A DNA stretch of 51,920 nt, from UHGV virus genome UHGV-0124386; one strand, 5' to 3'. The notes below the pieces were generated by a model. It made no database searches. It had not been told where the DNA came from and saw nothing but the letters and a program-made list of their open reading frames with translations. The translations under genes were made by a program, and so were the position numbers. Source of the DNA: a virus. How positions within the stretch are numbered: the first letter of the stretch is position 1; each line of letters begins with the position of its first letter. This document shows positions 1 to 51,920 of the stretch, piece after piece.

Positions 1-231
1 TTATGTGTTATCTTTGGCTGACGTTAAACCAATCCGATCAAAGAACTGCATTACGTCCTGATAGCGGTACATAACGCCACGCCCGGTCCCAAGTACGTCA
101 ACCGGGTCGGGGAACGGAGTTCCGTTCCGTTCCCATTTTTTACGCCATAAGTAAAACGTTCCCCTGCTAATTCCCCCAAGCATCCGGCAGATAGCAGGGC
201 GACTAAGAAGGATTGTCCCGGTTTTATCCAT
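1..231 (-). CDS. AlpA/Xis-family excisionase-like DNA-binding protein (76 aa)
   Basis: ORF track; pattern G.SRGTFY...FPDP...Y..DV..F typical of AlpA/phage excisionase winged-helix proteins; last gene of the leftward operon, integrase expected beyond window start. Confidence 0.55.
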   Translation of the reverse strand: MDKTGTILLSRPAICRMLGGISRGTFYLWRKKWERNGTPFPDPVDVLGTGRGVMYRYQDVMQFFDRIGLTSAKDNT

Positions 232-890
232 TATTTATCCCCCGTGTATTCAACGTGTCCGATACATCCGTCAATAATAGCTTGCGCCATGTTGCGATAA
301 TCGCACGAAAATTCGTTGTCGCGGTTAAAGTTAATCTCTTTCGCCGCATCTTCACCGATAACCTTAGTAGCCAGTGCGAAAGCAATTTCAGCAAGTGCCT
401 TTTCTTTCTGGTCAATGTGAATGCGATAAGAGTATTGTTTCCATGTAATTACCGTTTCCACATCTGATATTAATTTACTGTGAGCGATAGCCCAATTATC
501 ACCGAGATATAAAAACTTGACGACATCAAGAACCGTTCCGCTGGTCATACCTACACAATCAAGCCACACATTAACAGGAGGTTTATCACCTACGGCCCAT
601 TCCGTTTTTTCTGGTTGCGTTTCGCAATCATGCCGCTCATCTTCGATTAATTCATCAATGATCTCACTTTCTTTATTCATGCCGTCATCATCCTTATTAG
701 ATAAATTAGCGTATTTATCAAATTTCCAGCTTGCAGCCATAACCGAATAAGTGCCGCCATCCGCGCGAATACCCAATAAATAGTATGATCCAAAATTATA
801 TTCTGTGCGGCATGTTGTTACCTCAAACGATGGGTAACACTCAGGGTTAGTGCGATGGCTAATCACGCCAATTGCTTTAAGTTTATTCAT
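231..890 (-). CDS. hypothetical phage protein (219 aa)
   Basis: Long ORF, start codon overlaps downstream gene by 1 nt (operon packing); no recognisable motif. Confidence 0.45.
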   Translation of the reverse strand: MNKLKAIGVISHRTNPECYPSFEVTTCRTEYNFGSYYLLGIRADGGTYSVMAASWKFDKYANLSNKDDDGMNKESEIIDELIEDERHDCETQPEKTEWAVGDKPPVNVWLDCVGMTSGTVLDVVKFLYLGDNWAIAHSKLISDVETVITWKQYSYRIHIDQKEKALAEIAFALATKVIGEDAAKEINFNRDNEFSCDYRNMAQAIIDGCIGHVEYTGDK

Positions 891-904
891 TTGCTTATCC
901 TCAA

Positions 905-1081
905 TTACGCCACAGTTACATTGTCAACTTTGATAAAATATTCAGGGTGATTTTCTATTTCGTGCTTAAAGTGCGCGTGACACAATCGCCAATCACGCAC
1001 CTGGTTGTGAAAGTAATAAACGTATTCGCCATCAATCTTATACAAAATGCCTGTAGGTTTAGCCATGTAATAACGAGCCAT
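905..1081 (-). CDS. small hypothetical protein (58 aa), translationally coupled to ninB
   Basis: Hand-translated MARYYMAKPTGILYKIDGEYVYYFHNQVRDWRLCHAHFKHEIENHPEYFIKVDNVTVA; its ATG overlaps the ninB stop (TAATG); below ORF-track size cutoff. Confidence 0.3.
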   Translation of the reverse strand: MARYYMAKPTGILYKIDGEYVYYFHNQVRDWRLCHAHFKHEIENHPEYFIKVDNVTVA

Positions 1082-1512
1082 TATTGCCCCCAGCGTTTTA
1101 TGAATTCCTCGTTTAATTTCGTATCACCCGACCATTGAACATCATGTTCAGCACCGAACGAGTAAATTAATTCGATTAGTTCACTGAATTCTGATTTACT
1201 CATTCGACTTGTAGATGTTCCCAATACAACGAAGCCGGATTTATCCAGATTAGGCACGACGCCATATTTTTTAAGCCCGGCGGTGAATACCGCTTTCCAG
1301 TCTTCCGGCGACAGCTTCTTACCGTACCAATTAACCTGATCACTAATGTCGGTTAGCAACGCCCATAGAAGGCTATTTTGGCTTAGCGAGCGGGTTTTCT
1401 CCTGGATGGTAATTATCAGCGGGCTTTTGCTATCAGGCTGGATCTCTCTTATCTGCCTGATAGCGTTTTCTTTTACGGCGTCGTTAACTACTTCAAACCT
1501 AATTTGTCTCAT
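1081..1512 (-). CDS. ninB: NinB (Orf) family recombination protein (143 aa)
   Basis: Translation aligns along its length with recalled lambda NinB/Orf (e.g. ITIQEKTRSLSQNSLLW vs VTIQERNRSLDQNRKLW; PNLDKSGFVVLGTSTSRMSKSEFSELIELIYSFG vs PNLAGNGFVVIGQSTSRMRVGEFAELLELIQAFG). Confidence 0.8.
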   Translation of the reverse strand: MRQIRFEVVNDAVKENAIRQIREIQPDSKSPLIITIQEKTRSLSQNSLLWALLTDISDQVNWYGKKLSPEDWKAVFTAGLKKYGVVPNLDKSGFVVLGTSTSRMSKSEFSELIELIYSFGAEHDVQWSGDTKLNEEFIKRWGQ

Positions 1513-1730
1513 AATACACCGTTGCTATTTTTCCACTGCGCCCGCGCATACATGATCGCCCGCAAAGAAATTAGCCGCGAGCTTGTCATGAAAGCGCTTT
1601 TTAAGTATCTCATATCAACCACAACAGGCTTATCAGGATTATCGCCTCTCATGTATTCCGCAATTGTGCTAAAGTCTTCTAATGTTAAATCTAATTCCTT
1701 ATTCATGACAGCCCCCTCTGCACAATCCAC
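1509..1730 (-). CDS. hypothetical protein (start uncertain, up to 73 aa)
   Basis: ORF track; packed between ninB and upstream genes with overlapping boundaries. Confidence 0.3.
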   Translation of the reverse strand: MDCAEGAVMNKELDLTLEDFSTIAEYMRGDNPDKPVVVDMRYLKSAFMTSSRLISLRAIMYARAQWKNSNGVL

Positions 1731-1924
1731 ATTGTGCTTCTTAATTCCCCACGCAGCGCCCGTAATGCATCGCGCATTGGCACGAAAACCCGGTTAAATT
1801 TTACGTGTTTATATTTCCGCATCAGTGGCGGCGTATAAACCATCGCGCCGCAAGAATTGCATGGAAAACGGAAATGTGATTCATCAATGAATGTTTCAAC
1901 TGAATAAAAGATTACCCGTCTCAT
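1703..1924 (-). CDS. hypothetical protein (73 aa, CxxC-containing)
   Basis: ORF track; FPCNSCG motif; overlapping boundaries with neighbours. Confidence 0.3.
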   Translation of the reverse strand: MRRVIFYSVETFIDESHFRFPCNSCGAMVYTPPLMRKYKHVKFNRVFVPMRDALRALRGELRSTMWIVQRGLS

Positions 1925-2484
1925 AATTCTAACCCCGTTTCGCTGTTAAGTTTTTCGATTTCAAATACTGGTTTATCCGGCAGCAGGCCGTTATTTTTCC
2001 GGTATTCGTTCAGGCGGCTGTTAAATTCAAATACGATAGGACTCGAACAACCATAGAAGCGAGCTGATCTAAAAAAGTATTTCCCATCAAATTTATTAAC
2101 TGTTAATAAATTTTCACTGCCTAACATCTTTAAAACCCGACAAATTTTCCTCTGTTTTATTTCGAGTTTTAATTCTTTTTTAACATCCTCAGCAGAAAAA
2201 TAATCGCTACTATTCAGAAATAAAGGCATGATTTTTTTTATTGCCATTTCGCGCACTGACTTCAAGCAATATGATAATCGCGGCCCTCCCATTTCCACAG
2301 GAATAATAGCGCCGTCAGAAACCATATCACGCAAACTATTAACGATCTCGATTCCAGGACCTGGAATAGATTTAATAATTGTTGCTTCACCAGCAACAGT
2401 GGCATCCTGTAAAAATTTCGCTATTTGTGTTTTATAAATGGTTTTCATTGTTTCTAGCCTCGTTTTAAGCACAAAAACATCCAC
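1921..2484 (-). CDS. hypothetical protein (187 aa)
   Basis: ORF track; no recognisable motif. Confidence 0.4.
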   Translation of the reverse strand: MDVFVLKTRLETMKTIYKTQIAKFLQDATVAGEATIIKSIPGPGIEIVNSLRDMVSDGAIIPVEMGGPRLSYCLKSVREMAIKKIMPLFLNSSDYFSAEDVKKELKLEIKQRKICRVLKMLGSENLLTVNKFDGKYFFRSARFYGCSSPIVFEFNSRLNEYRKNNGLLPDKPVFEIEKLNSETGLEL

Positions 2485-2527
2485 CAGAAAGCGGTCAACT
2501 TTCCGGTAAGCCGTTTGCTCAAGTTAA

Positions 2528-3949
2528 TTAAAAAGATGCGTTGCTCTGGCTGTTTCGTGGGGAGAATCGACTTGCCGCCGGACGTTGTTGCATTGACTGA
2601 ATGCAAGCGGACGCCGCGCGGGCCTGGTCGCATGGGATGATGTTGCCGTTATCGTCAAACCGCTGGTAAACAGTCCCCGTTTTCCCGTGACGGTTTTTTG
2701 AAACGATGATCTCCATATATTCGCGGGCAACCGATTGTTCGTTGTAGTAGCCGTCGCGGTAGACCATGATGATCCGGTCTGCGTCCTGTTCAAGATTACC
2801 GGAATCACGCAGATCAGAATTGTTCGGGCGCTTGTTCGGTCGTTCCTCAACGCGGCGGGATAATTGCGCCAGTGCCGCCACTGGCACGCGCAACTCTTTC
2901 GCCATCATTTTCAATGACCGCGACAATTGCCCTACGGCGAGATCATGACGTTCGGCCTTAGCCAGTTTCATTAACCCGATATAGTCAATCATCACCATCC
3001 CCAGGTTATGATGGTCCTGTTTCATCCGTTCGACGGTGGCGCGTATTTCCTCGACCGTTAACTGCGATGCGTCAACAATCCACACATCGAGATCGGCAAG
3101 GGCACTCATTCCCTGGGCGACGTGCGCCCAACCTTCGTCATCCAGTTTTACCGGATTACGTAGGCAATCCGTTGATAAGTTCCCAGCGCCAGCGATAGCA
3201 CGTTCAGTCATCTGATCGAGCGACATTTCAAGCGTGAACAGCAAAACGCCGACCCGCTGACCTTCGCCTCCAGGGTATGGGCGTTCAGCCGCCGCGCGGG
3301 CAATTGCCAACGCCAACGCCGATTTACCAGACCCTGGGCGTCCGGCGATAAGCACCAGATCAGTAGCGTTAATGCCGCCTAACATTTCGTCGAGTGGGTC
3401 AATCCCTGTTTTGATGTTGTCAGAGTTCACGCCACACTCCATGCGTTTACTTAACACTTCCGTGTATTCCTGGACCGCATCGCGCAACAGCACCGGGATA
3501 ATTTGATCTTTTGTTACCTTTAATTTTGAATACCGGGAATCAAAATCTTTCATCGTCTCCCTGACGACTTCAAGCGTCCCTGTTTCCAGCTTGTAGCGAA
3601 TGTCTTCCATTAGTTCCAGCATTTGCCGACGCTGGTGTTCTTCCTGTAGTAGTTGCGCATATCCTTTCAGGTTGGCAGCAGAAGGGCACGATCGTGCCGT
3701 TTGCATTAGCGGTACAAAGTTTTCATTGCCAATCTCATCGCCAACCAATAACGCGTCGATAAGATTCCTGTTTCTGGCTTGCGCCCGGATAACTTCAAAC
3801 GCACGTTTATAAAGCGGGATCGTGAACACTTCAGGATCAAGTGTGGCGAGAACATCTTGAGCGTTAGGAGTAAGGCCACCTAACAGCAGCCCGCCGATAA
3901 CTGACGCTTCACGTTCCTGCCGTAGTGAGTTTATTTGCTCAGTTACCAT
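2528..3949 (-). CDS. DnaB-family replicative DNA helicase (P22 gene 12-like, 473 aa)
   Basis: Walker A GRPGSGKS, DnaB-like motifs (MIDYIGLM, SRRVEER, DSGNLEQDADRI, IVSKNRHG); position in replication module. Confidence 0.9.
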   Translation of the reverse strand: MVTEQINSLRQEREASVIGGLLLGGLTPNAQDVLATLDPEVFTIPLYKRAFEVIRAQARNRNLIDALLVGDEIGNENFVPLMQTARSCPSAANLKGYAQLLQEEHQRRQMLELMEDIRYKLETGTLEVVRETMKDFDSRYSKLKVTKDQIIPVLLRDAVQEYTEVLSKRMECGVNSDNIKTGIDPLDEMLGGINATDLVLIAGRPGSGKSALALAIARAAAERPYPGGEGQRVGVLLFTLEMSLDQMTERAIAGAGNLSTDCLRNPVKLDDEGWAHVAQGMSALADLDVWIVDASQLTVEEIRATVERMKQDHHNLGMVMIDYIGLMKLAKAERHDLAVGQLSRSLKMMAKELRVPVAALAQLSRRVEERPNKRPNNSDLRDSGNLEQDADRIIMVYRDGYYNEQSVAREYMEIIVSKNRHGKTGTVYQRFDDNGNIIPCDQARAASACIQSMQQRPAASRFSPRNSQSNASF

Positions 3950-3967
3950 TATGTTATTGCCTCCTGT

Positions 3968-5086
3968 TTACAAAATGGAATATTCAGGGTAATAAACAAA
4001 GCGCCCGATCTCCCCATGATCCGGGCTGTAAATAATCACCGCTGCCAGACGCCGCGACCGCCAGCCGCCATTAATTGAATAAGCGTCTTTACCCGCTAAT
4101 GTGCCGTGATACTCAACAACGCCTAGCGATGATTCAATCAGCCGTTGATGGTGCCAGTGCCCGCAATGAGCGTAAACCGCCGCAGACTTGCCGAAATCCT
4201 CACGCCAGTCAGCTACGCAAGCAGACAATAAATTTTCCGGCTTTTTGATAGTGTGCCCGTGGTGGTAAGCAAGGAATGTTTTGCCGTACTGTGTGTGGTG
4301 GACGATAGCAGGGGACACATCAACAGTTACGCGCGGTTCATCTTCGTAAAAAGCCGCCAGCGCAGCACGTAGCCAAATCATACCAGACTGGTCGTGATTG
4401 CCTGATAGTACCTGGATTTCAATATCCCTATGATTTAACAACATCTTCCCGACAGCCCGCCGGACCGACCTGATCGCTACATAGACAAGTTTTGCATAGC
4501 GCGAATCGCAATCAAGAACGTGATTGCTTGATGGCGTAACTGGCAACAGCCCGTCAGTGTGAAGAACATCCCCACCGAGAAGCAAAACAGCTTTCTCAGA
4601 CATCGGCGCAGCGCCTACAGCGTAGTCAAAGAATTCATTCAATACGCGCTCAGCGATCCCAGTGTCGTAACTCTCGCCGCATTCAGCTTTATGAGCAAGC
4701 GCCCCGATATGCAGATCAAATACCGGATAAAGGGCCAGGCTTTTTTGAAAATCAATTTCCGGCACTGGCACGGCCTCCGCGCGTGGGATTTCTTCAGTGA
4801 AAGCGTCGCGGGCCGCTTCCATTAGCCTTTCCATTTCATCGCGATCACGGGCTGTTTTAATCCAGCGCATGACTGTATTCCCATCCTTATCGACAAGAAC
4901 CGACTCACCAGTAACGCCAAAACCAGGGGCGCGGCGCGTTGATAATAAACCGCGTTTCGCCAGCTTTGCGCCCAGCCGCTCGACGTTGCGTTTTGACATG
5001 CCATATTTTTCAGCGATCTGCTTGTACGTTAAACCGTTGTTATATTCAGCGATCAATTGCTCATCGCTGATTTTTCTTTGCGACAT
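3968..5086 (-). CDS. N-terminal HTH domain fused to calcineurin-like metallophosphoesterase (372 aa)
   Basis: N-terminal HTH-like segment (LTYKQIAEKYGMSKRNVERLGAKLAKRGLL); phosphoesterase motifs DLHIG, GGDVLH, GNHD, HHGH, GHWHH; SD GAGGA upstream of ATG at 5086. Confidence 0.6.
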   Translation of the reverse strand: MSQRKISDEQLIAEYNNGLTYKQIAEKYGMSKRNVERLGAKLAKRGLLSTRRAPGFGVTGESVLVDKDGNTVMRWIKTARDRDEMERLMEAARDAFTEEIPRAEAVPVPEIDFQKSLALYPVFDLHIGALAHKAECGESYDTGIAERVLNEFFDYAVGAAPMSEKAVLLLGGDVLHTDGLLPVTPSSNHVLDCDSRYAKLVYVAIRSVRRAVGKMLLNHRDIEIQVLSGNHDQSGMIWLRAALAAFYEDEPRVTVDVSPAIVHHTQYGKTFLAYHHGHTIKKPENLLSACVADWREDFGKSAAVYAHCGHWHHQRLIESSLGVVEYHGTLAGKDAYSINGGWRSRRLAAVIIYSPDHGEIGRFVYYPEYSIL

Positions 5087-5119
5087 AATGTTATTTCCTC
5101 ATGTTTACATTTTGTATAT

Positions 5120-6043
5120 TTATTGACAGCAAACAATCTCTTTATATGTTTCTTCTACCATGTCGAATACTTCCGGCCTGTAATAAAAAAATTCAGTGCT
5201 ACCATCAAACTTAACAGGGAAGTTTATTTTATAGTCACTGAAAGCATCGTGCATTTTGCTTTCTATTTCCTGCATAATCTCAGTAGGCCCATTCCATGTT
5301 TTAACTACCTGTAAATCAGTCAGCCTTACACCTGCCTTACGAGCACTTTTAAATACTCTGTTCCTCCTTTCGTTCTCTTTTACGCTTACACCAATTTTCA
5401 TTTGTGTAGGCACTTCAAGATCATCAACCATGATGTAAAGTTTTCCGTTGTAGTGTGATAAAAACCCGTATTTAGCGCATTTCGGGCAACCGCGCCCGCT
5501 CTTAATGTCTCTAGGTTTAGCCGACCACTCATGATCACAAACCTTGCAGCGGCATAATACTTTTGTACTGTTATTAACTATTTCAACCAGCACTTCAATA
5601 TCAGGATTAACCTTAGCAATAGCCGATATTTGTTCTTCATGCGATATTTTTTTGCCTTGCGCTCGTTTTAGCACCGCACATTTCTGGCAACCGCTCCCGA
5701 TCTTAAGGCTTTTAGGTGTAGAATACCACTCATGATCACAAACCTTGCAGCGGCATAATACTTTTATTTTGTCGCCGGTAATTTCCCCAAGCACTTCAAT
5801 ATCAGGATTAACCTTAGCAATAGCCGATATTTGTTCTTCATGCGATAACTTCATATTCCCAGCGCATTTCTGGCAACCACGTCCATATTTAATATTGCTA
5901 GGTGTAGCCGACCATTCATGGTTACAAACTTTGCAGCGACATAATACTTTTGTACTGTTATTAACAATTTCCCCTAACACTTCAACATCAGGATTAACTT
6001 TCGCGATAGCTGCAACTTGTTCTTCATGTGTTAACTTGCGCAT
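5120..6043 (-). CDS. protein with three tandem zinc-ribbon repeats and a C-terminal T5orf172 (GIY-YIG-like) domain (307 aa)
   Basis: Three ~60-aa repeats HEEQ.AAIAKVNPD.EVLGEI..KVLCRCKVC.HEW..P..K.G.GC.KC; C-terminal KIGVS...GSTEFF signature resembling T5orf172; strong SD AAGGAG. Confidence 0.6.
   Translation of the reverse strand: MRKLTHEEQVAAIAKVNPDVEVLGEIVNNSTKVLCRCKVCNHEWSATPSNIKYGRGCQKCAGNMKLSHEEQISAIAKVNPDIEVLGEITGDKIKVLCRCKVCDHEWYSTPKSLKIGSGCQKCAVLKRAQGKKISHEEQISAIAKVNPDIEVLVEIVNNSTKVLCRCKVCDHEWSAKPRDIKSGRGCPKCAKYGFLSHYNGKLYIMVDDLEVPTQMKIGVSVKENERRNRVFKSARKAGVRLTDLQVVKTWNGPTEIMQEIESKMHDAFSDYKINFPVKFDGSTEFFYYRPEVFDMVEETYKEIVCCQ
5476..6028. repeat. triplicated ~190-200 bp tandem repeat inside the zinc-ribbon/T5orf172 gene
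   Basis: Antisense ORFs 5544.. and 5745.. both begin MQRHNTF and a third copy follows; protein shows three near-identical modules; coordinates approximate. Confidence 0.7.
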
Positions 6044-6182
6044 CGCTCCAACTCCTTAAGAACATCATGCGCGCTACAACGCAAAAACCCACCGCGACAC
6101 CCGTTTGCACAGGTTGCAGTGTCTTATTGCGTCAGAGACGCCATCAGGTGGCTAATTTTCGATTTACAGAATGGTAGGTAGG

Positions 6183-6284
6183 TTATGGATTGATTAGCAG
6201 GTACAGACCGCCGAACAAGGCGACGTTAACAGCGATTGCCGCAGCGATGGCAAAAGCCAGGGCGAAAACGTGTTTACCGTCCAT
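6183..6284 (-). CDS. small hydrophobic peptide (33 aa) MDGKHVFALAFAIAAAIAVNVALFGGLYLLINP
   Basis: Hand-translated; SD GAGAGGA about 8 nt upstream of ATG; single predicted TM segment; below ORF-track cutoff. Confidence 0.3.
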   Translation of the reverse strand: MDGKHVFALAFAIAAAIAVNVALFGGLYLLINP

Positions 6285-6417
6285 TTTAAAATCCTCTCTG
6301 TAACGCTCTATAACGAGCTAATCGCAAAAAGGTAAGCAAGTGTAGCACCACATGCGATTTAGCTCGCTGGTGAGGTTGTTTTGTGGGTAATTTTGGATTT
6401 TTGCGGATCGTGATTGG

Positions 6418-7470
6418 TCAAAGAACGCCAGCGCGCGTATCACGTAGCGTTTTTGGTTTAAGCAGGAAATCAAGTGTCGCGGTGAAGCCATCGCCGAAGT
6501 AAAAATCTGAAGCCGTGTTTTTGAACGTTTCGAAGTAGGCGACAAAGCCGTTAATGCTTTTGTCTTTCAGGTAGTCAGTGAACGCATAGATCTTGCGTTC
6601 AAGATCCCGATCCAGTTCGGCAGGTGGTAACAGGCCGTCAAACGTGCTGTTAAATGCTTCCACCACGTCGGCAGCGTTTACAGTGGCTGACAGTTTGCGC
6701 CATTGTTCAGCATCAGTCAGATACCCATCAAATTTAGTTACCCGGCAAATGTTGATAGGCTTAGGTACTCCACCACGGCTACGCCATTGGGTTAAAGCCC
6801 ACTCAATTACTAACGTGATCTCATTCTCCGTATACGCTTTACGTGTTTTTGTTTCTGTCAGTAGTTCTACGAATGGCTTAGCATCACGACATTTGCATCC
6901 TGCCTTGTCGTTGTAGAAGGCAAGGCAACGCAATGCCGCTTCGTTTACGCCATCCTGATTGACCATTTTTTGTTCATTTTCGACAATACACGAAGTGTAT
7001 ATATCTTTTTCTCTTTCTTTTTCTACTTCTAATTCTAATTCATGACCCTTTCCTGACCCGGTCATGACCCTATCATGACCTTTTTGTGTTGGATTGATTA
7101 ACTTTTCTAATTTTAATTGCTCCTTCGCTGTGTTTATGGCGGCCCTGTAAGCGCTTTTAGAAGTCATTGATTGGTCCAGCCTTTTCAATAACTTTAAACA
7201 AGTTATGTGGCCTTGAGAACATTCAAACAAACCAATTTCGATGAAGTATTTCATCATTTCTTCTATACGTTTTTCAGTAGATCCGACGTTTCGCGCAATT
7301 ATTCTTGCGTCATGTCGTAGGTCAAAAGTTAGATTGTGCTGATCTACGTCATAAGTTATTAGTTCTAGGCAATACCAATAAAGCCCGTACCCTTCCAGGC
7401 CATAATCTAACAAAACGTTTTGAAGTTTTTCATCGCGGTTCGCATCGCTGTCATGCTTAAACCACTTCAT
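6418..7470 (-). CDS. replication initiation protein / phage replisome organizer (O-like, 350 aa)
   Basis: N-terminus MKWFKHDSDANRDEKL typical of phage replisome-organizer N-terminal domain; position upstream of helicase. Confidence 0.7.
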   Translation of the reverse strand: MKWFKHDSDANRDEKLQNVLLDYGLEGYGLYWYCLELITYDVDQHNLTFDLRHDARIIARNVGSTEKRIEEMMKYFIEIGLFECSQGHITCLKLLKRLDQSMTSKSAYRAAINTAKEQLKLEKLINPTQKGHDRVMTGSGKGHELELEVEKEREKDIYTSCIVENEQKMVNQDGVNEAALRCLAFYNDKAGCKCRDAKPFVELLTETKTRKAYTENEITLVIEWALTQWRSRGGVPKPINICRVTKFDGYLTDAEQWRKLSATVNAADVVEAFNSTFDGLLPPAELDRDLERKIYAFTDYLKDKSINGFVAYFETFKNTASDFYFGDGFTATLDFLLKPKTLRDTRAGVL

Positions 7471-7473
7471 AGA

Positions 7474-7731
7474 TCATCCCTCCGGCAACATCACTACATA
7501 GACATCACTGAATGCATCAAGACGACAAACAAATCCTTTATCCATTAACGCGGCGAAGGCATCATGTACCGTATGAACAGGAAGTTCACACATTGCGGCT
7601 ACTTCTTTGCGTGATGCATCATGTACCCGTCCTTTGTTATCTGCCTTTTCAGCCAGAGCCATTAAGACAAGTTTTTGAATCGGGCTGTTAAGTTTTACGT
7701 TCCATACTTCATTCATCATGTGCATACTCAT
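7474..7731 (-). CDS. HTH DNA-binding regulator at Cro/CII position (85 aa from ATG 7731; ORF track extends to TTG at 7809)
   Basis: Strong SD AGGAGA 7 nt upstream of ATG at 7731; HTH-like segment SRKEVAAMCELPVHTVHDAFAALMDKGFV; first gene of the leftward operon. Confidence 0.5.
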   Translation of the reverse strand: MSMHMMNEVWNVKLNSPIQKLVLMALAEKADNKGRVHDASRKEVAAMCELPVHTVHDAFAALMDKGFVCRLDAFSDVYVVMLPEG

Positions 7732-8036
7732 CGTGTTTTCTCCTATGGTTAGAGTGAACGCGCGGGCGGGCATCCCATTAGCATTAGATAGCAGTGACTG
7801 ACCGCTCAACAGATCCCGCCGTTGCGTGATATTTGTTTTTCGCTTCGCAGCGACACCGGATTTTTAAAGAGCTTAAGGTAAGTGCCTTTTTGTGCCTTCC
7901 GTTATCTTTTTCCTTGCGTCTTTGCAAGTATGGCCTTACCTTGTCTGCAAGTTTACAAAATGGAATTTTAAGATCAAGGCTTAAAATACACGTTTTGTGA
8001 CTTGCATCAAACTTTTTGAGGTTATAGGGTAGCGAC
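7732..8036. promoter_or_regulatory. divergent immunity control region between Cro-like gene and CI-like repressor
   Basis: About 300 bp non-coding; contains inverted repeat ATTTTAAG-N7-CTTAAAAT (about 7964-7986) extended by ACAAAA/TTTTGT arms, a GTTTACAAAATGGAAT motif copy (7951-7966) and a TTGCAT -35-like hexamer near 8002. Confidence 0.55.
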
Positions 8037-8684
8037 ATGAAAACAAAATGGTATGACTTAGCAAAGCAGCTCATGCGGGCGCAGGGCATGAGCCAGGATT
8101 CGCTCGCGGATCGTATGGGGATAACTAAAGGCGGCCTGTCACACTGGCTGAACGGTCGCCGAGAGCCAAATCTTGAAGATATTGCGCGGATTATGCGCGA
8201 GCTTGGTCGTCGGCAGTTTACTGTTACACATGATGGCATGGTCATTGATGATTCTGTTTCTAATACACTTCAGGCCGTGCCGCCGCGTGATTTAGGTAGT
8301 TACCCGGTTATTGACTGGAAGGACACAGTAAACAATATGGATGACGCAAGGCGTTCAGCATTACGACACGTTACGACTAGCGTTATTTGTTCAGATGACA
8401 GTTACTGGCTGGTTGCCAAAGGTGAATCAATGAACGCGCCGCAGGGGTTGAGCATCCCGGCGGGGACGATGATACTTGTGGACCCGCACGCGCCAGCTAT
8501 TGACGGCAAACTGGTTATAGCCCAGCTTGAGGAAGGGCAGATACCGACGTTTAAACAGTTGATTATTGATGGAGGTCAAAGGCTTTTACGTTCGCTCAAT
8601 CCGCTGTATCCGCCAATCCCTATGAATCCAGAATCAAAAATTATAGGCGTGGTGGTTGATGCGAAGATCGTAAACCTGCCATAA
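8037..8684 (+). CDS. CI-like repressor, HTH (XRE) + S24 LexA-like peptidase domain (215 aa)
   Basis: N-terminal HTH (QDSLADRMGITKGGLSHWLNGRREP), C-terminal S24 signature GESMNAP with downstream Lys; followed by terminator. Confidence 0.85.
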   Translation: MKTKWYDLAKQLMRAQGMSQDSLADRMGITKGGLSHWLNGRREPNLEDIARIMRELGRRQFTVTHDGMVIDDSVSNTLQAVPPRDLGSYPVIDWKDTVNNMDDARRSALRHVTTSVICSDDSYWLVAKGESMNAPQGLSIPAGTMILVDPHAPAIDGKLVIAQLEEGQIPTFKQLIIDGGQRLLRSLNPLYPPIPMNPESKIIGVVVDAKIVNLP

Positions 8685-8690
8685 ACATGA

Positions 8691-8715
8691 GCCGCCGGAT
8701 GGCGGCTTTTCTTTG
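8691..8715 (+). terminator. rho-independent terminator after repressor gene
   Basis: GCCGCC-GGAT-GGCGGC stem-loop followed by TTTTCTTT. Confidence 0.7.
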
Positions 8716-8807
8716 CCTGAAGAACACCAAAACGTAAACAGAAAACGTTACTTATTGTTTAAATATCAATAGCATATAAAATATTTTAAAAAAGTATACA
8801 AAATGGA

Positions 8808-8836
8808 TTGACTCGATGTTTTACGGGGCGTATATT
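8808..8836 (+). promoter_or_regulatory. sigma70-like promoter (pL-equivalent) TTGACT-17 bp-TATATT
   Basis: Hexamers with 17-bp spacing read directly; flanked by inverted repeat TTGACTCG...CGAGTCAA (8808-8845) and preceded by a GTATACAAAATGGA motif copy. Confidence 0.5.
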
Positions 8837-9090
8837 GCGAGTCAAAGGAAGGGCGCAGGTAACAAAAGCAACTTCCTGGCACTTTAAAAATCAGGCTTAA
8901 CACCTTGTCAACCGTGGAGTAACTCCCCGATGGGGGACCGAAAGCGGCACTGATAACAAGGCGCATGGGGTGTTTAAAGCGTTACATCCCCCACGAAACC
9001 GCACGCAAGGCGACGAGTCAGCTTGCTTGGAGTGAGCAAGGTCACGCCGGGAACGGCGATGATTGCGGGATTAGTTGCAAGATGTTAAGC

Positions 9091-9128
9091 CGCTCATTAA
9101 CAATCTGGTCAGCCGCTGGAAGTGCGGC
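9091..9128 (+). promoter_or_regulatory. candidate nutL-like site (boxA-like CGCTCATTAA plus boxB-like hairpin GCCGC-TGGAAGT-GCGGC)
   Basis: boxA consensus CGCTCTT(T)A resembled at 9091-9100; 5-bp stem hairpin with purine-rich loop 11 nt downstream; lies in the leader of the N-like gene. Confidence 0.35.
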
Positions 9129-9184
9129 AATTAACGAAGATGATTTTTTATTAAGTATCATCAAGGATATACGGAGATCAGATT

Positions 9185-9475
9185 ATGAGCGTTACAATTA
9201 TATATGGTAAATGTGATAGCAAAATGAATGCCAGGGAACGCAGAAGGATAAAAAGAGAAAACGAAAGAAAATCATCACCTGCAATCAATAAAACAGACAA
9301 TGTGGATAAAGCTATTCGATTTGCAAACGAGGAAAGATGCAAACCGAATGGCATTAAAGAGCATCGCAAAGGTGCGGCAAAATGGTATGCGGAAAACGAA
9401 AGCGGCAATTACTACCACGCAACACAACCGCGTAGTCTAGGGGAAAAACCCCTGGATAAAGTACGCTACAGATAA
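9185..9475 (+). CDS. N-like transcription antiterminator with arginine-rich motif (96 aa)
   Basis: N-terminal arginine-rich motif NARERRRIKRENERK resembling the boxB-binding peptides of P22 and lambda N; first gene after repressor/promoter. Confidence 0.6.
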   Translation: MSVTIIYGKCDSKMNARERRRIKRENERKSSPAINKTDNVDKAIRFANEERCKPNGIKEHRKGAAKWYAENESGNYYHATQPRSLGEKPLDKVRYR

Positions 9476-9505
9476 TACAAAATGTAAACTTTCAAAGGTG
9501 ACATT

Positions 9506-9625
9506 ATGGTTGTTCAGGCGCTTCAATTCAAACTGGCAGTAGCGGAAATGCTTCACGATGCCGAAATGTGGAGCGCCGCGAATAAAGCCTTATACATAGT
9601 GTTAACAGCACGGGAGATTAAATAG
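9506..9625 (+). CDS. small protein (39 aa) translationally coupled to erf (arf-like position)
   Basis: Hand-translated MVVQALQFKLAVAEMLHDAEMWSAANKALYIVLTAREIK; SD AAAGGTGA; stop overlaps erf GTG start (TAGTG). Confidence 0.35.
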   Translation: MVVQALQFKLAVAEMLHDAEMWSAANKALYIVLTAREIK

Positions 9626-10266
9626 TGAAAACAGAGTTACATAAAAAGCTATGGGCGATTCAGCAAACGCTGAACGCGCCGAAAAATCAGCGTAATAATT
9701 TTGGTGGATATAATTACAGGTCGGCGGAGGATATTTTAGAGGCGGTTAAACCACTGCTTCAAAATATCACGCTGACTGTTAGTGATGAAATTGTCCTGAT
9801 CGGCAATCGCTATTATGTGAAAGCAACGGCGACGCTAAGCGACGGTGAAGACGTAATAGCGGTAACTGCTTATGCCAGGGAGGAAGAAAGCAAGAAGGGT
9901 ATGGACGCCAGCCAGCTAACAGGAGCAACATCAAGTTACGCGCGTAAATATGCTTTGAACGGTTTATTCTGTATAGATGATGCTCGCGATCCTGATACTG
10001 ATGCTTACGCGAAGCAGACAGGCCAGCAGCCGCGACAACAGAAAAACCCACCAAAACAACAACCGCAGCAGAAGAAAGCGCCGCCAAATCCTGATGAAGT
10101 GTTAGCACGTTTCTGTGATGCAGCAGCGAAAGCGCAGGACGCTAACAAGCTGCGTGAAATATTTGGCAAATGCTGGAAATTACTACCGGAAGGATCGGAG
10201 CATCGAATCAAGGCAAAAGATGTTTATGACATCCGGGTAGCAGAGCTTAACGGGGAGATGGGTTAA
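9625..10266 (+). CDS. erf: ERF-family single-strand annealing protein (213 aa, GTG start)
   Basis: ERF-like N-terminal region (FGGYNYRSAEDILEAVKPLL); Q/P-rich linker; position next to ssb. Confidence 0.75.
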   Translation: MKTELHKKLWAIQQTLNAPKNQRNNFGGYNYRSAEDILEAVKPLLQNITLTVSDEIVLIGNRYYVKATATLSDGEDVIAVTAYAREEESKKGMDASQLTGATSSYARKYALNGLFCIDDARDPDTDAYAKQTGQQPRQQKNPPKQQPQQKKAPPNPDEVLARFCDAAAKAQDANKLREIFGKCWKLLPEGSEHRIKAKDVYDIRVAELNGEMG

Positions 10267-10685
10267 TGAGTTTAAATTCAATCACGCTGGGCGGGAATAT
10301 CGGTAATGATATGGAGGTTCGCTACACACAAAACGGGAAAGCGATTGGTAGTTTTCCGTTAGCTGTAACGAATGGCTACGGCGATAATAAGCGGACAATG
10401 TGGGTCACTTGCCTTGTATTTGGTGAGCGTGCGGAAAAATTAGCGCCACATATCCGCAAGGGTGGAAAAATAGTGGTAAACGGTCGCTTGGATGTTCGGC
10501 AATATGACCGGAACGACGGCACGAAGGGAACGGCGGTAGAAGTGGCGGTTAACGAATTCGAATTTATGAACGTTAACCAACAGGGCCAGCAGCAAGGCCA
10601 GCAGCAGAAAGCGCCACCGCCGCAGCAGAATAACAACGGGAATAATCCGCCTCCGATGGACTTCGACGACGATATTCCTTTTTAG
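10266..10685 (+). CDS. ssb: single-stranded DNA-binding protein (139 aa)
   Basis: OB-fold SSB pattern, Gln/Pro-rich tail ending in acidic DFDDDIPF. Confidence 0.9.
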   Translation: MSLNSITLGGNIGNDMEVRYTQNGKAIGSFPLAVTNGYGDNKRTMWVTCLVFGERAEKLAPHIRKGGKIVVNGRLDVRQYDRNDGTKGTAVEVAVNEFEFMNVNQQGQQQGQQQKAPPPQQNNNGNNPPPMDFDDDIPF

Positions 10686-10701
10686 AATCAATGCGTTAGC
10701 T

Positions 10702-10980
10702 ATGAGTGATTATCTAAAACCGCCACCGCAACCACGAACAAAAGAGCAAGTATTAAAAGAAGCCCGCGATCAAATCGATCGCGGGCTTTTTTTATGCGGC
10801 ACGGCAGCGGATCGAATGGCGAAAAGATTTAGTGACCTGTACGCGAAGCAAATCTGGTTTGACAACTGGCGAGCGAGTTCTTACCCGCTACAGAAAACTG
10901 ATGATATGCAGTGGCCTGAATATGTTGATCCACGAATGCGCAAATATCGCGGGCGTATGGGCAAGGTTATTAACGATTAA
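10702..10980 (+). CDS. hypothetical protein (92 aa)
   Basis: ORF track; tight packing in operon. Confidence 0.4.
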   Translation: MSDYLKPPPQPRTKEQVLKEARDQIDRGLFLCGTAADRMAKRFSDLYAKQIWFDNWRASSYPLQKTDDMQWPEYVDPRMRKYRGRMGKVIND

Positions 10981-10992
10981 TGAGGTATTACC

Positions 10993-11244
10993 ATGACAGC
11001 TACAACATTAAGCGAAAATAACGGGCGCGGTTTTCAGGGGACTGCGGAAACCTCAGACGATGGTGATGTATTTGTCGAATTCGGTGGCGGTAACTATGAA
11101 TTCGAAACGTCGGCGGGCTGGCACGATAAATGGCCTTTCCCGACGCGCAAGGAATTAAGCGATCGAAAAACATTTGGCGAAGATGCCGAACGCCTGGCGA
11201 ATAATAAATGGATGGATAAATTTATTGCGGAGGCTGAAAAATGA
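10993..11244 (+). CDS. hypothetical protein (83 aa)
   Basis: ORF track. Confidence 0.4.
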   Translation: MTATTLSENNGRGFQGTAETSDDGDVFVEFGGGNYEFETSAGWHDKWPFPTRKELSDRKTFGEDAERLANNKWMDKFIAEAEK

Positions 11245-11366
11245 GTTTTGCAAAAATTGCAGCATTGGCTGCGGCGGTGGCGATCGCGGCGCTATATCTT
11301 AGCTTATCGCTTTATATTACGGTGGCGATCATCAAGCTGATTACAACTATGTGAGGCAATCATGAG
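11241..11366 (+). CDS. small hydrophobic membrane peptide (41 aa)
   Basis: Hand-translated MSFAKIAALAAAVAIAALYLSLSLYITVAIIKLNYNYVRQS; ATGA overlap with upstream stop. Confidence 0.3.
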
Positions 11367-11476
11367 AGTCAGTAAGGATATTGTGACGGTCGCGTTTTGC
11401 GTTATTTGTTTCCTGTTTGCGGTTGTGCTTTGTGGCGCACTTGCGGCAGTGATTAGCTTTATTGGTAAGGGGGTGA
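11363..11476 (+). CDS. small hydrophobic membrane peptide (37 aa)
   Basis: Hand-translated MRVSKDIVTVAFCVICFLFAVVLCGALAAVISLLVRG; ATGA overlap with upstream stop; fills gap exactly up to next gene. Confidence 0.3.
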
Positions 11477-11480
11477 TGTT

Positions 11481-11753
11481 ATGACTCTGTGGGATGCAAA
11501 AGAAGGTGATCTCGTTGTCTTGCCAGCATATCGTAGTGATCTCGGGCTGGTCGTACTGAATAAAACATGTAGCGACATTCAACGCCCGATCCTGGTTAGA
11601 TACTTAGACGGCACGATGATCGAACCGCGTTTCTTCGACAAAGTTGAACTGAAGGCCCGCAATGTTCGCGTTAAGCCTTTCCGGGCTTATGTTGAAAATC
11701 ACTGGCGTAAATTGTTCGCCGGACTGAATGGGATGTTCGGCGTATGGCTATAA
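11481..11753 (+). CDS. hypothetical protein (90 aa)
   Basis: ORF track; SD AAGGGGGTGA. Confidence 0.45.
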   Translation: MTLWDAKEGDLVVLPAYRSDLGLVVLNKTCSDIQRPILVRYLDGTMIEPRFFDKVELKARNVRVKPFRAYVENHWRKLFAGLNGMFGVWL

Positions 11754-11935
11754 AATTAGTGAAGGTTAAACACCTGAAAGGCGGTGAAAGATTAATGTCA
11801 TGGTGGGGACATGAATTTATTGCTACTGCCTTTCATTTCGGCCTAGGTGGTCAAGTAACAATATTTGATGAAGATTACGACGAGGTGGGGCAATGGCATC
11901 TTGAGCAATATGTCGAGGTGTTAAATGAAAATTAA
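11744..11935 (+). CDS. hypothetical protein (63 aa)
   Basis: ORF track. Confidence 0.35.
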   Translation: MAIKLVKVKHLKGGERLMSWWGHEFIATAFHFGLGGQVTIFDEDYDEVGQWHLEQYVEVLNEN

Positions 11936-12257
11936 ATTCCACAAAGCGTATGACGCTAACACAAACAAGCTATCACTATTTATCGAATTCGAACGCCGGA
12001 TCGTGGTAGCGCCTTGGTCGCGGCGCTTTAATGACGCCGCCGGATGTAGACAATTCGCGGTCGATATGCTGTTACGCGGCTGCGGCCTTATGCGTCCGCT
12101 ATCTGATTTAAAACGAATGATGCCGGGATCGTTCGGTCAGATTGATGAAATAGAAATAAGCCCGGAAGAACTGAAACGTGAGCGTGATTTATTCCTTTCA
12201 AGCGAAGGAAACCCGTTTAATTCAGAAACTGAAATGAAATGGCATCATCCACTATAA
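11925..12257 (+). CDS. hypothetical protein (110 aa)
   Basis: ORF track. Confidence 0.4.
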   Translation: MKIKFHKAYDANTNKLSLFIEFERRIVVAPWSRRFNDAAGCRQFAVDMLLRGCGLMRPLSDLKRMMPGSFGQIDEIEISPEELKRERDLFLSSEGNPFNSETEMKWHHPL

Positions 12258-12889
12258 GGGTAAATATTATGAACAATATCAAAACGGCTTATTCACTCGG
12301 CAGCGAAGGCATGTTAATTACTCGCTACACAGAGGACGCGAGCTTTCACGAAGTGGTAACTAAGGATTATCACGAAGTTTTAAAAGATATGGAAGCAGGA
12401 GTGTATGACAGTGACTTAAATCTGGCGCTACAGATTGTTGATATTATGATGGATGCATCAATCCGCGATTACGTGTCTTTAAGCATGGAAGAAAAAACAT
12501 CGGTAGCGCGTTATGTGTTCTGCCTCACTTTCGTAAGACGCATGGAGGAGGAATTCGGACGCGCACCAGTGCCGGAAGATGTTGATCCGCTCGCGTTCGG
12601 AAGTGCTGTTATTTTCCCGTTGAACAAGGATCGGCTTGGCAGTGTTTCACTGCATTCTATGCGCGCCCTGATGAAAAAGGTCTTTGAGGTTAAGATGTTG
12701 CAGAAATTTATTGAGGAAGGACACGAAGAAGTGAACGTTAAGGCGTTTATTCCGGTGCTTTACGGAAATTTTGTTGGCGATGATATGCGCGCTAATGAAT
12801 TAGGCGTACAGGCGGCTATAGCTACGCTTAACGAAGCAATGAAAAGTGCACAGCCTATTCATGAACAGGAAAAACGTGTACTGCATTAA
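12239..12889 (+). CDS. hypothetical protein (216 aa; alternative start at MNNIKTAY)
   Basis: ORF track. Confidence 0.45.
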   Translation: MASSTIRVNIMNNIKTAYSLGSEGMLITRYTEDASFHEVVTKDYHEVLKDMEAGVYDSDLNLALQIVDIMMDASIRDYVSLSMEEKTSVARYVFCLTFVRRMEEEFGRAPVPEDVDPLAFGSAVIFPLNKDRLGSVSLHSMRALMKKVFEVKMLQKFIEEGHEEVNVKAFIPVLYGNFVGDDMRANELGVQAAIATLNEAMKSAQPIHEQEKRVLH

Positions 12890-12988
12890 CAGCGTGATTG
12901 CGATCACATAAATATACATTTTGTATTGTGATTGCATATCCGTTTTGTAAGCCGAAATCAAAAGGTTTACGGTGCGGAGGAAAACAAG

Positions 12989-13207
12989 ATGGCCCGCGAA
13001 TTAATGCTTTATTGTGTTGAGGGTGGCGTAGGTAGTAATGCCTATGTCGCCGGGAAAGGCTATCCAGCCGATGAAGTGCTTTCTAATATGCACTTCCGGG
13101 AAAATGAAAGCCGGGTGTCTGTGTGGAAACGGTGCATTGATGGTATTGAGGTTGTAAGTATCGAACGGTATTTAGGCACGTTTGATTACGGTGTTATTGA
13201 GGCTTAA
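12989..13207 (+). CDS. hypothetical protein (72 aa)
   Basis: SD GGAGG upstream of ATG 12989; ORF track frame 12932..13207. Confidence 0.4.
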   Translation: MARELMLYCVEGGVGSNAYVAGKGYPADEVLSNMHFRENESRVSVWKRCIDGIEVVSIERYLGTFDYGVIEA

Positions 13208-13305
13208 TTATGGACGACACATTGTTTTATATGTGCTGTTGCTGGGGTTTTATTGCCTTATGTCTGTTTATCAGGTGGTTTATTGAATACCATATGAGGT
13301 GAGGC

Positions 13306-13500
13306 ATGGAACAGAAAACTGATTATAGAATACCTGATGGCCTAAAATTAGTTGGCATTGGTTTCGGGTGTAGATTTGTATCTGACGCAAAAGGAGCGAT
13401 TTATTTAATACGTCTTATTGATGGCGTTCAACATATAAGGAGATTAGGAATTTACATCAAAGCATTCAGAAGAGGTTATTTAAAAACTCATGAAATTTAA
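13306..13500 (+). CDS. hypothetical protein (64 aa)
   Basis: ORF track; SD GAGGTGAGG. Confidence 0.4.
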   Translation: MEQKTDYRIPDGLKLVGIGFGCRFVSDAKGAIYLIRLIDGVQHIRRLGIYIKAFRRGYLKTHEI

Positions 13501-13693
13501 ACATTACATGGAATGGAAAATTCCAGAAGCAGCAACAAAGGCAGCGCCAGGAAATGTTTCTGGCGTTTATTTTTATATGGATGGCAAATGGTATTTCGGC
13601 AGCAGGCCGGATCGCTACTATCAAGAAATATGCAAGCCTCACGTATGGGATATTAAAGAGCGCGTGAAAGGCGGGGTAATTGAGGACGTTTAA
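13490..13693 (+). CDS. hypothetical protein (67 aa)
   Basis: ORF track. Confidence 0.35.
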   Translation: MKFKHYMEWKIPEAATKAAPGNVSGVYFYMDGKWYFGSRPDRYYQEICKPHVWDIKERVKGGVIEDV

Positions 13694-13922
13694 AATGATG
13701 CGTGCAATTATTGACTTCATTATTGGATGGTTATTTTGTTCTTTTTTCGTATTCTCATGTATAGCTACGGTTTTTATTGGAATTTTATGTGGTGTGTCGT
13801 TTGTTACATGGGAGCTACCAGAAATTCCATCACCTGATGATGCGCTTTATATATTAAGGGTTATTATTGCTGTTAGTGTATTTGTTGGGTTCTTTTTCGC
13901 TGATTCTACTGATGATTTATAA
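13680..13922 (+). CDS. small membrane protein, two predicted TM helices (80 aa)
   Basis: ORF track; two long hydrophobic stretches. Confidence 0.4.
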   Translation: MRTFKMMRAIIDFIIGWLFCSFFVFSCIATVFIGILCGVSFVTWELPEIPSPDDALYILRVIIAVSVFVGFFFADSTDDL

Positions 13923-13923
13923 A

Positions 13924-14157
13924 ATGGCTTTATTTAACCTGTCAGAGCCGCAATTTAACGCCGTAAAGACTGCCGCCCGCGCCGCGCTTTCGGCCTGCAA
14001 AGCGGAAGTAGAAAAGAACGGCTACAGCGATAAAGCCACGCGGCTGATATTAGATAAGCATTATCGCAAGGTCGCCCCGCTAATCAGTATTGAGCGTTTT
14101 GTGTGGTTGGTGGGGTATCTGAATAACCGCTGGGGAACAGATCAGGATTATTTCTAA
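13924..14157 (+). CDS. hypothetical protein (77 aa from ATG 13924)
   Basis: ORF track frame 13867..14157; start chosen to abut upstream stop. Confidence 0.35.
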   Translation: MALFNLSEPQFNAVKTAARAALSACKAEVEKNGYSDKATRLILDKHYRKVAPLISIERFVWLVGYLNNRWGTDQDYF

Positions 14158-14166
14158 GGGGGCGTA

Positions 14167-14706
14167 ATGAAAAATGATTACGGCGGCAGCCATACGCCGA
14201 AAGAAATAAAGGACTTATGGCAAACGCCAAAACCCGTTTTTAGAGGAATGGATCGAGAATTCGAGTTCGTCGCGGATGTGGCGGCAAACAAGGCAAACGC
14301 ATTAATACCGCGATATATAACCGAAGAAATGGACACGCTCCATTATCCGTGGGGAGCGGTGGCGATGCCTGGTGAGTATGTCTGGATGAATCCGCCATAT
14401 TCTAATCCGGGGCCATTCGTTGATAAAGCGGCGCTTGAACACAGCCGAAATCATATCGGATGCGTAATGTTATTGCCCGCTGACATTTCTGTTAGCTGGT
14501 TTATGAACGGCGTGGAGACGGCAAACGAATGCCGATTAATCACGCGCGGGCGGCTGGCGTTTATCAATGCTGCAACAGGGAAACCAGTAAGCGGGAACAA
14601 TAAGGGGAGCTTGTTCCTGATCTGGCATCCACGATGCAGACATGAATGTATTTTCACGCAGATAACACGTAAAGAGCTATATGCAAGAGGTGCAGAAAAT
14701 GAATAA
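14167..14706 (+). CDS. phage-type DNA N6-adenine methyltransferase (Dam-like, 179 aa)
   Basis: Catalytic NPPY motif (WMNPPYS) and upstream WQTP motif characteristic of phage N6A methyltransferases. Confidence 0.8.
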   Translation: MKNDYGGSHTPKEIKDLWQTPKPVFRGMDREFEFVADVAANKANALIPRYITEEMDTLHYPWGAVAMPGEYVWMNPPYSNPGPFVDKAALEHSRNHIGCVMLLPADISVSWFMNGVETANECRLITRGRLAFINAATGKPVSGNNKGSLFLIWHPRCRHECIFTQITRKELYARGAENE

Positions 14707-15019
14707 AGCGGCTGAATTGCTGAGACTTGCGGCTGAAACTATCGAGGCAAGAGGGGAGCAAAACGGATACGATCGAAAAGAAGAAAAATCAGCGCCAAAA
14801 ATAGCGGCTATTTTCAACGCTAAGATGAATGCGAATTTAACCCCACTTGATGTATGGGATCTAATGATTTGCCTCAAGGAAGCGCGTTTAGGGGCTATTC
14901 TCGCTAATGGAACTGATCCGCTCGACACTCTTATAGACCTTATTGCTTATAACGCGCTTAAGGCCGAACAGATATTAGCGTATCGGGAGGAAGAGCTAAA
15001 TGAAGATGGTGGCAATTGA
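14699..15019 (+). CDS. hypothetical protein, possibly all-alpha MazG-like NTP pyrophosphohydrolase (106 aa)
   Basis: ORF track frame 14681..15019; SD AGAGGTG before ATG 14699; E..E...E acidic pattern (ETIEARGEQ) is only weakly suggestive. Confidence 0.3.
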   Translation: MNKAAELLRLAAETIEARGEQNGYDRKEEKSAPKIAAIFNAKMNANLTPLDVWDLMICLKEARLGAILANGTDPLDTLIDLIAYNALKAEQILAYREEELNEDGGN

Positions 15020-15503
15020 CAGGTTATTAGCCTGCGTTTATGTCGCCGTTTTCGTTATCATCAATCTTATTGTTAACCACTGTGGCACGTGGGTAATTCC
15101 GATCACCACGGTAGCCGCCGTGTGTGTCAATATGATGATTCGTGATTTTCTGTTATATGACGGCGGCCTTAAATGGTCGGCTACAACATGCGCCGCCGCT
15201 GGCGCAATCACGGTGCTGATAAATTACGACGCCGGAATGGTGGCGATCGCGTCATTCGTCGCGGTTGTTTCCGGTGCGCTTATTTCTGGCGGCGTTTACC
15301 GGGTTTTACCTGGTGATTTCGATTCTAAACGCTGGCCTGCAAATATAGCGTCCGCCATTGGCGATGCGTTAATTTTCCCAACGCTATCGTTTATGGCATT
15401 CATGCCGGAAATATCAGCTATGCAATTCATCTCAAAAATGGCGGCGGTAACGGTGATCACTATCATCATGCGCCGCTACTTTACGTTCGAGGGTAGGAAA
15501 TGA
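15000..15503 (+). CDS. polytopic membrane protein with weak resemblance to the VUT/YhhQ (DUF165) family (167 aa)
   Basis: 4-5 hydrophobic segments; local pattern similarity to recalled E. coli YhhQ (N.LV...G.TW...D..R; A..S..G..D.L.F); not verified by search. Confidence 0.4.
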   Translation: MKMVAIDRLLACVYVAVFVIINLIVNHCGTWVIPITTVAAVCVNMMIRDFLLYDGGLKWSATTCAAAGAITVLINYDAGMVAIASFVAVVSGALISGGVYRVLPGDFDSKRWPANIASAIGDALIFPTLSFMAFMPEISAMQFISKMAAVTVITIIMRRYFTFEGRK

Positions 15504-16264
15504 GTGGGCTTAGAAATTGGGTGGTGTGGTCGCTGTACGACGGCAGCGGATACGCCGTTAAAGATTGGGCCGACGCTGGTTATAAATGCTATTGCTTCAA
15601 CTATGATGGCGCTAATCACGGCGATTATGAAGGCGTCAAAATCATTCATCCGAACATTGAGTATATCAACGTATGGATTGACAGCCATTTCCTGGTAATG
15701 TTCTCCCCTGAATTGTCTGTTTATCCAGATCCTGACATTATCCTGGGCTTTCCTCCGTGCGACGATCTTGCGGTGTCCGGCGCTCGCTGGTTTGCTGATA
15801 AGCGGAAAAAAGATCCTTACTTCCAGCAGAAGGCGGCATACAACGCAAAACTGGTAGAAACGCTTGCTGATATGTACCACGTCCCGTGGATGGTGGAAAA
15901 TCCGGTAGGTGCGCTGTCAACGTTATGGCGCAAACCTGATTTTATCTTCAACCCGTGCGCTTACGGTGGCTACCTGCCTGAAGACGACAAACACCCTGCT
16001 TTCCCTGAATACATAGCTGCCCGCGACGCATACACGAAGAAAACTTGTATCTGGTGCGGGAATGGATTTAAGCAGCCGCTATTCCGGTCTGTACCTATGC
16101 CGGATGAATGGGAAGACAGCAAACAGCACGCGAAGTTAGGAGGAAAGTCGAAACGCACTAAGATGATCCGCTCACTAACGCCGCGCGGCTTTGCCCGTGC
16201 TGTATTCTTGGCTAACGACCGGGCCATCACTCGTACTACGCTTAACCGCATTTTACCGGACTAA
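15500..16264 (+). CDS. DNA C5-cytosine methyltransferase-like protein with non-canonical motifs (254 aa)
   Basis: Motif I-like SLYDGSG, motif IV GFPPCD (PC catalytic Cys, D in place of Q), motif VI ENP, motif IX-like RSLTPRGFARAVF; short variable region. Confidence 0.55.
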   Translation: MSGLRNWVVWSLYDGSGYAVKDWADAGYKCYCFNYDGANHGDYEGVKIIHPNIEYINVWIDSHFLVMFSPELSVYPDPDIILGFPPCDDLAVSGARWFADKRKKDPYFQQKAAYNAKLVETLADMYHVPWMVENPVGALSTLWRKPDFIFNPCAYGGYLPEDDKHPAFPEYIAARDAYTKKTCIWCGNGFKQPLFRSVPMPDEWEDSKQHAKLGGKSKRTKMIRSLTPRGFARAVFLANDRAITRTTLNRILPD

Positions 16265-16423
16265 AGTTTACAAAGTGGCATCATTGTGTGATGCGGATCA
16301 CATAATGGCGCTTTTTGTCTTGTTTGGGGGTATCCATTTTGTATACTTCAAGCAAACAAAATGCTCTTTAAAAATCCGGCAGCGCTGAAATGCGTAGAAA
16401 TCACCTGAAAAGGAGAGAGCATT

Positions 16424-16600
16424 ATGTCTTTTGATGATTACCAATGGCATGACGACTATGAACGAGAAAGCGTCATGCGTGCAATGTGCAATGTATGCAG
16501 CACGAAGAAAGGAGGCTGTAACGAGTGCAACGAATGCTTAGAACATTGGCTAAGGGCCGGACACGCCGAAAGGCTGAACGAAACAGAGAATCAAAAATAA
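16424..16600 (+). CDS. small Cys-rich protein (58 aa), NinF-like position
   Basis: Hand-translated MSFDDYQWHDDYERESVMRAMCNVCSTKKGGCNECNECLEHWLRAGHAERLNETENQK; SD AAAGGAGAG; immediately upstream of ninG. Confidence 0.35.
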   Translation: MSFDDYQWHDDYERESVMRAMCNVCSTKKGGCNECNECLEHWLRAGHAERLNETENQK

Positions 16601-16614
16601 TCGGGGTGGTTTTT

Positions 16615-17220
16615 ATGCAAAACCCTAAAAAACCCATAAGACGCCGTTGCAAATGCTGCGGCGTTTTTTTTGAGCCTAAATATCACAATCAAACGTGGTG
16701 CAGTGACGAATGTCTGGAAGAACTGAAGTTTGATCAGCTATGCCGCGACCGTGAGAAGGCTATGAAGGCTATGGAACGGAAGAAACGCCGTGATAGCCAG
16801 CGTGAAGAACGCAACCGGAAGCGTAAACAGTTAAATCCGCGTAGTTATTGGATCAAACAAGTTCAAAATGTATTTAACGCCTATATTCGCGAACGTGACG
16901 CGCGGTTGCCCTGTATATCCTGCGGGACTTACTACGGTGAGCAATGCGGATGGGATGCGGGCCATTATAGGACGGTTGCCGCCGCCGGACACCTTCGCTT
17001 TAACGAGGATAATTGCCATAAACAATGCAGGCACTGCAACCAGACATTAGACGGAAATATAGGAGGATATCGCCCGGCACTGATTCGAAAAATTGGCCTC
17101 GCCAGGGTGGTAGCACTGGAGAACAACAATGATACGCATAAATGGACGATCGCAGAATGTAAGGAGCTAATAAACATCTATCAGGCGAAATTGGACGCCT
17201 TAAGGAGAAAGGCAGCATGA
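16615..17220 (+). CDS. ninG: NinG/Rap recombination-promoting protein (201 aa from ATG 16615)
   Basis: Aligns with recalled lambda NinG (PRSYWIKQ, RDARLPCISCGT, WDAGHYRT, LRFNE.N.HKQC, HKWTIEECK); ORF track frame 16525..17220. Confidence 0.85.
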   Translation: MQNPKKPIRRRCKCCGVFFEPKYHNQTWCSDECLEELKFDQLCRDREKAMKAMERKKRRDSQREERNRKRKQLNPRSYWIKQVQNVFNAYIRERDARLPCISCGTYYGEQCGWDAGHYRTVAAAGHLRFNEDNCHKQCRHCNQTLDGNIGGYRPALIRKIGLARVVALENNNDTHKWTIAECKELINIYQAKLDALRRKAA

Positions 17221-17618
17221 ACGAATATACATTTAGCCTACCTTACCCGCCATCGAACAATAAATATTACCGGCATTCGCGCGGTTTCCACTATATAAGC
17301 AAGGAAGGTAAGGAATACAGGGAGCAGGTAAAAGACATTATAAAACTGCTTAATCTGAAAATTAATCTTAAGTGTAGGCTATCAATAACGGTGTATATTG
17401 CACCGCCAGATAACAGACGCCGCGATATTGACAATGTAGGGAAGGCATTATTTGACGCTATAACTTATTCCGGTTTTTGGGCTGATGATAGCCAGGTTGA
17501 CGCAATGAAATTTGTCCGCTGCCGGAAGGTAAAAAGAGGGCGATTGTTTATCAAGGTACGCGAACGCGGCGACCTGTTACCGGATATTAACGAATACTTG
17601 ACTAATATGTGGTGGTAA
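17217..17618 (+). CDS. rusA: RusA-family Holliday junction resolvase (133 aa)
   Basis: Length and DIDN-containing core (RRDIDNVGKALFDAI) typical of RusA. Confidence 0.8.
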   Translation: MNEYTFSLPYPPSNNKYYRHSRGFHYISKEGKEYREQVKDIIKLLNLKINLKCRLSITVYIAPPDNRRRDIDNVGKALFDAITYSGFWADDSQVDAMKFVRCRKVKRGRLFIKVRERGDLLPDINEYLTNMWW

Positions 17619-17803
17619 CAATGAAAAACGAAATTAAAGATCTGCAAATAGATATTCAGCGCGACGAGCATGATTTGGAAACTGTACGACAAATACAGGT
17701 TTTCCACATGCGAGAATTGCTTGCGCTTAAAGAGCTTGAAAGAAAGCTAGTGCAATCAATATCTGATCGCAAAAGACTGGTTGCACGTTACGGGGGTAAA
17801 TAA
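17609..17803 (+). CDS. hypothetical protein (64 aa)
   Basis: ORF track. Confidence 0.35.
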   Translation: MVVTMKNEIKDLQIDIQRDEHDLETVRQIQVFHMRELLALKELERKLVQSISDRKRLVARYGGK

Positions 17804-18525
17804 TGAATCTGGAATCTATTCTTAAATTCCACCTCCCAAAATCACCGCGTTTGTCAGATGAAAGCCGGGGCACGTCCCCAGACTCGCTTAATACTACTGA
17901 TGCACTAACCGCAGCAGGTATGGCGCAATCGCGCGTAGAGCTTGGTTATAGCGCTTTTTTAGGGAAGATGGAACTATCGCAAGCCGAAAAACACAGGGCC
18001 GTAGTTTTGCTTACAGAGCGTTTAAGAGCTATGGCAAAAGATTACGAATACGTCATGGAGCTGGACGAGGACAAACGCAATGATCTTATTATTCTTGTTG
18101 CCGTTTTCGCGTTTCGGGATTACTGCCAGAGTGCCGCGACAGAAAAAACTTGTATGGATTGCGGCGGATATAAATTTACGTTTGACGACTACGGAGAAAA
18201 ACACCTTTGCAAAAAATGCAAGGGGCATGGAAAAGTTCGCAATCATTGTAAACGATGCAAAGGGCGCGGCGAGATACCGGATAAAGCAGCCAGTGAAGCA
18301 GCGGAAATGCCAGTGTTCAAAACGTGCCAGCATTGCGGCGGGCGCGGGTACTCGCGTTTCCCTGTAGATCTTGTCCGGCGTGCGGTTAATCAGCTTGTAT
18401 TTCCGGTAAGCCGATCAACATGGTGGAAAAAATACCGGGTTTTCTATGAAGACGCCATCGCTGAATTGTTCAAAGAAGAGGCGCGGGCTGATAACGAAAT
18501 TAAACGAGTGACGCGAGGTGAATGA
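17803..18525 (+). CDS. Q-type late-gene antiterminator (240 aa)
   Basis: C-terminal zinc-binding cluster CMDCGG...CKKCKGHG...CKRCKGRG...CQHCGGRG as in Q antiterminators; position after nin/rusA genes. Confidence 0.7.
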   Translation: MNLESILKFHLPKSPRLSDESRGTSPDSLNTTDALTAAGMAQSRVELGYSAFLGKMELSQAEKHRAVVLLTERLRAMAKDYEYVMELDEDKRNDLIILVAVFAFRDYCQSAATEKTCMDCGGYKFTFDDYGEKHLCKKCKGHGKVRNHCKRCKGRGEIPDKAASEAAEMPVFKTCQHCGGRGYSRFPVDLVRRAVNQLVFPVSRSTWWKKYRVFYEDAIAELFKEEARADNEIKRVTRGE

Positions 18526-18983
18526 TGGATAAACTGGAAATAAACGATCAGTTTGCTGTTATCTTGTTCGAGGATAAAACAGGCGGTGCATGGTGTAAGA
18601 AAGTCACTGGTGCTGAAGCGCGTTTAATATTGGGAATGGCAAGCGCATTAAACGATGGCGAATTGCCCGCCGTACCTATTGAGCCTGTTCATATTTATGG
18701 GCGGGTAACGACAATGAAGCCTAAATTAAAAGAACATCTTTTTGCAAAACTTGTTAATGACCTGACGTTATCAGCGCGGTTGTGTGGTGATACACAACAA
18801 TTACTGGCGTGGATAGCAAGGGATTTGAAAAAATATATTGAGCCTGGCGGGCCTGGTGACGAAATGACGGTTGATAAGGCCATCGAGCGCCGGACGGCTG
18901 AATGGTCAGTAAGTAATACCGGATTAACCGGATACATCGAAGGCTATAACGACTGTTTACAGGATCATAGCGATGGCAAATAA
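18522..18983 (+). CDS. hypothetical protein (153 aa), start overlaps Q stop
   Basis: ORF track. Confidence 0.45.
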   Translation: MMDKLEINDQFAVILFEDKTGGAWCKKVTGAEARLILGMASALNDGELPAVPIEPVHIYGRVTTMKPKLKEHLFAKLVNDLTLSARLCGDTQQLLAWIARDLKKYIEPGGPGDEMTVDKAIERRTAEWSVSNTGLTGYIEGYNDCLQDHSDGK

Positions 18984-19281
18984 ACACTTACATTTGAATT
19001 TAAAAGGTGAATACTTCCACGCCATCCGGGCGGGAAAGAAGGTGGAGGAATACCGACTTTATAATGAATACTGGCGTAAACGCCTGGAGGGGCGGGAATA
19101 TGAACGCCTGATCATTAAGCTGGGGTATCCAGCCAGCCACGAAGCGCACCGGATCATAAACCTGTCTTATTTCGGGTACGAAGTAAAAACTATCACGCAT
19201 CCATTATTCGGCCCTGATCCTGTTAAGGTATTCGCAATTAAATGTGATGTGAATTGGATGTTAAGGTGGGGGGAGCAATGA
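18973..19281 (+). CDS. hypothetical protein, possibly ASCH/PUA-like (DUF3850-like) (102 aa)
   Basis: N-terminal pattern HLHLNLKGEYFHAIRAGKKVEEYRLYNEYW resembles DUF3850 proteins. Confidence 0.4.
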   Translation: MANKHLHLNLKGEYFHAIRAGKKVEEYRLYNEYWRKRLEGREYERLIIKLGYPASHEAHRIINLSYFGYEVKTITHPLFGPDPVKVFAIKCDVNWMLRWGEQ

Positions 19282-19493
19282 AAAAAGCTGGCCTGTCAAT
19301 CAGTCGTGTGTTGTGCGGCGACGAAAGCGAGATCCGCATAGAAATTAAATTTAGCACGGGTAAAGAGATAATTCTCTATACGACACCTGAAAACCTGACG
19401 CTGGCGCTTACTGGTAAATCTGAAACGCCGTGCGACGTCCGGTTGCGCAATATTGAGATCAAGGAAATAGGAGTGGTGAGAAATGAAAAGTAA
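19278..19493 (+). CDS. hypothetical protein (71 aa)
   Basis: Strong SD GGTGGGGGGAG before ATG 19278; ORF track frame 19254..19493. Confidence 0.45.
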   Translation: MKKAGLSISRVLCGDESEIRIEIKFSTGKEIILYTTPENLTLALTGKSETPCDVRLRNIEIKEIGVVRNEK

Positions 19494-19695
19494 CCGTAAA
19501 CGCCTGGTAAGGTCATATGACAAAGCGTTAAAGGTTTTTGATGATCTGCGACACAATAAACGCCAGCGCCGCAAATGGGCGCGAATGCTTGTTTGTGAAT
19601 GGCATAACGAAGATTTCTTTCTGGAAGCGCGGCACATGACGCAAGAAGACGCGGACCAATTAGCTTACGATAACGTTTATTATATGATGTGGTGA
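19483..19695 (+). CDS. hypothetical protein (70 aa)
   Basis: ORF track. Confidence 0.4.
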   Translation: MKSNRKRLVRSYDKALKVFDDLRHNKRQRRKWARMLVCEWHNEDFFLEARHMTQEDADQLAYDNVYYMMW

Positions 19696-19699
19696 CAAT

Positions 19700-20065
19700 A
19701 TGCAAATAATCCTTGATTACCTTTGCCACGCTGCAAATACAATTTTTGGCATGTATCAGCAACCATTCCTCAAAGAATGGGACGAAATGCTTAATGACAT
19801 CATTGATAAAGGGTTAATAGTTGAGGTTGGCGAGCTAACGATAAAATTTAATTACGAAGGCAAAGAATATGATATATGGGTAGGTAACAGATGGTACGCA
19901 TACGGGCATATTTATTCAATTGGCGGCAAATACATTAAACGTAGCCAGGAGTTCAGGCCGCGATTCCGCACAATGCGCCGCCTGCGTGACCTGCATATGA
20001 ATATATTTGAAAATCAGGAAGCGTGTGAACTATTCAAAATCTACGGAGATAAATCATGGAACTAA
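19700..20065 (+). CDS. hypothetical protein (121 aa)
   Basis: ORF track. Confidence 0.45.
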   Translation: MQIILDYLCHAANTIFGMYQQPFLKEWDEMLNDIIDKGLIVEVGELTIKFNYEGKEYDIWVGNRWYAYGHIYSIGGKYIKRSQEFRPRFRTMRRLRDLHMNIFENQEACELFKIYGDKSWN

Positions 20066-20286
20066 AAATCTGGCAGGGTATCGACGTAGTTGATAATGAA
20101 TTGTCTATGTTCGCCACTAACGGGAAACGCGTGGTGATCGCTACATGGACGCGCAACCATGATGATATAGCTTTTCGTCGCAAGGCTGCGGAGTGGCTTT
20201 TCTCTGATGAAGGCTACACGATGAATATCTCCCAGCTTGCCAGAATGAAGGATGAAAAGCTGGTAGATAGTTACACGACTGCATAG
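20056..20286 (+). CDS. hypothetical protein (76 aa)
   Basis: ORF track. Confidence 0.4.
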   Translation: MELKIWQGIDVVDNELSMFATNGKRVVIATWTRNHDDIAFRRKAAEWLFSDEGYTMNISQLARMKDEKLVDSYTTA

Positions 20287-20296
20287 TGGGGCAAAT

Positions 20297-20530
20297 ATGC
20301 GTATCTATGAACACAAGCGGGATAAAACCCGCTTTTTTGTTCGTGCTGGCGTGGCGTACCAGTATCACGAATGTGGATATATTGAGGTGCTTGCTTACAA
20401 CCTGGATTTCGAACAAGAAAAAGAATGGTTTGACTTTAAGATTTACCGTAAGCGCAAGCCAACGCGCGACGAACGACACGCTATCCGGGACTTTTTAATC
20501 AGCATAGACCACTGGGAGGCAGACGAATGA
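20297..20530 (+). CDS. hypothetical protein (77 aa)
   Basis: ORF track. Confidence 0.4.
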   Translation: MRIYEHKRDKTRFFVRAGVAYQYHECGYIEVLAYNLDFEQEKEWFDFKIYRKRKPTRDERHAIRDFLISIDHWEADE

Positions 20531-20754
20531 AAGTTAAATTCTTGCACGATCACGGATACCAGTCATTGAAACAGGTTGTTGGTAAGGTCGTTAATGTCGT
20601 TCATAGCGATGATATTACTTGCATGATTAATGGTGCTGATCTCATTGCCGCTGGTGCTGATGACCATTACATCAATCCGGCGTGGTCGTATACGTTCAGC
20701 TTGGGCGATTTCGTCGGGGACAAGGGGCGCGGGCTTGAGATTGTAGAGGATTAA
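20527..20754 (+). CDS. hypothetical protein (75 aa)
   Basis: ORF track. Confidence 0.4.
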   Translation: MKVKFLHDHGYQSLKQVVGKVVNVVHSDDITCMINGADLIAAGADDHYINPAWSYTFSLGDFVGDKGRGLEIVED

Positions 20755-20758
20755 CGGT

Positions 20759-20974
20759 ATGGACGTTTACGAAGATCTCTACCTACAGACCAATAGCCGC
20801 ACTTTTTATTTTCTGAAAAGCGGCGTCGTATATCGCAGCGACGACGGGGTGATAATGAAAGAGTGGTTATTTAAGCGTAAAGACCTACTCGAAGATCTGG
20901 TTTTTGCCGGGATATTTCGTAAACGTCCGGCTAACCTGGAAGAAGAAATGTTGATCGACGAGGTGTTAAAATGA
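20759..20974 (+). CDS. hypothetical protein (71 aa)
   Basis: ORF track. Confidence 0.4.
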   Translation: MDVYEDLYLQTNSRTFYFLKSGVVYRSDDGVIMKEWLFKRKDLLEDLVFAGIFRKRPANLEEEMLIDEVLK

Positions 20975-21216
20975 AAGTGAATTATTTCAGGGCAAAAGAC
21001 AAGGCAACAGGAAAGCGGGTGGCTATCCTTGTTAACGAAGCGAATTATATGTTCTTCCTTCAGCCGTGGTGTATTGCGGATCTTAATGACGATTATCGCC
21101 GTCACGCTGCGCGAAGTGCGGTAGGCATGAAAGGCTGGCAACCGCGCGACATGCTTAATTATTGCGAATGGAAGTTGATAGCAAAATACACGGTCGATTA
21201 TAAAGGGGTTTTCTGA
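20971..21216 (+). CDS. hypothetical protein (81 aa)
   Basis: ORF track. Confidence 0.4.
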   Translation: MKVNYFRAKDKATGKRVAILVNEANYMFFLQPWCIADLNDDYRRHAARSAVGMKGWQPRDMLNYCEWKLIAKYTVDYKGVF

Positions 21217-21440
21217 TGTTTGTAAAATGTATAAAGTCTCGTTTCCCTGATCTTTTTGTAGTTGATGAGATTTACGACATAGAAACGCTAATAAGCAGAA
21301 CTAACGATATTCAGTACATTTATGATGAAGACGGCGATCCGTGGTTTTTTTATAACGATCTTGATGGTAGCGGATTCGTTGATGGCGCTGGCGGTAATGG
21401 TGTGCCAGTTGCGCTATTTATAAATCCAAATAGGGAATGA
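21216..21440 (+). CDS. small protein, member of GIY/D.GD.W paralog family (74 aa)
   Basis: ORF track; shares V.C...S....(G/E)IY....L.......QYI.D..GD.W with 21437 and 22545 products. Confidence 0.45.
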   Translation: MFVKCIKSRFPDLFVVDEIYDIETLISRTNDIQYIYDEDGDPWFFYNDLDGSGFVDGAGGNGVPVALFINPNRE

Positions 21441-21652
21441 ATATCATGTATGTCAGATGCACTGAATCAAAAACATCATGCTTTGAGGTTGGTGGAATAT
21501 ATACCGTAGCTCACCTGACTGGTGATGAGCTTAACACTCAATACATTAAAGACGACCACGGCGACGCGTGGCGCTATTGGGATTGCTACGCGCGTGGACA
21601 CGTTACAAGTCAGTTTGGTACGGAACCGATCGCGCGTTTTGTTAAGTGGTAA
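21437..21652 (+). CDS. small protein, member of GIY/D.GD.W paralog family (71 aa)
   Basis: ORF track; paralog of 21216 product. Confidence 0.45.
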   Translation: MNIMYVRCTESKTSCFEVGGIYTVAHLTGDELNTQYIKDDHGDAWRYWDCYARGHVTSQFGTEPIARFVKW

Positions 21653-21704
21653 TGTCGTTTGCATCAATAAATGTGATCTACACAGCAAGGTTTACGAAAT
21701 GGCA

Positions 21705-21733
21705 TTGTTTCGGCAGTGCCATTTTGTTATATA
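21705..21733 (+). promoter_or_regulatory. candidate internal promoter TTGTTT-17-TATATA overlapped by palindrome AAATGGCA-N12-TGCCATTT (21697-21724)
   Basis: Read directly from sequence in the 21653-21766 intergenic gap; also contains a CATTTTGT motif copy. Confidence 0.3.
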
Positions 21734-21766
21734 TAAGCCACAGAAAGACGGATGGGAGGCAAGAAG

Positions 21767-21907
21767 ATGAACGCAAACGCAAAATATCCTGCCTGGGTGT
21801 TTGAGTTATATGCCAGATACTTCGAACTACTGGCACCAGGCGAAGAAGCATTAAGCATTGACGAATACGCGGAGTGTTTGGGGTTCAAAGGAGGCAAAGA
21901 AGGATAA
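21767..21907 (+). CDS. small hypothetical protein (46 aa)
   Basis: Strong SD GGGAGG before ATG; hand-translated MNANAKYPAWVFELYARYFELLAPGEEALSIDEYAECLGFKGGKEG. Confidence 0.35.
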   Translation: MNANAKYPAWVFELYARYFELLAPGEEALSIDEYAECLGFKGGKEG

Positions 21908-21950
21908 AGCACGGGGTCGGATGGCTCCATCAAACCAGAAGGGTTGAATC

Positions 21951-22250
21951 ATGAAAAGCGATAAATTCATAGCGTGCTGTTTTGTTGAAGTGCCTAAAGG
22001 TGATGCCTTCTGCGATTATGAATTTAAAGACAGTTGGGGAAAATCTCATGTTGTAGTTGGCAAGCGCGGAGACTGGTTATACATAACAGACGACGACATG
22101 ATTTTTACTGCAAACCAGTTATTCAAAATTAAGTCAGAAAATAGTGAAACGCCACTTTGCAGCATGTTTAACATGCATTATCACTCACTATTATTGTTAA
22201 AACAAGATGTTATAAATAAAGCGCGTAGCTTACCCGGTGCTGAATTTTAA
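21951..22250 (+). CDS. hypothetical protein (99 aa)
   Basis: ORF track; SD AGAAGGG. Confidence 0.45.
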   Translation: MKSDKFIACCFVEVPKGDAFCDYEFKDSWGKSHVVVGKRGDWLYITDDDMIFTANQLFKIKSENSETPLCSMFNMHYHSLLLLKQDVINKARSLPGAEF

Positions 22251-22273
22251 TTTATTACTAAGGAGAATAAGCA

Positions 22274-22615
22274 ATGTACAAATTTATCAGCGTTAAAGTT
22301 TTCCGTGGTACTTTACCGAACGAAGAAAGATTGGGACAGTACGCCGGGCAACCTGGCGCATGTTTCCGCGTAGCTACTGATAACGACGCTCACATCAAGT
22401 GCTTCCATGTATCTGAACCGCCTTTCGATGTGAAACACCTTGAAGATGAAAATCACGTTAAACACTTCGTTTTTGCCTCGCTGATGTTTGATTCTAGCCA
22501 TAAAACATCTAAAAACGAAGTGGATTTGATCGGCGCTGAACTGGTTGCGGAATACAAAATCACTGAAGGAGAAAACGGAGTGGCGGAAATTGAGCGCATC
22601 AAACAAGCTGTATAA
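22274..22615 (+). CDS. hypothetical protein (113 aa)
   Basis: ORF track; SD AAGGAGAA. Confidence 0.45.
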   Translation: MYKFISVKVFRGTLPNEERLGQYAGQPGACFRVATDNDAHIKCFHVSEPPFDVKHLEDENHVKHFVFASLMFDSSHKTSKNEVDLIGAELVAEYKITEGENGVAEIERIKQAV

Positions 22616-22841
22616 AGTCAGGTGTAAAGGTGAATATCCTGGCTTTACGGTTGGTTGCGAATACCTGGGCCATATTGGGTACGGCCCTTTCGGTGAACTT
22701 GGAATGAATACGATGGACGACGACGGCGACAGCAGGACGCTCGATCTTGATTCTGATGATTTCGAATACGTACCGCCAGTAACTTACCGCGTCGTTGATG
22801 ATTTCCTGGCTGAACATGAAGACGATGAAGAGGATGATTAA
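22545..22841 (+). CDS. small acidic protein, paralog-family member (start uncertain; track gives 98 aa)
   Basis: ORF track; contains VRCKGEYPGFTVGCEY...DDDGD pattern and acidic C-terminus. Confidence 0.35.
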   Translation: MRNTKSLKEKTEWRKLSASNKLYKVRCKGEYPGFTVGCEYLGHIGYGPFGELGMNTMDDDGDSRTLDLDSDDFEYVPPVTYRVVDDFLAEHEDDEEDD

Positions 22842-22843
22842 CT

Positions 22844-22984
22844 ATGAATGACGAATACGTTAAAAATTTTATTGTTATGTTTCTTAGTGAGAACTGGCGC
22901 ATGTTTGAACATTATTGTTTTGAGCGCGGGGAAAATGCTGAAGAAATCTATCAATATTTAGGCGGGGAGAAAGAGGATGATTGA
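22844..22984 (+). CDS. small hypothetical protein (46 aa)
   Basis: Hand-translated MNDEYVKNFIVMFLSENWRMFEHYCFERGENAEEIYQYLGGEKEDD; fills gap between neighbours. Confidence 0.3.
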   Translation: MNDEYVKNFIVMFLSENWRMFEHYCFERGENAEEIYQYLGGEKEDD

Positions 22985-23177
22985 ATGTCTTATCTTTGCT
23001 GTATTTCTCCTTTATATCGCTGGCGCTATCCTGATGTCTTGTTTCATCAAATGTAACGATCTCGATCGTGGTGGCCTTGAGATTCCTTTCTGGCCTGTAG
23101 CGGTGTTTATCGCTTTCTTCGATGCAACGCTAGTGCAGATTAAGCGAGCCATTAAGGAGCGTAAAAATGGGAAATAG
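22977..23177 (+). CDS. small membrane protein (66 aa)
   Basis: ORF track; hydrophobic segments. Confidence 0.4.
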   Translation: MIECLIFAVFLLYIAGAILMSCFIKCNDLDRGGLEIPFWPVAVFIAFFDATLVQIKRAIKERKNGK

Positions 23178-23391
23178 CGACCATCAATATGACGGCGTTT
23201 ATCAGTCATTGGTGTCACGCGCTTATTATCGCCTTGAAGGTGAACACGTAATGATGCGATCACGCCAGTTTGAACCGTGGCATGAAACGGTTTTACCTGT
23301 GACAGCGAAAGAAGTTATCACGATGTTTAATCACGGACATTGGAGCAAGATTGGCGATATTAAGTTCAGGATGTTTAAAGAGGGCGGTTAA
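23167..23391 (+). CDS. small protein, paralog-family member (74 aa)
   Basis: ORF track; YDGVYQSLVSRAYYRLEGEH...EPWHE pattern shared with 23392 and 23571 products. Confidence 0.45.
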   Translation: MGNSDHQYDGVYQSLVSRAYYRLEGEHVMMRSRQFEPWHETVLPVTAKEVITMFNHGHWSKIGDIKFRMFKEGG

Positions 23392-23574
23392 ATGATTGAA
23401 GATGGTATATACGCCGTGAACCTCATTGATGAAATGTTTTACCGCGTGGAGGGTAATGATATTCGTATCAGTATCGATGGTGGCGAGTGGAAAGAGCCAT
23501 TCATGGATATGACGCGGGAAATAATTGAAATCATGCTTTATAACGGCGACGTGGTGAAGGTTAGCGACCTGTGA
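23392..23574 (+). CDS. small protein, paralog-family member (60 aa)
   Basis: ORF track; EDGIYAVNLIDEMFYRVEGND...GGEWKE. Confidence 0.45.
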   Translation: MIEDGIYAVNLIDEMFYRVEGNDIRISIDGGEWKEPFMDMTREIIEIMLYNGDVVKVSDL

Positions 23575-23747
23575 ACGAGATCGAAGACGGCATCTATTTG
23601 CATAAGGTATTTAACATCGTCTATTTACTTAAAGGTAATAAGGTGATGATAAGACCTGATGACGATCCACATTGGGAATCAAGCGGCATGGATCGCGAAC
23701 ACATGCAAACATTGCTTGATAATGGCCTGATATACAGAAAGCAGTAA
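23571..23747 (+). CDS. small protein, paralog-family member (58 aa, GTG start)
   Basis: Hand-translated VNEIEDGIYLHKVFNIVYLLKGNKVMIRPDDDPHWESSGMDREHMQTLLDNGLIYRKQ; GTG overlaps upstream stop. Confidence 0.35.
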   Translation: MNEIEDGIYLHKVFNIVYLLKGNKVMIRPDDDPHWESSGMDREHMQTLLDNGLIYRKQ

Positions 23748-23769
23748 AGCCGTATTTGTTGGGGGTAAT

Positions 23770-23997
23770 ATGGAAGAAAGGGTTTTGCTGTCATCAATAT
23801 GGCATCGGTTCGGAAGTGAAAAAGGTTACTCACCTGCTTGCTGGCTGGATAGTAAAAGCGGAAAGGAGTATCAAAACGAGTGCGAATTTAGAAGGGAGTG
23901 GCGAGGCGGTAAGGAAGTGCAAGGATATTTTGCACCAAAACACGTTGCCGTCAAATACAAAGAATGGCTTGTTCGTTTGCTTGGACCTTATCGTTAA
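23770..23997 (+). CDS. hypothetical protein (75 aa)
   Basis: ORF track. Confidence 0.4.
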   Translation: MEERVLLSSIWHRFGSEKGYSPACWLDSKSGKEYQNECEFRREWRGGKEVQGYFAPKHVAVKYKEWLVRLLGPYR

Positions 23998-24005
23998 CGC
24001 CGTAT

Positions 24006-24034
24006 TTGTAGAGCGCAAACAAACAGATTAAAAT
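24006..24034 (+). promoter_or_regulatory. candidate late promoter (pR'-like) TTGTAG-17-TAAAAT
   Basis: Hexamers with 17-bp spacing about 30 bp upstream of a strong terminator and the lysis cassette; weak -35. Confidence 0.3.
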
Positions 24035-24062
24035 ATTTCCTAACAATGCGAAATTGTAATTA

Positions 24063-24088
24063 CCCGGCCCCGCGCCGGGTTTTTGCTT
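24063..24088 (+). terminator. rho-independent terminator (tR'-like) immediately upstream of holin
   Basis: CCCGGC-N5-GCCGGG stem followed by TTTTTGCTTTG. Confidence 0.65.
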
Positions 24089-24104
24089 TGTTGGAGGAAA
24101 ATCT

Positions 24105-24305
24105 ATGTTCGACAGAATACGGGAGGCGTGTGCGTATGTGACTGGGGCCGTAACTGCTTTTTTCGGCGCGATAACCATTAATGACATCGCTGTTTTCGTT
24201 GGTATCTTATCAACCGTAGGCACATTTGCCGTTAATTATTACTTCAAATCACAGGAGAACAAGCGGGCGCAAGAGGAACACGACGCGCGAATGGGGAATA
24301 AGTAA
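24105..24305 (+). CDS. holin, probably pinholin class (66 aa)
   Basis: Two hydrophobic segments then charged C-terminus (YYFKSQENKRAQEEHDARMGNK); immediately precedes SAR endolysin as in phage 21. Confidence 0.6.
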   Translation: MFDRIREACAYVTGAVTAFFGAITINDIAVFVGILSTVGTFAVNYYFKSQENKRAQEEHDARMGNK

Positions 24306-24794
24306 ATGATTAGCCAATCGCTGAAAAACAAGATTGTTGCGGCGGCTGGTGGGGCGATCGCTATTGCGGCGGTGATGATAAAAGATCTTGAAGGCGTTGA
24401 GTATAAGCCATACAGAGATGTCATCGGTGTTTACACGATATGTTATGGACACGTCGGAAAAGACATTATGCTTGGTAAGACTTACACGCAATCAGAATGC
24501 GATGCTTTATTAAATAAAGATCTACACAAGACCGCAAAAGCGATTGACCCATATATCAAAGTCGAAATATCAGATTTTACCCGCGCAGCACTTTATTCAT
24601 TCGCCTATAACGTAGGCGCTACCAACTTCAAAACATCAACCTTACTAAAACTACTCAATGACGGCAAGAAATCAGAAGCGTGCGCACAGCTTAAACGCTG
24701 GGTATACGCTGGCGGTAAGAAGTGGCAAGGCCTGGTAAACCGCCGCGAGGTTGAATATGCCGTTTGCGAATGGGGGGAAACGTGGACAAGGTGA
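24306..24794 (+). CDS. SAR endolysin (signal-anchor-release lysozyme, T4-lysozyme fold, 162 aa)
   Basis: N-terminal Gly/Ala-rich SAR helix ([17 protein letters not shown]) followed by [10 protein letters not shown]...GVYTICYGH; closely matches recalled phage 21 R21. Confidence 0.85.
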
Positions 24795-25252
24795 AGGCGT
24801 TAATTATCGCCGCTGTTGTTTGCATTATTGCCGGACTGACCGCCGTAACATGTTATTACCAGGGTGAGGCGGCAAGGTTACAGGAAGAAGTCACGGTAAC
24901 GAAAGGCGCACTGAAAACGGCAAGTAACACTATTCAGCAGATGAAGGAGCGAAACGCCGAACTGTCAAAACTTGATAAGAGGTATCACGATGAGATTAAA
25001 GCTATCAGATCTGACATTGCCGATCTGCGCACTGGCATTGATAACGGTACTATCCGGTTGCGCGTCAACGCAATACCCGTGCGAGTGTCCGACCCCGCCG
25101 CGACCGCCAGCCGCATTGATGGAGCCACCTGCGAGCTTGATGCCACTGCTAGACAATCTTATCTATCCCTCAGAGAACAACTAAAAGAGAAAGACGCACA
25201 GATCACTGGCCTACAGGACTACATCAAAACTCAGTGTTTACGCAAAGAATAG
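24764..25252 (+). CDS. Rz-like inner-membrane spanin (start uncertain, 24764 ATG or 24779 GTG)
   Basis: N-terminal TM segment, coiled-coil body, position after endolysin with embedded +1 frame lipoprotein gene. Confidence 0.65.
24990..25184 (+). CDS. Rz1-like outer-membrane lipoprotein spanin embedded in Rz (64 aa)
   Basis: Lipobox LSGC after hydrophobic signal, proline-rich mature part ([18 protein letters not shown]); entirely within Rz in another frame. Confidence 0.6.
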   Translation: MRLKLSDLTLPICALALITVLSGCASTQYPCECPTPPRPPAALMEPPASLMPLLDNLIYPSENN

Positions 25253-25531
25253 CAGCGCGTGGACGTGTCGCCGTTTCTGTCAGCCAGCCATAACCGGGCC
25301 AATCCTTCCCGCGAGCGACGGCGGAATAGTCAAAAACACGTAATACCGGATCAACAGTCCCATTAACAGGTCAGGCGCTACCTGGGTAGAAGAAAGCGCC
25401 ATTCACCAATTTTATAAAATTCTGGAAACGGTACTGATGAAGCGCCGTTTTCAGTGTTTTATAACTGTTTTCACTCCCTGCGGTGTCGAGTTTTGCGGGG
25501 GTTATATTTTTCAGAATAGGAGATTATTCTG

Positions 25532-34699: not shown

Positions 34700-35060
34700 G
34701 ATTGCGCGATTCAGTTACAAGGCATTAGCCACCATCTACCCCGTAACGCATGACGACTGGACAAACGCCGACGTATACGGCGCACCATACCTGATTAACT
34801 GCGCATGGGAGCGCACCGACGGCACTGCAACAGACACAAACGGTAATGAGGTTAGCAATACAATAACCGTATTTACCGAACTGCTTCATAATATGCAGCC
34901 AGTACAGCGCCCGGAAAACGGCTGGATGATTGCCACTGGTGACACCACCAATATTACCGACCCGATGGCGGCAGGAGCCAACATTATTACCGGGATCGTT
35001 GAATGGGATATGAGCATGTTTAACGATACGACGGATTATAAGATCGTGACAGGGGGTTAA
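34692..35060 (+). CDS. head-tail joining protein (122 aa)
   Basis: ORF track; position. Confidence 0.4.
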   Translation: MSKIARFSYKALATIYPVTHDDWTNADVYGAPYLINCAWERTDGTATDTNGNEVSNTITVFTELLHNMQPVQRPENGWMIATGDTTNITDPMAAGANIITGIVEWDMSMFNDTTDYKIVTGG

Positions 35061-35062
35061 TC

Positions 35063-35527
35063 ATGCCTATCAGGGGAGTTAAACGCGTCCGTGAGAGATT
35101 AAAGCAGGAGCTAAAGGAAATCACCGATAAAAAGACGCACGAAGTTTTATGGCGCGTCGGTATGCTGGCTGGTGGCTTTGCGGCAAACATGACACCGGTT
35201 GATACGGGTTTTTTAATTAACAGCCAATTTCAATATATAGGTAACACGGCGGAGGGTATGCAGTTACGGCTGGGATATACAGCCCGTTACGCTGAATGGG
35301 TGCACAATATGCCAGGCACATTAAAAGGCCAGCCGCGTGAACATTTCGGGAAAACAAATAACCTTTCAGATTTCGGGCCGAAACAGGTAATTGAGTTCGG
35401 CGGCGGTACTGGCAAAGGTAAATATTGGGACCCAAACGCGGAGCCGGAATTCTTGCGCAAGGCATTCGAAGATCCAAACAACGCCGACGATATTTATAAA
35501 GAGATTGTAGAAGGTTACAAAACATGA
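35063..35527 (+). CDS. tail component / head-tail joining protein (154 aa)
   Basis: ORF track; position. Confidence 0.4.
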   Translation: MPIRGVKRVRERLKQELKEITDKKTHEVLWRVGMLAGGFAANMTPVDTGFLINSQFQYIGNTAEGMQLRLGYTARYAEWVHNMPGTLKGQPREHFGKTNNLSDFGPKQVIEFGGGTGKGKYWDPNAEPEFLRKAFEDPNNADDIYKEIVEGYKT

Positions 35528-35910
35528 AACGCAGCGAAGTATACGACGAAATAAGGGATTGGATTAAATCCCACGGGTACGATAAAGGCTATATTTTGCA
35601 GGCCCGTTTCTGGAATGAAAAATCCAATTCGAATAACGACCGATACATTGTTATCCAGCAAAACGGCGGCGCGGCTGGTGAAGAAGCAATAACCCGTGAT
35701 TATTTTCGCATCCTGGTTATTTCAGCGCGTAATGATGCAAATATCTGTGAAGTGGAAGACCTGGCCGATGCCATCCGTCAAAGTATGTTAACAGAATATA
35801 AAACTGATAAAATTACACACATGAAGCCAGTTGGCGCTATTCCTGCGATGCAGACAAGAGAAGGGCGCTTTATTTTTACCGTAGCTTTTCAATCCATCAT
35901 ATCCAGATAA
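35524..35910 (+). CDS. tail completion protein (128 aa)
   Basis: ORF track; position upstream of tube protein. Confidence 0.4.
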   Translation: MKRSEVYDEIRDWIKSHGYDKGYILQARFWNEKSNSNNDRYIVIQQNGGAAGEEAITRDYFRILVISARNDANICEVEDLADAIRQSMLTEYKTDKITHMKPVGAIPAMQTREGRFIFTVAFQSIISR

Positions 35911-35923
35911 GAGGTAAACCAAT

Positions 35924-36400
35924 ATGTCCGAAACCTGTAAATCCGGTGCGTTTACCGGGCGTGATGTTGCCGTGTTCTATGCCATTGCTTGTCCCAGCGC
36001 GAAACCGGAAGAGGGTGGCTACAAGCCGTTAGGTATGATGCGCGGCAAAACGCTTTCCGTAGAATGGGAATCCGCAGACGCTACCGCTGATAAATCCGCC
36101 GACTATACCAAAGAGTCGCTGGTTACTTATAAATCAGTGAGCTTCTCTGGTGATGGTGTTTCACGTAGCGATGATACATACAACCAGAAAGCACTAAAAC
36201 GGCATGTAATGTCTCCGGGCACTGCTACCGGAAATCAACCATATGTGTGGCTGAAAATTGTCAGTGCCACCGATGTAACCGAGGGGCCATTCCTTTGCAC
36301 CTCCTTCAAAGAAGAGGCTCCGTATGATGATGTGACGACCTGGTCTATCGAGTGCGAAAGCGCTGGCCAGGTAACTGTAACCGATCCGGTTGCTGCGTAA
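35924..36400 (+). CDS. major tail tube protein (158 aa)
   Basis: Position before chaperone and tape measure; followed by terminator (attenuator typical after tube gene). Confidence 0.55.
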   Translation: MSETCKSGAFTGRDVAVFYAIACPSAKPEEGGYKPLGMMRGKTLSVEWESADATADKSADYTKESLVTYKSVSFSGDGVSRSDDTYNQKALKRHVMSPGTATGNQPYVWLKIVSATDVTEGPFLCTSFKEEAPYDDVTTWSIECESAGQVTVTDPVAA

Positions 36401-36407
36401 ACAATAA

Positions 36408-36433
36408 GGGGGCTATTTAGCCCCCTTTCTTTT
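36408..36433 (+). terminator. rho-independent terminator after tail tube gene
   Basis: GGGGGCT-ATTT-AGCCCCC followed by TTTCTTTT. Confidence 0.7.
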
Positions 36434-36445
36434 AGGGTGAAGACT

Positions 36446-37123
36446 ATGATTCATGTTCGTACCGGACAATTTGTGGCTATGGTGAACGGTAAGCGCTATG
36501 AATTTAACCCGTGTTTCGCTGCGATGGCTAAAATCGGTAATGACAGGGAGCTTGTGGAATATTTCGCAACCATCCACGGTAGCAAATACCCTTCACGATT
36601 ACCTACAGATCCAGACCTCCGCAATCGCATTATGGCGCGGTGTTATGGTGGGATAGTGCAAACGTCAATGCACATCCTGAAATGTTGCTCAGACGACGAA
36701 ACAGGCCCGTTATTGGGCGAATGCTGGTTTACTCCTTCGGGCAAATTAAGGTTAAAGCCCGGAATAATGCCAGTTGATGATGTTATTACGCTGGCGCAAC
36801 ACTGCATGTACCACGGTTTAATCGGTGACGGGCCGGAAGAAAATACAAGCGAGATCCGGGAAGGTGAATACAAGCCGACATTTGATGTACTTGATTTCGT
36901 TTATTCTGCCGTTGCTCATCTGGGATTATCTGAATCAGAAGCGTGGAACATGACAATGACCGGATACAGGGCCGCAGTGCGCGCTAAAACGCCGCCAGAC
37001 GAAAGAAATGAAAGAAGTAGACCAAATGTTCACATAAATAAACGTGCTTATGACGAGCAAATGGAGGCTGCTAAAAAGGCGCTAAAAAGAATGGAAAATC
37101 GCAAGCAAGAAAAAGCCCGGTAG
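36446..37123 (+). CDS. tail assembly chaperone-like protein (226 aa from ATG 36446; track starts at GTG 36437)
   Basis: Position between tube and tape measure; SD GGGTGA. Confidence 0.45.
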   Translation: MIHVRTGQFVAMVNGKRYEFNPCFAAMAKIGNDRELVEYFATIHGSKYPSRLPTDPDLRNRIMARCYGGIVQTSMHILKCCSDDETGPLLGECWFTPSGKLRLKPGIMPVDDVITLAQHCMYHGLIGDGPEENTSEIREGEYKPTFDVLDFVYSAVAHLGLSESEAWNMTMTGYRAAVRAKTPPDERNERSRPNVHINKRAYDEQMEAAKKALKRMENRKQEKAR

Positions 37124-37138
37124 ATCCGGGCGTTTGTC

Positions 37139-37552
37139 TTATTTGATTCTAACAATATCAATAAAACCGTTACCTAAATCGACAATTGCGTGATTTTTTG
37201 CACCAGCGCCGCCTTTATTAAAAATTCTTTCAGCGAAAGCAACTTTATTTGCTTTACACTCGTTAGCTATCCTGTTTTTTATTTCGCTGTTGTTTTCAAA
37301 GACTACGCCTACAGCAGCCTCGTTTACAAGGCCATAATTAAACCAACGAGCATAAACTGGTTTACCTTCAAAATTTTTATCAATTGCCTTAAAAAGAATT
37401 GTGGGTGCGGCTGGTTCTTTTTTGATCATGTCGTGATATGCGGCTACATGGTTTGCCACTTCTTCACAGTTAATGTTTATGGCCTCGTTAGCGTTAGCGT
37501 TAAATGCTAGTGCAGCAATCACAGCAAGCACCATTTTTGCTAACCGTTTCAT
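37139..37552 (-). CDS. secreted/periplasmic protein of unknown function, antisense to tail operon (137 aa)
   Basis: Sec-type signal peptide MKRLAKMVLAVIAALAFNANA; SD GGGGG; ORF track extends to TTG 37558. Confidence 0.5.
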   Translation of the reverse strand: MKRLAKMVLAVIAALAFNANANEAININCEEVANHVAAYHDMIKKEPAAPTILFKAIDKNFEGKPVYARWFNYGLVNEAAVGVVFENNSEIKNRIANECKANKVAFAERIFNKGGAGAKNHAIVDLGNGFIDIVRIK

Positions 37553-37620
37553 AATCAACCCCCTGTAATTATTCTGATTTGCTAAATGCTTCCTTTAACT
37601 TAGTTATACACGCATATTGT

Positions 37621-37704
37621 TTATTTTTTAAGTGCTTTTAACATTTCTTCGATAAGGTCCGCATAGCGTTCATATTCGTTGGGACGGTAGTTTACGTTTC
37701 TCAT
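37621..37704 (-). CDS. small charged peptide (27 aa) MRNVNYRPNEYERYADLIEEMLKALKK upstream of the antisense secreted-protein gene
   Basis: Hand-translated; SD GAGGA 9 nt upstream. Confidence 0.2.
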   Translation of the reverse strand: MRNVNYRPNEYERYADLIEEMLKALKK

Positions 37705-37855
37705 TTTCTTATCCTCTTTCACTTCCTCCGGGACATCCGGCCTTCCTGCATCTCTTCTATCTTTCTCTACATCATCTATACAAAACGGTATCGTTAAAAT
37801 AAAGACATTTTGTATAAAATAGATGCATAGATCACATTTTGCATGAGGTTAAATC

Positions 37856-40198
37856 ATGGCTACCAGTGTAGGCACAATTTATTACGAAGTTGACGCAAAA
37901 ACAGGACAACTTCTTGTAGCACAACGACAGGCAGACCAGGCCTTTGACCGTATAGAGCGCGGTGCTAAACAGGCCGATCGCCAGGTAAACACACTGAAAA
38001 CATCAATCAAAGCACTGACCAGGGTTATCCATCTGCTAATTGCTGCCGAGGCCGTTAGACAGTTTATGGAAATGGCAGAGCAGGCCAAAATGCTACGCGT
38101 CAAAATCAAAATGCTTACAGGCGACGCGGAATCTGCCGGGCGGGTTTTTGATGGTCTGAAAGAAATATCCAGGGAGACGGGGCAGAGCCTGAAAGATACT
38201 GGCGAATTATGGCAAGGCCTGGCTATCTCACTAAAAAACACCTCCGCTACGGAAGGGCAATTGCTTAACCTGGTTGGCACTATTCAGAAAATGGGTGCAT
38301 TAGGCGGCGCGTCAGCGGAACAGATGTCTAACTCAATGCGTCAATTCCGTCAGTCTATCGACGGCGGTGTTCTTCGTGCCGAAGAATTTAACAGCCTGCT
38401 TGAAAACACGCCGACCATCGTACAAACAATGGCCCGCCATATGGGATTATCAATGGGCCAGTTCCGCGCCGAAATGCTGGACGGCAAGATCACGGCTGAA
38501 AGGATGGTTAACGCAATACAGGCGGCTACGCAGGAAACAAACGATAAGTTTGCTCAGTTGCCGCGCACATCCGGCATGGCTATCAATGAGCTTAAAGTAG
38601 AAATTATGGGCCTTGTTGAGCAGTTGGATGATCTTTTTGGCGTGTCAGATGGCGTTGTTTCAGCTATCGACTTGATCACGAAAGGCGTTAAAGGGCTTGG
38701 CGATGGCGCTAAATTCGCTAAAACCTGCTTCGACACACTCAAAACGGCTGGTAGCGAATTTATCGACATGTTTGATGATGTGGCTGTTAAGGCTGGAGAG
38801 GTGGCAGAGAAGATCATCGCAATGGTGACGCCAATCAAGGCGCTAATGGATGGCTATAAATGGGTGAAGGAGGTAGTAGGAGAGCAAACCGACGAATATA
38901 ACAGCAACTACGAGAAGAAATACGGGAAGACCGTTGGCAAGGTCATGCAACTACAGGATGATCTGACCGCAGCAATCCAGGCTACAGAAGAAGCAAGGAA
39001 AAATGAACAGAATGCTGCCAATGACGGAGCGATTACCGGATTCGACAAGCCAGTAGACAAGCCGAAAAAACAGAAAAAAGAGAAGAAATCGGAAGCTGAT
39101 CGGCTTGGTGACAAAGGTATAAGCGTTTCTGATCAGTACAACAAAGACGCCGCCGCCATGCGCAAAGCGTTGGAGAACGGCAAGGCCATTGATGCTGCAT
39201 TTGCCCAGGGTAAAATCACGCTCCTTGAGTACCGCGCCGCGCAAAAAGGGATCGGCAAGGAACTGAAAGAAGAATTAGCGCAGATCCCGGTAGATGAACT
39301 GCGTGATAAATGGTCGCAAATAGTTAGCCCGATGGACCAGCTAAAAGGCGAGGTTGACCCCATCCAGCAGGCACAAAATGAATGGGCCGTCCGTAAGCAA
39401 ATGCTTATCGACCTGGGCGCTACAGAAGCACAACAGAAACAGGAATTGTTAGCCTATGAGCAGCAGATCCGCGATCTGAAATGGGAGCAGTGGCAGGCGC
39501 AAAGCGACACTAACGGCCTTATCGGTGATTGCGTTAATGGCCTTAAAGGTGGCATGAGCAATGCGCTTGTTGGCCTGCTTAACGGCACTCAATCATTGAG
39601 CGATGTTTTTGCTAACTTAGGGAGCAATATACTAGGGAACATCGGCAACAGGCTTTCTGACATAGCCGCCAACTGGATAGCAGATCAAATCATGATGGAG
39701 ACACAAAGCAAGGCAACGCAGGCCAGCACAACGGCAAGTGCGGTAGCCGCTCAGGGTAGCATCGCTGCGGCAGCGGCCCCGGCAGCGGCGGCAACAGCAG
39801 CATCAACTGGCGGTAGCTGGGCGGCGGCTGGCTCTGCGGCACTCACTGCGATCATGTCTCTGGCAACATCCATCTTCGGTGGCAGGCGCTTTAATGGTGG
39901 TAGCGTCATTGGTGGCAACTTGTACCGTGTCGGGGAAAACAACAGGACGGAGCTATTCCAGACGCCTAACGGGAATCAATATATGATTCCTGGCGAGAAC
40001 GGCAGAGTTATTCCGGGCCGTGATATTGGCGGCGGTGGCGGTATTAGTATGCCTGTCAGTATCAGCATTCAGACAACGAACGGATTCAGCGACGAAGACA
40101 GCCGCAGACTTGAACAGACAATGGAACGTGTAGCTATGAAGATGATAACAAGGGAATCTCAAAGACCGGGCGGAATGTTGCAACCGCGCCGCAAATAA
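37856..40198 (+). CDS. tail tape measure protein (780 aa)
   Basis: Length, coiled-coil-rich sequence, Gly-rich C-terminal region, position before M-L-K-I-J. Confidence 0.85.
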   Translation: MATSVGTIYYEVDAKTGQLLVAQRQADQAFDRIERGAKQADRQVNTLKTSIKALTRVIHLLIAAEAVRQFMEMAEQAKMLRVKIKMLTGDAESAGRVFDGLKEISRETGQSLKDTGELWQGLAISLKNTSATEGQLLNLVGTIQKMGALGGASAEQMSNSMRQFRQSIDGGVLRAEEFNSLLENTPTIVQTMARHMGLSMGQFRAEMLDGKITAERMVNAIQAATQETNDKFAQLPRTSGMAINELKVEIMGLVEQLDDLFGVSDGVVSAIDLITKGVKGLGDGAKFAKTCFDTLKTAGSEFIDMFDDVAVKAGEVAEKIIAMVTPIKALMDGYKWVKEVVGEQTDEYNSNYEKKYGKTVGKVMQLQDDLTAAIQATEEARKNEQNAANDGAITGFDKPVDKPKKQKKEKKSEADRLGDKGISVSDQYNKDAAAMRKALENGKAIDAAFAQGKITLLEYRAAQKGIGKELKEELAQIPVDELRDKWSQIVSPMDQLKGEVDPIQQAQNEWAVRKQMLIDLGATEAQQKQELLAYEQQIRDLKWEQWQAQSDTNGLIGDCVNGLKGGMSNALVGLLNGTQSLSDVFANLGSNILGNIGNRLSDIAANWIADQIMMETQSKATQASTTASAVAAQGSIAAAAAPAAAATAASTGGSWAAAGSAALTAIMSLATSIFGGRRFNGGSVIGGNLYRVGENNRTELFQTPNGNQYMIPGENGRVIPGRDIGGGGGISMPVSISIQTTNGFSDEDSRRLEQTMERVAMKMITRESQRPGGMLQPRRK

Positions 40199-40202
40199 CA
40201 CT

Positions 40203-40228
40203 AAGGCCACTTATAGTGGCCTTTTTCT
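40203..40228. terminator. terminator hairpin after tape measure gene (also at 3' end of antisense gene)
   Basis: AAGGCCAC-TTATA-GTGGCCTT followed by TTTCTT. Confidence 0.65.
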
Positions 40229-40410
40229 TAGTCTACCTCTTCGTTTTTAAACTCACCATCAACAAACTTTTGTAGTCCAGCAATAAGCTGTACAGCCTGC
40301 GACTTGTCAATCACGATGGTGTCAGTCCCCATAAGTTCGGTTATCCACAATACATCATTTTCAAGATCTAACCGGACACCATAACAACGTTTTGTTTCTT
40401 CAATAATCAC
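40228..40410 (-). CDS. hypothetical protein (60 aa), antisense island
   Basis: ORF track. Confidence 0.35.
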   Translation of the reverse strand: MIIEETKRCYGVRLDLENDVLWITELMGTDTIVIDKSQAVQLIAGLQKFVDGEFKNEEVD

Positions 40411-40520
40411 TTTTTTCTCCTACAGTCTGCCGTTACGTGCGATGTAACTCCTACTGGACATCACTAACCAGATGTTCCAGATCTCACGCCAGGTGAATTT
40501 ATCGTCCTTCATATCCCGAC

Positions 40521-40775
40521 TCACTTATGGCAACCGCGCACGCCAGATAATTCATTAAATTTATGATGTTCAACAATCACCCACTCCTTCAGATCCTGGC
40601 TATAGACTCGCCAGTCTAAATTGGCGCGGAAGGCGTAGCCGTAACCGTCTTTTAATTTTTTGGGCGACACATCCTTGTTTAAAAACGCGTTCAAAAGCTC
40701 CCTTGCTTTTTTAACTACACGTTCCGGCGCGTTTTTCTGTGCTTTCAGGTTTTTGTCAATCGCTACCAGTTTCAT
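40521..40775 (-). CDS. candidate RelE/YoeB-superfamily toxin-like protein (84 aa)
   Basis: Pattern ERVVKKARELLNAF...KKLKDGYGYAFRANLDWRVYSQDLKEWVIVEHHKF resembles RelE/YoeB toxins (KRIVKKINELIKD...HRLVY...); preceded by small ORF. Confidence 0.4.
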   Translation of the reverse strand: MKLVAIDKNLKAQKNAPERVVKKARELLNAFLNKDVSPKKLKDGYGYAFRANLDWRVYSQDLKEWVIVEHHKFNELSGVRGCHK

Positions 40776-40792
40776 AACTCACCCCATCATCC

Positions 40793-40948
40793 TTAGTTAA
40801 GTGCCTTCAGGAAGAAGTCCCGGTATTCATCTTCTTTCGCATTCATCATGAATTGACCGTATTTGAATGCGTCGTCGAAACCCTTAACGATTGCTATTTC
40901 CACTTGTTCGAATGCGTTATTTAGCATTACTACTACATAGCGTTTCAT
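40793..40948 (-). CDS. small protein (51 aa) upstream of toxin-like gene; candidate antitoxin
   Basis: Hand-translated MKRYVVVMLNNAFEQVEIAIVKGFDDAFKYGQFMMNAKEDEYRDFFLKALN; excellent SD AGGAGG 8 nt upstream; 17-bp gap to toxin-like gene. Confidence 0.35.
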   Translation of the reverse strand: MKRYVVVMLNNAFEQVEIAIVKGFDDAFKYGQFMMNAKEDEYRDFFLKALN

Positions 40949-41115
40949 TTTGGGCCTCCTTCGTTGGTACTGCTTTCTTCTTGCTTTCTATATACATCTT
41001 GTTGCATGCTACGTGAAGCCATTTTGTAAACTAGCTATAATCATTGTGACAAAGATCTCATTTTTCGCGTAGAAGCGCGTAAAGATATATACAAAATGTA
41101 ACTTGTGGGGGTTTT

Positions 41116-41469
41116 ATGCCGGAAGTGTTCAGATGGACGCCGCAAAGAAGCTACAGCGTGACCAGGGAACCAAACGTATCTGTCATTAAACTTGGTGATG
41201 GGTATGAACAACGCCAGGCGAAAGGGATTAACACATTACTTGATAGTTACACCCTGGTTTTTAAAGGCAGTAGTGCAGGATGCGGCGATGGTGGGAATGT
41301 AGCGATCCAGGCGGAAGCATTCTTGAGGGCGCGTGGCGCTGTCGAGGCTTTTTACTGGTCGCCGTCGATGGATAACGTGCAAAGGCTTTTTGTTTGCCGT
41401 AGCTGGAGCATGACTAAAGACGGTCCGCTATACACGCTAAATGCAACATTTGAGCAAGTTATTAATTAG
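41116..41469 (+). CDS. M: minor tail protein M (lambda gpM-like, 117 aa)
   Basis: Aligns with recalled lambda M (FRW, GDGY.QR...G.N, C..WS, EFEQV(I/V)N C-terminus). Confidence 0.8.
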   Translation: MPEVFRWTPQRSYSVTREPNVSVIKLGDGYEQRQAKGINTLLDSYTLVFKGSSAGCGDGGNVAIQAEAFLRARGAVEAFYWSPSMDNVQRLFVCRSWSMTKDGPLYTLNATFEQVIN

Positions 41470-41480
41470 AGGGAGGGGAT

Positions 41481-41663
41481 ATGCCTTATTTTTGTGTAGT
41501 GGAGCGCACTGGCGCTTTTACATTGTTCGCCGACTATGAAATTAATGATCTTACTGTCCGGGCTGATAATGGCGAGACGTGGTATCTTCATGATATGGGT
41601 GATGGATATATCGGCTGTACGACTTGGGATGGCAAAGAAGTAGCATTTCTATCCTACGATTAA
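41481..41663 (+). CDS. small hypothetical protein (60 aa) between M and L
   Basis: ORF track; followed by terminator. Confidence 0.35.
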   Translation: MPYFCVVERTGAFTLFADYEINDLTVRADNGETWYLHDMGDGYIGCTTWDGKEVAFLSYD

Positions 41664-41670
41664 AAAAACA

Positions 41671-41691
41671 CCCCGCCACGGCGGGGTTTAT
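41671..41691 (+). terminator. rho-independent terminator
   Basis: CCCCGC-CACG-GCGGGG followed by TTTAT. Confidence 0.6.
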
Positions 41692-41763
41692 AGTGTCGAT
41701 AGCAGAATGCATGACAATCCAATAATGATAATGATCATTTCCAGAACGTAATGTTCGCACATC

Positions 41764-42475
41764 TCATAACGCCCCCTTCAAATATGTCAATCCCTTATCA
41801 GTGACGAATGAGTGATTAACCTGGTTTTCATCCGTCATGATGATAAATAACTTTTCCTGTAGGTATTTCGCTTTAGGGTACAGCGTTAAGCAGACCTGGT
41901 ACAGTATCCCGCGCTCAATCAGCAAATCAATAAATTCGTGTTCATGATAACCGATAAGGCGGGCGGCCTGTTTCAACGTGTATACATAATCACTGTGATT
42001 GCGCCGCGCCATGTTCTTTATAGTACCCTCCGATTTCGTGCGCTTCTTTTGAGGCGTTACACGCATCAAGGTAGCTATTAAAACACCCTATATGCCGATA
42101 CACCCCACTAATCATCACTCTTACAATCCATTTTTTATTCGCTTCATTCCACCATACGCCAATGCACCCGCTCTTATTCCTTCTGGATAACGGCATATTT
42201 TTCATGTTTTCTTGTTTTGTTATCATTCTTAGATTTTATATTCTGTTATCACTCCTTATATGGTTTATATGGTCAATCACATACCCTTCTGGGATCGGGC
42301 CGTTGTGCATTTCCCAAATTATGTTGTGTGCCTTATACTTTTTATTTTGCACACAGATAACAATATACCCGTTGTGCAAACTTCCGGCTTCCTTGCCGTT
42401 GGTAATTCTACCGCTTGTTGGTATCTTCCAGAATAATTTCCCTTCATTATAAGTAAAGATGTTGTACCATTTCAT
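41764..42475 (-). pseudogene. disrupted HNH-AP2 homing endonuclease (HNH_3 domain, AP2 domain, C-terminal HTH region split into three ORFs)
   Basis: ORF 42236..42475 carries the HNH_3 core (HNGYIVICVQNKKYKAHNIIWEMHNGPIPEGYVIDHINHIRSDNRI) and stops at an in-frame TAA where the family motif DNRIENLR has Glu; ORF 41990..42226 continues NLR-MITKQENMKN and has the AP2 pattern (SGCIGVWWNEANKKWIVRV...GCFNSYLDACNASKEA); ORF 41764..42069 is frameshifted relative to it. Confidence 0.6.
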
Positions 42476-42480
42476 AATTT

Positions 42481-42885
42481 TTAATCAAAGCAACTTAAAT
42501 TGTCGATACAGAAATCTTTTGCCGCTTTTTCGTATTCGCGTTTTGCATCAGGATCATCAGCCGGGAAACCCTTTGCGTGTATTTCACCAGGGCAAGACTG
42601 ATCCATAGAGTCAGCAAAATTAACATTGACGTTAAAGTTAATATCTTTCGGGTTCATATCTTCCACCTTCTCATCTATTTGTACCTGAGTTATTTTGAAT
42701 TCCCTGGCGCGCCCGAAGAAGCGAACAAGTTTTTCTCCTTCCTCGACTGCCATTTCGTAACTGTCATATAATCCGTAACCTTCCCAATCTTTACTGCCTG
42801 CCATCCATACATCTAGACGGTATTTTTGCATTTTACTGATCCCCGCTTTTAATCGGTTTAATCCGGTAGCCCAGGACGCGATCAT
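42481..42885 (-). CDS. hypothetical protein (up to 134 aa; likely start at MQKYRL)
   Basis: ORF track. Confidence 0.35.
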   Translation of the reverse strand: MIASWATGLNRLKAGISKMQKYRLDVWMAGSKDWEGYGLYDSYEMAVEEGEKLVRFFGRAREFKITQVQIDEKVEDMNPKDINFNVNVNFADSMDQSCPGEIHAKGFPADDPDAKREYEKAAKDFCIDNLSCFD

Positions 42886-43039
42886 CTTTTTCTGATAGGT
42901 AAATGGACGTTTCTAAGGCGTCGCTAGGGTTATCGAATTCAGCCTCGATATCACGCCCGTTACTCACAAATAAGGTCAGTCTCCATAGTTTATCGTTCAT
43001 CCCGCGCCCTTTGTGCCATTTTGTTAACTTCCCCTTCAT
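42833..43039 (-). CDS. hypothetical protein (68 aa)
   Basis: ORF track. Confidence 0.3.
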   Translation of the reverse strand: MKGKLTKWHKGRGMNDKLWRLTLFVSNGRDIEAEFDNPSDALETSIYLSEKDDRVLGYRIKPIKSGDQ

Positions 43040-43130
43040 TTGAGTAAAATATACATATTGTAAAAACCTCGATCAATCCATTTTGGTATGATTTAGCGTG
43101 ACGCAGATCACAAAATGACAAGGTGAGAAA

Positions 43131-51920: not shown

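Follow-up and report, generated by a model that had tools for sequence, protein, structure and literature searches.

A minus-strand accessory cassette in a cargo slot between the DUF6246 and tape-measure genes of mEpimmI coliphages

Results

Gene organization of the locus

The stretch of DNA analysed here (51,920 nt, hereafter the window) comes from an mEpimmI (mEp021-group) temperate coliphage, one of a group of Nus-dependent, non-lambdoid temperate siphoviruses described in 2025 (main text of PMC11893012). When aligned to named phages, the region of interest is 78–86% identical at the DNA level to that of Escherichia phages MagusPhagus, mEp021, mEp554, mEp044, mEp013, mEp515, and mEp010. Two plus-strand genes, both of which come after the major-tail and tail-terminator genes, are separated here by a slot that carries two genes on the minus strand (Table 1). 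The left flanking gene encodes a DUF6246 protein and sits between the major tail gene and the gene for the tape-measure protein (TMP), which is the position of a tail assembly chaperone gene; we infer a chaperone role from this position. Its product has no virion structural label in the mEp021 annotation, which was informed by mass spectrometry.

The slot stands out from its surroundings in composition. GC content is 0.36–0.40 within 37200–37800, compared with 0.46–0.51 in the flanks, and the GC/AT skew is inverted relative to the flanking genes. At the left boundary, an intrinsic terminator hairpin overlaps the DUF6246 stop codon, and the T-run on its minus strand lies directly after the stop codon of the cargo gene. 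A terminator is annotated at this hairpin in the GenBank records of mEp021 and other mEp phages, and it accounted for the sole match, a sub-threshold one, when the slot was searched against Rfam. Three of the features by which a moron is recognized are found here: extra DNA between genes that are adjacent in related phages, a base composition unlike the surroundings, and a terminator of its own. The initial annotation had proposed an accessory insertion between the chaperone-position and TMP genes, and the low GC, the separate terminator, and the minus-strand orientation bear this out. The cassette is real and well delimited.

Table 1 Features of the cargo slot and its flanking genes
Feature	Position in window	Strand	Basis or remark
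DUF6246 gene, 228 aa	36437–37123	+	PF19759 (E 3.6e-54) and phrog_791; left flank, homology arm
Bidirectional intrinsic terminator hairpin GCCCGGTAGATCCGGGC	37115–37131	both	T-run on each strand; 3' edge of cassette
Cargo slot between DUF6246 and TMP genes, 732 bp	37124–37855	-	Low-GC minus-strand island
Family A gene, 137-aa precursor from ATG	37139–37552	-	ORF, homologues, pN/pS
Stop codon	37139–37141	-	Family A gene
Mature part, 116 aa, predicted periplasmic	37142–37489	-	Family A gene
Signal peptide, codons 1–21	37490–37552	-	Family A gene
Shine-Dalgarno GGGGG, 6 nt upstream of start	37559–37563	-	Direct reading; RBS annotated likewise in mEp021
Mini-protein gene, 27 aa, MRNVNYRPNEYERYADLIEEMLKALKK	37621–37704	-	GAGGA RBS; first gene of minus-strand unit
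Inverted repeat TATACAAAA-N22-TTTTGTATA	37777–37816		Arms 37777–37785 and 37808–37816, 9/9 complementary; putative divergent promoter/operator
TMP gene, 780 aa	37856–40198	+	PF20155 TMP_3 (E 4.6e-50) and phrog_1538 (E 2e-156); right flank

The cargo gene and its product

The initial annotation had described a minus-strand ORF for a 137-aa protein with a signal peptide and two Cys residues, a possible charged 27-aa peptide upstream of it, and an inverted pair of motifs. All three are present: the small ORF is under purifying selection (see below) and the motif pair is a perfect 9-nt repeat. We refer to the 137-aa protein and its homologues as family A; the ORF listing also offers an alternative TTG start at 37558, which would give 139 aa. 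The N-terminus, MKRLAKMVLAVIAALAFNANA followed by NE, carries three basic residues ahead of a hydrophobic core of 11 residues, and A-N-A occupies positions -3 to -1. This is the layout of a Sec/SPase I signal peptide (MKRLAK / MVLAVIAALAF / NANA, then NE), assigned by the n/h/c and A-x-A rule alone, and it agrees with the earlier prediction that the product is exported through Sec. The signal pattern is retained in all family A homologues even though its residues vary, and the 137-aa product contains no lipobox. Cys29 and Cys99, both in the mature part, are invariant in 12/12 aligned homologues.

We asked how the gene has evolved using 16 unique alleles from related loci. The pN/pS ratio is 0.20, with 94 variable third codon positions compared with 29 second positions. 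The same calculation for the mini-ORF, made with 24 unique alleles from related loci, gave 0.13 (21 of 29 third positions are variable, compared with 5 second positions). Since both ratios point to purifying selection, we take family A and the mini-ORF to be genuine genes. Several GenBank records annotate plus-strand ORFs over the mini-ORF; these have a ratio >2 and are therefore noncoding.

Homologues of family A are narrowly distributed. Among 5.8 billion sequences they form 17 clusters, all from E. coli or uncultured Caudoviricetes, and the gene always lies in the slot between the TMP_3 and DUF6246 genes, never beside a toxin gene. The query segment is matched at least in part in 21 of 5,426 complete E. 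coli genomes, five of which have the full allele type.

The protein had no match in Pfam, PHROGs, NCBIfam, or PADLOC. A profile HMM found nothing below E 0.5 among PDB sequences, and among 1.84 billion representatives it recovered its own family only, apart from local matches to eukaryotic repeat proteins. An AlphaFold2 model (pLDDT 80, pTM 0.78) predicts a bundle of five to six helices and a C-terminal beta-hairpin; the N-terminal helix (residues 1–20) has low pLDDT and coincides with the signal peptide. Searches with this model by Foldseek against the PDB and against the BFVD viral structures gave best E values of 0.86 and 0.17. Family A is thus without sequence or fold relatives outside these prophages in the databases searched. 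The weak HMM matches (P0019–P0021), which are local alignments to repeat proteins, led us to consider an EF-hand calcium-binding motif. We rejected it: in the 12-residue loop of an EF-hand, ligands that are acidic or polar occupy positions 1, 3, 5, and 12, the last being Glu or Asp, whereas the candidate, DKNFEGKPVYAR, has Arg, Thr, or Lys at position 12 and a position 3 that varies among homologues.

A slot with many kinds of cargo

With the DUF6246 protein as query we collected 76 viral loci and located the start of TMP in each. In 53 of them, here called close relatives, DUF6246 is at least 68% identical to that of the window. All 53 carry a low-GC minus-strand cassette of 640–1275 bp between the DUF6246 and TMP genes, and all 53 keep the terminator hairpin at the left slot boundary, including nine where the search window had cut it off. 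The contents vary among 13 architectures, the commonest of which, the mini-protein gene followed by family A, is found at 17 loci including the window. The other cargo comprises the Sec-exported families B (116–119 aa) and C (165 aa); the lipoprotein families D (124 aa), E (203–219 aa), and F (245 aa); family G, a two-helix membrane protein of 100–107 aa, together with a 35-aa membrane peptide, tm35; a 59-aa membrane peptide, tm59; family H (106 aa), which has no export signal; and two small soluble proteins. Envelope-directed products (the Sec-exported families A–C, the lipoproteins D–F, and the membrane proteins G, tm35, and tm59) therefore make up nearly all of the cargo. Family E matches the VasI family associated with type VI secretion (Pfam E 1e-15, TIGR03360 E 2e-12), and the other families gave no informative match, PHROGs returning only families of unknown function. 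The type of cargo does not follow the type of TMP in the main clade.

The mini-protein, 27–29 aa long among the relatives, is encoded in 36 of the 53 loci, upstream of five unrelated kinds of cargo. Its tblastn matches are confined to phages of the mEp group.

More distant relatives, with 26–40% identity in DUF6246, mostly have the two genes -4 to +99 bp apart, the DUF6246 stop codon overlapping the TMP start codon in some. Loci without a slot are L056, L061, L062, L064, L068, L070, L071, L073–L077, and L091, and the same arrangement occurs in a Castellaniella prophage; a scan of one genome per species returned two distant Castellaniella loci and nothing more. Since the DUF6246 and TMP genes abut or overlap in most of the distant relatives, contiguous genes are ancestral and the slot derived. 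Four other distant loci (L055, L059, L060, and L065) have an independent insertion on the plus strand at this junction, which encodes a lipoprotein in three of them. The junction is a recurrent insertion point.

The initial annotation had also stated that chaperone and TMP genes are often linked by a programmed frameshift, and proposed to check whether chaperone frameshifting still occurs. The frameshift annotated in HK97 (NC_002167) joins the two chaperone ORFs (G/GT), not chaperone to TMP. A scan of the DUF6246 gene found no in-frame slippery heptamer of the form X XXY YYZ, and we found no open stretch in an alternative frame past the end of the gene. We therefore reject a G/GT-type programmed -1 frameshift in DUF6246, and the proposed check becomes moot.

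An invariant inverted repeat at the 5' edge

Upstream of the minus-strand cassette and of the TMP gene alike, the inverted repeat is the sole non-coding DNA that is conserved. Across 36 unique upstream sequences, neither the arms nor the bases next to them (CATTTTGTATAnAATAG) vary at all, and the block is far more conserved than the adjacent coding sequence. The arms lie at -79 and -48 from the TMP start codon whatever the cargo or the type of TMP, even where TMP is only 31–46% identical. The 9-mer of the arms occurs seven times in the window, compared with 0.85 expected, an eight-fold over-representation, and none of 100 shuffled sequences reached seven.

We considered whether the repeat acts as RNA. 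RNAalifold predicts a weak hairpin (-5 kcal/mol) with no covariation, and the Rfam search returned nothing here; an RNA element was rejected. A sequence-specific DNA site is favoured over an RNA structure by the arms, which do not covary but are invariant, by the weakness of the hairpin, and by the excess of the 9-mer. The repeat could be a regulated promoter or operator.

No sigma-70 consensus promoter was found between 36300 and 38100 by a simple scan, and manual scoring at all seven sites of the motif found no good -35 element. The best candidates are TTCACT or TTTACT-N17-TATAAA or TATAAG in relatives and TTTATT-N17-TATAGA in the window, the TATAGA being a poorer match than the hexamers of the relatives. 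On the minus strand, the hexamers in the repeat arms that resemble a -10 element have no T at -7. On the plus strand, TAAAAT in the right arm is a reasonable -10 element for the TMP gene, with the best -35 15 nt away. Where the mini-protein gene is missing, the cargo gene starts about 45 nt from the left arm, and the TMP start codon is 48 nt from the right arm; any promoter of the minus-strand unit must therefore be located at the repeat or next to it, or else within the TMP gene. Transcription would then begin in or beside the repeat, run leftward through the mini-ORF and the cargo gene, and end at the terminator (37131–37115).

Exchange of mature domains behind a common signal peptide

Comparison with relatives, which the initial annotation had suggested as a means to define the insertion boundaries, places the terminator at the 3' edge of the cassette and the repeat and mini-protein gene at its 5' edge. 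From the 5' side the order is inverted repeat, mini-protein gene, ribosome-binding site, and common signal-peptide sequence, and a conserved junction (…AAAAACAAAAACTAAGCGGGGTGAGTT ATG AAA CGG TTA…) runs from the side of the mini-protein gene into the signal-peptide codons. The 66 nt that encode the signal peptide are 94% identical between a family A locus (L001) and a family B locus (L033). The mature parts of the two families cannot be aligned: BLASTP gave E > 0.5 and hhalign covered columns 1–43 only. Outside the signal peptide, neither method found any kinship among families A, B, and C, and it was accordingly rejected. Unrelated mature domains are thus swapped at the predicted signal-peptidase site.

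Mosaic architectures are also seen, in which the mini-protein gene is followed by family A; by family A, tm35, and family D; or by family B, tm35, and family G. At six loci (L084–L089) family A is followed by a membrane peptide of 33–35 aa. Integron-like or other site-specific capture at the repeat was rejected. The breakpoints of similarity between cassettes fall not at the repeat but where signal peptide and mature part meet and at the terminator, and we noted no recombinase gene among those inspected around the slot. The conserved edges would instead serve as homology arms, and the cassette or the mature domain alone would be replaced when related phages and prophages undergo ordinary homologous recombination.

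These observations suggest a further idea, in which the slot is a dedicated "plug-in export locus" and not simply a landing site for morons. The repeat, as a switch shared with the TMP gene, the mini-protein, and the common signal peptide would together form a family-wide adaptor for expression and export, to which unrelated mature domains are joined at the cleavage site, and a phage or host regulator bound at the repeat would couple cargo expression inversely to that of the tail genes. We consider this rather unlikely.

Discussion

A moron at the chaperone/TMP junction has a direct precedent. Gene 15 of HK97, the first element to be called a moron, lies between the tail assembly chaperone and TMP genes (Juhala et al. 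2000; Cumby et al. 2012, via PMC3594210; annotation of NC_002167). The initial annotation had called an insertion at this place unusual; this does not hold, given the HK97 gene at the same junction and a filled slot in every close relative. Gene 15 shares with our cassette the identical junction between chaperone gene(s) and TMP gene, a low GC content (0.37 compared with 0.50 in HK97, and 0.36–0.40 compared with 0.46–0.51 here), a terminator of its own, an envelope-directed product, and dispensability, being missing from related phages. The differences are equally clear. The HK97 gene is on the strand of the tail genes, whereas the cassette described here is antisense to them. The gene 15 product, gp15, is a 62-aa inner-membrane protein, whereas the family A product is a predicted soluble periplasmic protein of 116 aa, cleaved after Sec export. 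BLASTP of gp15 against all slot cargo detected no homology (best E 11), and family A has neither the homology nor the single uncleaved N-terminal transmembrane helix of the gp15/YebO family. Finally, the slot described here is a hot spot with many alleles and a conserved leader mini-protein.

Prophage-encoded envelope proteins are found elsewhere in coliphages as well. The products of bor and cor are lipoproteins, and that of lom is an outer-membrane beta-barrel. Like the slot cargo, bor and lom (lambda-type) and cor (phi80/N15/mEp167) are accessory envelope genes of prophages located in or next to the tail genes, with expression signals of their own (PMC3594210); they encode other proteins at other positions. 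Closer to the present phage, the mEpimmI envelope lipoproteins Lpp021 (gp81) and Lpp010 (gp116) have been found experimentally to exclude superinfecting phages, as described in the main text of Negrete-Mendez et al. 2025 (PMC11893012). According to that text these lipoproteins belong to the same phage group, are targeted to the envelope, are encoded in the structural cluster, and come in several sequence types, all of which recalls the slot cargo. They differ in locus (gp81/gp116 compared with gp63 in mEp021 numbering), in being lipoproteins rather than products of the Sec/SPase I type, and in that their types follow the receptor (OmpA or LamB), which family A does not. The main text of PMC11893012 does not discuss the slot; its one mention of the tape measure concerns something else.

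What goes beyond an ordinary moron at a known junction is the combination of a fold-orphan protein, a conserved mini-protein leader, and the swapping of mature domains behind a common signal peptide beside an invariant repeat. We hold the architectural claims on the cassette with high confidence. The fuller reading, that the segment is a two-gene minus-strand moron in a family-wide cargo hot spot of an mEpimmI phage, we regard as rather probable; that its product is made by the prophage and protects the lysogen at the envelope we hold with low confidence.

In the mechanism we favour, the 137-aa precursor would be exported by Sec and cleaved after A-N-A, and the mature 116 residues would fold in the periplasm as a helical bundle with a disulphide between Cys29 and Cys99. 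The protein would be made by the prophage and would guard the lysogen at its envelope. This role is favoured because nearly all of the cargo is envelope-directed, because HK97 gp15, a YebO-like superinfection exclusion protein expressed from the prophage, acts on genome entry (PMC3594210), and because mEpimmI phages encode exclusion lipoproteins. By analogy with gp15, we tentatively propose that the likeliest mode of such protection is interference with the entry of an incoming phage genome after adsorption. The protein is unlikely to mask the receptor that its own phage uses, since near-identical family A proteins are shared by mEp021, which uses OmpA, and mEp010, which uses LamB (receptors according to the main text of PMC11893012), and receptor-linked exclusion was rejected for the same reason. 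Two observations count against a simple protective model, namely that cargo does not follow TMP type and that family H has no export signal.

We regard as the main rival a role in lysogenic conversion that is not directed at phages, in which the product would act in the periplasm as an immunity protein or inhibitor against envelope-directed weapons of competing bacteria or of the host, such as type VI effectors, colicins, or lysozymes, or else would be a colonisation factor. A small, helical protein, predicted to be periplasmic and disulphide-bonded, would suit such a role, and it would be as much at home in phages with different receptors as family A is. The mature domains turn over fast and are swapped, as immunity genes are, and one of the sister cargoes in the slot is a lipoprotein of the VasI family, although VasI itself has no established role. 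Against this, family A resembles no known immunity or inhibitor family or fold in our searches, is limited to one prophage group, and is never accompanied by a toxin gene. We consider this rival unlikely.

A lytic-cycle role would have the cassette transcribed late, from the repeat, together with the TMP gene. The product would then either condition the envelope, preventing re-adsorption of progeny or abortive injection, or modulate lysis. It would explain why the repeat is invariant and shared with the region upstream of TMP and why the phage has six further copies of the 9-mer, and the lack of an autonomous sigma-70 consensus suggests an activator-dependent promoter. But antisense transcription inside the late operon would collide with transcription of the tail genes, viable phages can do without the cargo and differ in it, and a moron expressed from the prophage is classically recognized by low GC, a separate terminator, and interchangeable cargo (PMC3594210). 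This makes a lytic role distinctly improbable.

A role in tail assembly or in the virion for this oppositely oriented gene, which its location inside the tail cluster next to the TMP gene might suggest, is essentially excluded: the gene is not the conserved tail component that the initial annotation had named as a possible refutation, as the viable phages mEp013, mEp515, mEp044, and mEp554 carry unrelated genes in the slot, most of the distant relatives have no slot, the product has a Sec signal peptide, and mEp021_63 (gp63), unlike its neighbours, has no virion structural label in a record informed by virion mass spectrometry (main text of PMC11893012).

Protection of the envelope by a prophage-made protein remains the reading we prefer. 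It does not overturn current ideas, and the chief value of the finding is a well-defined experimental lead. To the catalogue of prophage morons it adds a fold-orphan, predicted periplasmic family, about a dozen sister cargo families, and a conserved mini-protein. It also shows that the classical chaperone/TMP junction is a systematically used cargo site with many alleles in a family of coliphages prevalent in the gut. Swapping at the signal-peptide junction would exemplify modular evolution. Should the cargo proteins turn out to act in exclusion or immunity, the slot would amount to a compact natural collection of proteins that defend the envelope, with ready comparison sets.

Annotation and alleles of the slot in related phages

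In several public records of the slot, the minus-strand cargo cassette ahead of the tape-measure gene, the annotated plus-strand ORFs run antisense to the real minus-strand genes. The mEp554 record (L003) wholly overlooks the membrane-protein cargo, and that of mEp021 (L001) carries no annotation for the conserved mini-protein gene. In L008 (IMGVR_UViG_3300029816_000005), the allele of family A, the Sec-signal cargo protein, is identical except for a 6-nt duplication that changes NANA to NANANA in the signal-peptide c-region and gives a product of 139 aa. This duplication is slippage at the AACGCT repeat.

Other islands and insertions

Two further minus-strand islands are present in the tail region of the window. 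The second, also of low GC, lies between the tape-measure and minor tail genes and looks like a toxin-antitoxin moron: a 51-aa ORF precedes the gene for a ParE-like toxin. The third, within the tail module, holds further small ORFs beside its HNH_3 and KilAC fragments and looks like a decayed homing-endonuclease/antirepressor insertion.

Features of the tail region, motif copies and slot annotations. Coordinates are those of the named sequence.
Sequence	Feature	Position	Strand	Remarks
Window	Second island	40228-41022	-
Window	ParE-like toxin, 84 aa	40521-40775	-	PF24732, E 3e-8
Window	Minor tail gene	41116-41469
Window	Third island	41764-43039	-
Window	KilAC-domain fragment	41764-42069	-
Window	HNH_3 endonuclease fragment	42236-42475	-
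Window	TTTTGTATA	1039-1047	-
Window	TTTTGTATA	5110-5118	+
Window	TTTTGTATA	8795-8803	-
Window	TTTTGTATA	16337-16345	+
Window	TTTTGTATA	37777-37785	-
Window	TTTTGTATA	37808-37816	+
Window	TTTTGTATA	41088-41096	-
L003 (mEp554)	Slot annotations	2793-3068, 3159-3344		Antisense-affected
L007 (mEp010)	Slot annotation	3561-3662		Antisense-affected
L002 (MagusPhagus)	Slot annotation	3280-3384		Antisense-affected
L001 (mEp021)	Slot region	3208-3294

In the distant DUF6246 phages L059, L060 and L065, the chaperone/tape-measure junction holds a plus-strand insertion (~4131-5615), independent in origin from the minus-strand slot. It encodes a 118-aa lipoprotein and, in L060, includes two additional genes; beyond it, immediately 5' of the tape-measure start, stands a strong terminator. 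The early region of the window also carries a minus-strand gene (5120-6043) whose 307-aa product contains CapR-homology and DUF4379 treble-clef zinc-finger domains. It is a possible defence or regulatory gene carried by the prophage.

A recurrent motif and control of the tail genes

The 9-mer TTTTGTATA occurs seven times in the window against 0.85 expected, a count reached in none of 100 shuffles, and most copies are directly preceded by CA. All seven sites appear to be intergenic. The gene for the cI-like repressor has a copy directly beyond its 3' end, ninG has one upstream, and a further copy, 20 nt ahead of the minor tail gene, is directed into another minus-strand island. A good -35 was found at none of the seven, and the motif may be the target site of a putative regulator.

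A degenerate third copy, TTTTGTATG, is seen in relatives about 19 nt before the tape-measure ATG (for example in L002, L006, L020, L025 and L047); its version in the window is TTTTGCATG (37836-37844). This copy overlaps the tape-measure ribosome-binding region and lies ~29 nt from the right repeat arm, so the three copies are about three helical turns apart.

The DUF6246 gene is separated from the major tail gene by a strong bidirectional terminator hairpin (36406-36427). Expression of the tail genes beyond it would need read-through, antitermination or the putative repeat promoter.

What the first reader, a model, noticed from the sequence alone, without database searches (positions are those of the whole stretch)
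40228..40948. Antisense three-gene island between tape measure and tail protein M carrying a candidate RelE/YoeB-like toxin module
Three minus-strand genes interrupt the plus-strand tail operon: a 51-aa protein with a near-consensus SD, followed 17 bp later by an 84-aa protein whose sequence (ERVVKKARELLNAF...GYGYAFRANLDWRVYSQDLKEWVIVEHHKF) resembles RelE/YoeB-superfamily mRNA-interferase toxins, then a 60-aa protein. The small-upstream/larger-downstream order with tight spacing is the classic type II antitoxin-toxin arrangement, though the 51-aa protein matches no antitoxin family I recognise. The island is bracketed by terminator hairpins and followed by motif copies before gene M.
Basis: partly seen in the sequence, partly recalled or inferred. 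Interest (0 to 1): 0.65.

Follow-up and report, generated by a model that had tools for sequence, protein, structure and literature searches.

The report
RelE-fold cassette inside phage tail operon
A small backwards-facing gene cassette between two tail genes of a temperate E. coli phage encodes a protein with the fold of RelE/ParE toxins, but its supposed antitoxin is missing from some otherwise normal relatives, so it is probably not a classic toxin-antitoxin pair.

Summary

The toxin-antitoxin reading is not. The conserved unit is the 51-aa + 84-aa pair. The 30-aa and 60-aa genes are variable cargo, and 14 relatives have the pair alone. The 51-aa protein matches no antitoxin family and does not co-vary with the 84-aa protein. 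It is cleanly absent from two diverged group members (E. coli UMNK88 prophage and one IMG/VR contig), which keep an intact, constrained 84-aa gene behind the same promoter. PF24732 relatives sit in virulent jumbo, T7-like and siphophage genomes and in plasmid-like contigs. None has this partner or any recognisable antitoxin.

The island promoter is built like the phage's PR-like early promoter. My best reading, with much of it inferred, is an antitoxin-independent RelE-fold effector comparable to T4 RegB. The 51-aa protein would be a lineage-specific accessory. Function is untested. RefSeq already names the 84-aa protein "ParE family toxin-like protein". Interest is moderate.

The parts
41019..41030 (-). 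TTTACAAAATGG motif directly upstream of the island promoter
   Evidence: 10 copies in the window against 0.58 expected. It sits in the same position relative to the -35 as at the PR-like promoter at 8795 and at the island-2 promoter. It is conserved in 35 distinct relatives.
40989..41017 (-). Putative sigma-70 promoter of the island: -35 TTCACG (41017-41012), 17-nt spacer, -10 TATATA (40994-40989)
   Evidence: The -35 and -10 blocks are conserved and the spacer is variable across 35 distinct sequences. The geometry matches TATACAAAATGG-A-TTGACT-17-TATATT at 8795. It falls below the threshold of the consensus scan, so it is inferred and not demonstrated.
40793..40948 (-). 51-aa gene (phrog_29810; equivalent to mEp021_68), pI 5.1; lineage-specific partner of unknown fold
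   Evidence: Identity is at least 76% across 57 protein clusters, and dN/dS is 0.04. No Pfam, NCBIfam, PADLOC or PDB match. Absent from UMNK88/L068 and L067.
40521..40775 (-). 84-aa gene (equivalent to mEp021_67): RelE/ParE-superfamily fold, Pfam PF24732, pI 9.8
   Evidence: dN/dS is 0.07. Intact in 47 of 48 parsed loci.
40420..40512 (-). 30-aa ORF (34 aa from GTG 40524, overlapping the 84-aa stop codon); variable cargo
   Evidence: Annotated as a 93-nt CDS in MagusPhagus, mEp554, mEp515 and mEp010. Absent from loci that contain only the pair.
40228..40410 (-). 60-aa gene (phrog_13627, unknown function, pI 4.3); variable cargo
   Evidence: Present in only a subset of loci, and replaced by other genes (Zn-ribbon, HNH) in others.
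40203..40223 (.). Bidirectional intrinsic-terminator hairpin shared by the tape measure gene and the island
   Evidence: -14.0 and -13.5 kcal/mol, z -3.6 and -3.8.
41036..41093 (+). Plus-strand elements ahead of gene M: invariant TATAAT (41036-41041) and a 34-nt repeat/hairpin (41060-41093). These belong to the tail operon, not the island.

Best explanation
The conserved feature is a two-gene cassette (51 aa + 84 aa) with its own promoter and terminator, set antisense between the tape measure and tail M genes of mEpimmI-group temperate coliphages. Extra small genes (30 aa and 60 aa here) ride along as variable cargo. The 84-aa product is a strongly basic RelE/ParE-superfamily protein of family PF24732. 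By fold it is closest to the ribosome-dependent mRNA endonucleases YoeB, YafQ, HigB and RelE. I propose that it works as an antitoxin-independent phage effector acting on mRNA or the ribosome, as T4 RegB does. It would be switched on from a promoter built like the phage's PR-like early promoter. It would be shut off when late transcription reads through the cassette from the opposite direction. The 51-aa protein would be a lineage-specific accessory or modulator rather than an obligate antitoxin. Shown: the fold and family, the cassette architecture, the promoter resemblance, the dispensability of the 51-aa gene, and the family's distribution. Inferred: RNase activity, early timing, antisense shut-off, and the role of the 51-aa protein.
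Confidence: 0.38

Rival explanations
1. Type II toxin-antitoxin module. The 51-aa protein binds and neutralises the 84-aa RelE/ParE-fold toxin. The pair stabilises the prophage or aborts infection by other phages.
For: There is a small upstream gene and a larger downstream RelE/ParE-fold gene 17 nt apart, each with its own SD. The pair is kept together in about 50 loci. One partner is acidic (pI 5.1) and the other basic (pI 9.8). Occasional frameshifted 84-aa alleles occur with an intact 51-aa gene (L043, P0012, P0013, P0073). Small antitoxins without a DNA-binding domain exist: PaaA2 of the prophage paaR2-paaA2-parE2 system, whose ParE2 is among the fold hits (the biology is from my own knowledge).
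Against: Two diverged phages keep an intact, constrained 84-aa gene behind the same promoter with no 51-aa gene, and one of them is in a cultured, fully sequenced strain. The 51-aa protein matches no antitoxin family. It is more conserved than the 'toxin' and does not co-vary with it. No family member elsewhere has this or any recognisable antitoxin, including those in virulent phages where addiction makes no sense. PADLOC finds nothing. The promoter resembles phage early promoters rather than a palindrome-bearing autoregulated TA promoter.
Confidence: 0.22
2. Lysogen-expressed defence moron. The cassette is transcribed from the prophage and protects the host against other phages by exclusion or abortive infection. 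The RelE-fold protein is kept harmless by low expression or by needing a trigger.
For: The cassette has its own promoter and terminator, is antisense to the late operon, and sits in a hotspot where cargo genes (HNH, Zn-ribbon, small ORFs) come and go. Tail-region morons of lambdoid phages often encode exclusion functions (my own knowledge: HK97 gp15, cor). A second such island lies between M and L.
Against: The 84-aa gene was found in every group member examined, whereas defence morons are normally accessory. The family is common in virulent phages. PADLOC gives no hit. The published exclusion functions of this phage group are lipoproteins encoded elsewhere (PMC11893012).
Confidence: 0.15
3. 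Non-catalytic use of the fold. The 84-aa protein has lost nuclease or gyrase-poison activity. It acts as a binder, for example an anti-defence decoy that sequesters host antitoxins or other factors, or a ribosome-binding regulator.
For: The distribution in phage early regions and plasmid-like contigs fits functions needed at cell entry. YoeB's Glu46 position is Lys. There is no antitoxin in most contexts. Helix alpha1 of the canonical fold is replaced by a beta-hairpin.
Against: Invariant basic and His residues (K40, R56, H70) in the places where RelE-type active sites lie look like an active site rather than a passive surface. No known anti-defence protein with this fold was found.
Confidence: 0.15
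4. Conserved tail-assembly accessory factors.
For: The position inside the tail gene cluster, and presence in all group members.
Against: The cassette is on the opposite strand with its own promoter and terminator. Family relatives lie far from tail genes in unrelated phages and plasmid-like contigs. The paper's text does not mention these genes and neither accession appears in its held supplements (PMC11893012).
Confidence: 0.02

Closest known systems
RelE/YoeB/YafQ/HigB ribosome-dependent mRNA interferase toxins (type II TA)
   Different: No match to their Pfam families. Helix alpha1 is replaced by a beta-hairpin. The YoeB Glu46 position is Lys. There is no YefM/RelB/DinJ/HigA-type partner, and the upstream gene is dispensable.
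ParE gyrase-poison toxins, including prophage paaR2-paaA2-parE2
   Different: ParE chains score lower than the RNase members. The protein is shorter than typical ParE. There is no ParD/PaaA2-like partner by sequence. Whether it touches gyrase is untested.
Phage T4 RegB
   Same: A phage-encoded early-gene endoribonuclease with a RelE/YoeB-like fold and no known antitoxin (PMC3014915). This is the functional model I favour for a solo RelE-fold protein in phages.
Lambdoid 'morons' in tail regions (lom, bor, HK97 gp15, cor)
   Same: An independently transcribed unit with its own promoter and terminator, inserted between conserved late genes, at a spot where gene content varies.
   Different: The 51+84 core is close to universal in the phage group rather than accessory. 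Its promoter resembles the phage's own early promoter.

Membership tests
Pfam PF24732 (ParE_like toxin domain) | Score above the curated gathering threshold of the family HMM | tested here: met
   34.0 bits against 24.4, E 3e-8, covering 66 of 67 profile positions. All 25 aligned relatives match it.
RelE/ParE superfamily | Compact alpha/beta fold: a helix packed on a 3-4-stranded antiparallel sheet, with a short C-terminal helix | tested here: met
Classical RelE, ParE, YoeB, YafQ, HigB families | Match to the family's sequence profile | tested here: not met
   No Pfam hit other than PF24732 at E <= 1 for any of 25 members. No NCBIfam hit. No PDB sequence hit with the single sequence or the profile.
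RelE-type mRNA interferases | Catalytic constellation (RelE K52/K54/R61/R81/Y87; YoeB E46/R65/H83/Y84) | tested here: inconclusive
   R56 aligns with YoeB R65 but K39 aligns with E46 (YoeB sequence recalled from memory). K40, R56 and H70 are conserved family-wide.
ParE gyrase poisons | Inhibition of DNA gyrase | not testable with these tools
Type II toxin-antitoxin system | A cognate antitoxin gene always accompanies the toxin gene | tested here: not met
   UMNK88/L068 and L067 have an intact 84-aa gene, the same promoter and no 51-aa gene. No shared partner exists in other family contexts.
Type II toxin-antitoxin system | The partner belongs to a known antitoxin or DNA-binding family (RHH, HTH, Phd/YefM, AbrB and others) | tested here: not met
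   The 51-aa protein matches only phrog_29810 (unknown function). Nothing in Pfam, NCBIfam, PADLOC or PDB sequences.
Type II toxin-antitoxin system | Toxicity of the toxin alone, neutralised by direct binding of the antitoxin | not testable with these tools
   This requires expression and pull-down experiments. A co-fold could not be run.
Type II toxin-antitoxin system | Autoregulated promoter with a palindromic operator | tested here: inconclusive
   No palindrome overlaps the putative -35 or -10. The promoter shares an asymmetric upstream motif with the phage's PR-like promoter.
Moron (independent transcription unit in a late operon) | Own promoter and terminator; present in some relatives and absent from others | tested here: inconclusive
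   The terminator is present and a promoter is inferred. The downstream cargo is variable, but the 84-aa gene is in every member examined.
Known anti-phage defence systems (PADLOC-DB 2.0) | Match to a defence-system protein model | tested here: not met
   No hit at E <= 1 for any of the island's proteins.

The most novel reading that the evidence does not exclude
PF24732 is a family of antitoxin-independent RelE-fold effectors that phages and plasmids deploy in the first minutes after entering a cell, for host takeover or anti-defence. The mEpimmI temperate phages would have wired one to an early-type promoter and placed it antisense inside the tail operon, so that late transcription automatically silences it. 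The 51-aa protein would be a new kind of small modulator of such an effector.
Probability: 0.3. Interest if true: 0.65.

Novelty: new variant of a known kind. Interest (0 to 1): 0.42.

Why it matters
RelE/ParE-fold proteins are nearly always read as toxins of addiction or defence modules. Here a whole family of them (PF24732, which RefSeq already labels 'ParE family toxin-like') sits mostly without any antitoxin. It occurs in virulent jumbo, T7-like and siphophage genomes and in plasmid-like contigs. In one temperate phage group it sits in a conserved antisense cassette whose small partner can be lost. If the protein is an active, antitoxin-free mRNA interferase used by the phage itself, it would extend the T4 RegB precedent to a broad family. 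It would also caution against automatic 'toxin-antitoxin' annotation. If it is an ordinary TA pair after all, the 51-aa protein would be a new, very small antitoxin type. Both outcomes can be tested with simple expression experiments in E. coli K-12 using mEp021, which is in culture.

Tried and rejected
(1) The first AF2 model, built from 11 close homologues (pLDDT 62), gave meaningless Foldseek hits. I replaced it with a 25-sequence alignment. (2) phmmer and hmmsearch of the 84-aa protein and of the family profile against PDB sequences found only noise. (3) hhalign of the family against E. coli YoeB (sequence recalled from memory) was marginal at E 0.067. (4) The whole-library profile search found only 12 representatives with E <= 1e-3, so the family is small at that depth. 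(5) The 51-aa protein as a paralogue of the first gene of the second antisense island: hhalign probability 0.1, rejected, though both alignments have very low diversity. (6) The 30/34-aa ORF overlapping the 84-aa stop codon as a downstream (HigA-style) antitoxin: rejected, because it is absent from the 14 loci that contain only the pair. (7) An upstream 25-codon 'leader' ORF ending in ATGA at the 51-aa start: rejected as coding, because relatives place it in all three frames. (8) Rfam found nothing above threshold in 39800-43300. (9) Literature searches for PF24732 and DUF5417 returned no papers. The mEpimmI paper does not discuss these genes. (10) search for related loci with the family alignment failed for lack of a conserved stretch. 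(11) The exact-match survey through the 5' end of the 84-aa gene was too strict to give a frequency: 5 viral and 2 metagenome loci.

Full report
**1. What is there**

The window is a temperate coliphage of the mEp021 (mEpimmI) group. The region 39900-41500 matches phage MagusPhagus at 94.7% and mEp021, mEp515, mEp554, mEp013, mEp010 and mEp044 at 81-88%.

Four minus-strand ORFs lie between the tape measure gene (37856..40198, +) and tail protein M (41116..41469, +; PF05939, E 3e-28):
- 40793..40948: 51 aa, with SD AAGGAGG 6 nt upstream of the ATG.
- 40521..40775: 84 aa, starting 17 nt after the 51-aa stop codon.
- 40420..40512: 30 aa from ATG, or 34 aa from a GTG that overlaps the 84-aa stop codon. 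Relatives annotate this ORF.
- 40228..40410: 60 aa, GTG start.

A strong bidirectional hairpin at 40203-40223 (-14 kcal/mol, z -3.6) separates the island from the tape measure gene. There is no terminator on the M side.

**2. The conserved unit is the pair, not the island**

I retrieved 42 IMG/VR loci through the 51-aa protein, five GenBank phages and two metagenome contigs. In every one of them an 84-aa gene follows the 51-aa gene by 17-21 nt. It is intact in 47 of 48 parsed loci. L043 has a 1-nt deletion in an A-run.

Both genes are under strong purifying selection: median dN/dS is 0.04 for the 51-aa gene and 0.07 for the 84-aa gene.

What follows the pair varies:
- In 14 loci nothing follows, with 86-137 bp to the tape measure stop codon.
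- Other loci carry the 30-aa and about 60-aa ORFs, a Zn-ribbon protein (mEp021), an HNH endonuclease (mEp515) or other small ORFs.

The 60-aa gene is therefore cargo at a hotspot and not part of a three-gene module.

**3. The 84-aa protein**

- Pfam: it passes the gathering threshold for PF24732 'ParE_like toxin domain' (34 bits against 24.4, E 3e-8) and matches nothing else. All 25 relatives I aligned match only PF24732.
- Other libraries: NCBIfam and PADLOC give nothing. PHROGs gives phrog_1525, function unknown.
- Structure: a model from 11 close homologues was poor (pLDDT 62). After widening the alignment with distant members, the model reached pLDDT 85 and pTM 0.71, with the order beta-beta-helix(18-32)-beta-beta-beta-helix(70-77).
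- Foldseek: S. aureus YoeB ranks first (probability 0.96, E 0.06).

The scores are modest but very consistent, so the fold assignment is sound and leans towards the RNase branch.

The family-wide invariant residues are K40, L41 and R56. K23, H70 and N74 are nearly invariant. An hhalign against E. coli YoeB (sequence recalled from memory, E 0.067) aligns helix RVVKKARELL with RIVKKINELI, R56 with catalytic R65, and K39 with catalytic E46. The protein is strongly basic, with pI 9.8. An RNase-type active site is plausible but not shown.

**4. The 51-aa protein**

It matches only phrog_29810 (unknown function). It has no hit in Pfam, NCBIfam, PADLOC or PDB sequences. It is confined to this phage group and very conserved, at 76% identity or more across 57 clusters. 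It is mildly acidic, with pI 5.1.

Identical 51-aa sequences are paired with 84-aa proteins of 61%, 68%, 94% and 100% identity to the window's. The two main 51-aa types each occur with both 84-aa types. So there is no co-variation, and the putative antitoxin is the slower-evolving partner. That is the reverse of what is usual in TA pairs.

**5. A natural 'toxin-only' genotype**

In the E. coli UMNK88 prophage the same intergenic region runs directly into an intact 84-aa gene with its own SD. That region carries the motif TTTTCAAAATGG, -35 TTCACT, a 17-nt spacer and -10 TATACA. The 84-aa ATG lies 167 nt from the tail M ATG, and no 51-aa gene is present. UMNK88 is one of the 48 genomes of the published mEpimmI set (PMC11893012).

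Two IMG/VR contigs have the same architecture:
- L068 is identical to UMNK88.
- L067 is a different phage, with 18 differences in the 170 nt upstream. Its 84-aa gene differs from UMNK88's at 10 positions, 8 of them synonymous.

The 84-aa gene thus persists under constraint without the 51-aa gene, and all family-invariant residues are kept.

Among 5,426 complete E. coli genomes, 33 carry the region, always as one chromosomal copy. Only UMNK88 has the 51-less form.

This is hard to reconcile with an obligate antitoxin, unless the promoter is silent in lysogens.

**6. Family context elsewhere**

PF24732 relatives occur in the following settings:
- Rak2-like jumbo virulent phages (121Q, PBECO4, K64-1, RaK2), in or near the terminal repeats and among arrays of small genes. 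Some annotators call the gene 'YafQ-like ribonuclease toxin'.
- Directly upstream of the RNA polymerase gene of a T7-like phage.
- Siphophages of about 41 kb such as Sortsne and IME_EC2.
- Overlapping by 4 nt the end of a ParB-HTH protein, in the HK97-like phage OS31 (annotated 'HigB-like protein') and in an Enterobacter island.
- Overlapping the end of a 497-aa DUF5417 protein on plasmid-like contigs.
- Next to parA on another contig.

None of ten neighbouring proteins has a known antitoxin domain. A family this common in virulent phages, and without a shared partner, does not behave like a classical TA toxin. T4 RegB is an early-gene endoribonuclease with a RelE/YoeB-like fold and no known antitoxin, and it provides a precedent (PMC3014915).

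**7. Regulation**

The 167-nt region between the 51-aa gene and M is more conserved than the neighbouring coding sequence in 35 distinct relatives.

On the minus strand it reads TTTACAAAATGG-C-TTCACG-17 nt-TATATA (41030-40989). The hexamers are conserved and the spacer is variable. Two other promoters have the same layout:
- TATACAAAATGG-A-TTGACT-17-TATATT at 8795. This lies just downstream of the CI-like repressor gene (8037..8684; HTH_3 + Peptidase_S24) and upstream of the rightward early genes.
- ACCAAAATGG-A-TTGATC-17-TATATT at 43085-43048, ahead of the second antisense island.

TTTACAAAATGG occurs 10 times in the window against 0.58 expected. So both antisense islands seem to be tied into the phage's own promoter system.

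Because the cassette is convergent with the late operon, late transcription from the tape measure gene towards M must cross it. This would interfere with it and make antisense RNA. A built-in shut-off of this kind is an inference, not an observation. I could not establish who binds the motif or whether the promoter is active in lysogens.

**8. Conclusion**

- The RelE/ParE-fold call is right. The TA-module interpretation is at best unproven, and several independent observations count against it.
- My preferred explanation (confidence about 0.38) is an antitoxin-independent RelE-fold effector of the phage, with the 51-aa protein as a lineage-specific accessory.
- A genuine but unusual TA pair remains possible (about 0.22). 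A lysogen-expressed defence moron and a non-catalytic use of the fold are each at about 0.15. A tail-assembly role is very unlikely.
- The protein family is already catalogued (Pfam PF24732; RefSeq 'ParE family toxin-like protein'), but I found no experimental work on it.
- The finding is of moderate interest, and simple experiments in a cultured phage would resolve it.

Noticed in passing
window 3967, 6163, 7952, 8795, 13916, 16267, 21691 (+); 16334, 41019, 43016 (-); also 43073-43085 (-): The asymmetric motif TTTACAAAATGG occurs 10 times (at most 1 mismatch) against 0.58 expected. At 8795, 41030 and 43085 it abuts the -35 of promoters with the same layout (motif, 1 nt, -35, 17 nt, TATAT[TA]). 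It may be a proximal UP-like element or the site of a phage regulator. The binding factor is unknown.
   Followed up: partly
window 28934-28967 and 41060-41093 (+): A 34-nt repeat (85% identical) containing TTTTTCGCGTAG..CGCGTAAA lies just upstream of the portal gene and of tail gene M. The plus-strand RNA hairpin folds at -9.3 kcal/mol (z -2.3). Relatives show no compensatory changes, so it could equally be a DNA site (TACGCG-N4-TACGCG). An invariant plus-strand TATAAT (41036-41041) lies 20 nt upstream of the M copy.
   Followed up: partly
window 16285-16307, 43095-43117, 50445-50467: Three copies of a CRP-like palindrome (TGTGA-N6-TCACA). One is flanked by inverted TTTACAAAATGG copies upstream of the NinG-like gene, and one lies just upstream of tail gene L.
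   Followed up: no
window 41764-43039 (-): A second antisense island lies between the small ORF after tail M (41481..41663) and tail L. It has a 55/68-aa leader gene, a 116/134-aa protein with no family, and a KilAC-type antirepressor-like protein. It also has what looks like an HNH-AP2 homing endonuclease split into two ORFs (HNH_3 fragment 42236..42475 plus an AP2-like 41990..42226). It has its own promoter (43076-43048) and terminator (41670-41687).
   Followed up: partly
L043 (IMGVR_UViG_3300045988_049781), codon 8 of the 84-aa gene; protein clusters P0012, P0013, P0073: Occasional frameshifted alleles of the 84-aa gene occur in A-runs, with the 51-aa gene intact. These are either sequencing errors or sporadic inactivation.
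   Followed up: partly
window 40728-40775 (first 16 codons of the 84-aa gene): The N-terminal 16 codons are nearly invariant at the protein level and show about half the synonymous divergence of the rest of the gene (mean dS 0.47 against 1.11). Nucleotide similarity to several relatives breaks off just downstream. This is either a recombination boundary or an overlapping signal.
   Followed up: partly
window 40949-41022 (-): An ORF starting at the motif's ATG (41022) runs 25 codons and ends in an ATGA that overlaps the 51-aa start codon. In relatives, 1- or 2-nt indels shift it into the other frames, which produces the 68- and 76-aa gene calls in databases. It is not conserved as coding sequence.
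   Followed up: yes
L010 4001-4252, L056 2501-2752; L006 4001-4213, L063 1483-1701: Distant PF24732 members recur as the downstream, 4-nt-overlapping partner of a 497-aa DUF5417 protein on plasmid-like contigs, and of ParB-HTH proteins in an Enterobacter island and in the HK97-like phage OS31. These gene pairs appear to be undescribed.
   Followed up: partly
window 5474-6033 and 48080-48924: Three 173-nt direct repeats lie inside the minus-strand ORF 5120..6043. Five 59-nt repeats with 108-nt periodicity lie inside the 1656-aa tail fibre (J-like) gene.
   Followed up: no

Follow-up and report, generated by a model that had tools for sequence, protein, structure and literature searches.

Between the tail genes M and L of the phage genome UHGV-0124386, several open reading frames (ORFs) run antisense to the tail operon. 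In a sequence-only reading, three of these ORFs were joined into one free-standing homing endonuclease, decayed by a nonsense codon and a frameshift, and the two genes upstream were taken as its possible cargo. Which of the ORFs belong to one gene, is that gene mobile, and what became of it in this phage? We addressed these questions by comparing the window, i.e. the whole 51,920-nt stretch of DNA, with related phages and with homologous proteins.

The M-L interval and its resident genes

The window belongs to a temperate E. coli phage of the mEp021-like (mEpimmI) group, and its overall GC content is 45.8%. The M-L interval contains one cassette, antisense to the tail operon, in the order promoter, 68-aa gene, 116-aa gene, KilAC-domain gene and terminator (Table 1). 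All mEp021-like phages have the three genes of this cassette, no matter whether the homing endonuclease gene (HEG) is present or absent. The promoter candidate is a consensus match alone, and such matches in the region are not above the shuffle expectation; its sequence is almost invariant among six aligned phages. Terminators are annotated at the equivalent position in mEp021 and mEp554. No tRNA gene was found in the window, and no credible Rfam match to a structured RNA across positions 40000..44000. The words 'HNH', 'homing' and 'moron' are all absent from the text of the paper that described the mEpimmI phage group.

Table 1. Features of the M-L interval and its borders
Feature	Position	Strand	Evidence or remark
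Tail gene M	41116..41469	+	Pfam Phage_min_tail, 3e-28; left border of the interval
Intrinsic terminator, hairpin and T-run	41670..41687	-	End of the antisense cassette
KilAC-domain gene, 82 aa, intact and separate	41764..42012 (ATG 42012)	-	Pfam ANT, phrog_5689
Endonuclease codons 81-161 and TGA	41990..42235	-	Same frame as codons 1-79
Inserted segment carrying the HEG	42016..42483 (468 nt)	-	Junction alignments with HEG-less relatives
Nonsense codon	42236..42238	-	TAA here; GAA (Glu80 of DNRIENLR) in all intact alleles
Endonuclease codons 1-79 and premature TAA	42236..42475	-	Pfam HNH_3, E=1.6e-15
116-aa cassette gene	42481..42831	-	phrog_38567, E=9e-48; in all relatives
68-aa cassette gene, first of the antisense unit	42833..43039	-	phrog_29559, E=1e-10
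Sigma-70-like promoter candidate of the cassette	43048..43076	-	TTGATC-17-TATATT, pattern scan
Tail gene L	43131..43835	+	Pfam Phage_tail_L, 6e-71; right border of the interval

The ORF at 41764..42069, which had been taken as the C-terminal part of the endonuclease, is a mechanical TTG-start version of the 82-aa KilAC gene; its N-terminal extension falls within the insert, which HEG-less relatives lack. Proteins of the same length and of 90-100% identity are encoded in seven relatives with or without the HEG. KilAC/ANT domains are associated with nucleic acids, and in phage antirepressors they can be joined to other modules. Like those antirepressors, the 82-aa protein exceeds the Pfam ANT threshold (30.0 bits, cut-off 25.3, E=7e-7); it carries such an annotation in RefSeq and also in mEp021 ('putative antirepressor', mEp021_71). 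Characterized antirepressors add a Bro-N, KilA-N or AntA domain; the 82-aa protein carries none of them and no other Pfam domain, it is a stand-alone C-terminal domain and its antirepressor role is putative.

The 116-aa gene had been given as 42481..42885 (134 aa). Its conserved start, MQKYRLDVW, and the gene calls on 16 related contigs agree with the shorter extent listed in Table 1; its stop codon lies 5 nt ahead of the endonuclease ATG. Beyond ANT, the 116-aa, 68-aa and KilAC proteins have no Pfam match, and none of them has a PADLOC or PDB sequence match. All three are intact resident genes, neither parts nor cargo of the element, and 41764..42012 and 42481..42831 should be annotated as an independent KilAC-domain gene and as a 116-aa gene, respectively.

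The endonuclease gene is a single frame interrupted by one nonsense codon

The 79-aa ORF at 42236..42475 ends in ...HINHIRSDNRI, which is followed by TAA at 42238..42236. Beyond the TAA, the frame runs on in phase (NLR-MITKQEN...) to a TGA at 41992..41990, and the last 23 nt of the gene overlap the first 23 nt of the KilAC gene. The conceptual read-through product is 161 aa in length; it matches the intact E. coli protein P0039, which was found on 29 contigs, everywhere except the stop, and it is 99% identical to P0001, which carries Glu at position 80. Alignment to the intact endonucleases thus placed the nonsense at codon 80, in agreement with the proposal that an in-frame TAA replaces the Glu codon of DNRIENLR; it gave no frameshift, and the C-terminal part proposed to lie in another frame is the separate KilAC gene, since the intact alleles end at the same TGA.

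The lesion is one GAA>TAA change (G>T) at position 42238. At nt 238 of the ORF, the window and seven other contigs have T, and the nine intact contigs have G; between the window and these nine, only 2-3 nt differ in 486 nt, the GAA>TAA change among them. Apart from the nonsense substitution, there is one other nucleotide difference, and that from some intact alleles only. The term 'decayed' was right about the nonsense codon and overstated the rest; the copy in the window is most likely dead yet otherwise undecayed.

Besides the window, at least eight independent samples contain the TAA allele (JGI 3300029816, OBJQ01, ERZ27272349, ERZ28595860, SRR24136896, SRR35867538, SRR2912794 and SRR27675045); they were assembled with differing pipelines. 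The contigs L008-L014 and L026, which come from independent samples, carry it in identical form, and their flanks are 99.95-100% identical; there are two further TAA loci, one of which (L094) duplicates the IMG/VR contig L008. The truncated 79-aa product is also present in RefSeq as WP_350200066.1, from NCBI E. coli assemblies. The TAA contigs represent one near-clonal phage lineage; they show that the allele is real, not for how long it has persisted. On another contig, a separate broken allele carries a frameshift (P0052 and P0047). The region 41990..42475 is best annotated as one pseudogene of an HNH-AP2 homing endonuclease that carries a nonsense at codon 80.

Domain organization and structure of the endonuclease

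The HNH_3 domain was readily identified. The 79-aa fragment matches profile positions 1-33 of 46 with 56.9 bits (E=1.6e-15) and the intact P0001 protein scores 83.2 bits (9.9e-24), both above the curated cut-off of 24.8 bits. Residues 3-158 match PHROG 99, 'HNH endonuclease', at 8e-60, and a profile built of 28 homologues matches the I-HmuI structure (1u3e) at 3.3e-10. In positions 103-155, the same profile matches AP2/ERF structures, i.e. WRI1 (8e-8), TEM1 (1e-4) and also ERF096 and AtERF1, with values ranging from 8e-8 to 0.09. The Pfam AP2 model has no match to this endonuclease sequence alone; it is recorded for several homologues. The AlphaFold (AF2) model has an overall pLDDT of 92.6, low only at residues 150-161; its top fold match is I-HmuI, and it superposes on the AP2 domains of TEM1 and AtERF1 at 1.4-1.5 Å. 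In the model, the AP2-type domain (residues about 103-150) consists of the strands 107-110, 115-122 and 125-132 and the helix 135-149. A C-terminal AP2-type DNA-binding domain, predicted as one three-stranded sheet packed on a helix, is thus supported at the family level, and the proposal of a free-standing HNH_3 and AP2 homing endonuclease gene held.

Codons 1-79 encode the N-terminal β-strands and the first half of the HNH (ββα-metal) motif, D68 and H69 included. The model places strand 65-69 in this part, and strand 82-86 and helix 87-92 in the part encoded by codons 81-161. D68, H69 and N90 are invariant in the family alignment, and all invariant motif residues are still encoded in the window. 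However, the TAA at codon 80 parts H69 and N77 from N90, so that the complete ββα-metal motif (D68/H69, N77, N90) is not on one polypeptide, as it is in the intact alleles P0001 and P0039. The 28 family members are 144-206 aa in size (intact members about 155-170) and end at a conserved G-[FY]-H-x-x-H-G, where the window ORF also ends. None of them has an extra domain, which argues against the HTH-like third part that had been assigned to the endonuclease.

Insertion site and spread of the endonuclease gene

Five HEG-less relatives (MLI107, MagusPhagus, mEp554, STEC308 and E21845) were compared at the junctions, and the junction positions are identical in all of them. In place of the insert, the relatives have an 11-12-nt stretch, AAATA(A)GGCGGC; the insertion slot is the spacer of roughly 10 nt between the 116-aa and KilAC genes. 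The insert has a GC content of 38%, compared to the 45.8% of the window. The HEG is present at this one precise site in the window, in L008-L023 and in L026, and absent from the five relatives. Both the intact copies and the empty sites expected of a mobile-element insertion inside the tail module therefore exist among related phages.

Across three phage backgrounds, the HEG is 99.6-99.8% identical. Beside it, the 116-aa gene shares 78-81% of its nucleotides between the backgrounds, the 68-aa gene 62-65% and L 86-90%; in L016, the divergence is found on both sides of the HEG. Together with the HEG, about 60-105 nt to its left and at least 120 nt to its right are near-identical in the three diverged backgrounds, and this tract stands out from the surrounding DNA, which is much less alike between genomes. 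All HEG-positive loci have one flank haplotype in common, in which two SNPs, at window positions 41993 and 41982 (nt 20 and 31 of the KilAC gene), are exclusive to them. The contrast between 99.6-99.8% for the HEG and 62-90% for its neighbours indicates that the gene has probably spread horizontally in recent times. Because the flanking genes are found in HEG-free relatives and are diverged beside the HEG, they are not cargo, and the HEG arrived later.

The same slot is filled by other unrelated small genes (75-93 aa) in mEp021, FAH and N25, and the neighbouring H-M cassette of relatives contains paralogous HNH and T5orf172-type nuclease genes. The window has no second copy or paralogue of the endonuclease. 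At the nucleotide level, the HEG is absent from 5,426 complete RefSeq E. coli genomes and 50,697 GenBank phages, in which the matches are confined to the conserved HNH core of paralogues; nor was it found in the GTDB representative genomes.

Two candidates for the target of the element were considered. The GCC-box-like GGCGGC, as a possible AP2 target, is present at the empty sites of MLI107, MagusPhagus and mEp554 and absent from those of STEC308 and E21845, and is no more than a tentative lead. The KilAC flank, as a protected target with unusual DNA conservation, was rejected: its third-codon-position identity is 77-89%, no higher than that of M and L. An identical gene in diverged flanks could also result if conserved flanking stretches recombined by the ordinary homologous route, with no endonuclease at work.

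A model for the locus and its alternatives

Very probably, an HNH-AP2 homing endonuclease inserted into the resident antisense cassette and was then inactivated by a single nonsense change, and the flanking genes are residents. A free-standing HNH(HNH_3)-AP2 HEG has inserted precisely in the spacer of about 10 nt between the 116-aa and KilAC genes. By analogy with its family, the AP2 domain of the intact form would recognize one particular site in relatives that lack the endonuclease, where the ββα-metal site of the HNH domain would nick or cut the DNA. Repair by recombination from the HEG-bearing genome, during co-infection or in an infected lysogen, would copy the gene and its short flanks into the recipient. 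It is from family membership and population pattern that we infer cleavage and homing for this gene. In the lineage of the window, a single G>T change turned Glu80 (GAA) into TAA; as a result, His69 and Asn90 of the catalytic motif are parted, and translation ends ahead of the DNA-binding domain. The TAA copy most likely represents an early stage in the cycle in which HEGs invade, become fixed and degenerate.

Three ORFs adjacent on one strand, the last two overlapping, and the known fusions of KilAC/ANT with other modules in antirepressors could be read as one three-part endonuclease (HNH, AP2 and C-terminal HTH-like) with a nonsense codon, a frameshift and two cargo genes upstream. That reading is scarcely tenable: intact alleles are 161 aa long and end at the same TGA, the 28 family members end at G-[FY]-H-x-x-H-G, the KilAC ORF has its own ATG in HEG-less relatives (82 aa, 90-100% identity), and the TTG-start extension lies inside the insert, missing from those relatives. 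As for cargo, the 116-aa and 68-aa genes exist without the HEG, and their 62-81% identity stands against 99.6-99.8% for the HEG. The one-base difference from intact alleles would also fit a sequencing or assembly error in a gene that is intact in the real phage. Such an error is extremely improbable, and was ruled out as the source of the TAA by the same allele in the independent samples, processed with different pipelines, and in RefSeq; moreover, the TAA context contains no long homopolymer. It is less far-fetched, though still unlikely, that no homing element is involved and the gene is a resident accessory nuclease, e.g. for prophage exclusion or defence, exchanged like a moron through conserved flanks. 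Unrelated small genes alternate in the slot, the unit has its own promoter-like site and terminator as is typical of lysogen-expressed morons, and weak PADLOC 'HEase' matches (2e-7) were obtained. However, HNH_3 plus AP2, PHROG 99 and the I-HmuI likeness are the architecture and family of homing endonucleases; the insert consists of precisely one ORF and minimal flanking sequence, in a 10-nt spacer; the HNH and T5orf172-type paralogues in the H-M cassette of relatives form a pattern typical of HEGs; and the gene is readily lost or inactivated. To exclude HEG-less relatives and to home are two aspects of one activity, so this explanation differs mainly in emphasis.

The TAA allele might instead be functional somehow, by low-level read-through to an attenuated full-length enzyme, by re-initiation at Met84 to give a regulator or a protector of the target site, or by spread of the defunct gene in trans through an active relative, which we regard as quite improbable. 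UAA is the most efficient stop codon of E. coli, and it serves as stop in other genes here; since the window has no tRNA gene, the phage provides no suppressor of the TAA, and suppression by a phage tRNA was rejected. An in-frame ATG for Met84 lies at 42226, three codons (9 nt) past the stop, but no clear Shine-Dalgarno sequence precedes it. The lineage is widely sampled and no second lesion has accumulated; however, the lack of further decay is uninformative, as the intact alleles in the subclade show just as little variation and the TAA contigs are near-clonal, and the independent frameshift in another allele is what neutral decay predicts. There is a precedent in the defunct endonuclease gene mobilized in trans in the case of T4 mobE and I-TevIII (PMC2790892), and co-option of HEG DNA-binding domains by satellites and plants has been discussed (PMC10448857). 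A re-initiated Met84 product could act as a free AP2 DNA-binding protein on the HEG target or the control region of the cassette, or the disabled gene could hitch-hike on cuts made by intact alleles or paralogues in related prophages; either is as improbable as a functional allele in general. If true, the Met84 AP2 protein would be a first step in domesticating an HEG DNA-binding domain as a temperate-phage regulator.

Comparison with known systems

An insertion followed by inactivation, as preferred here, has several counterparts. HNH-AP2 genes are a recognized class of phage HEGs in T4-related genomes (PMC2993671, Table 5), and ICP1 contains related IPA-HNH genes and, in gp115/gp116, an example inactivated by frameshift (PMC10448857). 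Like phage HNH-AP2 HEGs, the window gene combines an N-terminal HNH_3 with a C-terminal AP2-type domain in about 160 aa; as a single free-standing ORF it lies between conserved phage genes, and it is present in some close relatives and absent from others. Like ICP1 gp115/gp116, the copy is inactivated, by a nonsense codon here and by a frameshift there. However, outside the E. coli prophage clade its nearest phage counterparts, in Seszw and MezzoGao, share only 44-48% identity with it. Its host is a temperate siphovirus, and its place is a moron cassette antisense to the tail module, not the vicinity of replication or packaging genes in a lytic phage.

I-HmuI of Bacillus phage SPO1 is the best solved-structure match to the nuclease half, by profile and by fold, and has the same DH...N...N catalytic arrangement. 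Different from the window HEG, I-HmuI is intron-encoded and has a C-terminal helical/HTH DNA-binding module and no AP2 domain; the identity is about 20%. The free-standing T4 mobE and seg HEGs provide examples of intergenic insertion, short-flank co-conversion and defunct copies (PMC2988022, PMC2790892). The window locus resembles them in its insertion between conserved genes, its short-flank co-conversion and its defunct copy, and fits the cyclical model in which HEGs invade, degenerate and are lost. The T4 genes belong to other nuclease subfamilies and hosts, and their homing was demonstrated experimentally, while here we infer it.

An HEG killed by a nonsense codon is a normal phase in the life history of these elements; the main value of the analysis is correct annotation, and current understanding is unchanged. 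The locus adds the antisense tail-module cassettes of mEp021-like (mEpimmI) temperate coliphages to the landing sites for HEGs. Alleles of four kinds (empty, intact, nonsense and frameshift) can be found in public data, and together they form a natural series for homing and decay in temperate phages.

An antisense cassette between tail genes M and L

The right half of the window shows 84–86% nucleotide identity to Escherichia phages MagusPhagus, mEp021, mEp010, mEp044, mEp554, mEp515 and mEp013, temperate coliphages of the Nus-dependent non-lambdoid 'mEpimmI' group (PMC11893012). In all relatives, the M–L interval contains one minus-strand unit; it runs from a sigma-70-like site through a 51–68-aa gene, a 114–116-aa gene and a KilAC gene to an intrinsic terminator. 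The 116-aa and 68-aa genes of the window belong to PHROGs of unknown function, and neither protein has a Pfam, PADLOC or PDB sequence match. The 116-aa gene had been drawn to 42885; its conserved start and the calls on related contigs place its 5' end as tabulated. RefSeq names the 55–62-aa first cassette gene of N25 and locus L004 (WP_085654716.1, WP_097446393.1) 'transporter'; no family match backs this name for the window homologue. On the plus strand, a conserved 60-aa ORF lies immediately 3' of M, and the hairpin 41670..41687 comes next; the mEp021 annotation gives this hairpin as a bidirectional terminator.

Features of the M–L and H–M intervals in the window
Feature	Position	Strand	Description
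ParE-like toxin-domain protein	40521..40775	-	84 aa; Pfam ParE_like, 3e-8
51-aa ORF upstream of ParE-like gene	40793..40948	-	H–M cassette; no family
Tail protein M	41116..41469	+	Pfam Phage_min_tail, 3e-28
60-aa ORF	41481..41663	+	phrog_3249, function unassigned; mEp021_70
Intrinsic terminator	41687..41670	-	closes antisense unit
116-aa gene	42481..42831	-	PHROG 38567; conserved start MQKYRLDVW; gene calls on 16 related contigs
68-aa gene	42833..43039	-	PHROG 29559
Sigma-70-like candidate site	43076..43048	-	TTGATC-17-TATATT, nearly invariant
Tail protein L	43131..43835	+	Pfam Phage_tail_L, 6e-71

A nonsense codon interrupts the HNH gene

The minus-strand ORF 42236..42475 encodes 79 aa, ending in ...VIDHINHIRSDNRI before a TAA. 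Beyond the TAA, the HNH frame stays open (NLR-MITKQENMKNM...) up to the TGA at 41990; the sequence-only reading, DNRI-stop-NLR, was exactly right. The 79-aa fragment matches Pfam HNH_3 (E=1.6e-15) over profile positions 1–33 of 46 only, the remainder of the motif being encoded past the TAA. By protein search, P0001, an intact 161-aa E. coli protein with Glu at position 80, is 99% identical over its full length to the conceptual read-through protein. P0039, from the 90% cluster of P0001, equals the window translation except for the stop; it is on record from 29 contigs, one of them a 5.15-Mb E. coli chromosome. Compared with nine intact contigs, the 486-nt ORF has just 2–3 nucleotide differences. 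ORF nt 238 (window 42238) is T in the window and G in the intact contigs (GAA>TAA), and another difference, nt 469, lies within the overlap with the KilAC gene. Since Glu is the family consensus at this codon (DNRIENLR in the homologue alignment), the TAA is the derived state. One nonsense substitution is the whole lesion.

The nonsense codon had been paired with a frameshift, the third ORF being read as an HTH-like C-terminal part in another frame. That part of the proposal was rejected: the intact alleles are 161 aa long with the same TGA, and the third ORF is an independent gene, kept in HNH-free relatives. ORF 41764..42069 is a mechanical TTG-start version of an 82-aa gene with its ATG at 42012; the 57-nt N-terminal extension lies within inserted DNA and is absent from HNH-free relatives. 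The 82-aa protein matches Pfam ANT (KilAC domain) over threshold (E=7e-7) and is annotated separately, at 90–100% identity, in all relatives examined, with or without the HNH gene (mEp021_71, 'putative antirepressor'; RefSeq, 'phage antirepressor KilAC domain-containing protein').

The TAA allele was found without any difference (0/486 nt) on contigs of independent samples, namely JGI 3300029816 (= IMG/VR UViG_3300029816_000005), OBJQ01000540, two ENA assemblies and four SRA runs, and also within NCBI E. coli assemblies, where its 79-aa product is WP_350200066.1. The allele is therefore real and in circulation. The TAA contigs are 99.95–100% identical to the window across up to 8.2 kb and represent a single phage lineage, sampled repeatedly. 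Searches of 5,426 complete RefSeq E. coli genomes, 50,697 GenBank phages and the GTDB representatives, at the nucleotide or close-protein level, did not find the HNH gene.

Domain structure of the intact protein

The intact protein matches HNH_3 with 83 bits and PHROG 99 'HNH endonuclease' over residues 3–158 (8e-60). A profile of 28 homologues matches the HNH homing endonuclease I-HmuI (1u3e; 3e-10) at positions 36–114 and the plant AP2/ERF domains of WRI1 (8e-8), TEM1 (1e-4), ERF096 and AtERF1 at positions 103–155. I-HmuI is also the top PDB fold match of the AlphaFold model, and the C-terminal sheet and helix of the model fit the AP2 domains of TEM1 and AtERF1 to within 1.4–1.5 Å. The Pfam AP2 model does not detect the domain in the single sequence, so the AP2 assignment rests on profile and fold evidence. 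HNH and AP2 thus stand from the three-part endonuclease first proposed; the third part is the separate KilAC gene. Relatives at 33–48% identity are 144–206 aa long and end in a conserved G-[FY]-H-x-x-H-G, the window counterpart being G-Y-Y-K-E-H-G.

The model has an overall pLDDT of 92.6, low for residues 150–161 only. The stop falls after strand 65–69 (D68, H69) and before strand 82–86 and helix 87–92 (invariant N90); therefore, the beta-beta-alpha-metal finger is cut, and the DNA-binding domain lies downstream of the stop. As judged from the model, the 79-aa product should be inactive.

Insertion site, probable homing and resident neighbours

Comparison with relatives yielded both intact copies and empty sites. 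In MLI107, MagusPhagus, mEp554, STEC308 and E21845, ~10 nt separate the 116-aa stop from the KilAC ATG (...GATAAATA(A)GGCGGCAAC-ATG). All HNH-bearing loci, the window among them, have 468 nt (42016..42483; GC 38% vs 45.8% for the window) in place of this spacer (...GAT-TAAAAATT-[ATG...TATAAAG]-AAC-ATG). The 116-aa protein ends in ...CFD in all endonuclease-bearing genomes (window 42484..42486) and in ...FDK in empty-site relatives; the insertion junction thus removed the terminal Lys codon. At the other end, the HNH ORF overlaps the KilAC 5' end by 23 nt in a different frame, its final five codons and stop being host sequence. The stop position within host sequence is all that distinguishes the 158-, 161- and 177-aa alleles, and this origin of the C-terminal residues agrees with the low pLDDT there. 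The same slot holds unrelated ORFs in mEp021 (mEp021_72, 75 aa), FAH (77 aa) and N25 (93 aa), none with a Pfam or PHROG match, which makes it a general hot spot of gene acquisition.

Intact alleles occur in at least two backgrounds besides that of the window. In the L015-type loci, the right side of the insert (KilAC, 60-aa gene, M, ParE-like gene) is 97–100% identical to the window, and the left side is diverged (116-aa gene 81%, 68-aa gene 64%, L 87%). In the L016 type, divergence extends to either side of the insert (60-aa gene 78%, ParE-like 67%, 116-aa gene 78%, 68-aa gene 62%). Across all three, the HNH segment is 99.6–99.8% identical. All HNH-bearing loci have a single flank haplotype in common, which extends ~60–105 nt to the left and 120 nt or more to the right. 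Of the differences within KilAC nt 1–31, two substitutions, one of them Gly7Ser, are present in every HNH-bearing locus and in 0/7 HNH-free loci. A near-identical gene with shared flanks is the pattern that homing with co-conversion would leave; a nuclease gene at a genetic-exchange boundary is also described in other phages (PMC10448857). The identity pattern could equally come from ordinary recombination within the conserved flanks, without endonuclease action. The upstream genes, suggested earlier to be cargo, are strongly diverged beside the near-invariant endonuclease gene and exist without it; they are therefore residents.

Recurrent decay and relation to known elements

A different allele of the HNH gene has a frameshift after KQENMK, which splits it into P0052 (117 aa) and P0047 (41 aa) on one 59,751-nt Logan contig. 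This inactivation is independent, and decay of the gene is recurrent. Among phage homing endonucleases, HNH-AP2 enzymes form an established category (PMC2993671, Table 5); the original description of the architecture is cited in PMC10448857, where an ICP1 copy inactivated by a frameshift is also reported. It is textbook knowledge that free-standing endonuclease genes lie between conserved phage genes, that flanks are co-converted and that defunct copies occur (PMC2988022, PMC2790892). Within this class, the element is an ordinary member that was inactivated recently. The core observation and the element itself stood; in place of two lesions, three domains and cargo neighbours, there are one lesion, two domains and residents. 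Compared with known HNH-AP2 genes, three things are specific: its temperate mEp021-like coliphage host, its site in a moron cassette that runs antisense inside the tail operon, and the availability of empty, intact, nonsense and frameshift alleles. The publication on the mEpimmI group makes no mention of the gene.

A second antisense cassette, conserved in relatives, lies in the H–M interval (tape-measure gene to M); its ParE-like gene and 51-aa ORF are possibly a toxin-antitoxin pair. In the E21845 prophage, this cassette contains a paralogous 160-aa HNH gene (L024 3247..3729), 45% identical to P0001, which overlaps the end of the ParE-like gene; in L016 it contains a 181-aa CapR/T5orf172-type gene (L016 6072..6617). 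With nuclease genes in both, the two tail-module antisense cassettes seem to serve homing endonuclease genes as landing sites.
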